Origin: Tubiluchus corallicola
Taxonomy: Eukaryota > Animalia > Priapulida
DNA length: 64,000 nucleotides
Assembly: GCA_030141605.1 (NCBI GenBank)
Contig: JAQGDQ010000138.1
Coordinates: forward strand, 456,007-520,006
Direction: 5' to 3'
In this document: one piece after another, positions 1 through 64,000 of the stretch
Position numbering within the stretch: the stretch's first letter is position 1
Layout: each line of letters begins with the position of its first letter
Program-made: the position numbers and the translations under genes
The notes under the pieces: model-generated
The model's input: only the letters and a program-made list of their open reading frames with translations
Database searches by the model: none
Told to the model about the DNA's origin: nothing

Positions 1-832
1 ATAGTAATATCAAACTAGCAATGCCCTATAAAAGTTCATAGTAACAGTACCATATTTATATAACTTTCGGAAGCATTCTTCGATAGATTATTGGCATTGT
101 TTTTGGGCACCATCTTGCTCTTCACACACTTTCAGAAACTGTTGTCTGTGCATCTGTATAAAGCCTATAATACTGTAGCAATGATTATAAGCAGCTAGAA
201 CAATTGGTGATACTTTTCTATCTTGTGCGCTTTCTCATCAAGAAATTGTGAGAAAGAGAATGTTGAACTATGCTGTCTCCTCTTGGTCAAGTGAACATCT
301 CTTTAAAAGTAATTTTAAAACCCTGGAATTTGTTTCATCCAAGTTGCAGGAGAATTTTTGAACTTTTGCTATTTTCTCTGGGACAGTCACCTCAACATTC
401 AAATATCATTTTTTTCTGTCTTGTGTTTGTACAAATTTTCATAAAATAAAATTCTCATGGTTTTTGAACAGGTGACCCTCATGCTGCAAAACTAAATTGT
501 GTCTATTGGTATGCTTTAGAATAATCAGGGTACATTGTATGATGCATAACTAAATGTTTTAACTTAAAATAAAATGAAAATCTGAGTTTGAAATTGGATT
601 CTTGTTCAAATTCTCAAAGGTTTTGTTTTATTTTTAATAAAATTTGGCATAAATTCTCTATATTTAACATTTTTATTTTTAGAAGTGTAAAGTGGAAGTC
701 GAAGACCAGACAATTTATAATAACATTCCAACAATTTTTGGTTAATTTTATGCAATACAAAATTATGTATATAATATTAGCAATGATTAGCTAGCACATT
801 AGTACTTTCATAATGTTTTCATCTTTTTTCAG

Positions 833-3800
833 GGAAGGCTGAACAATGTCTTAGCAGATATTGCAATTACTGCTGATAGATCTGCAGTTCCACCTGGGTA
901 TAGCACTGTTGATCTTACTGTTGATACTCGTAAGTAATCTTACACACATGATATCAGCTGAGGGAGAAATAGTTATTACTTATTAAGTGCTGTAGTGATC
1001 TCAATAGACAGTAATGATGTGGTACAGAGTTTTATTTTATGTTCTGCTTGTTATAGCTTTTTACCTATGACCTCAAATAACCTTAAAAGTATAATATCCA
1101 GAGTTAATTAAATTATTTTAAAATGAGTTAGATGTGAAAAGCTTAGATGTAGGGGACCAAAAATATGAAAATTTGTACTCCATTATGCATGTGAAATGTT
1201 CTGCTGCTATTGGTTGTGTTTTTTTATATATTTTTTTGCATTAAAATAAAAGACTATATGATTGTGCTGTCTTATGTGTTTACTTATTTTCACGTTTACA
1301 CATTCATTATAACGATGTATTGTATGTAGCAAATTATGAGAGGTTCATTTAGTCTGCATCACAATATCATATGGTTGCATTATGCATATTTTGTGTTATA
1401 GGAGAAAAAGCGATGAAGAAAAAACAACTAATAGTAAAAATGTTACCAAGAAATGCAACAAGCTCAGCTGTATGTGAAATCATTATTCTTAGTAAGATGA
1501 GACGGCCACCAAATGGTTACACCATTGCTGGGTAGGTTTAAGTTCAATGTTCTGACATTTTAGCTGAGGAAATTCTCACCTCCAAAAAAAGCTGCAGAAA
1601 GCATTGGGAATAGCAGAATCCTAGTTAGGTCCAATGCTTTCCAAGTCTAGCCAAAAACACTAGCTGTACGAAATTTGGATATGAAAACCGTTTGACCATG
1701 ACGCGCCCATGGGAAATTAGTGCTCTTTTTGTTGCCTATATGAATATGTGAAACAAGATTGGCTAAAATGAATGAGCTTTTGTCAAACATCAAGAACTTC
1801 AAGGTGTCAAACATGGGAGCCAGTAGACCTGCAGCATCATCGATGCTTTGGTTTTTAAGTTAAATGAATTATAATTTATGGTTTTATCTATCATTATTTT
1901 CATTTACAAGTGTGCAAGAAACTGCCAGTTTTATTGGTGGAAGTAATGTTGCCGTTGATATTACTAGAGCTCAACATTTTTTTGTAATTTTGTCATTTTT
2001 AAGTTGAGCAAATTAAATTGATGTATTGCTGTAATCTTTTTATTATTTTTTCTCTTCAGCAAGCAGCTGCATAACAGTGCAATAAAAGTAGCTAAAGTAG
2101 CATAGATAGTACGCTTACTTTAGTTTAATGCGTTTGTTGTATAGTGGCTAAGAAGCCTAGTTAAGTTGTTATGATAGTGAAAAATAGTAAGGCAGATATG
2201 ATGGGGCTATGGGAGGATTAGCTGAATGAAACTGAGAGAGATTAGTGACTGATATTGTGATAACTTTATTGAGGTCTCATAAACTTATTCACATGTTTTT
2301 TTTCTGTTTCTACGTTACTGAGGCAAATGAAAATCATTACTAACCCTCCAAAATTTATATAATTTTTCTAGTAGCTTAGTTAAACTCAGAATCTAAAAAC
2401 AGCTGGGTATAAAAATCTGCTATAAAGAATATAGAGTATAAAACTTGTTAAAATTGCAACCATAGTGTGAACTTATTGGGTAGATCTGAAGTGCATTAGA
2501 GGGCTTGTGGGATAGTAATGTTTGGAATTTATGCAACTATTACCCGATATCCCCCTAAAGTTTCTACGCTGTTTCTTTTTGGCACTTGCAATATTAGAAA
2601 TAAATATGTCTCAACAAGTATTGCCATCAAGCGAGAATTGCATAGACCATATAGTCTGTGTGCTGTGTGAAAACAAAATACAAAAGTGCTCTACATTTGG
2701 TTGCTAATGTTTTAGTTATAATTTTTATGAATTTCTCATTTTGCAGTGAGGACTTAAACAGCATGTGCATATGTTTCAAGTATGGACCAGTTCCTGCTGA
2801 GAAACAAGACCAAAGTCAGTCCGTGTAAGTTTTACTTTGTTATTTTCTTTGTTATAGGCATTTGGCATTTGCGTTTCCAGAGCCTTTAGTTTTTAGAACA
2901 AGATGTTAAAAGATATTGTGAAGTATTTTAGTCAAATAATAGTCATTTAAATTTTGACTCCGATGTATGTTGACTATTGTGAACAGATTTATTATTTAGC
3001 AAGTATTTTGCATACTCATTAGTCCCAGTTTGCAGAAAGAGATTGTCATTGAAAAGATTCCTATTGCTTATCAGATAGCTGTTCAGTACATTAATCACTG
3101 TTGCTTAAATTATGTAGAGTTTATGTTTTTTTAGCTCTCAGGCTTTTATTTAAAAAGAAACACATCATTGTTAAGAACGAAAGCAAAAAGGTGAAACTTC
3201 AGTTGTCAATTTAACATTTGTTGGGATTATATCCTCTCTGTTTTGGTGTACGTATTAGAATAAATATGTAGGTCACCGAAGAAAAATTCAGTGGAAAGTG
3301 AGCAAGTCTTCCAGAGACTGTCATATTCCTCATAGTTACACAAAAGTAGTGTTAAGATCACATATGTGATACACTGTCTGATGCTTACAGTGCTGAAGCC
3401 AATTTGCCATACACCCTGAATCCAGCGGGTTACTTACAGCAACATCGTCAAGGTGCAGCCCCTCCTTCTCCTGCTGTTGTGGAGGATGAGAACCGTCCGG
3501 CAGGTTGGGGTCAAACAGGGTCGCGCAATCCTTTGAAACGGATGGACACGGTTTTAGCTAAACACTATAGCAATACAGCTGCAAAAACACGTAAGTAACA
3601 GCGAAGCGTCTCCTCATTTTGAACCACATTTAAATTATTTTAAAGTTTATAATATATCACACTTTGGCTCTTGTAAGAAAAAATATCAAATTTTTCTCAG
3701 CTGCTGGTTTTTGTTTCAGCAATACAAGGTATTCCATTTGAAATCAATCCGAAATTGCAGGGAAACTCCACAGATGTGAGTCTAATAATTTATTGTACAT

Positions 3801-6152
3801 ACGAATGTAATTTTTCTTAGATGATGCAGGTCTGAAAGAGCCTGAATTCATCTTGTTTTGTTGCTATTTGGATAACATTAATGTGCTACTGCAAAAAAAT
3901 GTGGAACACTATGTTGGTAAGGCATTACATGCTAAAATCAGCCAGGTGTGTCAGAGTGCAGAGTCTTGTGACTTCAAAGTCATGATGGCAGTCTAAACAT
4001 TATCTTCTTGTTTAAAATTTTGCACAGTTTGTTTGTTAAAAGTTGTATTTTTATTTGAACTAGGCTGGACAGCCGCATTGGCGTGCCATGTCACCGCACT
4101 CTGAATGAGATCGTCATTTTGGCGATATTTTCAGTTTAATGTAATTGTTAATGTGATGTGATATTCAACAATCTATAATAAAAACAGCAGTTGTTTTAGT
4201 GTGCAAACAACATGCATTCGTTGTTGTGCTTTTCATTTGTCATTAGTATGAATAAGTGTTTGTTAGTGGCACATTTGTTACTGGTATGAGAAAACAAAAA
4301 GCACCGAATTAAGTATGCTGTTGCCTTTAAAACTTCAATAATATAATTACCGGTGCTTTTACTTGAGTTACTAGTAACTAATGTGTATAAAAAATTTACA
4401 TTTTCAGTTCAATATCCGGCAGTTACCATTCATGTCATTAGCTGACATTGAAAATAAAGTAAGTAAATTATTCTTACAACTGTCTTTTGTTAAAGTCGTA
4501 AATACCATCTTGCTTTACTAAGTAATTTTTACTCTCGGTTGAATGTAGTGTAGTAGTTGATTAAACAGGCAGCATGATGAACAGGATTCCTTGAGCTCAA
4601 GTTGGCTTAGAGTTGAAGTTTTACCTTTAATTCAGCTATCTGGATTTGAGCATAATGAGAGGGGCTTCAGTCTTGCGTGGAGTTTAGGAATTATTCTTGT
4701 GCCATAAAGTGCAAAACTACCCTCTACCCAGTGGTACATGTTACATGAATGGAATACAATAACGACTGCTATTCCATACACGAACGGAATGAATTAAATT
4801 TTAGACATTTTCTATAATATAGGAACGGAATGAACGAAAATTTGGAAAAATAATGGCAATACAAAGATTTATACTAGTTTATTAAATAGCTTGTGATAAC
4901 AAAACTTGGAATACTGTCCTATCGACCCTACTATTGAAAGTTTCCATGATTTTATTTAATTGTATGGGAAATGTGTCCCCTCATTTTGAAACCAGACATA
5001 CGCAGACGGTTAGTCGTAGATACCTTTGCATATGCCACATCAAGCCACAAAATTTACAAAATGCTACATTGTAAAATAAAGGAAATAACAGAGTATATTA
5101 ATAATTTATTCGCTGTCGTTTTTATTTCTGAATTAAATGAACGTAGATGTAGATACTTGTAGAAGTTGAAGAAAGTAGATGATACATACATATAGGCGAT
5201 GCAATTTGAAAGTATATGTAGATTAATGGTAGATGAGAAAAAAGCAGATGTTTCAAACGTTGCCATTATGTTCCTGATGGCAAGTACAAAGTAGAAGAGA
5301 GAAAGGAATTGTTTTTTTTTGGAATGTGCATTACTTCTCTCACTGTTTTGGGAGTAATCTTCACTACAATCCTTAAGCAAAGCAGACAAGAAGGCAAATA
5401 AGAAAGTATGCCATATAAAAAGTAATTTTTCTTACCTAGACAAGAAGATAAAGAAGAAGCAACAATAAAGTGGGATTAGCATATAGAAATATAGTCTGTT
5501 ATCTAGTTCACCTATGTGATATAGAATTTGACGCGATGTAGCAAAGAGAACATACATATTGAAATTACTGTACATGTCACGAATGTGCTAAGACTATGTG
5601 TGCTTGCATAACAAAATCGTCTGTAAGTTGGCAATTAACCCTTTCTAGCTATTCACATATCCTGATTCTGCATTTCATGAGGATCATTTTGATACCAAGC
5701 TCATTGCTCTATATTATTTCTAAGCTGAGATAAACCACATTGAAGTGAGGCTCAGGCTATGCAGTGAAAAACATAATCTTGAGAAAATCATTGTTAAAGT
5801 CAGCCATTGTTTATTGTGGCGTCTCTACAAAATACTTAGCAACCGTACGAAAGTGTGGTTAATATGGACTATATTTAGCGTTGGTTTACACAAAATACGA
5901 AAAATTGGCAATTGACTAAATTTTTGGGTCATTCTGCTTTGAAGTGTCATTACATAATTTTAACTATGCCGATTTATGGACGGTTTTGGTACGCAAGCAC
6001 ACATTTGTATTTTTGGATTCATCCAGTTGCTGTACTGTGATATCGTAATTCCGTGCCTAATAAAATTTTTATTCATTTGTTTTTTGTTTCAGTATCATTA
6101 TGACTTCAGTATAGAAAGAACGGCCTTCAGCTACGTTGACGGAGAAGCATGA
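833..6152 (+). CDS. MVB12: Multivesicular body subunit 12 (ESCRT-I; MABP + UMA domains), 5'-partial. Exons 833-929, 1402-1531, 2747-2824, 3391-3590, 3720-3775, 4408-4458, 6093-6152
   Basis: Seven GT-AG exons splice in frame to GRLNNVLADIAITADRSAVPPGYSTVDLTVDTREKAMKKKQLIVKMLPRNATSSAVCEIIILSKMRRPPNGYTIAGEDLNSMCICFKYGPVP...PIQGIPFEINPK...SLADIENKYHYDFSIERTAFSYVDGEA*. This matches the recalled MVB12B MABP domain (NVLVDM...TVDTQEVAFRKKRLCIKFIPR...ELNSMGIWYRMGRVP) and C-terminal UMA motif (DGVPF...EYEYSF). The N-terminal exon(s) were not found in the window. Confidence 0.92.
5596..6004. mobile_element. Non-autonomous DNA transposon (MITE) family A, short copy, in last MVB12 intron
   Basis: About 38-bp imperfect terminal inverted repeats (ATGTGTGCTTGCATAACAAAATCGTCTGTAAGTTGGCA / TGCCGATTTATGGACGGTTTTGGTACGCAAGCACACAT). 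Both arms align to the reverse complement of 15649-16317. Confidence 0.8.
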
Positions 6153-7680
6153 GGAAACTAACGCTAGCCGCATCTAAGAAAGCTGCTTTAGTCAAATGAG
6201 TGAATGTTAGTCATAACAGTTTATTCTGCCTTCTCAGAGCATTTCTGCTTTTAATTTTTACTATCTTACACACCCTACTGATAGTTAGTTAAAAGATCTG
6301 TTGTATATGCATGGTTGCATGTCAAATTTATACAGCTGATCAATAAATACCTTTTCAATAGATGTAGCATGCCTCTGTTTAACATTACATTTTTAGAGGT
6401 CTTCTGCTGCCACTTTAGTGCATGTTTTTTGTTTTCAAAATATATATTGAATTGTCATGCCTCGCTGTATTTTTAACTTTTTGTTTCTAGTATATTTATA
6501 TACCAGTGTCGATTACGTATGTAAAAAGCTTCAGATGTCTATAGTAACTTGTAACACCTAGAGTTATGATTTTGTTGAACTGCTTGGTATCAAAATGCTA
6601 TTTTGTAGTTTGTAGCTGACAAAAAGAATTCCCTAGGCTAGGAAGGTCATGCTGTTCTTACTCAAATTATTTGGTACTAAATATCAAATTGAGTAAAGAA
6701 CATGATACAGAAATGGTGAAAACTACTGCTGTCATAGTTAACATGCATTTATTTTAAATGGTCGTCTTTTAAATTGAAATATTTCAGTAGCATTTTAGGA
6801 ACCCTAATATAAACAAGGATATATACAAGGATATGAAGGATATATACTTTACAATGTTATTTTGGTAAACCAAGCTGCGATTTCACATTTCTTACTGTAA
6901 ATTTCTTTGATCGTATTCCCCCACTTAACACGAATATACCTGCATTTGTCTTTACTGCTCATGAATGACTAAGTTGAAGCATATTGTATAGCTGGAGGTT
7001 ACACACATTTCATCTTTAAAATTGATGTGATAGGCTGATAGCATTGCCAATTGCACAATTGCCATTGTGTTTCAACACTGGTTTTAGTCATAACTTGGTT
7101 TTTTAATTTTAATAATAATCAGCAGATTGCTATTTTATACTTTACATGCAAGGTAAATTATGAAAGATAACAGTTTGATTTGTAGTAAAAGTAGGATTTT
7201 TTAGATATATTATATACATTATTAATGTACATCAGTAGTATTTAAATGCAAAAGAATCAAACTTGTAAAACATGTAATGAGTATTGAAATAATGAGTGTA
7301 TTTTTATTGTAACAAACCCAATAATACTCGTAGAACTTTTACAATTTTTCTTCTTCTAATACAGTCAGTACAGTAGCACGAAGGTGTGACAGTTTAGTTA
7401 AAGATCTTATTGTGCTGCAAATGCACTAAACAATTGAAAAATTAAAATATTTATAATAATAAAATAATAGCAAACAATCGCATAAGTTATTATCACATCT
7501 TGTTATCAATCCTGTACATGCACATAATACGCCAACTTATTTCACTAAGCACTGGAACTGGAGAAAGTAAATTCATTCATGGAAATTCATGGATAAGGTC
7601 ATTCATGGAATCCTTTACACGAGTTTATAGAGCACTGTCTGGGTAGAAATGGTCGTGGTACCAACAAAAAGTCATATTGT

Positions 7681-7765
7681 TATTTACATGTTAGGATACT
7701 ATTGTGCAACAATTGTATTATTTATTTACATGTTAGGATACTATTGTGCAACAAATGTATTATTT
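7681..7765. repeat. 42-bp tandem duplication in presumed POLR2I 3' UTR
   Basis: TATTTACATGTTAGGATACTATTGTGCAACAA(T/A)TGTATTATT occurs twice in tandem. Confidence 0.85.
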
Positions 7766-7914
7766 TTAGAATGAATCAAATACTAACTTGAGGTTCAAAT
7801 GACACCTCCACTTTTGTTTTCATGAAAGACGGAATCTTGCAGTAAAATACTTGGTTGCAATCAGTGGGTAAAATATTACAGTAAGTACATACTAAGTCCA
7901 GTGGTGGCGTTTGA

Positions 7915-10900
7915 TCATTCAGTCCAGCGGTGAGTGCAGTTAGAGTTCGTGCAAACGTAGTACAGCCGCATACCTTCCTACAATGTGTGAAATAAACTAT
8001 AAAATATGGCATATACAAAGACTACAAAATACATGCAACACGAAATTTTATATTTTTCTAACAAAATGAAAATCAACTTTTGTATTTTCAGTTTAGGTTT
8101 ATTGTGCACATACTTCACTTACATTAATAGTGCAATAACTTTCCAAATTCTGCATTAACTTTTGTAGCAATAGAAAAACAGCGTCAGTTTAAGTTTAGAT
8201 GCATTCCTTACAAAGTAGGTTTGACAGCTCTATAAGAAACACGATCTTAAATAACTTATTACATTTTGAAATCTATTCAAGTTTCTAGTGTATTCAAAAG
8301 GTTTGCTCAAATTTCTTTTTTTACATTTTTAAGCAAGGCATTTTGCCCTCATATATCGTGGTAATTTCAATATTTTTTTTAAGTGTATATTAAAATATAG
8401 TAAATGTTGTTCGATTGTTGGTTCTCGCTTTAAAAACAAACGTGTAATTCTCAAACTCTTTTGGTCTTTTTGCTGCTCATTTTATGGCAGTTCAATACAT
8501 GAGTTATCTGACAAAAGTGTGAAATCCTTAGTAACTGAGTTAAGGTAGGCTTTAAGTGCAGGATGTTGATTCAAATATGACTCGAATATGATTCATTGCA
8601 TCTCGTGCATCTGACCATTCACAATTTTAATTACAAAATGTATGTAAATGTTGAGCAGTCGTATAAAAAAATGGGCAAGACGATGAGATTGTGAGAAACT
8701 TATCTATCATAACTGATAATAGAAACAGCAACAATGGCGAAGAACCGCACAATTACACATTCAAGAAAGTTTATAGTTTTAGCCGAATTGACTTTGTGTT
8801 GTGAACTTTTATGGACACTTAATCATGAATTTGTAATCACGGATTTTTCTAATGATGAAGTAAAACAGCTGCTGCTAAACTTATTAACTGACTAATTAAA
8901 TGCTGGCCTATCCTAACAGTATAATATGTAAAACCAATTCTATGCTGTTGTAATATACTAGTTTTTTTAAATTTAAATTTATGTAAATATTGTACAGATT
9001 AACTAAATTATTATCGCAATTGTGTGAAATATAACACTCATTTGTAAAGCAAAATAAATAATATACACATAGACTGAACGACTGTACTAGCCTATAACTT
9101 TTTATCTGAAAAAATATGCACAATACCTCTCCTTTTTTGGTTTGAGATTGAAAAAATACTGCCTCTTTGTGCCCGCATTTTGGACAGGAATGGTCCTCTG
9201 TACGAGGTAGTGTTGGATCTGCAATCACGTCAGCAACAAGATGAGTCAACTCACTGCGGAAGAAAAGATAACCACCATACAATGTATCATATAAAACAGA
9301 GTACAATTTCATCTGCCTACAGAAAAGTTAGTTCAAAATTACATTTATATCGTCTTTCAGCATTTAGCTCCAAGGTTCCTGCACTACAAACTCAGTCAAA
9401 ATACTACACCAAATTCTAATATGAGACTGGTGCAAATGCATAAGACAGACAATTACATGATTCCACCAATCAGAGTGAGAAAGTATGTGTTAATGTAAAT
9501 AAATAAGAACATGAAAGAAAAAAATGAAATAGAACGAGAGGAGAGAGAGCAACTAGTAGTATATGCAAGTTCCTAAGGCAGCATAAGTTGTTACTTACTA
9601 TGTACTTAATATACTTACTCAACTTCATGCATTATCTTATTCACATATATGCAGTTGTTGTCTGCAATCTGCTGATATTCACAATTTCGACACTATATAA
9701 TATAAAAACAAACCATGTGTACATAAATGGAAAAAATACAAGCAAAAAAAATCACAGAAGAATAACTCTGTTTTATAAAAATAGCTGTTATTTCAAAACA
9801 CAAACCAGAAATTTGAAAACAGTCATAAAGCAGTAAACCTGATTCTAAAATAAAAGTCACATAATTAAAGAAGGCTTGCTCAGCATATAAAAAAGAAGTA
9901 AAAGCCACTATGCGAAAAAAATTACATTATAATATACCAAAAAACATTATACAAGTATACCAATTAGTAACTGAATACGAAAATTCTGTTATAATGAAAG
10001 TACAGTATACAAGCATGCAATCACAAAAACAATTACGCTTATTTATATTCAAAATCACAAACTGAAATGGGAACGGAAGCACTCTTTAAAGTGCTTAAAT
10101 TCATTCTCACGCAGCATAATTTAAAAATTTCTTACATGTTAATACAAGGTCTACTACGGTGATTACACAGCACCCTCCTCCTACATCTACTAGGAAAAGC
10201 AGTTAAACTCTACAACTATCCTGCTTCCCACCGAATGTAAGTAAAAATGGCATAGGAAAAAAATGGCCAGGAAAAAATAACACATTTGGTAAAATATGTT
10301 TATGGCTAGAGTAATAGCGGGGATTATTTTAGTTATTTCTACCTCTGCCAAGAAAGTCGTGCTGCAACATGGTTTGTTTGCTTGGTGGCTGTTTTTGTCT
10401 GTATGGCAGTAAGCTATTACACAAAAACTACCTAACAGATTTCTAGGAAACATTGTGAAGAAAGGTTGGTATAGGGTGCTAAAATGGGAATTTTTTCTCT
10501 GGTTCTTTTTTCACAGAACTTGACCAAATACCATATACAAAAAAGTATTCATGAAGCACTTCATGGAGTGCTTCATGAAGTCTCATAGGGAGCATTTAGT
10601 ACTTCTTTTTGTTATCTCCACCTGGACAAATAACGAGTTAATTCCTGTTCCATTATGAGAAATTCTTGCTAGTAAAACTGTGTAGCACTGTCTATAATCT
10701 TTACTTACTAATGTGTATAGCCTTATAAGATAACTTGGTATGTAAAACTAAATACGTATATATTGTCAGTCTATTACCATCGCCAAAATTAACGGTTAAA
10801 AAGGTAGGAAAACACTATGTGGAACATTTGTGCATTATTGATTATAAATCTGTTTAATGAACAAACATTTTGTGAGTCTGGTATGTTGCTAGTGACTCTT

Positions 10901-13900
10901 TTGTGAGTCTATATAACGCCAATCAGACGAATAAGTTCAGCATTGTTTGGCTTTGGCAGAGATTTGCTAATACTGGCCCTACTGAGCGCATTCTACTTAT
11001 TAGAAATCAATTGCATCAAAATAACATATGTGCCATTTTGCCTAGTTTTCATTTGTACCATTTTTACCTACTTTTCCATTTGTGCCATTTTTACCATACT
11101 ATTCTTTTGTTCGCTCAATCTTGGTTTTCAACTAGCGTGAGTATCGTCAGTAGTTAGTAGTGAAGCCCCATCTTCGACACTTTTTATACCCCACCATTTT
11201 TAGATGGTTATTTTAATACCAAATCCGTGAGCCAGTAGAAATGCCTTCGAGGCAGCACTTTTTAATTCTTTACAAAAGTACATTTTTAGACATTTGGGAA
11301 AAACTTTCTCATTTTTTTCGAATGAGCTAATAAGTACTGTGAGAAGAAAGGTTGCTTTAAACTTTTAAGTTAAAACATTTTACATGGTACACCTAAAGTT
11401 TGGTTGCGGTATAGTTTTATTTAATTTCAGTTGTCATTTATCAAAGGTTTGCCATATTAACTTTTTTGAATCTCAGACAGTCTAAACTGGTTCATTGTTT
11501 CCACTTTAATGGCTTCATTAATGTGACAAACCATCTATTATTTACTTGTTTGTCACTTTTTCATTTCACAGTCCTTTATGGTGACAGCTGTACACTGGCT
11601 AGTGTAAGTTGCTTGCATTATACATACTTTACAGCTACAGCCTGAGACGGGCAGCCCTGGCAGTCAGTCGGCCGTTATTGAAAGGCCTAGGTCACGTAAA
11701 ACGACCATCGTCTGATCTTTCACGTCTGTGAAAAGACAGTCAGAAATGTCGATTAGCATTGTCGATGTTATGGTGCAGTAGCCGTCACTATTTCTTCTGT
11801 CAACAGCCATTGTTTACAGTGCTGACAGGTCTATGTCGAGTATGTTGCTTTGGTTCGACGAGGTAGTTACCGTTACTGTCATTGTACGAGGATTCGTCCA
11901 AACCTGAAACCACGCTAAAGTTTATGGTGGACAGTCCATTGTTGGTGGAGCAAACCATAGTTGGTGAATCCATGGATGTTACCCCACAGGTTAGCAGCTG
12001 TCGTTTCACAAGATGTTCATGGAGCGTCTGGTAAGCCAAGACTTTTGTACATTTGCTCAGCATTTGCTAGTTAGCATAATTCCGTTTGCATATGGTCATT
12101 GTTGGATTGCCGTCATCGAGAGCGCGTCATCATTTGCATGCGCTACCATCACTAACACCTCCCCTCTCTATTATTAGACTAAAGAATATATTTGCTGTAC
12201 TGTGATTGATTGTTATTGCTAACTATTTCTTTTCTCCTGGTCAAAATCTATTAAAGTAGTAATGAATTAAATTTCATTATATATAGCTTAATAGTTGGTT
12301 TGGTATTCTATCTACCATCGAATATTACTAGCTCATCAAGGCTCCTAGGCTTGGGTTCCGCATGCTCCCATATGAAACAATTAAGCCTTAGCCCGACTCC
12401 AAGATTCTAGTAGTAAATTGTCTAACACTATAGAACCCCAGAACCACGTGTTACACCTCGTTTATAGGGCGGTCGTGCCTGCTTTTCATGACATTGAGAA
12501 TCAGATTACATTACCTATAGACATGGTGTCACAATTACCAAAAAGCTTTGTGTAGGTTTTAAGAATAAACCTAGATGACTTTTTTTGCACTGTAGATGGG
12601 CAATGCTATGTTGCACAAAGAGCACAGGTGTTTAATTTCACTGTGATTGCATTTTGTGTGATGTTTACATCAAAGAATCAGTTGGTGCAAAATTGAGACA
12701 AACACTATAAAACCTTACAGAACTGGAATATCTGCATGTGAAATTTTACGAAAAAAAATTTGCAACTGATCGATGCCCTAACACGTGCCCAACCTTAAAG
12801 TACCATTTTCTAAAACCAAAACAATTAAGAGGTCTGAAGTTCTTTGACTTTTACAAGCTGCATGTACTGGCTGTTAAGCGACAATACTTGATCACTAAAG
12901 GTCATGCTATTAGGCTGATGTGTATAAAAATAGGCCTCTATCAAAATTTAATGTGAATTCCTCGGTTTACTTATGGGTTTAAAAGCTAGTTACGAGGGAT
13001 GGCCTTACAAAGTCAGATTTGATTAGACCTTAATAGCTATTATAGGCTGTGCAGTATTATGCTTGAAAATTTGTTTAAATACTGTAGCCATCAATCATTT
13101 GTTCGAGTAAGCAAGTTTAAAATTTGAAAAAGTGAGGTCTTATTTAATTTAGCAGATATTTTATTTGTAGTTATGTTCAGTAGTATGAGTGACACGTACA
13201 GTAGGTGTCACTTAATAGACTCACTTTGGGACCAACGTGTTTTGACCCAATTAACCGACTGAACCTATTAACTGATGGGGCTAGTATTACAGATATAGAA
13301 GTATGAGTCATCAGCTTACTATGCACTGCAAAGTTTTTTAATGAATTTTAGAAATGCAGTAATGCCTAAATTCCTTTGCGCAGTTAAAAATTAGAAAAAT
13401 ATTCTAAAATATTAATTTGTATAAGTGAATTAGCAATAAATTGAAAAGCATACGTCTCTAAATCACAGACCTTTCTAAGTCTGTTTATTTACAAAAATTA
13501 CAAAAATTCCTTCAAAGTTGGCTGACTAATTTTCTCGCGAAGAAGTTGGCCTACAAAGTTCTCATAATTATAAAAACATTGAAAATCTGTTGTTGTGTTT
13601 GACTAAGACAGTTCTGAATCATCTGATCACTTAGATTGTCCGTATTTGCTGTAAAATGTTTACTCTTGTAAGTCTCAAGGAATACTGGCTGATTACTGTA
13701 CCTGCATCTTTGACTGTTAATTCATTAAGCCCAAAAGCGTGATTTGCAACGAGATCATTAAAAGGAAACCGCTAGGCAAATGATTAAATGTTTAGCTTCC
13801 AGAAATTCGATGGGTAACAGTGGGCGAGCGGGTAACAGATCCAAAGCAAAACTGCTACGCTACCATATTAGCGCATGATAAACGTACCTGCTTATAAACA

Positions 13901-16900
13901 GAACGGTATTTAACATGATTGTTTCCGCACACATAGTGCACAAAAGGGAAGTAAAGATGACATAAAAGTAGGAAAGGCTCTTTTGCACATACAAATATCT
14001 TATTTTAAGTAGGTGAAGGAAAAATATTGAGCAAATATGCAGAGTTATTTGAGTCAATTGCCGATAGTTTTTATGTTTATTTGAACGTTCCAGGCGTTTT
14101 TGAGTCAATTAAGCGATTGAGTCTATTAACCGTGAGTCTACCAAGCGGCGCCTACTGTCCTACCAAATGACACTGTTGAGGCATTTCAATGTCTTAGCCT
14201 TATTCGACCAATACCTATAAAAAGTGTGGTTTTCTATGGGTTGCTTATGAAACCTATTTGTCCTGCAAAATGTACAGCAAAAATATAAAGATAAAACATT
14301 CATTTGACGATAACACGCATAAATTTTGCAAAGCAAAAGCAAATTCTACGTAATACTCCTGGCGACTCACACGAATGAAATCACCACGAACAGCGACAAA
14401 CACTTCAAAATCAAGATGGCGATAATGAAACGTATGCATTCTTCCGTTCTTCACTTACAGTATAAGGACATCAATTTAAACCTTAATTTAAAGTGCTTCC
14501 ATTCCACTTTATACTGGAAAATTTTAAACAAATGTTTGCAAAAAAAAAGGTCTGATTATAAATACTTACGGCATACAAAAGAACTTTATTTTCTTTGTCT
14601 TCTTTAGGATATAACATATTATTACTGAAATAAGAAGTAGTTATTGTAAATTAATTTGCAACATCTGGATATGAAGTACTGTACGAGGAGTATAAAAAAC
14701 TGTGTGTATAACGTACAGCAGATACACAACATGTTAAATAAAAAATCCCATGCTAGAAACGAAAAAACATGACGTTTCAGTCCACCACTAATGAAAAATG
14801 CATAAAAGATCACTAAAAGATTTTTTAACCACTTCAGTGCATATAGGATGAGATTGTACTAACATGCTAAATATGTGATTTAACTGACATGTATGCCAGT
14901 ACTTAGCAATGATACCCACACATGCCAAGCACTTCATGAATCAGGGAACCAAAAATAAACAGTGGTGCTGCCCTCTGTTGGCCAAAACATTATATGCAGG
15001 CCAGAAAATGCCAAAAATGTCGACAAAACTAGGGGCTACCGAATTCACTGTATTGCTGCATTTTGATTTTTGTTGTTGAAAGTGTATTTTGCAACATGCT
15101 TTGAATTATGCCACAAAAAACAAAACTAATTTCGAAAAGATATGATGAAGAAGGTGTTGATAAAAGTGGTGGTACTCATGATAGTAGTGGTGAACAACTG
15201 TGGCAGCAGCACCAGTGAGAAATTACGGAGGGTGTCAACAGTTATGGTTTGTGTCAATATCAGTTTTGACAGTGCAGGTGATGGTGATGTAGCAAAAGTT
15301 GCAGTAATCTGTAGCCTGCAGTAGTATGTGAAGCAGTAGCAACTTTTTTTCTTAAAAAATGCTCTAATGCTAGCTACAATATAAATTGTGCAAGAGTGAA
15401 GCAGGTAATTTTTACAATGCGTAATCACAGATAAAGAGGAATATGCAGCACAAAGAAAACTCAAGAAGAAAACACACAAAATATCCCAGAAAACCATTGC
15501 TGATAAATCATGAAGTACAGGATAAATCCGAATAGAAATGCACAAAATATTTAAAAAGCACTGTTATAACATAAAAGAAAATGATATAAGCATATTACCA
15601 GCAACAGACTCATTGAACATTTAAAAAGCCAAAAATTAGATATACCATTTGTGTGCTTGCAAACCAAAAACATCCATAAGTCGGCATAGTTAAGACTAAA
15701 TCATGATGCTTCAAAGAAGAATGCACCAAAAATTTGGTCAAATGTGAATTTTTTTGTTTTTTATAAAAACAAATGGTAAATATATTGGACTTTTATATTC
15801 TAGCATCAAATTATCAAGAAAATGTCCAAAAAATATTAAAAATTTAATCTTATAACCCCATGCCCTCTTTTCTGAATAGAAACTAGTATGGCAATTGTAA
15901 AAAAACTTGTTTTTTCAAACTCCGATAGTAGCTTGTGGAATCAGTCATTTTGCTTCTGCTTTTTTCTGTTGACAAGAGCAAATCTTCGTCAGGAAGAGCC
16001 ATCTACTGGATATAAACATAACGTCAATGTGTTCTTGCAAAGTCCATAGCAACCACATTTTCATACGGTTTCTAAGTGTTTTGTAGAGACAAGACAAAAA
16101 AACAATGGCTGACTTTAACAGCGATTTTCTCAAGATTATGTTTTTCAGTGCAAAGTGTGCACCTCAACTTCAACGTGGATTATCTCAGCTTAGAAATAAC
16201 ATTGAGTGAAAAGCTTGGTAACAAAATGATCCTTATGAAATGGAAATTCAGGATATGTGAATAGCTAGAAAGGGTTAATTGCCAACTTACGGACGATTTT
16301 GCTATGCAAGCACACATTTATAGTTTAGAATCCATGAATTCTTCATAGCAAAAAATGTATTAGTTGGTATAAATATCTCTCTACAAAGAAAAACTTTTTT
16401 ATGTATTTTTTATTAAAACTAGCAGTCAAAATTTACCTTTTTGTGACTAGTAAGACACTGTATTATGAATTCATTGTCGGAATACTGGTAATACAACACA
16501 CTAATAATAAAATTCTAAAAAAAAACATTTCCCAAATTAGGTGACAAACTGGCCATACAACTCATTTATTTCTTTTCCTGGCGCTATTACACTTTCGCAC
16601 CACCTAGCTTTTCCTAGGTTATTACTCGTTTCTAGGCCCGTAGGTCATTATTCTATTATTCTTACGTCATCAGTGAATGTTTCCGCTAATCTAATTGTAA
16701 TTTAATCATTTATTTAGGTATAATTACCAATAATTACGCTGTATTCACAGTTCTACACAGTATCGCCATCTTGTTTGTGTGTGTAGTCACGTGACGAATT
16801 TCGTACTAGTTCATGCATTATCAGGGCCTAGCTTAAAAGGCACGTGACACACTTTCATCTTAATTGCATTTACGAAATAAAGAAAAAACCTTTACTTTTA

Positions 16901-17620
16901 TAATCTAATATGTGGGAAGACTGTAATATGATACAAACTCCCGTGGCTGCAACCATAATAATCATAAATTATGCAAAAACACTAAAAATACAGGTTAAGG
17001 GCCACTACGTCACTGCGCGAGAGCGATTGCGCATTAGTGGTGTAAACACGGTTATTCACGTGCAGCTTTTTGCGCAATGGCGGCGATAAGTAATGTATGA
17101 TTTTAATCTGATTTTAATCTGGAATTATAGAGCGTAAAAAGCACTAATATTATGGGAATATGGTGTATATTACGCCTGCTGGTCTGCTTTCTGGCCTGCA
17201 GGCGTGAAAAGAATCAATAGGCCAGGAAAAGCTAGGCGGTGCGAAAGTGTAATAGCGCCCTTTTCCTCAAATTACTTAAAACTATGTAAATTGAAATTAT
17301 TCACTATTATTCATTATTATTAATTATTGAAATTTACTATACAACACAGCAGTGACTACAAACTAGGATTGTAGCAACACAACACTCGTTTCATTCCCGA
17401 ACGTCTTCCCACTATCTACATATTAATATACTAAGTAAGTACTTTATAATTATGGTAATTATAGTACTATGATATAGTATTACGCTAACAATAACACTTT
17501 ATTAACAGATCATTTTTAATCAAGACAGACCAAGTTTAATACCAACCATTCTTCACAAAATTTAATGCCAACGAATGCCGGACCATCGCTTGTCTTCTGT
17601 ACACTTTCGTCATAACTCAT
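7915..17620 (-). CDS. POLR2I: DNA-directed RNA polymerase II subunit RPB9, 130 aa. Exons 17620-17547, 14624-14570, 9692-9619, 9253-9127, 7977-7915
   Basis: Five GT-AG exons (393 nt) give [130 protein letters not shown]. It has two zinc ribbons and is very close to recalled animal RPB9. Confidence 0.97.
13199..14157. mobile_element. Tc1/mariner (pogo/Tigger-like) non-autonomous element in POLR2I intron 2
   Basis: Imperfect 26-bp TIRs CAGTAGGTGTCACTTAATAGACTCAC / GTGAGTCTACCAAGCGGCGCCTACTG. TA lies immediately left and TC on the right. Subterminal TTAATAGACTCA-like repeats; no transposase ORF. Confidence 0.7.
14966..14984 (-). promoter_or_regulatory. Candidate CTCF-binding motif
   Basis: Minus strand reads TGGCCAACAGAGGGCAGCA, close to the CTCF consensus (TGGCCACCAGGGGGCGC-type). 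Motif match only. Confidence 0.4.
15649..16317. mobile_element. MITE family A, longer copy in opposite orientation, POLR2I intron 1
   Basis: Same TGTGTGCTTGC...GCAAGCACACA TIRs as 5596-6004. 16100-16317 is the reverse complement of about 5596-5812 with scattered mismatches. Confidence 0.8.
16580..17259. mobile_element. MITE with 8-bp TSD and GG-termini (Merlin-like; hAT not excluded)
   Basis: TIR GGCGCTATTACACTTTCGCACC(A/G)CCTAGCTTTTCCT at both ends. Exact 8-bp direct repeat CTTTTCCT at 16572-16579 and 17260-17267. Confidence 0.88.
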
Positions 17621-18429
17621 CTTTATGGATGATTTAGCAATACTTAAATCAGCAGCACTATTTTTGTTTCTTTACACTTTTTACAGTGTTCCTCAGTTGA
17701 AACATGAACTAGGTTGCCTCATGCTTCTGATTTTTTTTTCAGAAACGCACCTTTCTCTCTAAAGCTAACCAAACACAAATTTGCAATTCAATTCATCCAG
17801 TTTACTGATCACTCTCTTTCCGCAGGATTAAGGATTAATTAAGGAATTAAGTAGGCGTAGGATCTACTTAGAAGTCTAATACTCACTATGTCCATAATAT
17901 GCTCAGGGGATGGTCAAAGGACCATCTGGTCTAGGGATCACACAGACACCGGTAAAAGTACACCTTAACCACTTTAAAAGTTGTTTAAAAAGAACCACAC
18001 CAGTGAATGTGTTGACAGCAGCTTTTGTGAAATTGTAACTTTACTTACCACCAGTCTTTTCTTTTAATAATCATAACTTACATAATTATCATGTTTTACA
18101 AAGCCACATGACAAAAAATACAGTTGTGACGAACGAAATCAGAATCATGAGCGAAACAGTTATTTTTCCGTCATTTATCTATGCGACCTTACAATTAAAT
18201 ATTTTTAGTTTGCTTGTCACAGTGTTGTCTTTTGTGTATATATTTCCTACACTGTATTTTTATTTAGGTGATTGTTGTGTAAACATCACCTTGTAATTGT
18301 GTCGAAATATTGCAGATGCTGTGTCTGAATAAAAGCCATGTCTTTTCTTAAGTAAGTGTTCGCTGTTATCTTTATTTTAAGAATTTGTTTTCCCTATCAC
18401 AAAGCAAATTTAAATTAATCATTTTAAAG

Positions 18430-18501
18430 ATATATATATATATATATATATTATGTATATATATATAAGTATGTATGTATATATGTATGTATGTATGTAT
18501 G

Positions 18502-18535
<34 letters not shown>

Positions 18536-18631
18536 TGTATGTATGTATGTATGTATGTATGTATGTATGTATGTATGTATGTATGTATGTATGTATGTAT
18601 GTATGTATGTATGTATGTATGTATGTATGTA
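18430..18631. repeat. (TA)n followed by long (TATG)n microsatellite
   Basis: Directly visible; it explains the spurious MYVC/HTYI ORFs. Confidence 0.97.
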
Positions 18632-20851
18632 TAATTTTTAAGCAATTTTTTATTTTAAAACTGGATTTAAAAAATAAAATATAAGTCGTATGACTCCTTG
18701 CCATCCATAAAAATAACAAATAAAATACACAGAAGGACACGGTAAATTGAAATTGAAATTCAATGGCCTAAGTTAAATAAACTATTTCCCCTCAAACTAT
18801 TTTACAAAATTTATAGCTGTACCAATCTATGAACCTTCTGAACATTACAATAAATATTACATAAATTTTACACAGAAAAGAATAAACGATAGTAAAACAA
18901 ACCATAAATTTTTCTTGTTTACATTGATGTAATAAAGTGGAATAACTCTAAAAAAAGAGGGTCCAATGACTATTGTGAGATACAGATTTAAATTAAAATA
19001 AAATCGAACATGTAAAATAAAATGAGGCAGGTAGCAAAGAATTTGAGTTGAGACTTGCACCATAATACAAGCAATGAGACATGTTATAAAAACAAAATTT
19101 ATGTTGCTGTAGTAAAATGACCAAAGAAACCAGAGACAGAAAGGAAATTTAATAACAAAGTTTCAACGAGTCCATAGCATTTTGAAGAAAATCTATAGCA
19201 TACATTTCGAGAGCTGGATTCATGATATGCGTGTAGGAATGAACGTCAGCAGTTTATAGCTAGTTTGAGTGAAGTAAATTACAAACAAGAGTAAGCTAGC
19301 ATTTCCATTTGCAATAGTAGCTAACAGAGTACAATAATGGATCATGATATACAGAATAAAATAAAAGCAAGACCGACTAAAGAATGAGTAATAAGAGTTA
19401 CCAGGTATTGTATGCACATAAATTGCGTATCCAAGCTGGACCATTCCCCGCTTTTATTGATTTTTTTAACTTGAAATACAGAAACAACTTGTTTAATGTA
19501 ATTACTTATATGATTCCACATGTCGGCACGATAGTGCCCAAAAGACTTTTTACCAAATTTTACAGTATCAAATGCAGGAATATTTAATACATTTATGCTT
19601 CTAAGATTATAGTTACTCTTTCTTGGATTTATAAGATCCTATAAAAAGCTGGGGAATGACCATGACCTATCTTTTACATTTTTATAGCAAGTGTACTTAA
19701 TATTCTAATTTTTCAAAGTGGTACACTTGCATTGTACAATACATGTTCATGATTTGATCTAACGTCACGTGTTACATATCTTATCACAAGAACATGCAAC
19801 TTTTCAAGCTTGTCAAAGTAAGTTTTTTACAAAGGAACCAGACAACTGGACAAAAATTGAAGTTAGAAAGTATAAAAGTGTCTTTTTCGGCATTTTTGTT
19901 CAAAAAATAGGCAATTCTGCTAAAAGCTTTAACTTGCCTCGTGGCTTTTTTGCAAATCACACTTATATGAAGTTATGAACAGAGAAAGATTAAGTTGGTC
20001 AATATGTACTCCAAGACGTTTGGCCAATTTATCACACGTCAGATGTGTTGGAACCAGCAACTTTGGTTGCTACTGGCACTTGATTCACTGAATGCTGTGT
20101 CAAATCATAAAATTATTATTATTTTTGCTAAAAAACGTATCTTTCTTCAAGTTCATCATACTTTTAGCTGGTTCTGCGCCATTAGCCTAGACAAACTTAA
20201 CAAAATTTTAGATGATTAAAACTCTGTTGCCATATTATAGGTGATTGTAATGCCAATGACTGATGGCAGCTGATAAATAGAAGCTGTTTGAATTTTATAC
20301 ACAAGAAAGCTTAAAGATTTTAAGAATGCTGTTGTTGTACAACTACATTTGGCTTGCTGTGTGTGCTGCTCTTTATTGTGGTCGTAATAATAGCAGCAGC
20401 AGGGCCAGCAGCAGCAGTGGCGTAATGTAATGGCTTTTGCTGTTGTTTTTCTGATCAACGTTACCTTCATTGTCATCTGGTAGTTTTTGTTGCGCATTTA
20501 CTTGTTGTTATTGGTGTTACTTTTGTTGCTTTCATTGATATTGTTATTCTGTTGCTTTTATCCAAGTCATTGTCTTATTGCTCCTATTGCTGTTATTGCG
20601 GTCGCTTTTTGGTTTTATTTTCATTAAGAATTGTCGTTTTGTTGCTGGTGTTGTTTTATTATGGGGCAGTTACCATTTTCGCTAGTTAACCGGCACTTAT
20701 TAAGTTATTATTAACATCAGCATTATTAGCACAGGACGCAAACCATAGATACGTAAGGCATTCTTTATTCTAAATTCGGCGCTGGAAGCAGGGAATTAAT
20801 TTACTTGGCCTCCAGTTGTTGTTAACTTATTCTCGTTAGACGTGGAGGGAA

Positions 20852-23800
20852 ATGGCGAACTTTGTGTTGAAGTTTTGTTTAATCCACGTGTGCTTTGTTA
20901 ATTTAATCTTGGGATTACCCGAGCAAGGATTATACTCACAAGAATTCTCATATGATCCTACTAAGGAAGAAGAAACATTTACAAATTTTCCATACATTCA
21001 CATGTCGAAGAGCATGTACAAAAACTCAGAAGTTTTTCTCACAGGTATAATCTTCAGTTATTACCGATATTGTTATGCAGTAGTAAACAGTAATTATACA
21101 TTCGCCTTACCCGAACGTATAATTATTGGTTGAGGCCAATAGAAAACTGTTTGAGATGGTGGAAGGTGAGTTTCGGGTTCGATTATTCAATCGTAATCAT
21201 CTTTGTAGTACTCATTCTTGCAGCTACTTTGACTCCTGTTATGGGTTTAATTTTGGTAGCCTTGTGTGTAAGGAATCCTGCACTGGGTTACATCATGCGC
21301 TCACATCCTATAGTACTTTTTATGGCGCTTGCACTTTAACTATAATCACTATAATGATATGATATATTATAATAAAACACTTTAACTTATAGTTTTACAA
21401 ATGTTGTACCTGTGAAATCAAATGACAGTGTGACACTGTTTCACTTCTTTCATCTCTTTAGTCCTGCCTCATTTTGGTAATCAATACCGGATTTAGTATA
21501 TTCTGATATTCTCTGTCTCTTCCAATTCTGTGCCATATACCCTCGTCCCCCCCCCCCCCCACTCAGTTTATTAACACACACAGCTAGCTTAAACGTACAT
21601 ATTCAAACAAATGTTGAACAGGGCAGTTGTATATATAGATCTAAGTTTGAACTGTTCTCTGTGCTAATATGATTGTGTAGCCAGGCTTTTCTTAGTATGT
21701 AAAAGTATTTAAAGATGAGAAATCAGATCCTTCGAATTACCATGTCATTGGTTTGCAGCCGCATCATCAGTAGAGTCTACTAAGTGTTTTATTTAACATT
21801 TCCCTTGCTTTGTACAATGCAGTATGTTTCTTAGCTGATAGTGACATAAATTCTATAAGATATATGAATTATAGCTTTGCCTATTATTGCTCCACTGCTG
21901 TTGTGTGCTGCCTTTATCTTTGGAAGTACCTTATAAACTTCAATTGTAAAGTATAAGTGGAAGTACACCGTCTAGGTCTATTATTTTGCTGCATTTTGAA
22001 GGCTGTAAAGTTTTTGTGTAGTGTGTTAAACCTACATTGACAGTAGTGATATTTGCTAGCAGAGCTGATATTGCATGTGTGAATATCTCAAGTTTTGGAA
22101 AAAGTAGTTTGTATTAGACACTGCTGCATATATACACTGATATAATTTGCTATGCTGAGTTGACCCTAACTGCACGCTTAGTCACTCACTTTCTTCTCTA
22201 CGCTTGGTTCCCAATAACTTAATTATGGATTTCCTTTTTTGAGACAATGAGACACATGTTAAGAGCGAGATATATGCAAGTGACAATGAAACCAGTTTGC
22301 AGTGTAGGACTAGCGCATTGTTATCTTGCAGAGATATGAAAATTGTGAATGCTATGATTCACCTTCCCTTATTTTCATTTTTAAGAATTAGAAGTGGTCA
22401 GAAGCATTATTAGAAGTGGTTGTAATGAGCTTTTTGAGTGCCCAATGTCAGTTATTTTTTAAGACGATGCTGAATGTTTGTTAAATTTTAACGTCGATAT
22501 TTAACAGTTTATAATTTTACCAGTATAAATTGAAATTTGAACTTCCTATGACTAAATTTGTTCAGAATAAGTTATCATTTAATAAACTCTCAGTCAAGTT
22601 GTAACTTTTTATAACTTTTCAAGTCAAATGTAAATGTGTTCGTGACAACAAATGTGATATAAGTTATTGAAATATAACAACACAAAGTTTGGTCATTCAA
22701 ATGCAGCAGCAAAGCATGCATATGTGAACAATAATCACCTAAGGTGTGTTTTGGTCTTCCAATTGTGAATTTGTGACCAAAAACAAAATCGAGATTGCAC
22801 TCTAACTTTGTGTTTTATAAAATAAGTACAGTCTTTCTAGTGTAAGTTACAGTACTTGTACTTTTTTGAAAATTGATTGCTTTAATAGTTTTTTATATTT
22901 ATAATAGACATGAAAAAGAAAATTCAATTAAATCAGTTCTTAAAGTGTAACGTAAATTTAGCCATAAATATTTTCACTTATAGCACATGATTTTATAGTG
23001 ATCAGTTAATTTTTGTGTGAAGTAATCATAGGTGTGTTTTGACATTAGATGTTGTAATAATTTGTGTTGAGTTTTTTTAAGCAGTTAAATAAACTTGGTC
23101 AGATCAGAGCATTTGCAGACTGTTAATTATCTGGATTTGCGTGCTTTGTGGATCACTTGAAACTGATTTTGAACTACAAACATGAGTAACTTTCATGTAT
23201 GTTTAGACACTGGTAATATTTATTAATTGCTTTTCTATTTCAGTTCACTGTGATTCAGAGACAAATGATGTACCTATATTGATGAACATAGGATGGACCA
23301 TGAGACAAACACCATGTGCACAAGAATATGTCAACATTAGCCCAGACATGCTGAAAAATTATTATGATGATCCAACCTCAATTACAGCTGAATATGATAA
23401 TTATGTGATAAATTATACTTCTAAGTGTGCTGACAAATGGAACTGTGAGGATGGGGATGTTAGTCTGTTATTGGAAAACAATGAGTGGCTTACCTTCACT
23501 GCTCCACTACAAACAAATGAAATCAACGAAGAAGAAAAGGCGATAGATGAAGAAAAAGCAGATGTGAAGGAAGTCACTGACATTAAAGCAGATGCTGATA
23601 ATACTAAGAACAAAGAAAGTGTTGAAGAAAAATCAACCCGCAAGAAAAGAAACATTTGGGATTTGAGTCGCACAAGGCAAAAACGTGCTCAATTTGAGTC
23701 ACCACTCGATGATAAGTCTTCAGAAAATGGTGTTGATGCGCTCAAACAACGCCAAGGTGATAATAAGAATACACCTGAGGTATCCGATGGGGTAGTACCA

Positions 23801-25102
23801 CCAAGTGAAGATAAGAATACACCTAAGGGATCCGATGAGGTACAACCATCAAGTGATGATAAAAATACACCCAAAGCATCCAGTGATAAGTCTCAATCTA
23901 AAACTGATGAAACTGCTAAGGCTAAAAAGGCAATTACAAGAGTTCCATTAGACGGGGTGTATCTGTTTGTCCTGAAAGTGGAACCAATCAACAATAAATC
24001 CAAATCTGATGTTAAATTTAATTTTACCATCACAATAAAACTGAAAGGCGAATATGGATATTTGTCTGCAATTGACTGGCCACTCCTGCCATTTTATGGA
24101 GCTCTTTGCATTGTTTATGCCATTTACGCCATTGTATGGTTAGTGATCAGCGCCTGGCAATGGAGGGATTTGCTACGTGTACAGTTCTGGATTGGTGGAG
24201 TAATTGCATTAGGTTTACTAGAGAAGGCTGTATTTTATGCAGAATACAGTAACATAAACAGTCGTGGGTACTCTATATATGGCGCTGTTGTATTTGCCGA
24301 GTTGATATCTGTACTGAAGCGCACGTTATCTAGGATGCTAGTCATCATCGTCTGCCTAGGCTTTGGAATTGTAAAACCTAGGCTGGGGCAAATGCTTCAC
24401 AGAGTACTTGGTGTTGGAGGCCTTTACTTTGTTCTTGCTTCCATAGAAGGATGCATGCGAGCTGTAAAACCTCGTCTAGATATGTCCAGTGGAATTATGC
24501 TTGCAGTGATTCCTCTGTCTGTTGTAGATGCTGGTATTTGCTGGTGGGTGTTTAGTAGTTTAGTGCAGACAATGAGAACACTCCGTCTTCGCAGGAATGT
24601 TGTAAAGCTGTCACTTTACAGACACTTCACGAATGCTTTGGTTTTTTGCGTTCTCGCATCAGTCGTTTTTATGGTGTGGTCAATCAAGACCCACAGATTT
24701 ACCGAGTGTTTAGATGACTGGAAAGAATTGTGGATTGATGATGCTTTCTGGCCTTTGCTATTCACAATCATTTTGCTTATAATAATGATTTTGTGGCGGC
24801 CTACAGCTAACAACACACGATATGCGTTTACTCCCCTCTTAGACCAAGCTGACGAAGAGTCTGAGGAGCCGATGCTAAATGATGCATTTGATGGTATGAA
24901 GCTTCGTGGCCAAGGTCAGAGTCCTAATGGTAATCCACCTAGGAAGCCGTATCACGATGATGTACGAGATAAAGTAGAAGACGATCTGAAATGGGTAGAT
25001 GAAAATATTCCATCTAGTGTAGTAGATGCTGCAATACCAACATTCGTAGATTCCGATGAAGAAATAATGACAACAAAATTTGAAATGTCTAAAATGGATT
25101 AG
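20852..25102 (+). CDS. TMEM87: Transmembrane protein 87 (GOST / Lung_7-TM family), 683 aa. Exons 20852-21044 and 23244-25102
   Basis: Exon 1 encodes a signal peptide and ends at phase-1 donor G|GTATAA; the acceptor TTTCAG at 23243 restores the frame. The 7TM region has family motifs GYLSAIDWPLLPFYG, WRDLLRVQFWIGGVI.LG.LEKAVFYAEY, SLVQTMRTLRLRRNVVKLSLYRHFTN, LWRPTANNTRYAF and the terminus TKFEMSKMD. Confidence 0.95.
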
Positions 25103-27968
25103 TTTGAAGAAAAAGGCTGCAACTTTTGTGATTTTAACATGTGGTACAGTTAAAAGTTGACTAAATAATATTCTATTTATAAGGTGATGTACAAGTATTT
25201 AAAACAAATAGGCCTATTATATAGTTTGTATAAATGCATGGGTGTATATTTCATATTGTTCACTCTTGGATGATACAGTACTGAATATGCATTAAGTTCT
25301 CGCTTAGGTTCATATGAATTTTTATATAATATTTAGACATTAGCTTCAGTATATAGGATGCTGTGACGTATAAAATTTATTTTACACCGTCAGTATATCT
25401 CAGTGCTTCTCAGTGTATCTTTGCCACATGAACTAATGGCCTATTACTACAATGCACCAAATAATGACTAGTAGTTTTAGGTCTTTGATGCCAGGGGACA
25501 GCTAACATGTTATGCATTCAGTTTTTTTTGTTTCAACTGGTATGTAGTTCAATATACTACATTAAGGTTTCCAGAGCCCTGCATCTTAGAGATTACTGAC
25601 GGAAATATTTGAAAATTTGTATTTCATTGTGACCCAAAGCCATTGCACTTTTAGCACTGATTACTTGTTCAATGCCGATTTTTTTTATATTAGTTTTATT
25701 TCATTATTGGCTATGACAAAACCCGGAGTCATGACACACATGTATTTAGTGTTAGTCTTTAATGAAATTTCCATAAAACCATTTGACTACAACCCTTGTC
25801 TAGGCATTATTTTTTACTAACATATGCGAGTATGGTAATAATATGGTAGAAATTTTGCTTGTTTTATCACTCACAATTGTCAAGTGTATGGAAATAACAT
25901 TCACAGTACAGATTATTTTGATCAATCAGCACATTTTTTCGTTGGCGGCTAAATGATCTTTCATTAACTCTATTCTGTAAATCGTAAATTTTTTAATCCT
26001 CAGAGGGTGAAATTACAAACTTTAAAACTTCCTTTAACTGTTTAATCTATGTTCATACATATCACTAGCAACATTATTCAACCTGCTACAGAAATTAACT
26101 AGAAATTGATACGCAAATCAGCAACGACCAGCGTGAGGCCAACAAATCTGGCATGTGTTTACAAAATTATTTTGCCTAGTTTGCCTTAAATTTTATTTGT
26201 GGATTGTGGGAATTACTGAGAAATACCATGTCAAGTAGTTTGCTAATACCCCCCCCCCCCGAGACCAAATACAATTTTTTAAGTTAGGATGATTTGCAAT
26301 TCAATGCAAGGATACTTTGTAGTCTTTTGTTTAGCTTATTTTTTTCAAAACTGTAAAAAGGGATAAGACTTCAGTCAAGTAATGATGACATGCTATTCAA
26401 CGGTGATACGTGAGGTAAGAGAAGCCTCGGCTTATAATAGTAATAGTAGATGGTGCCACGTTTCATAGGATAATTTGCACAGTAAAATATTTTCCTACGT
26501 GTACAGTGCCTGTTATCATGAACTGATTATTATTAAACCATTGACCGATACAGGACCAATGTTCAAGAATCAGTTTGCAGTTGCTTTTTATTTCAAATAA
26601 ATGTTTTTTTCTTCACTGGTGGCTATTATTCAACTAGCAATTTCTTAATTTGTTATTGGCAAGTTTGTTTTCAAGCAAACTTTATTCTGTGGCACTTTAT
26701 ATTGTAATTTAGCATAACATTTATAATAAACATTGATGCATTTGGGCAGAAGTTATAACATGTTTTAACATAATTATATTATCTGTAATATTTTTCTTTT
26801 AGTTTTGCAGTGTAACATAGCAAATGAAAGCTATTCTTGCATGATCATAAGTACACTATTTTTAGTAACGGATTTGCAAGTCAGGTAGTAAAATACCACA
26901 CTAGACTGCAGAATGCACAATGTAAAAGATTCATTACGTATGGTTGATAAGTTGATTAAAACCATTACTCTCTGTTTGACTTGTAATGTTTGTACATAAT
27001 AATATAAGCTGCTATTATAATTAAAGCTCATTCATTTCTTTATTATATTTGTTCTACATTACAACAAAACATTTTAATCAGCATTACTACAACCATTTTA
27101 AATAGTAACTAAATCGAATTGGTTTACAAATAAATAAAAAATATTTTGTTAGAAAGTACATGTGTTAATAATATAGTCTGCTATGCATACTGTGTAGTTT
27201 TTTTGCATATATTTATTTTGTGACTTTAAAATTAAATTTTTCATGCTGCTATTTATTTTTGCAGTTTGAGAATCTCGAAACTGTACAAGAAACAATAAAC
27301 AACATTAACTTTCATTACTGCTATGTCATGTTGAATTTTCAGTTCCTAATAGCACAGACTGTCTCCATGTATATGCGTATGAAAACGTATGTTCAGAATA
27401 AGTAACTTTAGCTGCCATTGCTGCACGTTAGTGCAATGAGAATCCCATCCTGACTTAGTGTTTGTAGTTTAAATAAAAAGTATAAGCATAAGTAATATAA
27501 TGAGCTCAATTTATCCTTTACCCCCAATCGTTATGCAGGTCCATGATATGCATAATTACTGTGCATTTCTTTGAAAGAAGCAATTGTTGGAATTTACCTA
27601 GCTTGCAAAAATTCTTCCCTCAACTATGGAATTTTCTGCTACTCTTGTTGACACTACTTCATCTATCACTGTATTATTGTCAGGTATCTGAGCCTACATT
27701 GTGAATGTGATTTTAACTCACAATTATCTGGATTTGCAATTGATTCATCTTGTTGTTATAATCTTGGTTGCACTACAGTTGTATTTTGTGAGTTCTGTTA
27801 TGAAGACAACAAAATCTGCAATTGGATAACAAGCAAATCACGATATAGCAATGTGACTCCTGTCTTGGACGGCATTATATGGACTGGATAAAGCATTCGT
27901 CTGTAAGGATGCTTTCAAGATACAGTAATATGACCATTATCTTGGAAAGTATTACTTGGTTATCTGTG

Positions 27969-30900
27969 TTAAGTATTCATCTGTGAGCATGCCTTCCGAA
28001 TATCATTTTTTAAACAATCGGGTATTTGCAGGTTCTCTACTTCATCTCCATTCAGCAGACTACAGATGACTTGTATACATCGTCTCATTAAAGAATAAAC
28101 TAGAAAAAACAAAAAGTGAGAATAAATACTATATTGCAAAATTCAGGATGATGCTTTGTTGCATTACTACAATACATTATGTGGGTTAATTGAGATCTGT
28201 GCATGAGTCATTTCGTGATTTTAATTCACATTATTTTAATGTGGAAAGAAAATTAAGTAAAAAGGACCCTACTTAACACAGCAAAGTTTTAGTTTCTATG
28301 TTTTAAATTAAAATGGCCTAGTTAAAATATTCGAATGCCAAGTGCCAGACGAATATTGGCGGATCCAGCATCCACTAAATGCACAGCAAATTTTAACTGC
28401 CTATTAGTCCAAAGAAGTGGCAATAATTTAAAACTATTACAGCAAAAATTTATATTATAACAAACATATATAGCATGGAACATATTTTACAACATAGGTT
28501 GCAGTTAGCATGAACTTTAAAGATACTGTAATCACTGTCAGTTGCTTTGGTGATGTCAATTATGACATGTTTACCTGGTGCACCTTTTTGGAAAAGTTAG
28601 AATACTTTATTTTGGGAAAAACGGGCCATTTTTGGAGATTTTTCACCCGCATTCCTCCCTGTGCCAATAATAAACCATCAATGGGACCACACTAGAGCGA
28701 GAACCTTCGTTTGATAAATAGATTGTCAAAAATAGTGCGGTCATTGAAGTTGTAGTCATGGAAATTACATATAAACAAATAAATATGTACACATACATAT
28801 CTAGGGATTTAATATACAGATAGCTACATAAAAGCATTAAATGTAATACGGCTACATAATTGCCTGTTTTGGTAGAAATTTACTTTGGGCCGTTAGACAG
28901 AGTTTTAGAGTAGGATGATATAAAGTGCATAATTGACATGTAAAGACAGCTTAGTAGAGGCAGAGACAATGATAGTGTTATTTTTGATACTGCCGTTTCT
29001 CCAACAAATATCACTGATGTTATCTGGCAGCAGTTAGATGTTGAAATGGCACTTTTTGTGCTTTTACTTATGCAAAAATATGTTATTTACGAATTTTATT
29101 AACTGTTTACTGGAAGAATTAGTCAATTTTTCTTTATTTGAAATTATTTCTGTAAAAGTAATTATAGTTCAAGATAAAAATGAATAATTGTGAATACAAG
29201 CGTACAGGGTATTATCATCAAATTCTTATTTTTGAACCAGGTACTGTATATATGATAAGAATGTGTTCAAAGGGATGTATTACATTTCTAAATGAACACT
29301 AGTAAAGAATTGCTTAGTTTTTTATGTAATTCAGGAACAAATTCAATCACATAAATGCCAATTGAATCAGATAATTAGATCATTGGTAGAGCTGCTCTGT
29401 GTCTTATTTGCAAATTTGTGTCTTATGTGCCACATTGAAAGATTTCCTGAATTCCTGAAATCCATAGAACAAACACCTTGTCAGTGTAATAAGTTTGATG
29501 CACTTGTACATGTTGCTGTGTGTAATGCCAATCCACAAAACAGTAATACTTGAATAAAATGTTGATGCAAAATACTAGCTATATAAACTCAGTTGGCCAG
29601 GACTTTTATTATGAGCTTAATTAATAGCTGACTTAAGACCAGTAATACTTGTTCAACGTATTCACCTGGAATTGTAATGTTTACAAAATCTGTTTGTACA
29701 ATGCAATCATTTCTCAGCGGCGGTCTTGGAAAGTAGACATCTTTGTAAAAAGCTACAAGCTTGTCTTTGGTTTTTTTGTCTCTAAAAATCCATGGATGTG
29801 TAACAAAAGTGTTTACATCAAACCATTCGCCAGGTCTAAGAGTATTGTATCTGAAAATTGTATCAAGAATTACCTACATGTAGATGAACAAAATTTATGC
29901 GACGAAAAATATTTCACCATCCATTCAGTAGAAACCGTTAAAATATTTTTCACCTTACTGCAAAATGAAGTGGAAGTATATTAACAAAGCAAACAAACTT
30001 TTGTGTATTAGTTAGCTACCATGTTAATACAAATTAGAAAATACAAATTGAAAATGCACCTTGAATCTTATTACCTTTGACGCACAATAAGGACCCTAAT
30101 ATCTAAATATTTCTAGTTATTAGTAATTGTCAATAAAGTGACTTTACAGAAGTTATTTCCATCAATAAAATGAAAGGCATTTATGCCTTTTCAGTGCTAC
30201 GTTCCCAAATGATTTTTTATGAAATTTGCAAGGTAGTTCATATTGAAATTTAATTGAAGGGTGAGCTGATCAAATACATTTAGATATCGGAGGCGATGGG
30301 AAAAATAAGTGTTAAGCTTCTTACTGGGCGCTGTAATATTATATCATTGCTCAAACTGGTAGCAACTAGACACTGAACTGTGACTTGTTCTAAAAGTGAA
30401 TGACACACTTGAAGTCTGGATAATTTAGTAATTAATATAAATTAACTATTATAAAACCATCGACAAAACATTATGTAAGCCAACAATTTATTTATTCAGT
30501 CAAGTGAACTGACATTTTGATTGCATTCCCATCATCAGCAATTTTAATGTTTTATTAGATAATTTGCAATCTTAAAATGATATAAAGTTGCTATCACTGC
30601 ATTTCTAATCTAAAAAAAGTATAACAAATTTAATGGTTATTAAATTACTGCAATAATTACTTCAATGCATGCACGAGTAAGAAATACAAAATGAACTGCA
30701 TTTACGATATCATTTAATAGTTAATCACGTGTATTTCTATAGGATAGTGCACACTAACATAGCCAGCACAGAAATGCTTGCAAGCTGGTAAGTGACGTGA
30801 AACACATTAGTCTATCGCTCTGCCTCCGCAGTGACGTAAGCACGCTGAGTGGCATTCAGGACTTCAGCTCCCGCTGAACAACAGTTCTTTTTAGTAAACA

Positions 30901-32435
30901 ATATGACAACTAATGTGATCATGCTTTTTCATTCACAAAATTTGCAAGGTAGCAGATATTTTAACAAGAAATTAAAACTTTAAGTAACCAAAAATTTCAT
31001 CACAATTTAAGGAGAATGTAGCGAGAAAGTTTCAAAGAACTACAAAATGCAAAGAGTGCCTAGTCGGGTTATTATTACAAAGGAACTAAGCTAGTTAAGC
31101 CTAGCTTTAAGTCAAATGGGCAACAAAATCTGTTTATGAAGTGTCTTTTGCCTTGAATATATGAACACATCATGTATATGTTCTACATTTAACAGATCAC
31201 GTGGTCGTTCGCAAGCTTCTATCTACTTTTTGCATTTTTTCAACTGTTTGTTAGACTACAGAAATGGAATGAATTTGATTGTTCAATTCCGTAGATGATC
31301 TTGCCCAAGCTACCTAACTCATAAGTCCCAATGGCATCTTTTAGCCAAAATTATAACCAGAAGAATAGCATTTTATTGACTATTTCAGGATACAAATTTT
31401 ACATTGATATATAACATAAATTTTGACCACATTTGAATTAATTTGGACTGTGAAGATCTTATTGAGGTTTATAAAAACTGACCAGCAAAGAAAATTTTTT
31501 GCCTGAAAATCTCTGAAAAAAATTTGCCTGAAAGTGAATTCCCATGAGTGTGCTCGCTTATTACATAATCCGAACAGTTGTCACATGTTCCCATAGATGA
31601 GTTCAACTCTGTCTCACTAGGCCTCAACTATTGCTAACTGGCCATTCCTATATAACCTGTGCTATAATTTTATATCTGCCAACTCGGGCTTCAATATAAA
31701 GTTATAAATTTCATTATCACCTTTGTTCAAGTAGGCCATTTTACATTTGCGATCATTAAAGCAGCAAAATATGATTGACCTAATTAACCTCATTAAGTTA
31801 ATTTGTATTTTTAAGGTTAATTAAATACATGTCTTTATCTAGCTTGCAAGGTTGTACATTAACCTAAACTGCATATTTTATTACTAACAAATTCAGTAAC
31901 TCATAGACGTAAGTGCCTGGCAAAAATTGATAGGGATTTCGATTGTGATATGGTGCCCTCTTCGTGATTTTTGTTGTATAAAAATTAATTTCTCATACAG
32001 GAAAGTAGACGTAAGGCATAAAATTATACAATACTCACGAAAGCCCAAGTAAAAAATGAAAGAGTTTCACTTAGACAGATTTAGTGCATCTTTAAATGCA
32101 ACTATTTCAAACTACGTATAACACTGCTACGTACCACGCAATAGATGACTCAGATTTCTAATGTGCTTTTTCAACAGTAACATATATAACAATAAACTGA
32201 TCTATGTAATAATAATGGTAATATAAAGCATTTCATGTAAACTACATCCATCTAAACAGTATCAGTAAACTATAAATATAATTTAGTATTACCTTCTTAG
32301 CTCACCTTCATAACTGACCCAATAAACGTCTGTCGTTCTACTAGTCTTATTGAAAAATCTTACTGATGATGGTTGTGTGGAAGATTCCGATCTTAATACC
32401 CCCGAATATTCCCACATTTCCCCAGCTTCTGCCAT
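27969..32435 (-). CDS. VHL: von Hippel-Lindau protein homologue (E3 ligase substrate receptor), 152 aa. Coding exons 32435-32293, 29850-29666, 28099-27969
   Basis: Spliced product MAEAGEMWEYSGVLRSESSTQPSSVRFFNKTSRTTDVYWVSYEGELRRYNTLRPGEWFDVNTFVTHPWIFRDKKTKDKLVAFYKDVYFPRPPLRNDCIVQTDFVNITIPVYSLMRRCIQVICSLLNGDEVENLQIPDCLKNDIRKACSQMNT*. It aligns to recalled VHL (VLRSVNSREPSQVIFCN...WLNFDG...HLWLFRD...NITLPVYTLKERCLQVV). Splice sites are canonical. An acceptor at 32450-32451 implies an upstream non-coding exon. Confidence 0.93.
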
Positions 32436-32610
32436 TCACTTAGTAAATACTGAAACACATATTAATGATACACATTAAAATGGTGAATAAATGACAGAAA
32501 CATTTTATGGAGTTGACTCTTCTGCTTTTACACAGTTAAATGTCTAGTTTAGTTGATGTAACTAAACTTAATGTAACTATTTCATTTGCGTCTATGGAGT
32601 ACAGACTGTT

Positions 32611-33557
32611 GGGCACCGAGTAACCCACTAGCCGAAGTAGGACAATTGGCGTACATGGGCTAGTCCAAGTAGGACGCGTTGTACATAGACAGCCCAAGTA
32701 GGACGTGTCGTACATGGGCTGCCCAAATAGGACACTAAAGACAGGTAGCGAATTGAGTTGTTAAGCATACTGGCATCGTCCGCTGTCTCCTTGTTTATGT
32801 AATATTAATAATAATTAAAAACGTCAATACACGTTGAATAATTTATTATACATCTGAGCTGGTACAATGGACAATATTAAATTTGGCTTTGATATTAATG
32901 TTGTTGAAGTGAAATAAACCCACTTTTTAGGCGAGTTCAACATTAAATTGTGTTTAAGGTATATTATTTTTTATTTTGTCTCGCTTCACAGACAGGTGAT
33001 CCGTTTCACTACCTCTTGGACAAATAATTGTTTTCTCCTAAGTAAGCGGTCTAGCGATCTATGTGCTCTACAAGGGCTAGCGAGCCATTTATGACAGGGC
33101 CTTATATGTTACAACACTATTGATATTATTAAAACTAATTGTCTTTGCTTTTCCTAAGAAGTTAAAAATTAATTTTTCGTGTTGTGAAGGCTTAACAGTA
33201 TCTGTCTCATTTTTAAACTTGCAATTATTTCTGTAATAATATTGTGCATAGTTTTCCTCTTTAAAGTATTCAATACTTAGTCTAATGTTATGATTTTAAT
33301 GAAGCTAATAACACTGATGATACCATTGTAAAAAATATATTAATTTTGTAAATTATCATCCATAATTATTATGAAGTTAGTTTTTTTGTAAAACAATTTT
33401 AGTGCTACGTTTTATTATGTCATCATAATTCTCGATTGATGACAAAAAACGCCAGTGCCCATTTGGGCTGCCCACGTACGATACTGCTTTTCCGGTAATT
33501 TAGCACATGCGCTTTACCGGAAATGTCTTACTTCAGTTAGTGGATTACTCGGTGCCC
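32611..33557. mobile_element. MITE with about 35-bp TIRs and 29-bp subterminal tandem repeats (PIF/Harbinger-like termini, superfamily uncertain)
   Basis: GGGCACCGAGTAACCCACTAGCCGAAGTAGGACA at left and the reverse complement of GGGCACCGAGTAATCCACTAACTGAAGTAAGACA at right. CCAAGTAGGAC...GTACATGGGC units occur 3-4 times at 32632-32735, with one inverted at about 33455-33480. No clear TSD. Confidence 0.75.
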
Positions 33558-33604
33558 TACATAGACAACCAGCCTCATAATGTTCGCTCCATCATCATCA
33601 TCAT

Positions 33605-34948
33605 CGTCATCCAATGAATCACACGTCCAGTGACATGATTCTGGTCACCTCCCTATGCCAGGACTGCCTGCTCGCGCAATGCCCCAAATACATTTATTTT
33701 TAAGGATCAATGCTGAAGTGTTTAAATCTTTCTGTGCAAAATCTAAATATGTTAGCATTTGCCCTCCTGCAGGTTTTTTAGCTGGTTCTATGGCTTGTTG
33801 AAGAGCTATCTTCACTGGAATATCATCAGGTAGTCTAAGCATATGCCCAGGCAGCATGAGATTATGGATATCCATAAAATAAGACCAAAAATCCACAAAA
33901 TAAAATTTGAAAAATCCATAAAATAAGAAATGCATAAAATAAAAAAATATTTTTTTGAGATTTTTTTGTACAAAATAAGGCAATCAAAACTGAATACAGG
34001 CATTGGATCGGAAACTTCAGCCTAGAGGGCATTCTACATTCGTACCAAATAGATGAATTACTTGAACTGAAGTGATGAATTATAAGGCATTGTCTCGTAA
34101 AATTTGGTTAAATTTGAAGTGATATGAAACCGATAAAATTAAAACTAAGTCCTGCGTGTTTAATTGATTTCCCCCTGGGCATCTCTTTCCAGATATAGTC
34201 TATTTCTTATTTTATTGATATCCATAAAATAAAACTTCAGAAATCCATAAAATAAGCTATTTTATTTATTTTATACATATCCATAATCTTATGCACCCTG
34301 CATATGCCCAATCCATCTTAAATGGCGTCTTTTTATTTTTCTTGTCCAAGGTTCTTCTTTTATTTTTTCATATAGATCTTTGTTTGAAATTTTCTTTGGC
34401 CATCTAATACCCAAAATGTTTTTGTAATTTCGCCTTTGAAACGCATCGATTTAAGCTTTATGATTTGCTTTTAATGTTCAGAGCTCAGAGTTATACAGAA
34501 ATACAGTTTCAACTAAGGCTGAGAATATTCTAATTTTTGTTTCCAAAGTAATGTTCCTATTCTCAAAAACTTTTGTGAGTTTTGAGTAAGCTGATAATGC
34601 CATTATCTTCCGTCTTGATATGTCGTGTTCTGTTGCCAGTAGACTACCGAGATACTTGCATCTTTGCCATGATTCATCACCATGGCGTTATGTGAAACTC
34701 TTCAGTTTTATTTTTGTTTACAACGAGATCCATTCTGTTCAGTTTCTCCTCTATTGAGTTTTTTATTTCATCTACTTCTGCTTTGTTTCTTGTAACCCAT
34801 GCCACATCATCAGCATATTGCATAGATATAGTAGTTGACTTACTTTGTAGAAAGCTGTAACTGTGTTCTTGTCTTACTTCATTCGGTATTACTTCAGGAT
34901 CAAGAATTGTGTAGTTGTGATCTTCTAGGTCTTTCAATGATATAACTT
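33605..34948 (-). mobile_element. 5'-truncated, decayed RTE-like LINE (reverse transcriptase C-terminal half)
   Basis: Minus frames give MQYADDVAWV...KNKTE, IDAFQRRNYKNILGIRWPKKISNKDLYEK...KRRHLRWIGHM|LRLPDDIPVKIAL. It has a (GAT)n 3' tail and is flanked by the 24-bp direct repeat TGTTCGCTCCATCATCATCATCAT (33581-33604, 34949-34972). Confidence 0.88.
33848..34300. mobile_element. hAT-type MITE nested in the LINE
   Basis: TIRs CAGGCAGCATGAGATTATGGATAT / ATATCCATAATCTTATGCACCCTG. Exact 8-bp TSD CATATGCC (33840-33847, 34301-34308). Internal TCCATAAAATAA subterminal repeats. Confidence 0.9.
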
Positions 34949-35548
34949 TGTTCGCTCCATCATCATCATCATACGCCCGTCACGTCTATTGTAGACATTG
35001 GGCATTCTAAAATAAAAGAAATCTGCCTTAGACAGGCAAGCGCAGCAGTAATCCACGCCCAAAATGGCTAAAAACCAATATGGGAAATCCTCAGTAGTTT
35101 TTTCAGCATCAAAGTGACGTGAAAGGAAGTCACGAAATGTGTTACGCATTTCGTTTTTGTGATTATCGGCTACACTAGCGGCATCAAACGGCGGATAATT
35201 AAAAATTTTTGAACATTGACTGTAATAATAATATTCTTAAGTTCACCAATAATGTTGGCACACGCGCAATTTCGATAAGCCAATATCACTTTTGCGTTTA
35301 TAATAAAGGAAGAATATCTCAATTAAAAGCAATTAATAGTTTAGAAGACTGAAAACATTCCATGAAAAGGAAAAAATTGTAGCAATAAGTTTGTATTATG
35401 TACTTACAAATACTCAGTCTTCTTGTCAGTAAAATTTTATTGTTCTTCCTGAGGAAAGAGGCTAGCTGACTGCGTGATGGGCTGCCTACTATGTAAAAAG
35501 TAATGCATTTTTTATTGATTTATTGATTTTTCTCTCCCTCCCTCTCTT

Positions 35549-35683
35549 AGAGAGAAAGAGAGGGATTCAGAGAGAGAGAGAGAAAGAGAGGGAGAGGAAG
35601 AGGCAGTGAAAGGGAGGGAGAGAGAGAAAGAGGGGAGAAAGAGAGAGAGAGAGAAAGAGAAAGACAGAGAGATGGAGGGAGGG

Positions 35684-35715
<32 letters not shown>

Positions 35716-35807
35716 CACGCACGCACGCATGCACACATACACACACACACACGCACGCACGCACGCACACACACACACGCACGCACACACACACACACAC
35801 ACACACA
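35549..35807. repeat. Compound (GA)n/(GACA)n/(CA,CACG)n microsatellite
   Basis: Directly visible low-complexity tract. Confidence 0.95.
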
Positions 35808-38800
35808 GATCCTTTTGTTGAAGGTTTTGCCATTTGTTTCTTGGTCGTTACTCCAATGCGAGGTGGCGGATTTGACACATTAAAAATTGCACCCATCTAT
35901 GTGCTCTGCAATTAATGTATATAATTATACATATATTATATTGTAGGTTTGCATATAAATAATTCGCACGCATACATGCACACAACAAGTAATTGCATAC
36001 GGTGCTTCATATATAAATAATCAATACAGTAGCAGAGATGAATAGGATTGAACTGGCAGCCTAGGGCGTCGTAACGTCTTGATACACCCATGCACACACA
36101 CTCATATACATGTATGATGTATGCAGTATTACATACAAAGATTCTATGAAGCCGAGCATATATATTTAACTATGTAAAATGATTACCCTTAGCACCTAGG
36201 CCTGTATAAAACCAATTAATTTAAGCCCACCAATAAATAATATTTATCAAGACTTGTCAGTGGATTTAGCCACAAGTGCTTCATTAGTACTCTTACACAA
36301 GTGCATTTTTTGCACATTAACAAACTGTATTTAGTGAACTTTTTTGACGTAAGGCTAACTGAATCTTAAAAAAATTAGGCTAAATATAAGAGACGTCTCT
36401 ACACATAATACATAAGGTGTTATGACACGCCAGCAGATTCTAATTTATGCGCCAAATTGGCTTTTCACTTGAATTCTGTAACTTGATCTTGACCTAGTTA
36501 GTTGGTTGTTATAGAGGTGGAAGTAATGTCGGCTGCTTAGGATGACAACTCTGATGTTTATTTTTTGTTCACTGATAATAAAAAAGAGGAGGAGTAATGT
36601 CGTAAGTGCATCTCTGTTTGTTCAACATGATTTCATAACCAGCTCCAACTCATAACAAAGGCCAATGTATGATTATATGCTTTTTAAACATCTTTTAACT
36701 TGGAATTAACAAAACATGCAGTTGCTTAGATTAAGTTTTGTTCTGGAAAAGTTATTTGCTCTTCTGAAACAGTCGATTTTTTTCTGTGAAAGGTATTACA
36801 CGTGAAAGTCAGGCCTAATATTTCTTCAAGTTATATTTCCTGATAAGAACATATTAAATACGAATGTTTTTTTTAGAAAAAAATCTTTCTCCAGAAATAG
36901 AATACTACATAAGCCAGGCATTTGCAAACTTTCTTTATGATCAACTTTCTTAACTGTAAATAAGCCTATTAATTTTCATGAGATATGAATATAATAGTTT
37001 TTATTTTAGTTACTAATTATTCTTAAAGCCTTATGCTTGCGTTAAATAATATTCATATTCAAAAGTATAACAGCCGCTATAAATCGCCAAAGACAGATGT
37101 AGGCCTTGCAGTCTTTGCTTAATGTACAAAATATTTAACTTGTAACAAAAGGTACAAAACCATGTGATAATTGGCATTTTGTTACAAGTTAAATGAGCAC
37201 CTGTCCACCGGCCTGGCTTTGCTGGTCTCATCAATTCATCTGCTACAGTACACACCAGTGCGCGAACGGCTTGCGCTATAGCGTACCTGACAACAACAGT
37301 CCGTACTGCTATGCCGCTAGGGCGACACTAACTGCGCGAAGTCTTTTTGTCTGTCTGTGCCTGTAACTGTAAAGGTGCTATGAATGCTACTTTCTACAAA
37401 GTTTTAAACAGTTTTGCACCTATTTAAGCCAGACTGTCTTTAGAGTTTTTTATATTAGTGACACCAAAGTATTTGTTAAATATGCTGAAATTAAATCAGG
37501 CATATGAGCATAGCACATTCTAAACTAGTGTATCATGTTTGAAATGTGTTGTAGGAAAACGTTATGTCCACTCGCAGTTTGCATTTCTAAAATCACAACA
37601 AGGTAGTTGAACAGTGAAAAATATTATTGATGTCCTGCTTTATTATACACAACACTGTAACACTTTCTATAAGCTGGATAATTAGAAATAGTCAGGAGAG
37701 AATAACTGTGTCATGTAGATTCTGCGAGCGCTGTGGTTGTCCTAGAAATGTGACTACCTTGTTGAATACACTAGTCAGCGTGACTAGTGTAGGCAATATT
37801 TCCATTTTACTAAGTTAAAAAAAAATCGGTAACAAAATTGATATTAGAAATATGTCTGCACTTGAAAAAAACGTGTTATTTTTCAATAGTTTTGCCGTGA
37901 TGACGAAAATGCTCTACCGAGTAATGAGGAGCCCCATGAAAGTTTGAAAGAGTAGTCCTCTTGGGTATGTCTGGCTGACTGAAGATATATCATTTTCATT
38001 CCCTGTGTTAACTGTAAATGTACGACACTTGAGTTCGTGGATGAATATACCGAAAGTAATTTCTAAAGTAAATTGCCCATAGCATTTATGAGTGAGTCTT
38101 CTAGAGCCCCACGAGAAACTCTGGACTGGCGGAAAAGAGTAGCTGAGTCAAATATTGTTTCAAGTCAACGTATGGATAAAAAAGCCTGTAATGTTGATTA
38201 TTAATAATTGCCAATTCGTCAACTGTTTAGTGCCGTAATCTTGCAGCTATTTCTTCCAGAGTCATAAATCTTGTTATGTCTAGCCGATCTAGATAGTATA
38301 TAGCAGAAATCGCTTGTGGGTTGCGATCTATAAAAGTTTGCAAAACTACTGCAACGGCTAAAAACATACAATTTCCATCCCCCTCTACTGTGATTCTTAA
38401 ATAATCTAAATTTCTTAAAAACTCGTCGAGACTACGTGGGCCTCCTGTACTTACAGCTGTAGTTTCACTTGTCTACAGATTGGTATTGTTACTTTGGAAG
38501 TGTACGATGTTTTTAAGAAGACACCACAGGGCGTTAGATATTCTTGTATGCGCAGTGGTACACTTTCGCAATCTCTTTATTTGACATGTGAATCCGAAAC
38601 TACCACTGGAATAAAATTTTCTGGCAGTGAAAAGTCAAAGTTTAGTGGTAGCTCTGGGAATGGTAAACAGATTTCATGAGGCATGGTTGTTGCATATGTG
38701 GCGAAAAGCCAATTTGATGCAAATTTTGATCTCGTGGTGCAAGCGCTTTTTCAGGCATTGTAATCTCAGAGGGTTTTTTGGGATTGTTATGTGAGAACAT

Positions 38801-40088
38801 AATATTGGCTATACGTGCTAGCGCATAGTCTTTCTCATAAATTAGGTTTTCTTGGAATATCTGTTCAATTTTTTATAAAGAACTTCATTCTTAATTGTTC
38901 CTGCTCTCCTTGGTATACCGGGCGGACATGCTTTCATAACATGATTAGCTAGGTTGTGCAAACGTAATTTAACAACCGATATTATGAGTGGAGTGAAATC
39001 TTCTTGCAGAGATCGGACTTGTTTGTCAAATCATGCAGAGCGCGAAATATGCCTCTTCACCGTATTAAGTAAAGGAAAGCTGTTTAAAATAATGATTTAA
39101 GATTAAACCATTAATTAAATTACTATATTAATAAAGATTAAATCCTTGACGATGCAAGATTAAATTATCGTCTTGACTAGAAGGCCAGTTAGGAATAGCA
39201 TATCACGTGATGATCAGCTGACGTTCGACCGGCTTAGGCTTAGTAACCTTTATGCGCAGAAGCTGAGGGTGCATTAGATAGTTAGACAAAAGGAATTTGA
39301 GGCCCGCACCTCGGGCAGATTAGCAGCTGTCTTGAAGACGGAGGGCTGGAATTGCTATCCTCTTATGTTTACCGTATTTGTGCTTGATGTCTAATAAACG
39401 TGCAGTTTACTAAACAAAGTCTTGACAGTTTACCATGCCCATCGTGGCTGTTCCACACGCAATCTTCACGAGCCACAGCCACCAACACAATAAACTGCAA
39501 GCAGCTACAACCACTATCATAAACAGACTTTATTTCATCAGAAACAGCTATTATTTTATTGTAGTGTACATGGTGTAACAGGGTCACGTCTTCTTAGTAC
39601 GATGCTGAGTTCTCGTAAATACCATTTGCGTCATCCATGCTTTTTCGGAATACTGTGAGATTTTCAATAATTTTTGACTATATACAGGCTTGTGTACATA
39701 TTCTTTCTTTTCATTCGTTTCCCGTTATAAATACTCTGATGAAGTTTATGGAAAAAATAAACGAATGCTCAGCATGTTTTTACGTCGCAGAAATATGTTT
39801 TAGCACTAACATAGAACAATGGCTAACACAAGTGATTTAGCATTTGTTTTATCATGGTTATAAAAGTACATTTATCATGACCAGAAAGCGAGGAATTCTG
39901 CTTTATGATTTAAAATAATAGTTATACATGTCTGTCTTCATTTAGCATTGTAAAGAGTGAACCGAACGGGTTGTGACTGAGGGTGTTATCTTGACATCTA
40001 ATTTTTTTCGCCACCTTAAACGTGTGGTCCGCTGACATGTGTAAATGTTTCTCTTAAAGCAGCGCTGAAGGCATTTTTGATGTTAAGC

Positions 40089-40850
40089 TTAAATCAAAGC
40101 TTCCTTTGCCCGCTTATGCTGTGGAATTTCGCAACGCAACTCACTGTCATTGACAACAAAAGTAGTGAAGTTGAAATCAGATTTCATCAAAACTTTTGGC
40201 ACATTGTGTACAACCGTGCGTGCTTCATTTATTGTTGCAGCTGATCTGAGACAGCCTTCAACGTAGAACGACTTCACGATGGAATCCATTCGTTCAAACA
40301 TGACGGCACATCGCAGAGCATATGTAGAACTGGCTGCACACCAGCCACTAATCAAATGTGAAGTCATACGACAATGCAATATGCAGCCATTCTTATACCA
40401 CAAGAAACGAAATGTATCTCTGTCTTTGAGTGGTATACATACTTGGTTATTGCATAGGGATGTTGTCTGAAACGAAGAAGAACATGTTTATTAATGAGAT
40501 CTGGACCTTGCATGCATCGCTCATTGAAAGAGCTTCCATGATATTTGCTGGCGCAGTTGAATGCAACCCTAAGCTTGTCTGATTTCTTGTCCATTACAAC
40601 CATGATGAGGCAAATACCATATTCTTTCTGCACTGAAAATGTCTTCTGCATGGGCAAGCTCTGTGTAACCGTTACCATTCTTAAGGAGCTTGGTAATCTC
40701 GTTATCATACTACTGGAAAAGCTTCCTCTTATCCAGTCTCTTAATGAGTGACTCTAGACATGCCTTTACTACTACAAACATATTCGGAAGCGGTCCACTG
40801 CTATCCTTCCATGGAATGGGAATCTCAAAGTGGCTACCCACCATATGGCA
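40089..40850 (-). mobile_element. Decayed BEL/Pao LTR-retrotransposon pol fragment
   Basis: Frameshifted minus-strand pieces GSHFEIPIPWKD...LPN, KLRVAFNCASKYHGSSFNERCMQGPDLIN, VLLRFRQHPYAI and SFYVEGCL (degenerate YVDD) are characteristic BEL/Pao RT motifs. No LTRs recognised. Confidence 0.85.
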
Positions 40851-41881
40851 TTCAAGACTGAAATGCTACTTACCAAGACGGCAGCTAATGGCGATAAACC
40901 CATCGACCATCTATCCGCCGGTGTGCCGCAATGCTACCACCTACTTGGGTGTAATAACTTCCAGGCCTATTAGGCCAAGGTTATGTTATTATCGAGTGTT
41001 TGTCACATGATTTGCAAAGACCATCGTTTAGGAGGTGTGGCTTCCCAAGTTTGGTCATGTCGACACCTGGTATGTATGTATATATTTATAGGGAAATATA
41101 GTTTTTTTATGCTAATCTGGCTTCTTTGAGGTTCCATGAAACGGCAACGGGTTCAGGTTTCGACAAAACGGAGCTGGCTGTTGATTGCCAATGCATAGCA
41201 GTTTACTTGTTTTTTTTTCGTTTGGATAGCTAGCGCTTGTTGTAGGAGTAATGGCTTCTCAAAAATGGGCATTATTGGCGATTTTCGGGTCATAACTCAC
41301 GCGGGTCAAAGGGCAATGACCCGAAATTATGATGTCGGATGGTCTTCTGCCCTGGCTACATGAAACGAAATTTGGTCAAGCAGCCTCGTCTAGTTCTTGA
41401 TTTATTGCAATTAGATCCGTATGTCGGAAACTAAGTATCATAGAGTAATACTAACGTTTCATGGCGAATCGAATCACGTATTGCACACCTCTGTATGTTT
41501 ATAGTAAAGAATGTCGATTTTTCCCTATATGTTAAGTATGGTATCGGTATTCGTCCAGAAAAACAGCGTGGCAGTACTGTGGCGTTGAAGACCGTGTGGC
41601 ACATCGTTGGATAGAGAATTGATCAATACGGTGCGCCATTTTGGTAGGTGTTCAGCATTGAGTTACACACGGGCTTTGTAACATAGGTGAGTATCCTAGT
41701 TACAATTAAAAAATTTCCTGTTAACAGTTTAATGAACAATACTATGTATTGCACTGTTTCTAATATCTACTGGCAAAAGATAGACTGGCAAAATGATAGA
41801 CTGGCGAAATGTAATACTTATTGCGTTATTTCTAATATCAAATTGCGAAAATTAGACTGGCGAAATGACATACAATCGCTT

Positions 41882-42573
41882 GGTTGTATCCGAGTTTACT
41901 GTTTACATTTACATCAACAGAGATGGGTTATATCCGAGATTTGTGTTTACGTTTACCACAAGATTCAACAAGGATTGGTTATATCCGAGTTTGGTGTTTG
42001 CATTTAACACAGGATTCAATAAGATTGGTTATATCCGAAAATGGTGTCAACATTTACCACAGGATTCAATAACGATTCGTTATATCCGAGAATGGTGTCA
42101 ACATGTACCACAGGATTCAATAAAGATTCGTTATATCCGAGAATGGTGTCAACATTTAACACAGGCTTCAATAAAGATTGGTTATATCCGAGTTTGGTGT
42201 TTGCATTTAACACAGGATTCAATAAAGATTGGTTATATCCGAGGATGGTGTCAACATTTAACACAGGATTCAATAAAGGTTGGTTATATCCGAGTTTGGT
42301 GTATGCATTTACTACAGGATTCAATAAAGATTTGTTATCTCCGAGAATGGTGTCAACATTTAACACAGGATTCAATAAAGATTGGTTATATCCGAGAATG
42401 GTGTCAACATTTACCACAGGATTCAATAAAGATTCGTTATATCCGAGGATGGTGTCAACATTTAACACAGGATTCAATAAAGATTGGTTATATCCGGGTG
42501 TGGTGTCAACATTTAACACAGGATTAAATAAAGATTGGTTATATCCGAGAATGGTGTCAACATTCAATACAGA
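41882..42573. repeat. 51-bp minisatellite, about 14 units
   Basis: Consensus GGTTATATCCGAGAATGGTGTCAACATTTAACACAGGATTCAATAAAGATT repeated head-to-tail with no unique spacers. Confidence 0.95.
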
Positions 42574-44876
42574 TTGATGCCATTCATGTTCGGCTATTTG
42601 CGTTTATTATTCATATTTATAATTTGTTTTATTGTATTTTCCTAGATTTTGGTTTAAATCTGACTTCTGAGAGATTTCAGTTACCCGTGTAACAATGTAC
42701 ATTTTGTTAAACATGCAACTGATTCGCTTTTTCATTGATGGGGGAATTTAAAAATGCACTGCATTAAAGATGAATAGTTACTATTTAGATATTTTTTTGT
42801 TTTTCTGTATCTGTTCTTGTTTCTTTCACTTGATGGTAATGCACGGTGGGACAGTGAATCTTTTCTGTTTCTTCTTTTTCTCTCCCCCCTCCCCGCCCAA
42901 TGGAAATAAAAGCAATGGAAAACGACATCTGCAAGTTTTGTTATTTCGCATAATCACTGACAACGGTTAGGTCTTTTAAATAAATAATGTAAATTATCTT
43001 AACAACGCTTTTAGTCTATTTTCCTTTAGCAAACGTTTCTGCCATTGTATTACACTGTCATTGACGTACTTTCTTTTAGTTATTTCTACGCTTCCTAACC
43101 TTGCTGTGAAGTCAAGTGTTCACTGTTCTTGGTTTTATTTATATCCTTATTGATATTTTGTCAATAGAATGATTTTACTGTTGTATCACGTAAAAAGCAG
43201 AGAGTAGCAGAAATTTGTAGTTTCTGCATCATTTTTATTGCGTGATTCGATGGCCTGACGAAAACTGCAGTGAGCAATTGAATGTTTGCTACGGTGGAAA
43301 CTTGGCTAGAGGAAATGCAGCCATGATTGCTGAAGCTACCAAACTATAAGCAAAAGGAATTATACTAAATTCCCACAATGCCACTGCTTTATGTGAACTA
43401 CGTTAAGTGATATGTTGCATGCCAGCTTTCATTAGAAATGAAAATAGACAATGATTGAAAATTCGTGTATACCCAAATGAGATAACATGCTATTATGGCA
43501 CAGTGTGTTAATCTAACATTAGAAGTATAAATTGAAGCACTTATTTTATTACTTAGCTTGGCATGCTAGCATTAAATGGATGCTGGCAAGAGGGATAAAA
43601 TATCATAAACAGAATAGCACCGTTGTGCAGACAACAAGACATGGCTCCGAAACGTTGCTTGCTTTGATTTCATCTGTTAATTTAAGCAAAAGAGTGTCTA
43701 ACTGTGGACAGCGAATCCTGTGAGCTGATGTACTTTAACTGTTGTTTAATTGATTGATCGCCAAATGATCAATCGATTGGGTATTTAATCACTTGCTACC
43801 GGAAATTAAGTATTTAGCTAGATGGTCGCCTTCAGTTGCAAATTCGCAGTGAATCAGCTTGTTCGTTCAATTTTGACATTCATTTCTTCTGAGAAAGCAG
43901 AAATCACCAAGTACAAAGGAAAATGAACATACAACAGCAACATGTTTTATCCAATTAGGCAACGTAGCATCATGAAACAACCTAGCAATATTTGGTGAGC
44001 TACCTAAACCACACAAAAAGTACGGAAATCAGTCACGTAAATTTCTGTGGCGCCCTCTGCTCTTGAGAAATGCGTTATTATGCGTCATAAGGTTTCATTA
44101 ATAAGAAACAGGGCAGGATTGAGAATTTGTGTAAAGCTGAATGAGATCATTGATTATAGTGGGATTTTGAGAAGTGCAATGGGCATTTCATTTCACGTAA
44201 TCCCTGGAGAAATGTAATACCCGTATAGTATGGTTGTTAAATAGCAATCACGGATATAATATTGAAATCGTGATAGGCTAGACGATTGGAGTTGACAGGG
44301 TGACTGAATCTGTGCCATTCGGCGTGCAGAAATGTTAGCTTGCAGGCAGATCCATTTGTTTTACTATTTATGTTTAATTTTGTATTATAACTTTGGTGTA
44401 TTATAAAATGGTGCTCAACTCATTATGATGGCATAAACAAGCATCTTTGTATAGACTGCAGGATATGGCTTCAGTGGTGTTGTCACATGTTAGGCAAAGT
44501 ACATTGATGAGGCAGCCAAGCGGGAACTGAGACAATTTTTACCTCTAATCGCAAGAGTTTATTTATATGTTAGAACTGACTGGATGATCACCTTTAATCA
44601 CTTTCTTATATTTCTTGAGAGTTTTTACCTGGTAGGCAACCGAACTGATAGCCTATTAGTTACTCTGTCGTTTCCTTCTTTCTGACTCAGTGAAAGCAAT
44701 TACAACAATTGATAGTCGGTTATGGTCAGTTGTTATCTGCCAACTTGACTTGATCGAAATATAGCTACTCTAAACGACATTCACTTAATTCTGCACACCT
44801 TCAATCAAAAAAGTATTTTGCCCCATTTGGACGTGCCTTACCTTGAATATATAGAAAGCATCAACTGCAAAAGAAA

Positions 44877-45875
44877 ATGAATAACACAACAGTGACAGTC
44901 GATGATTTTCCGCAGTTCGTCGTAGGAGTCTTGGGTTTTGAGGCAGTCGCTGTGATTGTGGCCAATGGAGTGGTCATTTTTGTCATTTACAAATCAATAA
45001 ATCTGAGAAGTGTGACATATTTCTTCATCGCAAACCTGTCCACGGCTGATGCTTTCTTTGGCACTACTGTACTGTTTCAGGTCTTTGTTTATCAACTGCG
45101 CCTGCAGAACACTTGGCACTGGTGCAAGATCACAGCGGCACTGATTATGATCGGCAACCAAGTCGCAATTTACTCCTACTTCTTTCTTTCTATCGAGAGG
45201 TATCTCGCTGTGTTTTATCCACTTAGGCATGGGGTCATTATGACAACCAGAATCATCTGGTGTTTCATCGTTGCTGGTTGGATGGTGGGTTTTGTTTTTG
45301 CCATACTTACAAGTGTGACGTACGATGAGGCATCGCTCAGGAGACATTGCTTGACGTTGGGTGGAGCAATGGCAACCTGGTGGTGGACTGTGCTCATGTT
45401 TATCAACTTCTTAGTATTCATTTTTGTGGTTTTTCTCTATTTATGTATAGCCAAGGAAACAATGCGCCACCTTAGAAGAATTCACACGCCACGTGTTAAT
45501 ATAAAATTAAATGTGATAAGCCCTTTTAAAAGCCATGAAACCACATCAATAATGACTCGCAAGCAACAGTCAGCAAATGTGCAACAAGAAAATAACAACT
45601 TCATGAAGAGTACGCTCAGGATGATGAAGACGTTGCTTCTCGTTCTGGGAATTTTCTTTGTCCTGTGGCTGCCATGGGTAGTCTGTGTACTAGTGGTTGC
45701 CTTTTGTCCATCATCAGTTTGTGTGAACATGAAGCCGGATAGTTATGTATTTCTGTATGTGGGCTCTGTCGGACTAAGTAACTGTTTTTTTAATGTGTTC
45801 ATCTATGCTGCCCGAATCAAGGAATTTAGAAATGCCATCAAGAAGACATTCTGCTGCTTCTCTGAAACTGCATAG
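44877..45875 (+). CDS. Single-exon rhodopsin-family (class A) GPCR, adenosine/melanocortin-receptor-like orphan, 332 aa
   Basis: Seven hydrophobic segments and an N-terminal NNT/NTT glycosylation site. Motifs: TM1 N, TM2 NLSTAD, ERY, TM6 LWLP, TM7 NVFIYA and helix-8 KEFRNAIKK followed by CC. Confidence 0.93.
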   Translation: MNNTTVTVDDFPQFVVGVLGFEAVAVIVANGVVIFVIYKSINLRSVTYFFIANLSTADAFFGTTVLFQVFVYQLRLQNTWHWCKITAALIMIGNQVAIYSYFFLSIERYLAVFYPLRHGVIMTTRIIWCFIVAGWMVGFVFAILTSVTYDEASLRRHCLTLGGAMATWWWTVLMFINFLVFIFVVFLYLCIAKETMRHLRRIHTPRVNIKLNVISPFKSHETTSIMTRKQQSANVQQENNNFMKSTLRMMKTLLLVLGIFFVLWLPWVVCVLVVAFCPSSVCVNMKPDSYVFLYVGSVGLSNCFFNVFIYAARIKEFRNAIKKTFCCFSETA

Positions 45876-46894
45876 CTGTCTTAAGCGACTTTACATTATC
45901 AAGGCTTTACTAATTTTAATTAAAAAATCGGATTTTAAACCCTTTTTGTGCAATGTTGGTCTACGTTCACCAGATGAAGTGGCGAAGCAAAAATAGGCCC
46001 CTTGACATGCAGCTGAACAAGAAAAGTGCCTTCAGGAATTAAAGAAAAAGTGCGACATAGACATTGGTACAGAATGTTTGAGAGTCACCCTAAACAGAAT
46101 CTTTTCAATTATGAAATGTGCTCCACAATTACCAAATAGGCCAGTTATTGCTTATAATTCACAGAAAATAACTCTGTGTACTAATTAATGGGGATATATA
46201 ATAGGAAACTGGACAACTCGTTAAGGCAAGAAAGTGGATTTGTAACGTGAGAACGATTAGGTTGCGAATCATGTTGGTCTTTACATATAAGCAGCAGTGA
46301 GTGATCACTGCGTGTGATTGGCTACTAAAGTTAAGCAATACCAAATCTGACAACTGATTCGTTGTGAGACCGCTTAAGAATTTCACTCTTGGATAGTTTT
46401 TTCTGTGATTCCGAACTATTTCATTCGTTTCTCGGTGTTTAGAGCATGTGTACAATGTGACTGTGACATCTCTGCCAGGTATTTCACCTGAGAGGGTTAT
46501 TTTGATAATGAACTAAGATCTGGTCTTGCCATAAAGCGCTTGTAAAAATTTTGCGAAGGAGCATAATTTATTGGGCAAGTTTAGACCCCAAGATATTCAC
46601 AAATCTGTATAGTTCGCAAAGCCATGGTGTTTTCATTTTTTATAATTATTAGTAATTAAGCTTTACTTCAAATCCTATGAAAATCAATTGAATTTGACGT
46701 AATTATATGTAGCAAATGATACAACGCAAATTACTTTGAGAAAGCAATATCATTCAAAAGAAAAACTTGAAATTGTAGCAAGAAAATTTCAACACGATAT
46801 TAAAAAATAAAGAAGATTGACCCTTTAAACATGAAGTGACCCTTGAAGTGATTCTGATTTCTGATTGTCATTAGTTAAAGCATGTTAGATTACT

Positions 46895-47074
46895 GAAGGA
46901 CAGCAGAAAGAGAAAGATCGAAAGAGAGAGTGAGAGGGGCGAGGAGAGAAAGAACGAAAAGGCAGAGAGAGAAAGTCAGCAAGGGATAGAGAAAGAGGGG
47001 GAGAGAGAGGAGGGAGAGAGAAAGACAGAGTGGGAGGGGGAAAAAGAGAGCGAGAAAGAGAGGATGAGAGCGAG

Positions 47075-47124
<50 letters not shown>

Positions 47125-47290
47125 AGAGAGACGGACTGAAGAAAGGCGAGACGAAGAGAGAGAGGAGAGAGAAAGGGGAAGAGATAAAGAAAGTGGGGAA
47201 GACAAAGAGGGAGGGAGAGAAAGAGAGGAAAAGATGGGATAGGAAGGGAGGGAGGCAAAAACGGAGAAGCAAACAGAAAAAGGGAAATCG
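46895..47290. repeat. About 400-bp polypurine (GA-rich) tract including pure (GA)n
   Basis: Directly visible. Confidence 0.93.
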
Positions 47291-48870
47291 AAGGCGTTAT
47301 CCTACTAAAATAGCAGATTTAGCCTTTTTAATCCTTAACCGTAATTTTTTTGTTAAAGAATCTTTCTGGGAAATGTAACGAGTTTTTTTAGGAAAAATAT
47401 TCTGGCTTATAATTTAAAAGTGCAGTGCAATAAGAAACGCAAAATTATCAATTTGTACGATATGCAGTACATGTACATTCGTCATCTTCCCACAAGTTTA
47501 TCATCCTTTGAAACATACCATAACATGATGAATTTCGTATATCATTTGACAATTTATTCCACAAAATTGCAGCAGAATATAGAAAAGAGTTTAAACCGTA
47601 TTTAGTAGATTTGATCCGTCGTACCTTTTCAATTTTATCATATCGGAAAGAGTATTCGATTTTTTAACTGCTGCAAGGTCAAATAAGAAGCTGTGTCCTT
47701 TTTGTTTAGAATTTTAAATGTTTCTAATGCTAATGTTCTTATGCGTTTTAGTAATCTTCTAATTCGTTTAAGGACGTTTGTTTGTTTTTATGTTTTATGC
47801 AAATATGTGAGATAATGTTATCGAATTTTAATAGATCATCTACAGTGAGCACCAAGATTTTCATTTGATTTTCGCATTTGATTTTATTTGTATCAATGTC
47901 GAAGTCTAGATTTAGTTTTTTTGACTTGTTTCCAATGGCAATGGCATGAATGTTTTTTGGATAGCTTTCATGCCAGTTTATTATTTTGGACGTTAAAGTT
48001 AGATTCTAACGTTGGTCTATGGCTTGTGGCGTATTCTGTGCTGCATGATAGGGGATGTGTGCTTATTTGGAATTTCATGATGTTCCACTTTTTAACGCCA
48101 AGTAAGTGAAGTACCGATAAAAACTACACTTGGATAAGGTTTATTACTTTTCGTCTCATTTCAAAATCTTATGCTTTTGACTTTGTTACGTTGGATGTTT
48201 ACAAAATTGATATCGAGCTTTTTGCCGTAACCTTATCATATGTTATAGTCCGGGACCAGGAACCCGTGACAAAATAATCTCCTCATCGGGATCATGACTT
48301 TCAACCACATACTGCATATCGTAGATATGACTGTGGCATTCCACAAATGGCTACCCGTTTGTCATGGGAGCGGCATTTATCAGCCAGTTTCCAAAGAAAA
48401 ACCATTAAGTAAGATAAAAGGAATGGATGGAAGAGTGCAATGTAATAGTTTATAAAAAAGGCCATCACGTAGATCAGTCCTGTTATAAAAAATTCTGCAT
48501 GCCAATTATGATTGTATCATTTGGAACAATGCCGCCAGAGAATCACCCCTTAATGTCTGACCATAACTTAATGGCTGGATAATATTGGACAAGTGGCTTC
48601 ATCCAAAATGGTTCGAAGGTTCCACCGGCCTTTGATTGCATATTAGATAAAACTGTAAGTGTTCGTAATGCAAGTGTTAATTCCACTGGTATTACTGCTA
48701 ATGACAACGATGACAACAACGACGACGACGATCACGACGGTGATGATGTCATTGATGACGATGATTATAGTGATATCGCTGATGATGGTGCTGGGGTGGC
48801 ATTTAACCTCAGTTAAAGTCAACTGTAGTGAAAAGCTGTTATTTCTGTTAAATAGTTTTTTTAATAAGAT

Positions 48871-48993
48871 AGCACAGTTATCCTAATTAGATTAGATTAA
48901 TTTTTTTATTTGATAGCCAAGAGCTCCTAACCAGCACAGTTATCCTAATTAGATTAGATTATTTTTTTATTTGATAGCCAAGAGCTCCTAACC
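48871..48993. repeat. About 62-bp tandem duplication
   Basis: AGCACAGTTATCCTAATTAGATTAGATTA...GAGCTCCTAACC occurs twice, nearly identical. Confidence 0.9.
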
Positions 48994-51388
48994 AGAGGTC
49001 TTAACTCTGCACTATTTGGCAACAACAAAAATAAAAATTTCACAATGCCATTTCATTAGAGGATGGAGCCTCTTTCTGTTTAAGGTCTCATAAAATGCTA
49101 ATCTTTTGCCACTGGACGAAATGGCTTCCAGGACCTAGTAGGCCAGGAGCAGGTAATTGTCGGGTGTTGGTCGCATGTCTATAAAGGGTTCACGTAGGGA
49201 GTTATCTAAGCATCCAAAATCAATCAACATGACGTTTTTGGGCTAATAAGTCAGGCAGATCATAAGCTTACGACCTTATCACAATGTCTGGCTGCCCTCC
49301 ACACCTGCTACAAATACACTTAACCTGGTAAAGTAGAGTTTTCTAGTCTTTGAGTTATTTAAAAAAGCGTATTTCGGAAAATAAAGCATCGTAGACCGAA
49401 AAAGAACAGCAGATTTTGAATGTATGCTCCTGCTTTTTGGCGCTTTCTGGGTAAACCGCGACTCGCAATTTTGACAAGATGCATCTGATTCTCCGTTTCA
49501 TGCGGAAGCCAATGGTGTATGACGCGCCTCTGTACGATTTATGTCTTCCATTTACAGAGTGTTTAAAGGAAAACCATGTCATTTTATTGTTATTCGCTTA
49601 TCTTATTTTGCTAAGCCTGGCACGTTTGACGCCTTATAGAACGGTAACGGTTCACGATAAGAAAAGCTGCATTGCATAGAATTGTTTTGCTGACTTGATA
49701 TGTTTGAGGCCCTTTAAAAATGGACCCTAACACCAGGGTTTACAGCAACTGTGCCCCAAATTAGTGTTAGCTTTTATTTACGCGTAGCCATTTAAGGTAA
49801 TGATTTTTTACCGGAAAAACTTTTGGTGACAACGTTTCAAAATATAAAAATGTCTTTGTGACTTAAATTTTCAAAAAGTCTAAAATCGACATATCTCTAC
49901 CTGTTTGAGTTCAGTTCAAGCGATTTTTGCGCGGCTGGTGCACAGTGACACCGACTACCATATGTCCGAATTTCATTTAAAATCGATTGTTACGTGCGAA
50001 AGAAACTTTTTTTACAAGTGTGTATAAGTGTAATGCATAAACCTACCTTATCTGGTGGAGTTGTGACCTACCCCACAAAATATGTTTTCACTGGTTTCTA
50101 AAAAGATATTTTGGGTCGGGATAGGAACCACCACGGTTGTGTTCAGTGCTAAAAAACCCTTTTTTGGGACGAGGCAAAAAAGAGTTTTGAATCCATACCC
50201 ATCACATGTAAGGGTCCAGACCCATCATAATTATGTGCTAACTTAGTAGAGAAATTTTACTGGCGAGCTATGCTAGTGACGAACCGTAAAAACTGGCAAA
50301 CCGTAGTAGTGGCGAACTGAAACATCTGTTAAAGTGACAGACATTAACGTAGTAGAGACATTTTGCTGACGAATTGTGCTAGTGGCGAACCGTAGCAGGC
50401 GAACTGAAACACGTTTATTAATGGGATAAGGTAATAACATATATAGCAAAGAAATTGTACTGGCGAACTATACTAGCGGCGAATCGTAGTAATTCGAATA
50501 CTACGTAGTAACCGTAGTAATTCGAATCCAGTTTTAAATATTTTCGAATAAATTTTTGAATTACTAATGAAAGTAGTCTCATAAAGATCATGCATATTAC
50601 TTAATTTTGTACTGCGGTAAAAACGCTAATAATTTGTTTAAAATTGTACACACAAATCGCTGCCAAATTGTGTTATTTCAAACGTTTTACTGATATTGAA
50701 TGTATGTGGTTGAAGTTCAGAATTTTTCTAATCTAAAATTTTAGTGTTTGCAACGAATTCGATCTGAAAAAATTCTGAATTTGATCAAGTTGATTTGTAA
50801 TGTTTCTAATAAAGTTTTATGTATTACCAGTTTAAGAAAGGGAAAGGAAAGACACTTGAGAAGGGGTATAATTGCATGAATTTTAAGAAAAAAAATGCGA
50901 TAATAAAATTTTGTCATAGAAACTCTTGAAACTAAGGTAATTTATTAAATTATACATGTTTTCTAAATTATACCTTCCTTCCAAATTTGACGACGAGTAA
51001 AACTTTTTGGAAACATTTGTTAACACGGTGTTTTACCTCTTTGTAATTGTGGCTGTTAGCTTTCATTGTTTAAGATCAAAATTTGCTGCCTGTGTTTTCA
51101 GGACAAAAATTTGTTTCGCAATTTGTGTCTAAGCACATTCTTTAAAATGAAATGACCTGCTATATTGATGTAGGTGAAACACCTGTATGTTCTTCTGAAG
51201 CGCTCAAGTGCAATTTTAATAGCTCTTTTGGATCGCACTGATAGCAAGCATAGTAATTTGGCTGTTAGTAGTGGAGCTTACAAATCTCTTTCTTCAGGCG
51301 ATTAAAACCTGTTGGCCACTTACTTAGAACTGGTGTGTTAATTATTCCTAGTCCTTTACCTTTTTTCAGTAGCTGTACAAGAACGAAC

Positions 51389-51887
51389 ATGAACGTTTTA
51401 TTGCGTTTTATCTGCTTGGCGACAGTATGTTCAACTTGGTGTAGTACAGTACTAAGTATTGGTGAAGGCGATAGCGTTCTAACGGCTCTGAAATTTGTTT
51501 CTGAAATCAGGAAAAATGTTGAAAAATGTGACCCTGGTACAGGGCTAGTGCTTCCATTCTTTTACACGAGTCACGTCTGGAAGGAACAAGCTTCTATCGC
51601 CATTCATACAGCAAACCTGTTAGGTCAACTTCTACCACAAGGTGGAGACCAACTTGACGAAGAGTTGACTGATTTGTTATACACATTTGTGACAAATAAT
51701 GTAAAAAGTGATGATTACGTGTTTGGAGCAGTTCTTGCGTTCGAGCCAAGTTATTTAAGTCCACCGAGAAGTAAATTTGCACCGTACGCTTTTATGCAAC
51801 GAAATGGGACTGTAGGATATAAAGATTTGTCGGTTTTCTATGATTATGTGAACACAGAGACAGAATGGTATGCAGACGCCCTTCAAT
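51389..51887 (+). CDS. GPR158/179-like receptor, alternative N-terminal exon A (signal peptide + N-terminal part of Cache ectodomain)
   Basis: AACATG start, hydrophobic leader, AIHTANLL...LLYTFVTNNVKSDDYVFGAVLAFEP...FAPYAF...KDLS...ETEWY. It ends at phase-1 donor T|GTAAGT, which is compatible with the acceptor at 54639. Confidence 0.85.
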
Positions 51888-53135
51888 GTAAGTAATGCAC
51901 ACATACTCGCACACCATCACTCAAGCACGTATGCAAACCTTCCTTTCAGAACCTTTTTAGAACCTTCCTTTAGTGTATTATAGTCAGTTGGTTTCCTGAG
52001 CTAGATCTGAAGAGTCAAGTGCCTCTGTGGGCGTAGTTACTCAGAGTTAACTCATAGTGAGCATCTTGAATTCACGTCCCAGTTTAGGTGTTTATAGTGT
52101 TTTGTACTATATAAAACAGATACGACAAAGTATTGTGTTACATAATTAAACCTTTGCCATCTCGAATGTCTGGTACTATGTCAGTGGAGACATCATCCAT
52201 ACACCGACACCAATGAAGTTGAGGCTACTAAGCAAGATAGTAAATTAGAAAGTCTACAAAATATTGCACCTAAATGAGGATGTCTATTTCGTCGTAATGC
52301 CGGCGTCATTCTTTAGCCACTTTTTATATTGTGACTCAACAATAGAATTACTTTGTATTCTAAATTTTTATGAAAAAACGGATCCTTGGCAACGGAAAAT
52401 GGTATACTAAATAACATGTCCAGGTAGTTGGGCAAAAAACTCATTAAGCAAGTCTGAATGCTTTGCCTTTTGTACTAGTTTATATACTGTCACGTTAAAT
52501 TTCTAATTTCTGAGCCAACTTAATATTTGTATATTTTTTAAATGTTTCTTTCATAATGTGAGCCTGCTTTGCATAATACAATATATTGCAGAATAACGAT
52601 ATGCGTTTATGGATTTCAAGAACTATAATGGGAAATGTGATTATATAAACATAAAGCGTCAAAGCATTTTATGTCTTAAGAATACTTTATGTATTCAATG
52701 TGACTGAAACTGGAAATTTGATACAAAAATACACTGTACCAAGTGTCTTAGCAAACAGTGCGAAGTTACATGGATAAAATTTCCAGGGCTCAGCTTAAAA
52801 TTTGCAAACAATAGTAACAGTATGAGTTGGCCAACAGGCGGGCTTATCCGGCTGGGCACACCACACAAATCTATACAATTATTGCAACAAGTCAAATTGA
52901 AATCATGTTCGTTTTTTAAGGATGTCCGCTTCAGTAGAACTATAGAATAGATCAGTCAAAGTAAACTAAAAAGAACTGCGATTGTTTGTATTGGAAGCTG
53001 TAATTCCACGATGTCAATATTGAATGTTACTTGGGGCTATTAAAACCAGTTAGCTGTTCGAGCACTTTGACATTAAGAAAAATCTATAATTTTCTCCTGT
53101 CCTGCCAATCGCGAATGTGTGATTTTGCAACTAAC

Positions 53136-56100
53136 ATGAGAGTCATAAATTATTTTGCTGTTTCTGTAACAACGTACTTGGTTTTATGTGGTGCAGCGTC
53201 GAGTATACCTGTAGAAGGCGATGCTGTGGAAAAGGCTTTAGAACTCGTTTTTAAGATCAGAGAAAATTTTGACAACTGCGTTCACGCTGACGAAGCACTG
53301 ACTCTTCCATTCTTTTATACCAGTCATGTGTGGAAAAAGCAAGCCTACAGCGCCATTTCTGTTGTTAACCTGCTAAGTCAAATTCTTCCTTTTGATGCGA
53401 TTCAGCCTGACGAAACGTTTGATGATTTGCTATACGCACTAGTAACAAATAATGTGAAAAGTGATGACCACGTGTTTGGGTCGGCTATTGCGTTTAAACC
53501 AAAGTATTTGCATCTCTCTAGGTCTCAGTTTGCACCCTACGCTTTTGTACTACCAAATGGTACGATAAATTTTAAAGATCTATCGCTTTTTTATGATTAC
53601 GTGGACTTGAAACCTGAATGGTATGCAAATGCCCTCCAATGTAAGTGTTTTTCACTAATAAGCGCATACTGCTCTGTCAGAATTTATTGCCATATAAAAT
53701 AATTTTTGGCTTTCTTTTTTGACAATAAATTAGCTATGGGGTAGTAAACCGATTCTGAAATTTCAGAATCATTTATTACACCCGACAAACTCAAATCATT
53801 TTAACACTACTGAGTCGTTGAAAACTGTAATGGTTGATACATGTGCAATTGTGCTTTCTCTACAATACTTAAAAAGAAAGAGCAAACCATTTTATTTCAT
53901 GCATTGCAATTTTTAACAGAGCATTTAATTAAATAATTACGTTGATAATGACACATTTTGCATATTCCACTAATTGAACTGAACTGAATTGAATTGAATT
54001 GAATTATTTTGCGTCATACATAAAAAAACTACAAGAAAAGTTAACATGAGATTGCATAATTAGTAAGAGGGACGGGGTGGAGAAAGACCAGACGGTCACC
54101 GAGCATCCACCCCTCACTCATAAAATCTTAATTAGTAACACAATGGCAGAGTTTGGAATGAGCAGGGCATTAGTGTGCAGTTTTCAAAAATAAAAATAAA
54201 TAAACATAGAATGGAAAACTAATATACGTGTACACAAACTCAAATGCGGGGATATTAGAAGTGATTTTCCCAGAGAGCATAAACAGTAGAAAGATTACGT
54301 TATTCACGTGAACATAACCACTTTAGGGGCGAAGATATTTGGCTGAAAACGGAAATGAAAGCCAAAAAACATAACCAGTGGAAGCTATTTTTCTACAAAA
54401 ATGTTGAAGAAACACTCATTTGTTATAGCTTCAAGAACTTTATAGACAAATGATAGTAAGGCTAATAAAGAGTTATATAAAGGATATGTTTGTGAGATGA
54501 ACGCATAATTTCCAAAAAGACCACACAAACATGCATTAATTATGTAACATGCACTATACGTGCTACCAATCATTAATCATTATTTGTCATGACATTCGCA
54601 CTTCCATAAAAATTACTACTAGAGTTACTTTGTTTCCAGATGCGAATGATAGAAGCAGAGAAACACACAAAGTAGCGACGAAAGGTGGTGTGGTGACATG
54701 CCCTATTGTAACGTACGATGATGGTTATTGGTCTCACCCTTATTTTGACTGTGGAGGAGGGGACATATGGATGGTAACATACTCTGTACCTTTCTACAGA
54801 TGTGACAATGGTTCTGCTGCAAGGTCCATTGATTTTCAACCATTGTAAGTTTTGCAGAGTGAGTTTTTCTTGTGCAGGCGGTGTTTACCACGAATGCTGT
54901 GTTTTCCTGATGATCCATTAGCTTAGTAGCTCATTCGGTTTCTTGGGCGCCTTTGCCACCGACCGTACATATCTAAATATCTTCATCTCTAGACTCGGAT
55001 TCTTCGAAACTGTGCAACTTAGCGCGCTTAAGAGTGCATTTAAGCCGTTTATAATAGTGTTTTAGAATTATTTATCACTTGTTAGCACTGTTTAACACTC
55101 CAATATAAAAATAAAAAATAATAAGTGGTTACCATGACCTACTGCATAAGATAAAGACATTTTACCAACATAAATTGTAAAGATTTACAGCGTCAGCCAG
55201 AAAAATCATTATCTGAAATTCTTTAATAAAACAAAAATTACAAGTCAAAAAGGCATTAAAAAATTAAGACAATATAACAAGAAAAATTTAGTCGTAAATT
55301 TATTTTATTTCTGTTGAACTTTTAAAAATGTGATGTATAAAATTCTCTTTCCATCATAAAAAGGGATTTCTTTCCAAAATTTATTGTTTTAAATGAAAAT
55401 GAAGCCCATTTATAATATTTTCTTTATCTACATAATTTATAAAGTTGTACTGTTTGCTTTCCCTTTTATTTTTGCCTCTTTGCGAAGCCTAGGTCGGAAC
55501 TGATTATTAATTGAATTAATCTCATTTTGAGGAAATATGTCCTCGCTGAGCTAAGTTTCCATGTGCTGAAATCTAAAGCATCTACGTCGGAGCTGTTCTG
55601 TAAGTTATATTTTTTTATTTAGTGAAGTGAGTTTTTTTTATTTAAAACGGACAAATTAAAAAAATTATTTTTCTTTGTTATGGAAATACAATTTTGAACA
55701 TCACATTTTTAAAAAATTCAACAAAAATAAAAGATAAAACTTACAACTATTTTTCGTGTGTATAAAATATACACATATTCGCCGTTATTCTGTTAAATTT
55801 GTACGCGTTTTTGATTTGTAATTTTTGCATGTAGTGTTTTTGGACGACACTGCATACGTCATGAATTTCCTGTATCAAAGTACGATAAAGAATCATAAAC
55901 GGCATTGGTTATATATGAAGTATGATGCTGATTATGATGAGACAGATGATGATGATGATGATGGTGGTGTGGTGTTGATGATATTGATGATGATGATGGT
56001 AATGATGATGTTGATGTTGATAATGATGATGGTGCTGCTGCTGCTGATGATGATAACGATGATTTGTAACGGCGATGACGATAGACATAATTTCACAGAT

Positions 56101-57808
56101 ATAGCTCTAACAACTTTTCCGTTCGTCACGACTCGTACACCAAACTAAAAACTCATCTGGGTCTAATATCTTCACAGTGATTGTCTAGTTTTGACTCATT
56201 TGGATTTCATGGAAGGACGGTGGTTTCTTTCAGCCACAATAACAGTTTTTTTCATAAGCCAACAGGAATTCCAGAAAAGGATAAACATGCTTCTGGAAGA
56301 GGAAAGGAACAGCCTAGAAAGCGCAGGAAATATTATATAAAAATCGTGAACGAAAGTGAACGAAATGCGACAATTGTATTAAGTATAAATGAGACCCATG
56401 TCGAGGATTACTTCAAGGTCACAAAGTGAATCTTCATAATAAAATAACCAAACTCAATAGTAGCTGCAGTTTGGTCACCAGAGCTTCCAGTTATTATATT
56501 ATTATACAGGGGCATCGCAACTATTGACGTTGAACTCGATTCACTTGACATAAACCAATGTCCTGCAACTCCAGAAGAACAAAAATTTGCAGAGAAAGAA
56601 AAAGACAGAAATCCATTTCGAGGGACTGATCGTTGCGATCCAGAAAGTACCAAGGTACAAAAAGTTCAATGCCGACATTTACAAAAAATGAAAAACAAAT
56701 GTTGTATGAGTAGTAATAAATAGAAGGAAAAAAATTAGGCCTCACTCAGTTGAACGTTAGAATCCTTAAATGTTCTAAAGCTAGCTTCGTTTAATTTTTG
56801 TCTGGAGATATGTTGTATGCCGATTAATAAGCAAATAAATGCGAGACTTTTATTGGAATAATGTGATTAATAAGATATGCGTGTTTGTTGATCGGATTCA
56901 GATATTTTTGTGCAAAGCACCCAACCACATATTGTTATAATACAACAGTATTATAAAGCAGTTTTGATTTAATTAATTAGTGTGTCTTTGCTGCCGGAAA
57001 AGGATTCCAGCGTGGTGGTTACCATTGCGCCTGCAAAGATGGTTTCTATTATAAAGGACAACCCCAGTTCACAGGATTCGACGGAGAAGACGTTGAAGAA
57101 GCTTTTGCAAACGAACAGGCGGGACTGCCAAATGTTTACAGCAGCTTAAAATGCACCAAATGTCAACCGGGCTGTGACTCATGCGTTGATGACACTCCAT
57201 GCATATTAAACATCCGTAAGAGTTTAACTATTGGGTTTTTAGTGATCATTGGATTAAGCTTTGTCTTGGCTCTGACTTTTCTGGGGATTTTCTGGATTGG
57301 AAGCGGGAATATGGTTAGTATAATTTTATATCTATTTTGGGTAATAAATTACTTAAGTGTGCTCTCGTTTCTTCCAGCTAAAACGGAGAGCTGTAATAGA
57401 TCTAAAATTACTGCCTAGGACGAAAGGTTAATGCATTTCACCAGTCACAACTGGAAAAAGGTCTTTCTATGTCTTTCTTCTGGAAAAAGACATTTTTCAG
57501 CGATCACCAGTTACAACAGATAAATAAAAGTCATTAGCGTGTATCAGCCAAACCTTTCTTCTAATAATATGAAAAGTAAACGTAAGGATAATTCAGTACT
57601 TCATTTTTATGTATTTTGCGTACATGTAGGCTGTAAAAACATCTTCAATGGTGCTGATACTTCTTGTGACGCTTGGAATTTGCATGATGTTGTCTGAAGT
57701 AATTGTTGTCAGTTTTAAGCCAAAGCAACCGCTGTGTCATCTCGGTGTTTGGCTATTCGTTATTGGGTTTCTGCTTGCTTACAGTTCCCTGACTATGATG
57801 GCAGTGAG
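53136..57808 (+). CDS. GPR158/179-like class C GPCR (Cache + EGF-like/Cys-rich + 7TM), 3'-partial. Exons 53136-53640 (alternative exon B), 54640-54844, 56510-56654, 56981-57313, 57630-57808
   Basis: In-frame GT-AG splicing gives GYWSHPYFDCGGGDIWMVTYSVPFY, LGIATIDVELDSLDINQC, FRGTDRCDPESTKCVFAAGKGFQRGGYHCACKDGFY, CTKCQPGCDSCVDDTPC and then TM1-TM3, all recalled hallmark GPR158-family motifs. TM4-7 exons were not found in the window. Confidence 0.9.
55921..56083. repeat. Degenerate (GAT)n trinucleotide tract, intronic
   Basis: Directly visible. Confidence 0.85.
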
Positions 57809-58229
57809 GTAAGTGATAAGTTTGAATATAGCAAGATGTTGAAACGGGGATTCTTCATCCTGCTGTAAAACCTTGTCTAAGTGCCCTAAGTAGTTTTAAT
57901 ACCTTGTCCATTTAGTGTTCAAATGTCTTGAATGTTAAATTTCTGTCAAAACAGACAGTTACATAACCTAGTTACATGTAATGCTTTTATGTAGGCGGTT
58001 TGCAATAGACATGCAGGCCAAGAACGTATGAACAAAACACATCGTTGTAAATAAACCCTTATATATAATGCTACAACGGCCATGTCAGGCAGTCAGATTT
58101 TGAAGAGTACAGAGTAGGCCCTACTACACCGCTAAACGTTTATTAAAAGTCACTGCAAAAATTCTCCAGAAGAAAGTTTCAGGTTGATGAATTACACCGT
58201 CTGTGGTTGTTGCTTGCTCGAATGCTGGA

Positions 58230-58690
58230 CAAAACTGCTGGAATATTTGCAAAAATTCGTCACTATTACGCACTGGTATATCCATATCTGCAACGCTGCT
58301 TGTTGGCATGGGAACAAACTAAATTGTTTATATTGCAGCCTTTAATCACCATTCAGAACGAAATTGTTAAAATAATTACATTCGCCAATTTCAGAGCACA
58401 TGCAACTCTTTCTTACAGCCAACTCCAGCTATTAAAACTGGAAGATATTTATAACCTTGAAATGTTTAAATTTACGTATAAATTCCCAAATAATCTTCTG
58501 CCCGAACTTTTCAAAAACTTTTTTACTTATAATGTTCATACTTATTACACAAGGTCTACTAGCAAAGGAATTTTTTTCAAATAACTTAAATAGTCTGCAG
58601 CATAATGGTGCAAAATAATTTACCCTCTGAGCTAAAGTCGTGCACGGTTTTGACTTCAAAAGACTTTAAAAAATATTATTGAATAAGTAC
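58230..58690 (+). mobile_element. L2/CR1-group LINE 3' fragment (decayed)
   Basis: GIFAKIRH..YYALVYPYL...IQNEIVKII...LQLLKLEDIY.LE.FKF.YK...NLLP..F..FF..VH.Y.TR is typical of the post-RT C-terminus of L2/CR1-group ORF2. Confidence 0.75.
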
Positions 58691-60119
58691 TCTCTCTCAA
58701 TCTATCAACAAATGTTAACATAGCAATACGTAACTGAACGAAGTACAATGTGGAAGTTACGTATTGCTACACATATACGTATAAGCCGATGCAACGTTAT
58801 TTAATTAGTTAATGAATTTTACTACTAATATATACATTTATATACATACATATACATATGTAATTTGTATATATGTAGTTCTTAAATCTTTTGGATGCCA
58901 CCAGAGGTATTGGTACAAGAAAAATTAAAACTACATGAAGACAGTAAAATTTGAGACAGTAAAATTTTAGGCAGTAACATTTTCTAAAATTTACACAAAA
59001 AGCTATCTAGGTCAATAAAAATTTTTCCTGCCAACATATTCAGCATTTAATTACGACTTAACAAAATTGGGAAGTTCGCTGAATTTACAAATGTCACATT
59101 TACACGATACACCAGTCCATGAGTTAATTAGACGTTTAAATGTGAGACACGAATCCGACAAGTAAACAATTCCTAGATCTTAAAGCACAAGAACTAGTTT
59201 ACTCATCTTAAAGCACAAGAACTAGTTTACTCAGGTTCATTTAGCAAACAAAAGTTATTAGATCAAACTCTTAATTTCAATAGGGATTAGTTGGATAACA
59301 AAGTACTGACATTGAAATCTAGTTTCGCTAACATATTTGTGAAAGTCATGTATGAAGTTGTAGTTGAACACTTGTAGAAAACGAATGAACGCTATATTAC
59401 ATATCTGCGCAAAAACTGAAACCGTTTATTAAACTAAATACTTAGTAAAATACACAAGTAAAATGAAGATCACGACTGCTGCACTGCACTCAGAGTGTGA
59501 GTGTTAGACAGCGTGTAGCACGACTGCACTGCACTGAGAGCGTGACAGAGAGTCACATAAGTAAATCGACTGCACGTCACTGAGAGCGTGACAGAGAGAC
59601 AGTGGCTAGAAGTGAAATCCAACCAGTTAATATAGGTAGAGAACTATGCAAAAACTTGGCTTCACATATCCCATTACAGTAAAAATAGGGGAGATCCAGT
59701 GAGTTTGCATATTCACTGCACCGAGCAATTGTACTAAGGGTGAGTTTAACTAGTAAATGTAAAGGGACTAATCAATAGATGGCAGCACCTAAAATATACA
59801 GTTACAACAGTTCACAATATTGTTTAATAAGGTTTAGTCATTCATTTAATTGTTTGTTCATTCTTTGACTCTTTGCATCGTTCAAAAAGTATTTTATTTA
59901 TATTAATAACAAAATTATCGATTTAATTATTAATTCGTTTGCAGTACAATCGGGAATTTGCTTTGATCACATCAGTAAATGCTTAAAGTTCAATATCTTT
60001 AAGTTTAACGTAAGTGTAAAATGAAGTTGCGTTCTCTGATTCGTAGATAAATCTCTGCTGTTCGATTTATAATTTCCGGTTTGATTTTATTTCTTAGTGA
60101 GAATTTTTACTTATTACAG

Positions 60120-60768
60120 GTTAAACAAATCAAAGCCAAATAATCTGGCCCACACCACTATCTCGCTGTTAACAATGTAGTTTTCAAAAAGATGCAACCT
60201 TTCTTCACTACTCATCAATGGTTTGCTGATGTTGTTATATTTAAATACGTTAACAACATCAGCAAACCATTCCAGAATAACAGATTTACCTTTTTTCCAA
60301 ATCCTATCGTTAATTCCAGAACAAGCAATCTAAAACAAATTAGGACAAATACCCACTATGGAAGGAACTCTGTAATCAAACAAGCAATTCTACTTTGGAA
60401 TTCTCTACCATTACAGGTTAAACAAATCAAGTCCCTATCAGCATTTAAAACAAAATTAAAATCACTAATATTAACCAGATATGAAATACCATCACACCAG
60501 TACAACAACATACACACTAATTCAGAATTCATATATCCACGGCCATATTAATTAAATCATAGTTTTTTTTTATATTTTTTGTGTATAGTTGTAAATATGT
60601 TTGATTTTATTCGTCATTACTACACAGTAGTTTAGGTTGCACTGACGCATTTGCCTTTAGCAGTGTAAGTTTTTATTAACTAACACTGATTGATCATCTC
60701 TGTAAAGTTTTTATCAGTGATTATCAATGTTTTTAATGGCAAATAAAGATTATTATATATATATATAC
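60120..60768 (+). mobile_element. L2/CR1-group LINE 3' end with UTR and tail
   Basis: YGRNSVIKQAILLWNSLPLQVKQIKSLSAFKTKLK motif, followed by GGCAAATAAAG and a TTA/TA-repeat tail near 60740-60767. Confidence 0.75.
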
Positions 60769-60847
60769 TTAATTACTTGTGATATTCACCGGAAGTTGTT
60801 GTTCCCTCTTCAAGCCCTGAGCATCATAAAAGATGAAGAAGAACTTC

Positions 60848-60930
<83 letters not shown>
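60848..60930. repeat. Perfect (GTT)n microsatellite
   Basis: Directly visible. Confidence 0.97.
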
Positions 60931-61071
60931 GGCAAACTAGTTAATACTGGCCCAGAAATTAGTTCAAGTTATGTAACATTACCAACTGTCAAGAGAAATT
61001 GTTACCAAGTAATGTAACAATGTATAGGAACCTATTGTATTTCGTAAAAAACAGTTTGTCACAGATAGATA

Positions 61072-61618
61072 CTTGTTGGCATCCTTCTGTCTCGGAAGAC
61101 AAAGGAGTGTGCGCCAAGAGAGTCAGTTATTGATCACATTGATGGAGCTGCAGCTTCGACTGTGGCTGAGCAGTCCGATCCTTGAACGTCTCCAGGGCGC
61201 ACGCCTGGGCAAGGTGTATGGAGATCCCGAGTTGTCCAGACAACAGGAACCCCCTCTCTTCCTCCCTGGTGTAGTCCAAAGGAAAGCGGAGCTATACGTT
61301 TGGCACCAGGTTGGCTGCAGGAGCTGCCGGAGTCAGTGAGCATGCTGCACTGATCTGCCTTCGGGGCTCTACTCCTGATTTGGAAGGTTTACTCCTCTAC
61401 ACATGGCTGTTGGGTCACTTGACCTCCTCCGCCCTCTAACCGTTGGCTGCTTGTGCAGCTCCTCCGCCTAGTGTCGAGATACAGTGTGAGCATCCCGCAA
61501 GCCTACAGCACCTGGTATTCCTAGGTGGTCACCAATCCAAGTACTAACCAGGCTCTAAGTTGCTTGACTTCGGTGATCAGACGAGAACCGGTGTTTTCAA
61601 CGTGATATGGCCGTAGTT
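61072..61618 (-). mobile_element. Putative 5S-rRNA-derived SINE (SINE3) with RTE-related body
   Basis: A full-length 5S head runs without an oligo-T terminator into a GC-rich body of about 430 bp. Plus-strand motifs (GTTGGCATCCTTCTGTCTCGGAAGAC; TCTCCAGGGCGCACGCCTGGGCAAGGTGTATGGAG; GTCCAAAGGAAAG) resemble recalled RTE/BovB-type UTR sequence. Confidence 0.65.
61499..61618 (-). rRNA. 5S rRNA: 5S rRNA-like sequence (120 nt); probably a SINE head or pseudogene rather than a functional gene
   Basis: Minus strand AACTACGGCCATATCACGTTGAAAACACCGGTTCTCGTCTGATCACCGAAGTCAAGCAACTTAGAGCCTGGTTAGTACTTGGATTGGTGACCACCTAGGAATACCAGGTGCTGTAGGCTT matches animal 5S. The first two bases do not pair with the 3' GGC end, and no TTTT terminator follows. 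Confidence 0.82.
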
Positions 61619-62489
61619 GATAGAACATTACGTTTTTCAATTCAATATAATTAATTCATGTTACAATCTCAGCTAGATTGTGCACAATCTAAGAGATTCT
61701 GATTCACAATTATTGGGTTACTTTCTTGCGACGTAACTCTTATAAACGGATCTATTTCGCTGTGATGTCGGTTTAGTTCCCGTTCTCGTTCAAGTAATAC
61801 AAAACACCGCCATTTACTCATTGTGAAGTAAAAATATAAAAATACCTACTAAATTTTCAGGAAACTTTAGATCTATGGCAACCATAAACGCTTATGTATA
61901 ATCTGTTAACAGTTAATTTATTGCCATCATATTAGGAGCAGTAAGCAAAGATTGCATAAAATGTTCATGCATTATTTATCATCAGTGTACGATCTATTAG
62001 CGCTTGTTATTTCATGCAGTTTTTGTTGTTTTTGTTGCTGTTATTTTATGGAATGATGTGGGCGGCATCGCGTGGTGTGGGTGATGTTGAGTGAGTGGTG
62101 TGGGGTGGGGTGGGGTGGAGTGAAGTGGGGTTGTTTTTTTAACATCTTGATCTGACAAAAGGACACTGTTACAGAAAAATTGTTGAATGGCTTAAAGCAG
62201 CCGGCAGAAAGGCATCATCCGAAACACAGTCCGAAATGGCATCAAAGTTTGTGCATTTCACAAGCACGTTCGAGCAAAAACGCGAGCGTGCGTGCGTGCG
62301 TGCGTGCGTGCCATTTTTGATCACCTAGTTTTGAAAAGGGGCTGTAACTTGGTTTGCTGAGCAGCCAGGAATGCTTTGTCATAGTAGAACTTCATATCTC
62401 GAAAACGATACGAATCAAGACAAAGAAACTTTGTAGGCGAGTAACCCGATGCTTCACATTCCGGACTAGTTTTTTCAACGCCATCTTTC

Positions 62490-62625
62490 TTCATGTTTCA
62501 CATAATCTATCGCGGCTTTTACAATACGCTGCTTTTTAATTTTCATGGAAGCAATTTTCTGGTAAAGAATTCCACAGATAAGCAGCTCGAGAGGAAAAAC
62601 TAGGTTTATACGCAGGCGTTCTACA
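62490..62625 (-). mobile_element. Short CR1/L2-type LINE 3' remnant
   Basis: Minus frame YKPSFSSRAAYLWNSLPENCF contains the (R..LWNSLP) terminal motif. Confidence 0.5.
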
Positions 62626-63663
62626 TTTAAGAACATCTACTTGTTCATACCATGTTCAGACGCAGAGATTTGTCTCGCAATAAGTTGCCAAGCCGTTTAC
62701 ACGTTGCAACTTTACTCTCAGACAGAAGTTGCGCAACAAGTTGCGAGAAAAATCTCTACGTCTGAACGCACCATAAATGTTTTTCACTTATTTTTAAACA
62801 ATACATTTGTGACTAGCCAATCACTTTCCAGGCCACACTAAAGTGGCAATGCTTGCGAAGGTTTCCTGCACATAAGCAGGAAAAATGGATGTTGATATTC
62901 TAATTCCACTTGTTCAGGACTTTCGGCACCTGCAATCGCACACAGCCTGTAAAAAAACGAGAAATCAGAAATCCAGTTAGATGTTCCGTAGTTCCATTCA
63001 GAGGCGACAGGGGGCAATCGTGAGAAGGCACAAAATTTTTCTAAAATTCAGTAACTGTTAATTATTAATAACAGATCCGACATTAACAAAACAATTAACA
63101 TTTAGTCAGATATCATCATAGCAGATTTAATTACAACATGCAGCCTAGAAAAATGCAAATATTGTTACTTAACTTCGTGTGCAGGGGGTCGTGTGGCTTA
63201 GCACATCGATAATTTTGGGAGAAACAGTGGCGTTTCTCTAAATGCCGATTGTATTTTTGTGAAAACCTGTAGTGTTCTGTATCCTTCATAATCTTTGCAT
63301 GTTTTAGTACTGGAGATGACTGTTTATGGACTGTTGTGTTACGCGCTACTAATGTATGGAAAAGAGTTATTCTGCTGCAGTACCGCAAATCAAACTCAGG
63401 GTGATTCTTAGAAAAAATTCGTTTATATTTATCCCATCATATCGAAAAAGGAAAAAAAGGAAATTATGTCCAAAAGCGCGCATAATTTGCAGTTTCACCC
63501 AGGAACAAAAGATAAAACATTAAAAGGGTAGGGCGCCAGAAGTTTTTACACCCCAGGAGCCACAAGCACTTGCTACTCACACTCCACGTAACTGGATTAT
63601 GGACGTGGCTTCCGTGTTACTATAATGGGCTCTTTTATGTGGGCGTCCAACTGAAAGTCAAAA

Positions 63664-64000
63664 AACCCTAACCCTAACCCAACGCAAACCCAACCCAAAC
63701 CCTACCCCTACCCCTAGCCCTAACCCTAACCCAACCCGACTCTAACCCTAACCCTAGCCCTACCCCTGACCCTGACCCTCACCCTAACCCTAGCCCTGCC
63801 CCTGACCCTAACCCTAACCCTAACCCTAACCCTAACCCTAGCCCTAACCCAACCTAAACCCTACCGCTAGCCCTAACCCTAACCCAAACCCTACTGCTAG
63901 CCCTAACCCTAACCCAACTCTAACCTAGCCCTAACCCTAGCACAACTCTAACCTAGCCCTAACCCTAACCCAACTCTAACCTAGCCCTAACCCTAGCACA
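63664..64000. repeat. Degenerate telomere-type (CCCTAA)n array, runs off window end
   Basis: CCCTAA units mixed with CCCTAG, CCCTGA, CCCAA and ACTCTAA variants. Confidence 0.92.

Follow-up and report, generated by a model that had tools for sequence, protein, structure and literature searches.

The window, by which we mean the whole 64 kb stretch of DNA that was analysed, contains exons of a receptor of the GPR158/CG31760 type, in which two paralogous variable exons (A and B) precede a constant series (C–F):

51240..51388, forward strand: non-coding stretch upstream of exon A, with weak similarity to its counterpart upstream of exon B; likely to mark the 5′ extent of the duplicated unit
51356..51369, forward strand: 3′ splice site upstream of A, 19 nt before its ATG, with pyrimidines at 13 of 14 positions
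51389..51887, forward strand: exon A (variable), 499 nt (166 codons + 1), with a predicted signal peptide, N-terminal helices, dimer helices and Cache strands β1–β3; phase-1 donor; PF22673 E = 8e-8, homologue profile 125 bits
52990..53135, forward strand: non-coding stretch upstream of exon B, candidate promoter or 5′ UTR
53136..53640, forward strand: exon B (variable), paralogue of A, 505 nt (168 codons + 1), with the same content as A; phase-1 donor; PF22673 E = 9e-7, homologue profile 113 bits
54640..54844, forward strand: exon C (constant), linker, PYFDC segment and Cache strand β4; PF22673, PF22572
56510..56654, forward strand: exon D (constant), final strand of the Cache domain, bearing the conserved Asp, and start of the cysteine-rich stalk; PF22572 E = 1e-6
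56981..57313, forward strand: exon E (constant), EGF-like stalk and TM1; homologue profile 95 bits
57630..57808, forward strand: exon F (constant), TM2–TM3, diverged, with Lys3.50 changed to Met; PF00003 E = 6e-7; phase-2 GTAAGT donor at its 3′ end, the next exon lying outside the window

The original prediction described A and B as tandem paralogues that are roughly half identical, and the two proteins indeed share 91 of 166 residues (55%; tblastn E = 1e-53), with 69.5% identity of the DNA by blastn in a 433-nt stretch that starts at 51464/53214 and runs slightly beyond the donors. AAC precedes each ATG, each exon ends in GCCCT(T/C)CAAT followed by a phase-1 GTAAGT donor, and the acceptor at 54638–54639 takes either exon in frame at 54640, leaving the frame open through C–F for 454 (A) or 456 (B) codons; the predicted exon boundaries, codon counts, AACATG starts and in-frame joining are thus all confirmed. 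Signal peptides are predicted on both exons from hydropathy alone, that of B being the weaker. A search of the whole 64 kb with tblastn and profiles found neither a third exon copy nor a second copy of the downstream exons, in agreement with the claim that none of the latter lies between A and B.

Purifying selection on both copies, which had been implied from their conserved coding blocks, is indicated by several comparisons. Over the mature part dN/dS is 0.22 (Nei–Gojobori), 0.34 (LWL85) or 0.41 (YN00) at a dS of ∼0.8–1.2; the bootstrap 95% interval of the first estimate is 0.10–0.38, and none of 2000 resamples reached 1. Identity at the three codon positions is 0.70/0.79/0.60. Family-conserved columns, taken from 183 homologous segments, are matched at 28 of 36 positions by A and at 26 of 36 by B. 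The two exons are sisters in the tree (SH-aLRT 99), and relative-rate counts are balanced against eight outgroups, with equal protein rates. Both exons recur in a second DNA run that carries other alleles. Of A and B together it covers 650 bases, which contain two coding changes, both synonymous; the 1822 non-coding bases contain 14 changes, and the chance of seeing no replacement change is ∼0.02. A pairwise dN/dS averages the whole history of the copies, however, and so cannot show present use of either exon.

The homologue profile matches GPR158 with E = 5e-112, and the model of a homologue best matches GPR158/179. The nearest relative of A and B is a protein of Priapulus caudatus (XP_014665103.1, P0002, 203 aa; 36% identical, SH-aLRT 89), which differs from the present locus in being a single front-only model; when A, B and this protein were searched against short proteins, no second Priapulus copy was found and the only match besides the Priapulus protein itself was one weak Cache match. 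Longer proteins gave no match to exon A in a word-based search, and the ESM Atlas returned only unnamed or PDC-type clusters. A swapped front was seen in none of 288 near-identical pairs among 284 homologous proteins, two exon copies in none of six informative animal loci and the same exon swap nowhere in a literature search on this receptor family, for which the layout is apparently new. Short front-only database proteins were considered as orphan exons, but seven of the ten checked are unnamed or hypothetical and come from short public contigs; since they fit single-exon calls, they were not counted as support. One homologue (P0141) has a second front at its C-terminus, for which fusion of its gene model with that of the tandem neighbour is the simplest explanation.

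The strong acceptor that had been placed upstream of A at 51361–51369 is present, and its 13 of 14 pyrimidines compare with 8–9 of 14 in the gene's other four acceptors. It implies a non-coding leader exon, so that A is probably not a true first exon. No pyrimidine-rich YAG acceptor occurs within 190 nt of the ATG of B, so that B could be unreachable. The flanks had been described as not recognisably similar. This description fails for the 150 bp preceding each of the ATGs, which align better than shuffled sequences (local p ∼0.01; global, over 120 bp, p ∼0.02), and stands farther upstream and 3′ of the donors, where similarity does not exceed that of shuffles (p 0.06–0.69). Splicing of A to B in frame, through an in-phase AG at 53049 with an open frame upstream of B, was rejected on account of its poor pyrimidine tract, the lack of protein conservation and the internal signal peptide that would result. 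Read-through into the intron would give a secreted half-domain without two core strands, and such a product is not likely to fold. The 28 pairs of inverted repeats that surround the exons are short and AT-rich, and no docking-site mechanism was seen among them.

PF22673 scores above its cut-off on A, B and C, identifying an extracellular Cache domain, and profiles containing A and B match GPR158 and bacterial Cache structures. Judged from the homologue's model, the variable exon encodes more than half of this domain, namely three of the five core strands together with the helices. A and B are identical in 32 of the 36 family-conserved columns and at the predicted pocket residues F130, Y133, D146, Y153 and W160; they differ at second-tier pocket positions, in strand β1 and two residues before the conserved Trp, where A has Thr158 and B has Pro160. 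The latter is likely to be a specificity position and falls within the stretch that the original prediction had picked out (VNTETEWY versus VDLKPEWY). The proposal that the two forms bind different ligands is weakly supported: the core residues are identical, and the Thr158/Pro160 difference speaks for it.

The dCache_1AA amino-acid sensors have an Arg at position −2 from the pocket Trp (PctA R126; PMC10104139); when mapped relative to the conserved Trp, this Arg is absent here, with Thr in A and Pro in B. By analogy with the bacterial sensors, the position may read the acidic end of a ligand. The profile ranks 3LIB, McpX and TlpQ above PctA and PctC. From the full dCache_1AM amine motif (PctD R103, D133, W155, F188/Y189, M215, S217 and D235), the Trp-Tyr, Met-x-Thr and last Asp elements are seen, and the equivalents of R103 and W155 are apparently Thr and Ala. 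Ser172 and Arg173 of GPR158, which we take to be glycine contacts, align to Phe and Gly in both exons, and glycine binding in the manner of mGlyR is unlikely. The dimer contacts F135, M139, W156 and L160, described for the GPR158 ectodomain in PMC8611064, align inside the variable exon.

The EGF-like cysteine-rich stalk is present: exons C, D and E successively span positions 2–96 of PF22572 and score 52–95 bits against the homologue profile. The original prediction also assigned a shared 7TM region to the two forms, and here it went too far. The window holds TM1–3 only, a piece for which the PF00003 match lies below the cut-off, and nothing above 5 bits for TM4–7 was found in the 6.2 kb between exon F and the window end; in the 15 homologues that diverge most, the corresponding pieces score 26–91 bits. 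The tail, which in GPR158 binds RGS7, likewise falls beyond the window. These 6.2 kb contain repeats, a telomere-like array and a 5S gene, in whose vicinity no spliced-leader RNA was found. Exon F scores 33 bits, below all of the 14 most divergent homologues tested (47–79 bits). Lys3.50, the ionic-lock residue described as K502 in GPR158 (PMC8611064), is Met in exon F and Lys in all 129 homologues with a residue there; it is one of four near-invariant TM3 positions that are lost, and the ICL1 Pro is also Met. Evolution is fast across the whole gene, membrane part included. With the shared TM2–3 diverged and without Lys3.50, canonical signalling cannot be assumed.

As both exons are under purifying selection and there is one body to join, a variable-exon/constant-body arrangement is the best explanation: probably, this is one GPR158/CG31760-type gene with two alternative first coding exons, likely giving two receptor versions on one body. 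The layout, reading frames, splice signals and selection all agree with the original prediction on this point, and use of both exons is what we infer from them. In the one RNA run that was compared, only repeats are covered, which speaks neither for nor against such use. Each transcript would keep one front copy, giving different Cache fronts on a common stalk and membrane part. The strong acceptor of A would serve to join it to a non-coding leader; as B has no such acceptor, A-using transcripts would skip it, and B itself would most likely be transcribed from a second promoter in the 1.25 kb gap or be reached through a weak acceptor. The donor of A or B would then join exon C. The two versions would differ in expression site or ligand. 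Identical core pocket residues suggest that the ligand class is probably common to both, perhaps a small amine- or amino-acid-like molecule, with affinity, selectivity or expression site differing. The variable exon also carries the dimer helices, so that receptors might pair as A/A, A/B or B/B. An extension to a combinatorial orphan pocket, in which promoter-selected Thr or Pro fronts combine with the constant half and a lock-less 7TM into dimers with distinct ligands, is speculative and rather unlikely.

A doubtful but serious alternative is that the locus began as a tandem pair of complete genes, which diverged under selection before the upstream body was deleted, so that only one exon is now spliced; the same judgement covers a variant in which B lost its acceptor or promoter and persists as an unspliced exon that has yet to decay. 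Tandem copying of whole genes is frequent in this family (for example, consecutive Solemya models on one chromosome), the dN/dS is a whole-history average, B lacks a strong acceptor and no relative was found with the same layout. The loss would nevertheless have to be very recent: in simulated neutral drift, before counting indels, exon A stayed intact in 33% of cases at 0.05 changes per site and in 12% at 0.1, falling to 2.6% of 2000 runs at 0.2 and 0.1% at 0.4. The GTAAGT donors are perfect on both exons, and the second haplotype carries only synonymous changes in both, a result that is weak for each exon taken singly (p 0.16 and 0.13).

It is improbable, though in keeping with the loss of Lys3.50 and the other TM3 positions, the ICL1 Met, the low score of exon F and the absence of TM4–7 from the next 6.2 kb, that exon choice is real and the product is no normal GPCR, being degenerate or ending after TM3 and serving as a decoy, co-receptor or dimer partner, possibly of another GPR158-type receptor. 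The perfect phase-2 donor of exon F, however, sits where homologues continue, the window ends 6.2 kb beyond it, the whole gene and not the membrane part alone evolves fast, and GPR158 itself is described as signalling via RGS7 rather than by ordinary coupling (as given in PMC8611064 and PMC12834959). Still less probable is an assembly artefact, in which exon A belongs to a separate gene and stands beside B through a misjoin, or in which a misjoin conceals a second body. In its favour, the interval between the exons includes a dispersed repeat, with a deep pile-up around 52310–52390, no second-run contig spans the distance from A to B or from B to C, and the contig over A has a depth of 23.6 compared with 5–13 in most neighbours, a depth that does not give copy number. 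Against this, the window is free of N, the spacer is unique apart from the repeat, second-run pieces occur across the whole interval and A and B, at 69.5% DNA identity, are too different to collapse.

Invertebrate GPR158-type receptors are orphans, and families of this kind usually diversify by whole-gene copying. If both exons are used, the locus would constitute a natural swap experiment, with two Cache fronts on an identical background and few pocket differences, and hence a tidy system for ligand-selectivity determinants of the Cache domains of animals. The UGT1A/protocadherin layout would then also be known from a class C GPCR. In scale this is a modest effect, with two exons in one lineage so far and a layout that is itself well known.

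Related arrangements are found in several families. The FGFR IIIb/IIIc exons are duplicates that swap half of a ligand-binding domain and alter ligand preference; unlike those of the present locus, they are internal and mutually exclusive. GABA-B1a/1b is a class C receptor with alternative promoters that give different N-termini, but its forms differ by added sushi domains and not by paralogous ligand-binding copies. Drosophila Gr28b and Gr39a place duplicated alternative 5′ exons on common 3′ exons; they differ in belonging to an unrelated family of ion channels and in having most of the membrane region in the variable part. Gr28b resembles the present locus in that one sensory-receptor locus yields several isoforms with different functions, only isoform D of the five having given current in the account of PMC5772361. 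Closest in layout are the variable-first-exon clusters listed in PMC1885805 (UGT1A, UGT2A, GCNT2 and clustered protocadherin). The likeness to the UGT1A/protocadherin type lies in tandem paralogous 5′ exons, each with a start codon and a predicted signal peptide, same-phase donors, one constant acceptor, no body in between and purifying selection on each exon. In contrast to these clusters, there are only two variable exons here, in an invertebrate class C receptor, and the cut crosses a single Cache domain so that the pocket is built from both parts. GPR158 (mGlyR), GPR179 and the CG31760-like receptors share the Cache domain, EGF-like stalk and class C helices (PDB 7SHE, 7EWL; PMC8611064, PMC12834959), whereas here the first coding exon is duplicated and Lys3.50 is lost.

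The first coding exon of this GPR158-like receptor gene is genuinely duplicated in tandem, and the comparisons of coding sequence described below place both copies, exons A and B, under selection. The window is AT-rich animal DNA with no N, and the exons lie in it as follows.

51389–51887, forward strand: exon A, 499 nt, ATG preceded by AAC, open frame
53136–53640, forward strand: exon B, 505 nt, ATG preceded by AAC, open frame
54640–54844, forward strand: exon C, canonical splice sites
56510–56654, forward strand: exon D, canonical splice sites
56981–57313, forward strand: exon E, canonical splice sites
57630–57808, forward strand: exon F, TM2–3, canonical splice sites, donor in phase 2

As the original prediction described, a GTAAGT donor follows exons A and B alike, one base into the codon, and the common acceptor at 54638–54639 joins either of them in frame; spliced to exons C–F, they read through 454 and 456 codons, respectively, with no stops. 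The two proteins, judged by eye to be about half identical, share 91 of 166 aligned residues, and the DNA is 69.5% similar over 433 nt, with the similarity stopping just beyond the donors. Neither a third front nor another copy of exons C–F turned up when the 64 kb were searched with tblastn and with profiles in all six frames, in agreement with the proposal of a single body.

Exons A, B and C match the Pfam family PF22673 (PDC/Cache); exons C, D and E match PF22572, the ectodomain of GPR158/179, in order, and exon F gives a 7tm_3 match below that family's cut-off. A full scan with exon A gave 95 proteins, and the ten that were checked first are CG31760-like, mGlyR-like or uncharacterised proteins from a nemertean, a priapulid, a brachiopod, molluscs and echinoderms. 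Human GPR158 was matched (E = 5e-112) by a profile built from 16 such receptors, and the AlphaFold model of one of these, P0007 (mean pLDDT 72), has GPR179 and GPR158 as its best matches. Cache plus EGF is described as the metazoan layout of the GPR158 family (PMC12716839). The gene is GPR158-like by ectodomain and descent. Mapped onto this homologue's model, the variable exon supplies a predicted signal peptide, helices at the N terminus, the dimer helices and three of the five Cache core strands, the remaining two coming from exons C and D. The animal loci inspected likewise have an intron in the linker that follows the conserved Trp; in those whose donor was readable (loci L027 and L034), it lies ∼14 codons farther on than here and in phase 2. 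The front was therefore a module that could already be separated. In a quick-search tree of 84 non-redundant front segments (out of 185, with near-duplicates above 75% removed), exons A and B form a sister pair (SH-aLRT 99) adjoined by a Priapulus protein (SH-aLRT 89), so that the duplication is local to the Tubiluchus corallicola lineage.

The proposed selection on both exons is borne out. Nei–Gojobori analysis of the mature parts gave a dN of 0.27 and a dS of 1.19 (ratio 0.22; bootstrap 0.10–0.38, with 0 of 2000 replicates at or above 1), and LWL85 and YN00 gave ratios of 0.34 and 0.41; the saturated maximum-likelihood estimate was left out. Exon A matches 28 and exon B 26 of 36 conserved columns derived from 183 homologous segments, the two agreeing at 32 of these 36 versus 52 of 106 variable columns, and relative-rate counts against eight outgroups are balanced. 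Contigs from a second DNA run (X1) contain both exons with other alleles: eight of them show one change in 305 coding bases of exon A, one in 345 of exon B, both synonymous, and 14 changes plus three indels in 1822 non-coding bases. Zero replacement changes would arise by chance with a probability of about 0.02 jointly (0.16 and 0.13 singly), which is modest support, as these contigs break at variants. We infer that both exons are spliced at present.

The non-coding flanks had been thought unlike, which holds farther upstream and downstream (p 0.10–0.69) but not for the 150 bp before the ATGs, where similarity persists (p about 0.01 against 500 shuffles; p 0.06 over 300 bp); the duplicated unit therefore took in some upstream DNA. 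The acceptor predicted upstream of exon A is present, 19 nt before the ATG, and is unusually strong, with 13 of 14 pyrimidines compared with 8–9 in the gene's other acceptors. No pyrimidine-rich YAG was found within 190 nt of the ATG of exon B, and candidate YAG acceptors farther away leave upstream ATGs; the scoring covered YAG sites, and an AAG site is possible there. In the simplest reading, a non-coding leader would be spliced onto exon A, these transcripts would skip exon B because it lacks an acceptor, and exon B would be transcribed from a promoter inside the 1.25-kb gap. A common leader with mutually exclusive choice would lead to the same pair of proteins. There is no evident RNA-pairing system around the exons.

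Alternative use of A and B on one body is the reading that we consider rather probable. The missing YAG near exon B would also suit a recent orphan, one copy being an unused leftover, but the X1 coding changes are synonymous in both exons and, in 2000 simulations of neutral drift modelled without indels, exon A kept its frame in 33% at 0.05 changes per site, 12% at 0.1, 2.6% at 0.2 and 0.1% at 0.4; we regard an orphan as unlikely. No X1 contig spans A–B or B–C, as might be expected of an assembly artefact, yet copies only 69.5% similar in a window free of N make this very improbable. The variable-exon/constant-body design is already established (PMC1885805); its two-front version in a GPR158-like receptor would be new. 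None of 288 pairs sharing long exact stretches among 284 proteins has a swapped front on a near-identical body (largest gap 0.12), nor do two fronts occur in the six metagenome loci, among 80 surveyed, with an animal-type front and a PYFDC exon, only two of which had more than 4 kb upstream. Searches of a mostly open-access literature on GPR158/Cache/invertebrates, CG31760 and receptor variable exons, and the papers listed for GPR158 isoforms, showed no such arrangement.

The two receptors had been proposed to share the 7TM; only TM1–3 lie in the window. The best TM4–7 score in the 6.2 kb downstream of exon F is below 5 bits, while control exon-sized TM4–7 pieces from the 15 most divergent homologues, none of them used to build the profile, gave 26–91 bits. 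Exon F has Met instead of Lys3.50 (Lys in all 129 homologues that have a residue at this position), which belongs to the ionic lock of GPR158 (PMC8611064). The neighbouring Gly, Thr and Trp and also the ICL1 Pro, all near-invariant in the family, are altered too, and at 33 bits the exon falls below 14 of 14 divergent controls and is more diverged than any homologue tested. Such changes would fit a non-signalling body, a reading to which we give a small chance; canonical signalling is not assumed, given the absence of a defining residue and a seven-helix domain only partly contained in the window.

The predicted pocket residues F130, Y133, D146, Y153 and W160 (exon A numbering; by comparison with bacterial Cache sensors) are identical in exon B, and the shared exons contribute PYFD, Met-x-Thr and the last Asp. 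Since this core is identical, the ligand class is likely to be common to both fronts; the ligand is probably amine-like. GPR158 Ser172/Arg173, which we take to be glycine contacts, align to Phe/Gly in both. With a profile of bacterial relatives and the window exons, HK-Z6 (3LIC), 3LIB, McpX and TlpQ rank above the amino-acid sensors PctA and PctC. The amino-acid motif includes an Arg (R126 in PctA) at the second residue ahead of the Trp (PMC10104139). Neither front has the Arg: exon A has Thr and exon B Pro, the position being Thr or Ser in 78% and Pro in 2% of animal homologues. The suggestion of different ligands thus gains from this Thr/Pro difference and loses from the identical core. The fronts differ further in strand β1 (Ala-Val-Leu versus Ser-Ala-Ile) and at Glu119/Lys121, and it is safer to expect a difference in tuning or expression than two unrelated ligands. 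In GPR158, the ectodomains dimerise through contacts at F135, M139, W156 and L160 (PMC8611064); these map within the variable exon and are hydrophobic in A and B, so mixed A/B dimers would be possible.

Downstream of exon F lie remnants resembling the 3′ end of a non-LTR retrotransposon reverse transcriptase (58147–58584 and 60144–60551, forward strand; judged by eye, no Pfam match). A 5S rRNA gene (61500–61618, reverse strand, 98.8 bits) with a GC-rich flank sits in the would-be next intron of the receptor and has very high depth in the DNA run. At its right end, the window carries a degenerate array of (CCCTAA)n (63664–63995, forward strand), oriented opposite to a right-hand telomere, which is an interstitial repeat or a junction. 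Upstream are an exon like RNA polymerase II subunit RPB9 (8908–9327, reverse strand, by eye), a TMEM87/GOST-family gene (23207–25102, forward strand, probable first exon near 20855) coded mostly in one 631-codon frame with a short 48-bp tandem insert, a 51-bp tandem array of about 13 copies with several frames open (41914–42572) and an intronless rhodopsin-family GPCR (44877–45875, forward strand), 5.5 kb before exon A on the same strand. Among the homologues, protein P0056 joins a GPR158-type Cache–EGF ectodomain to a kinase-like and a guanylyl cyclase domain, the same head type on a different signalling body, and locus L002 (131–2668) carries two tandem GPR158-type ectodomains in one 846-codon frame.
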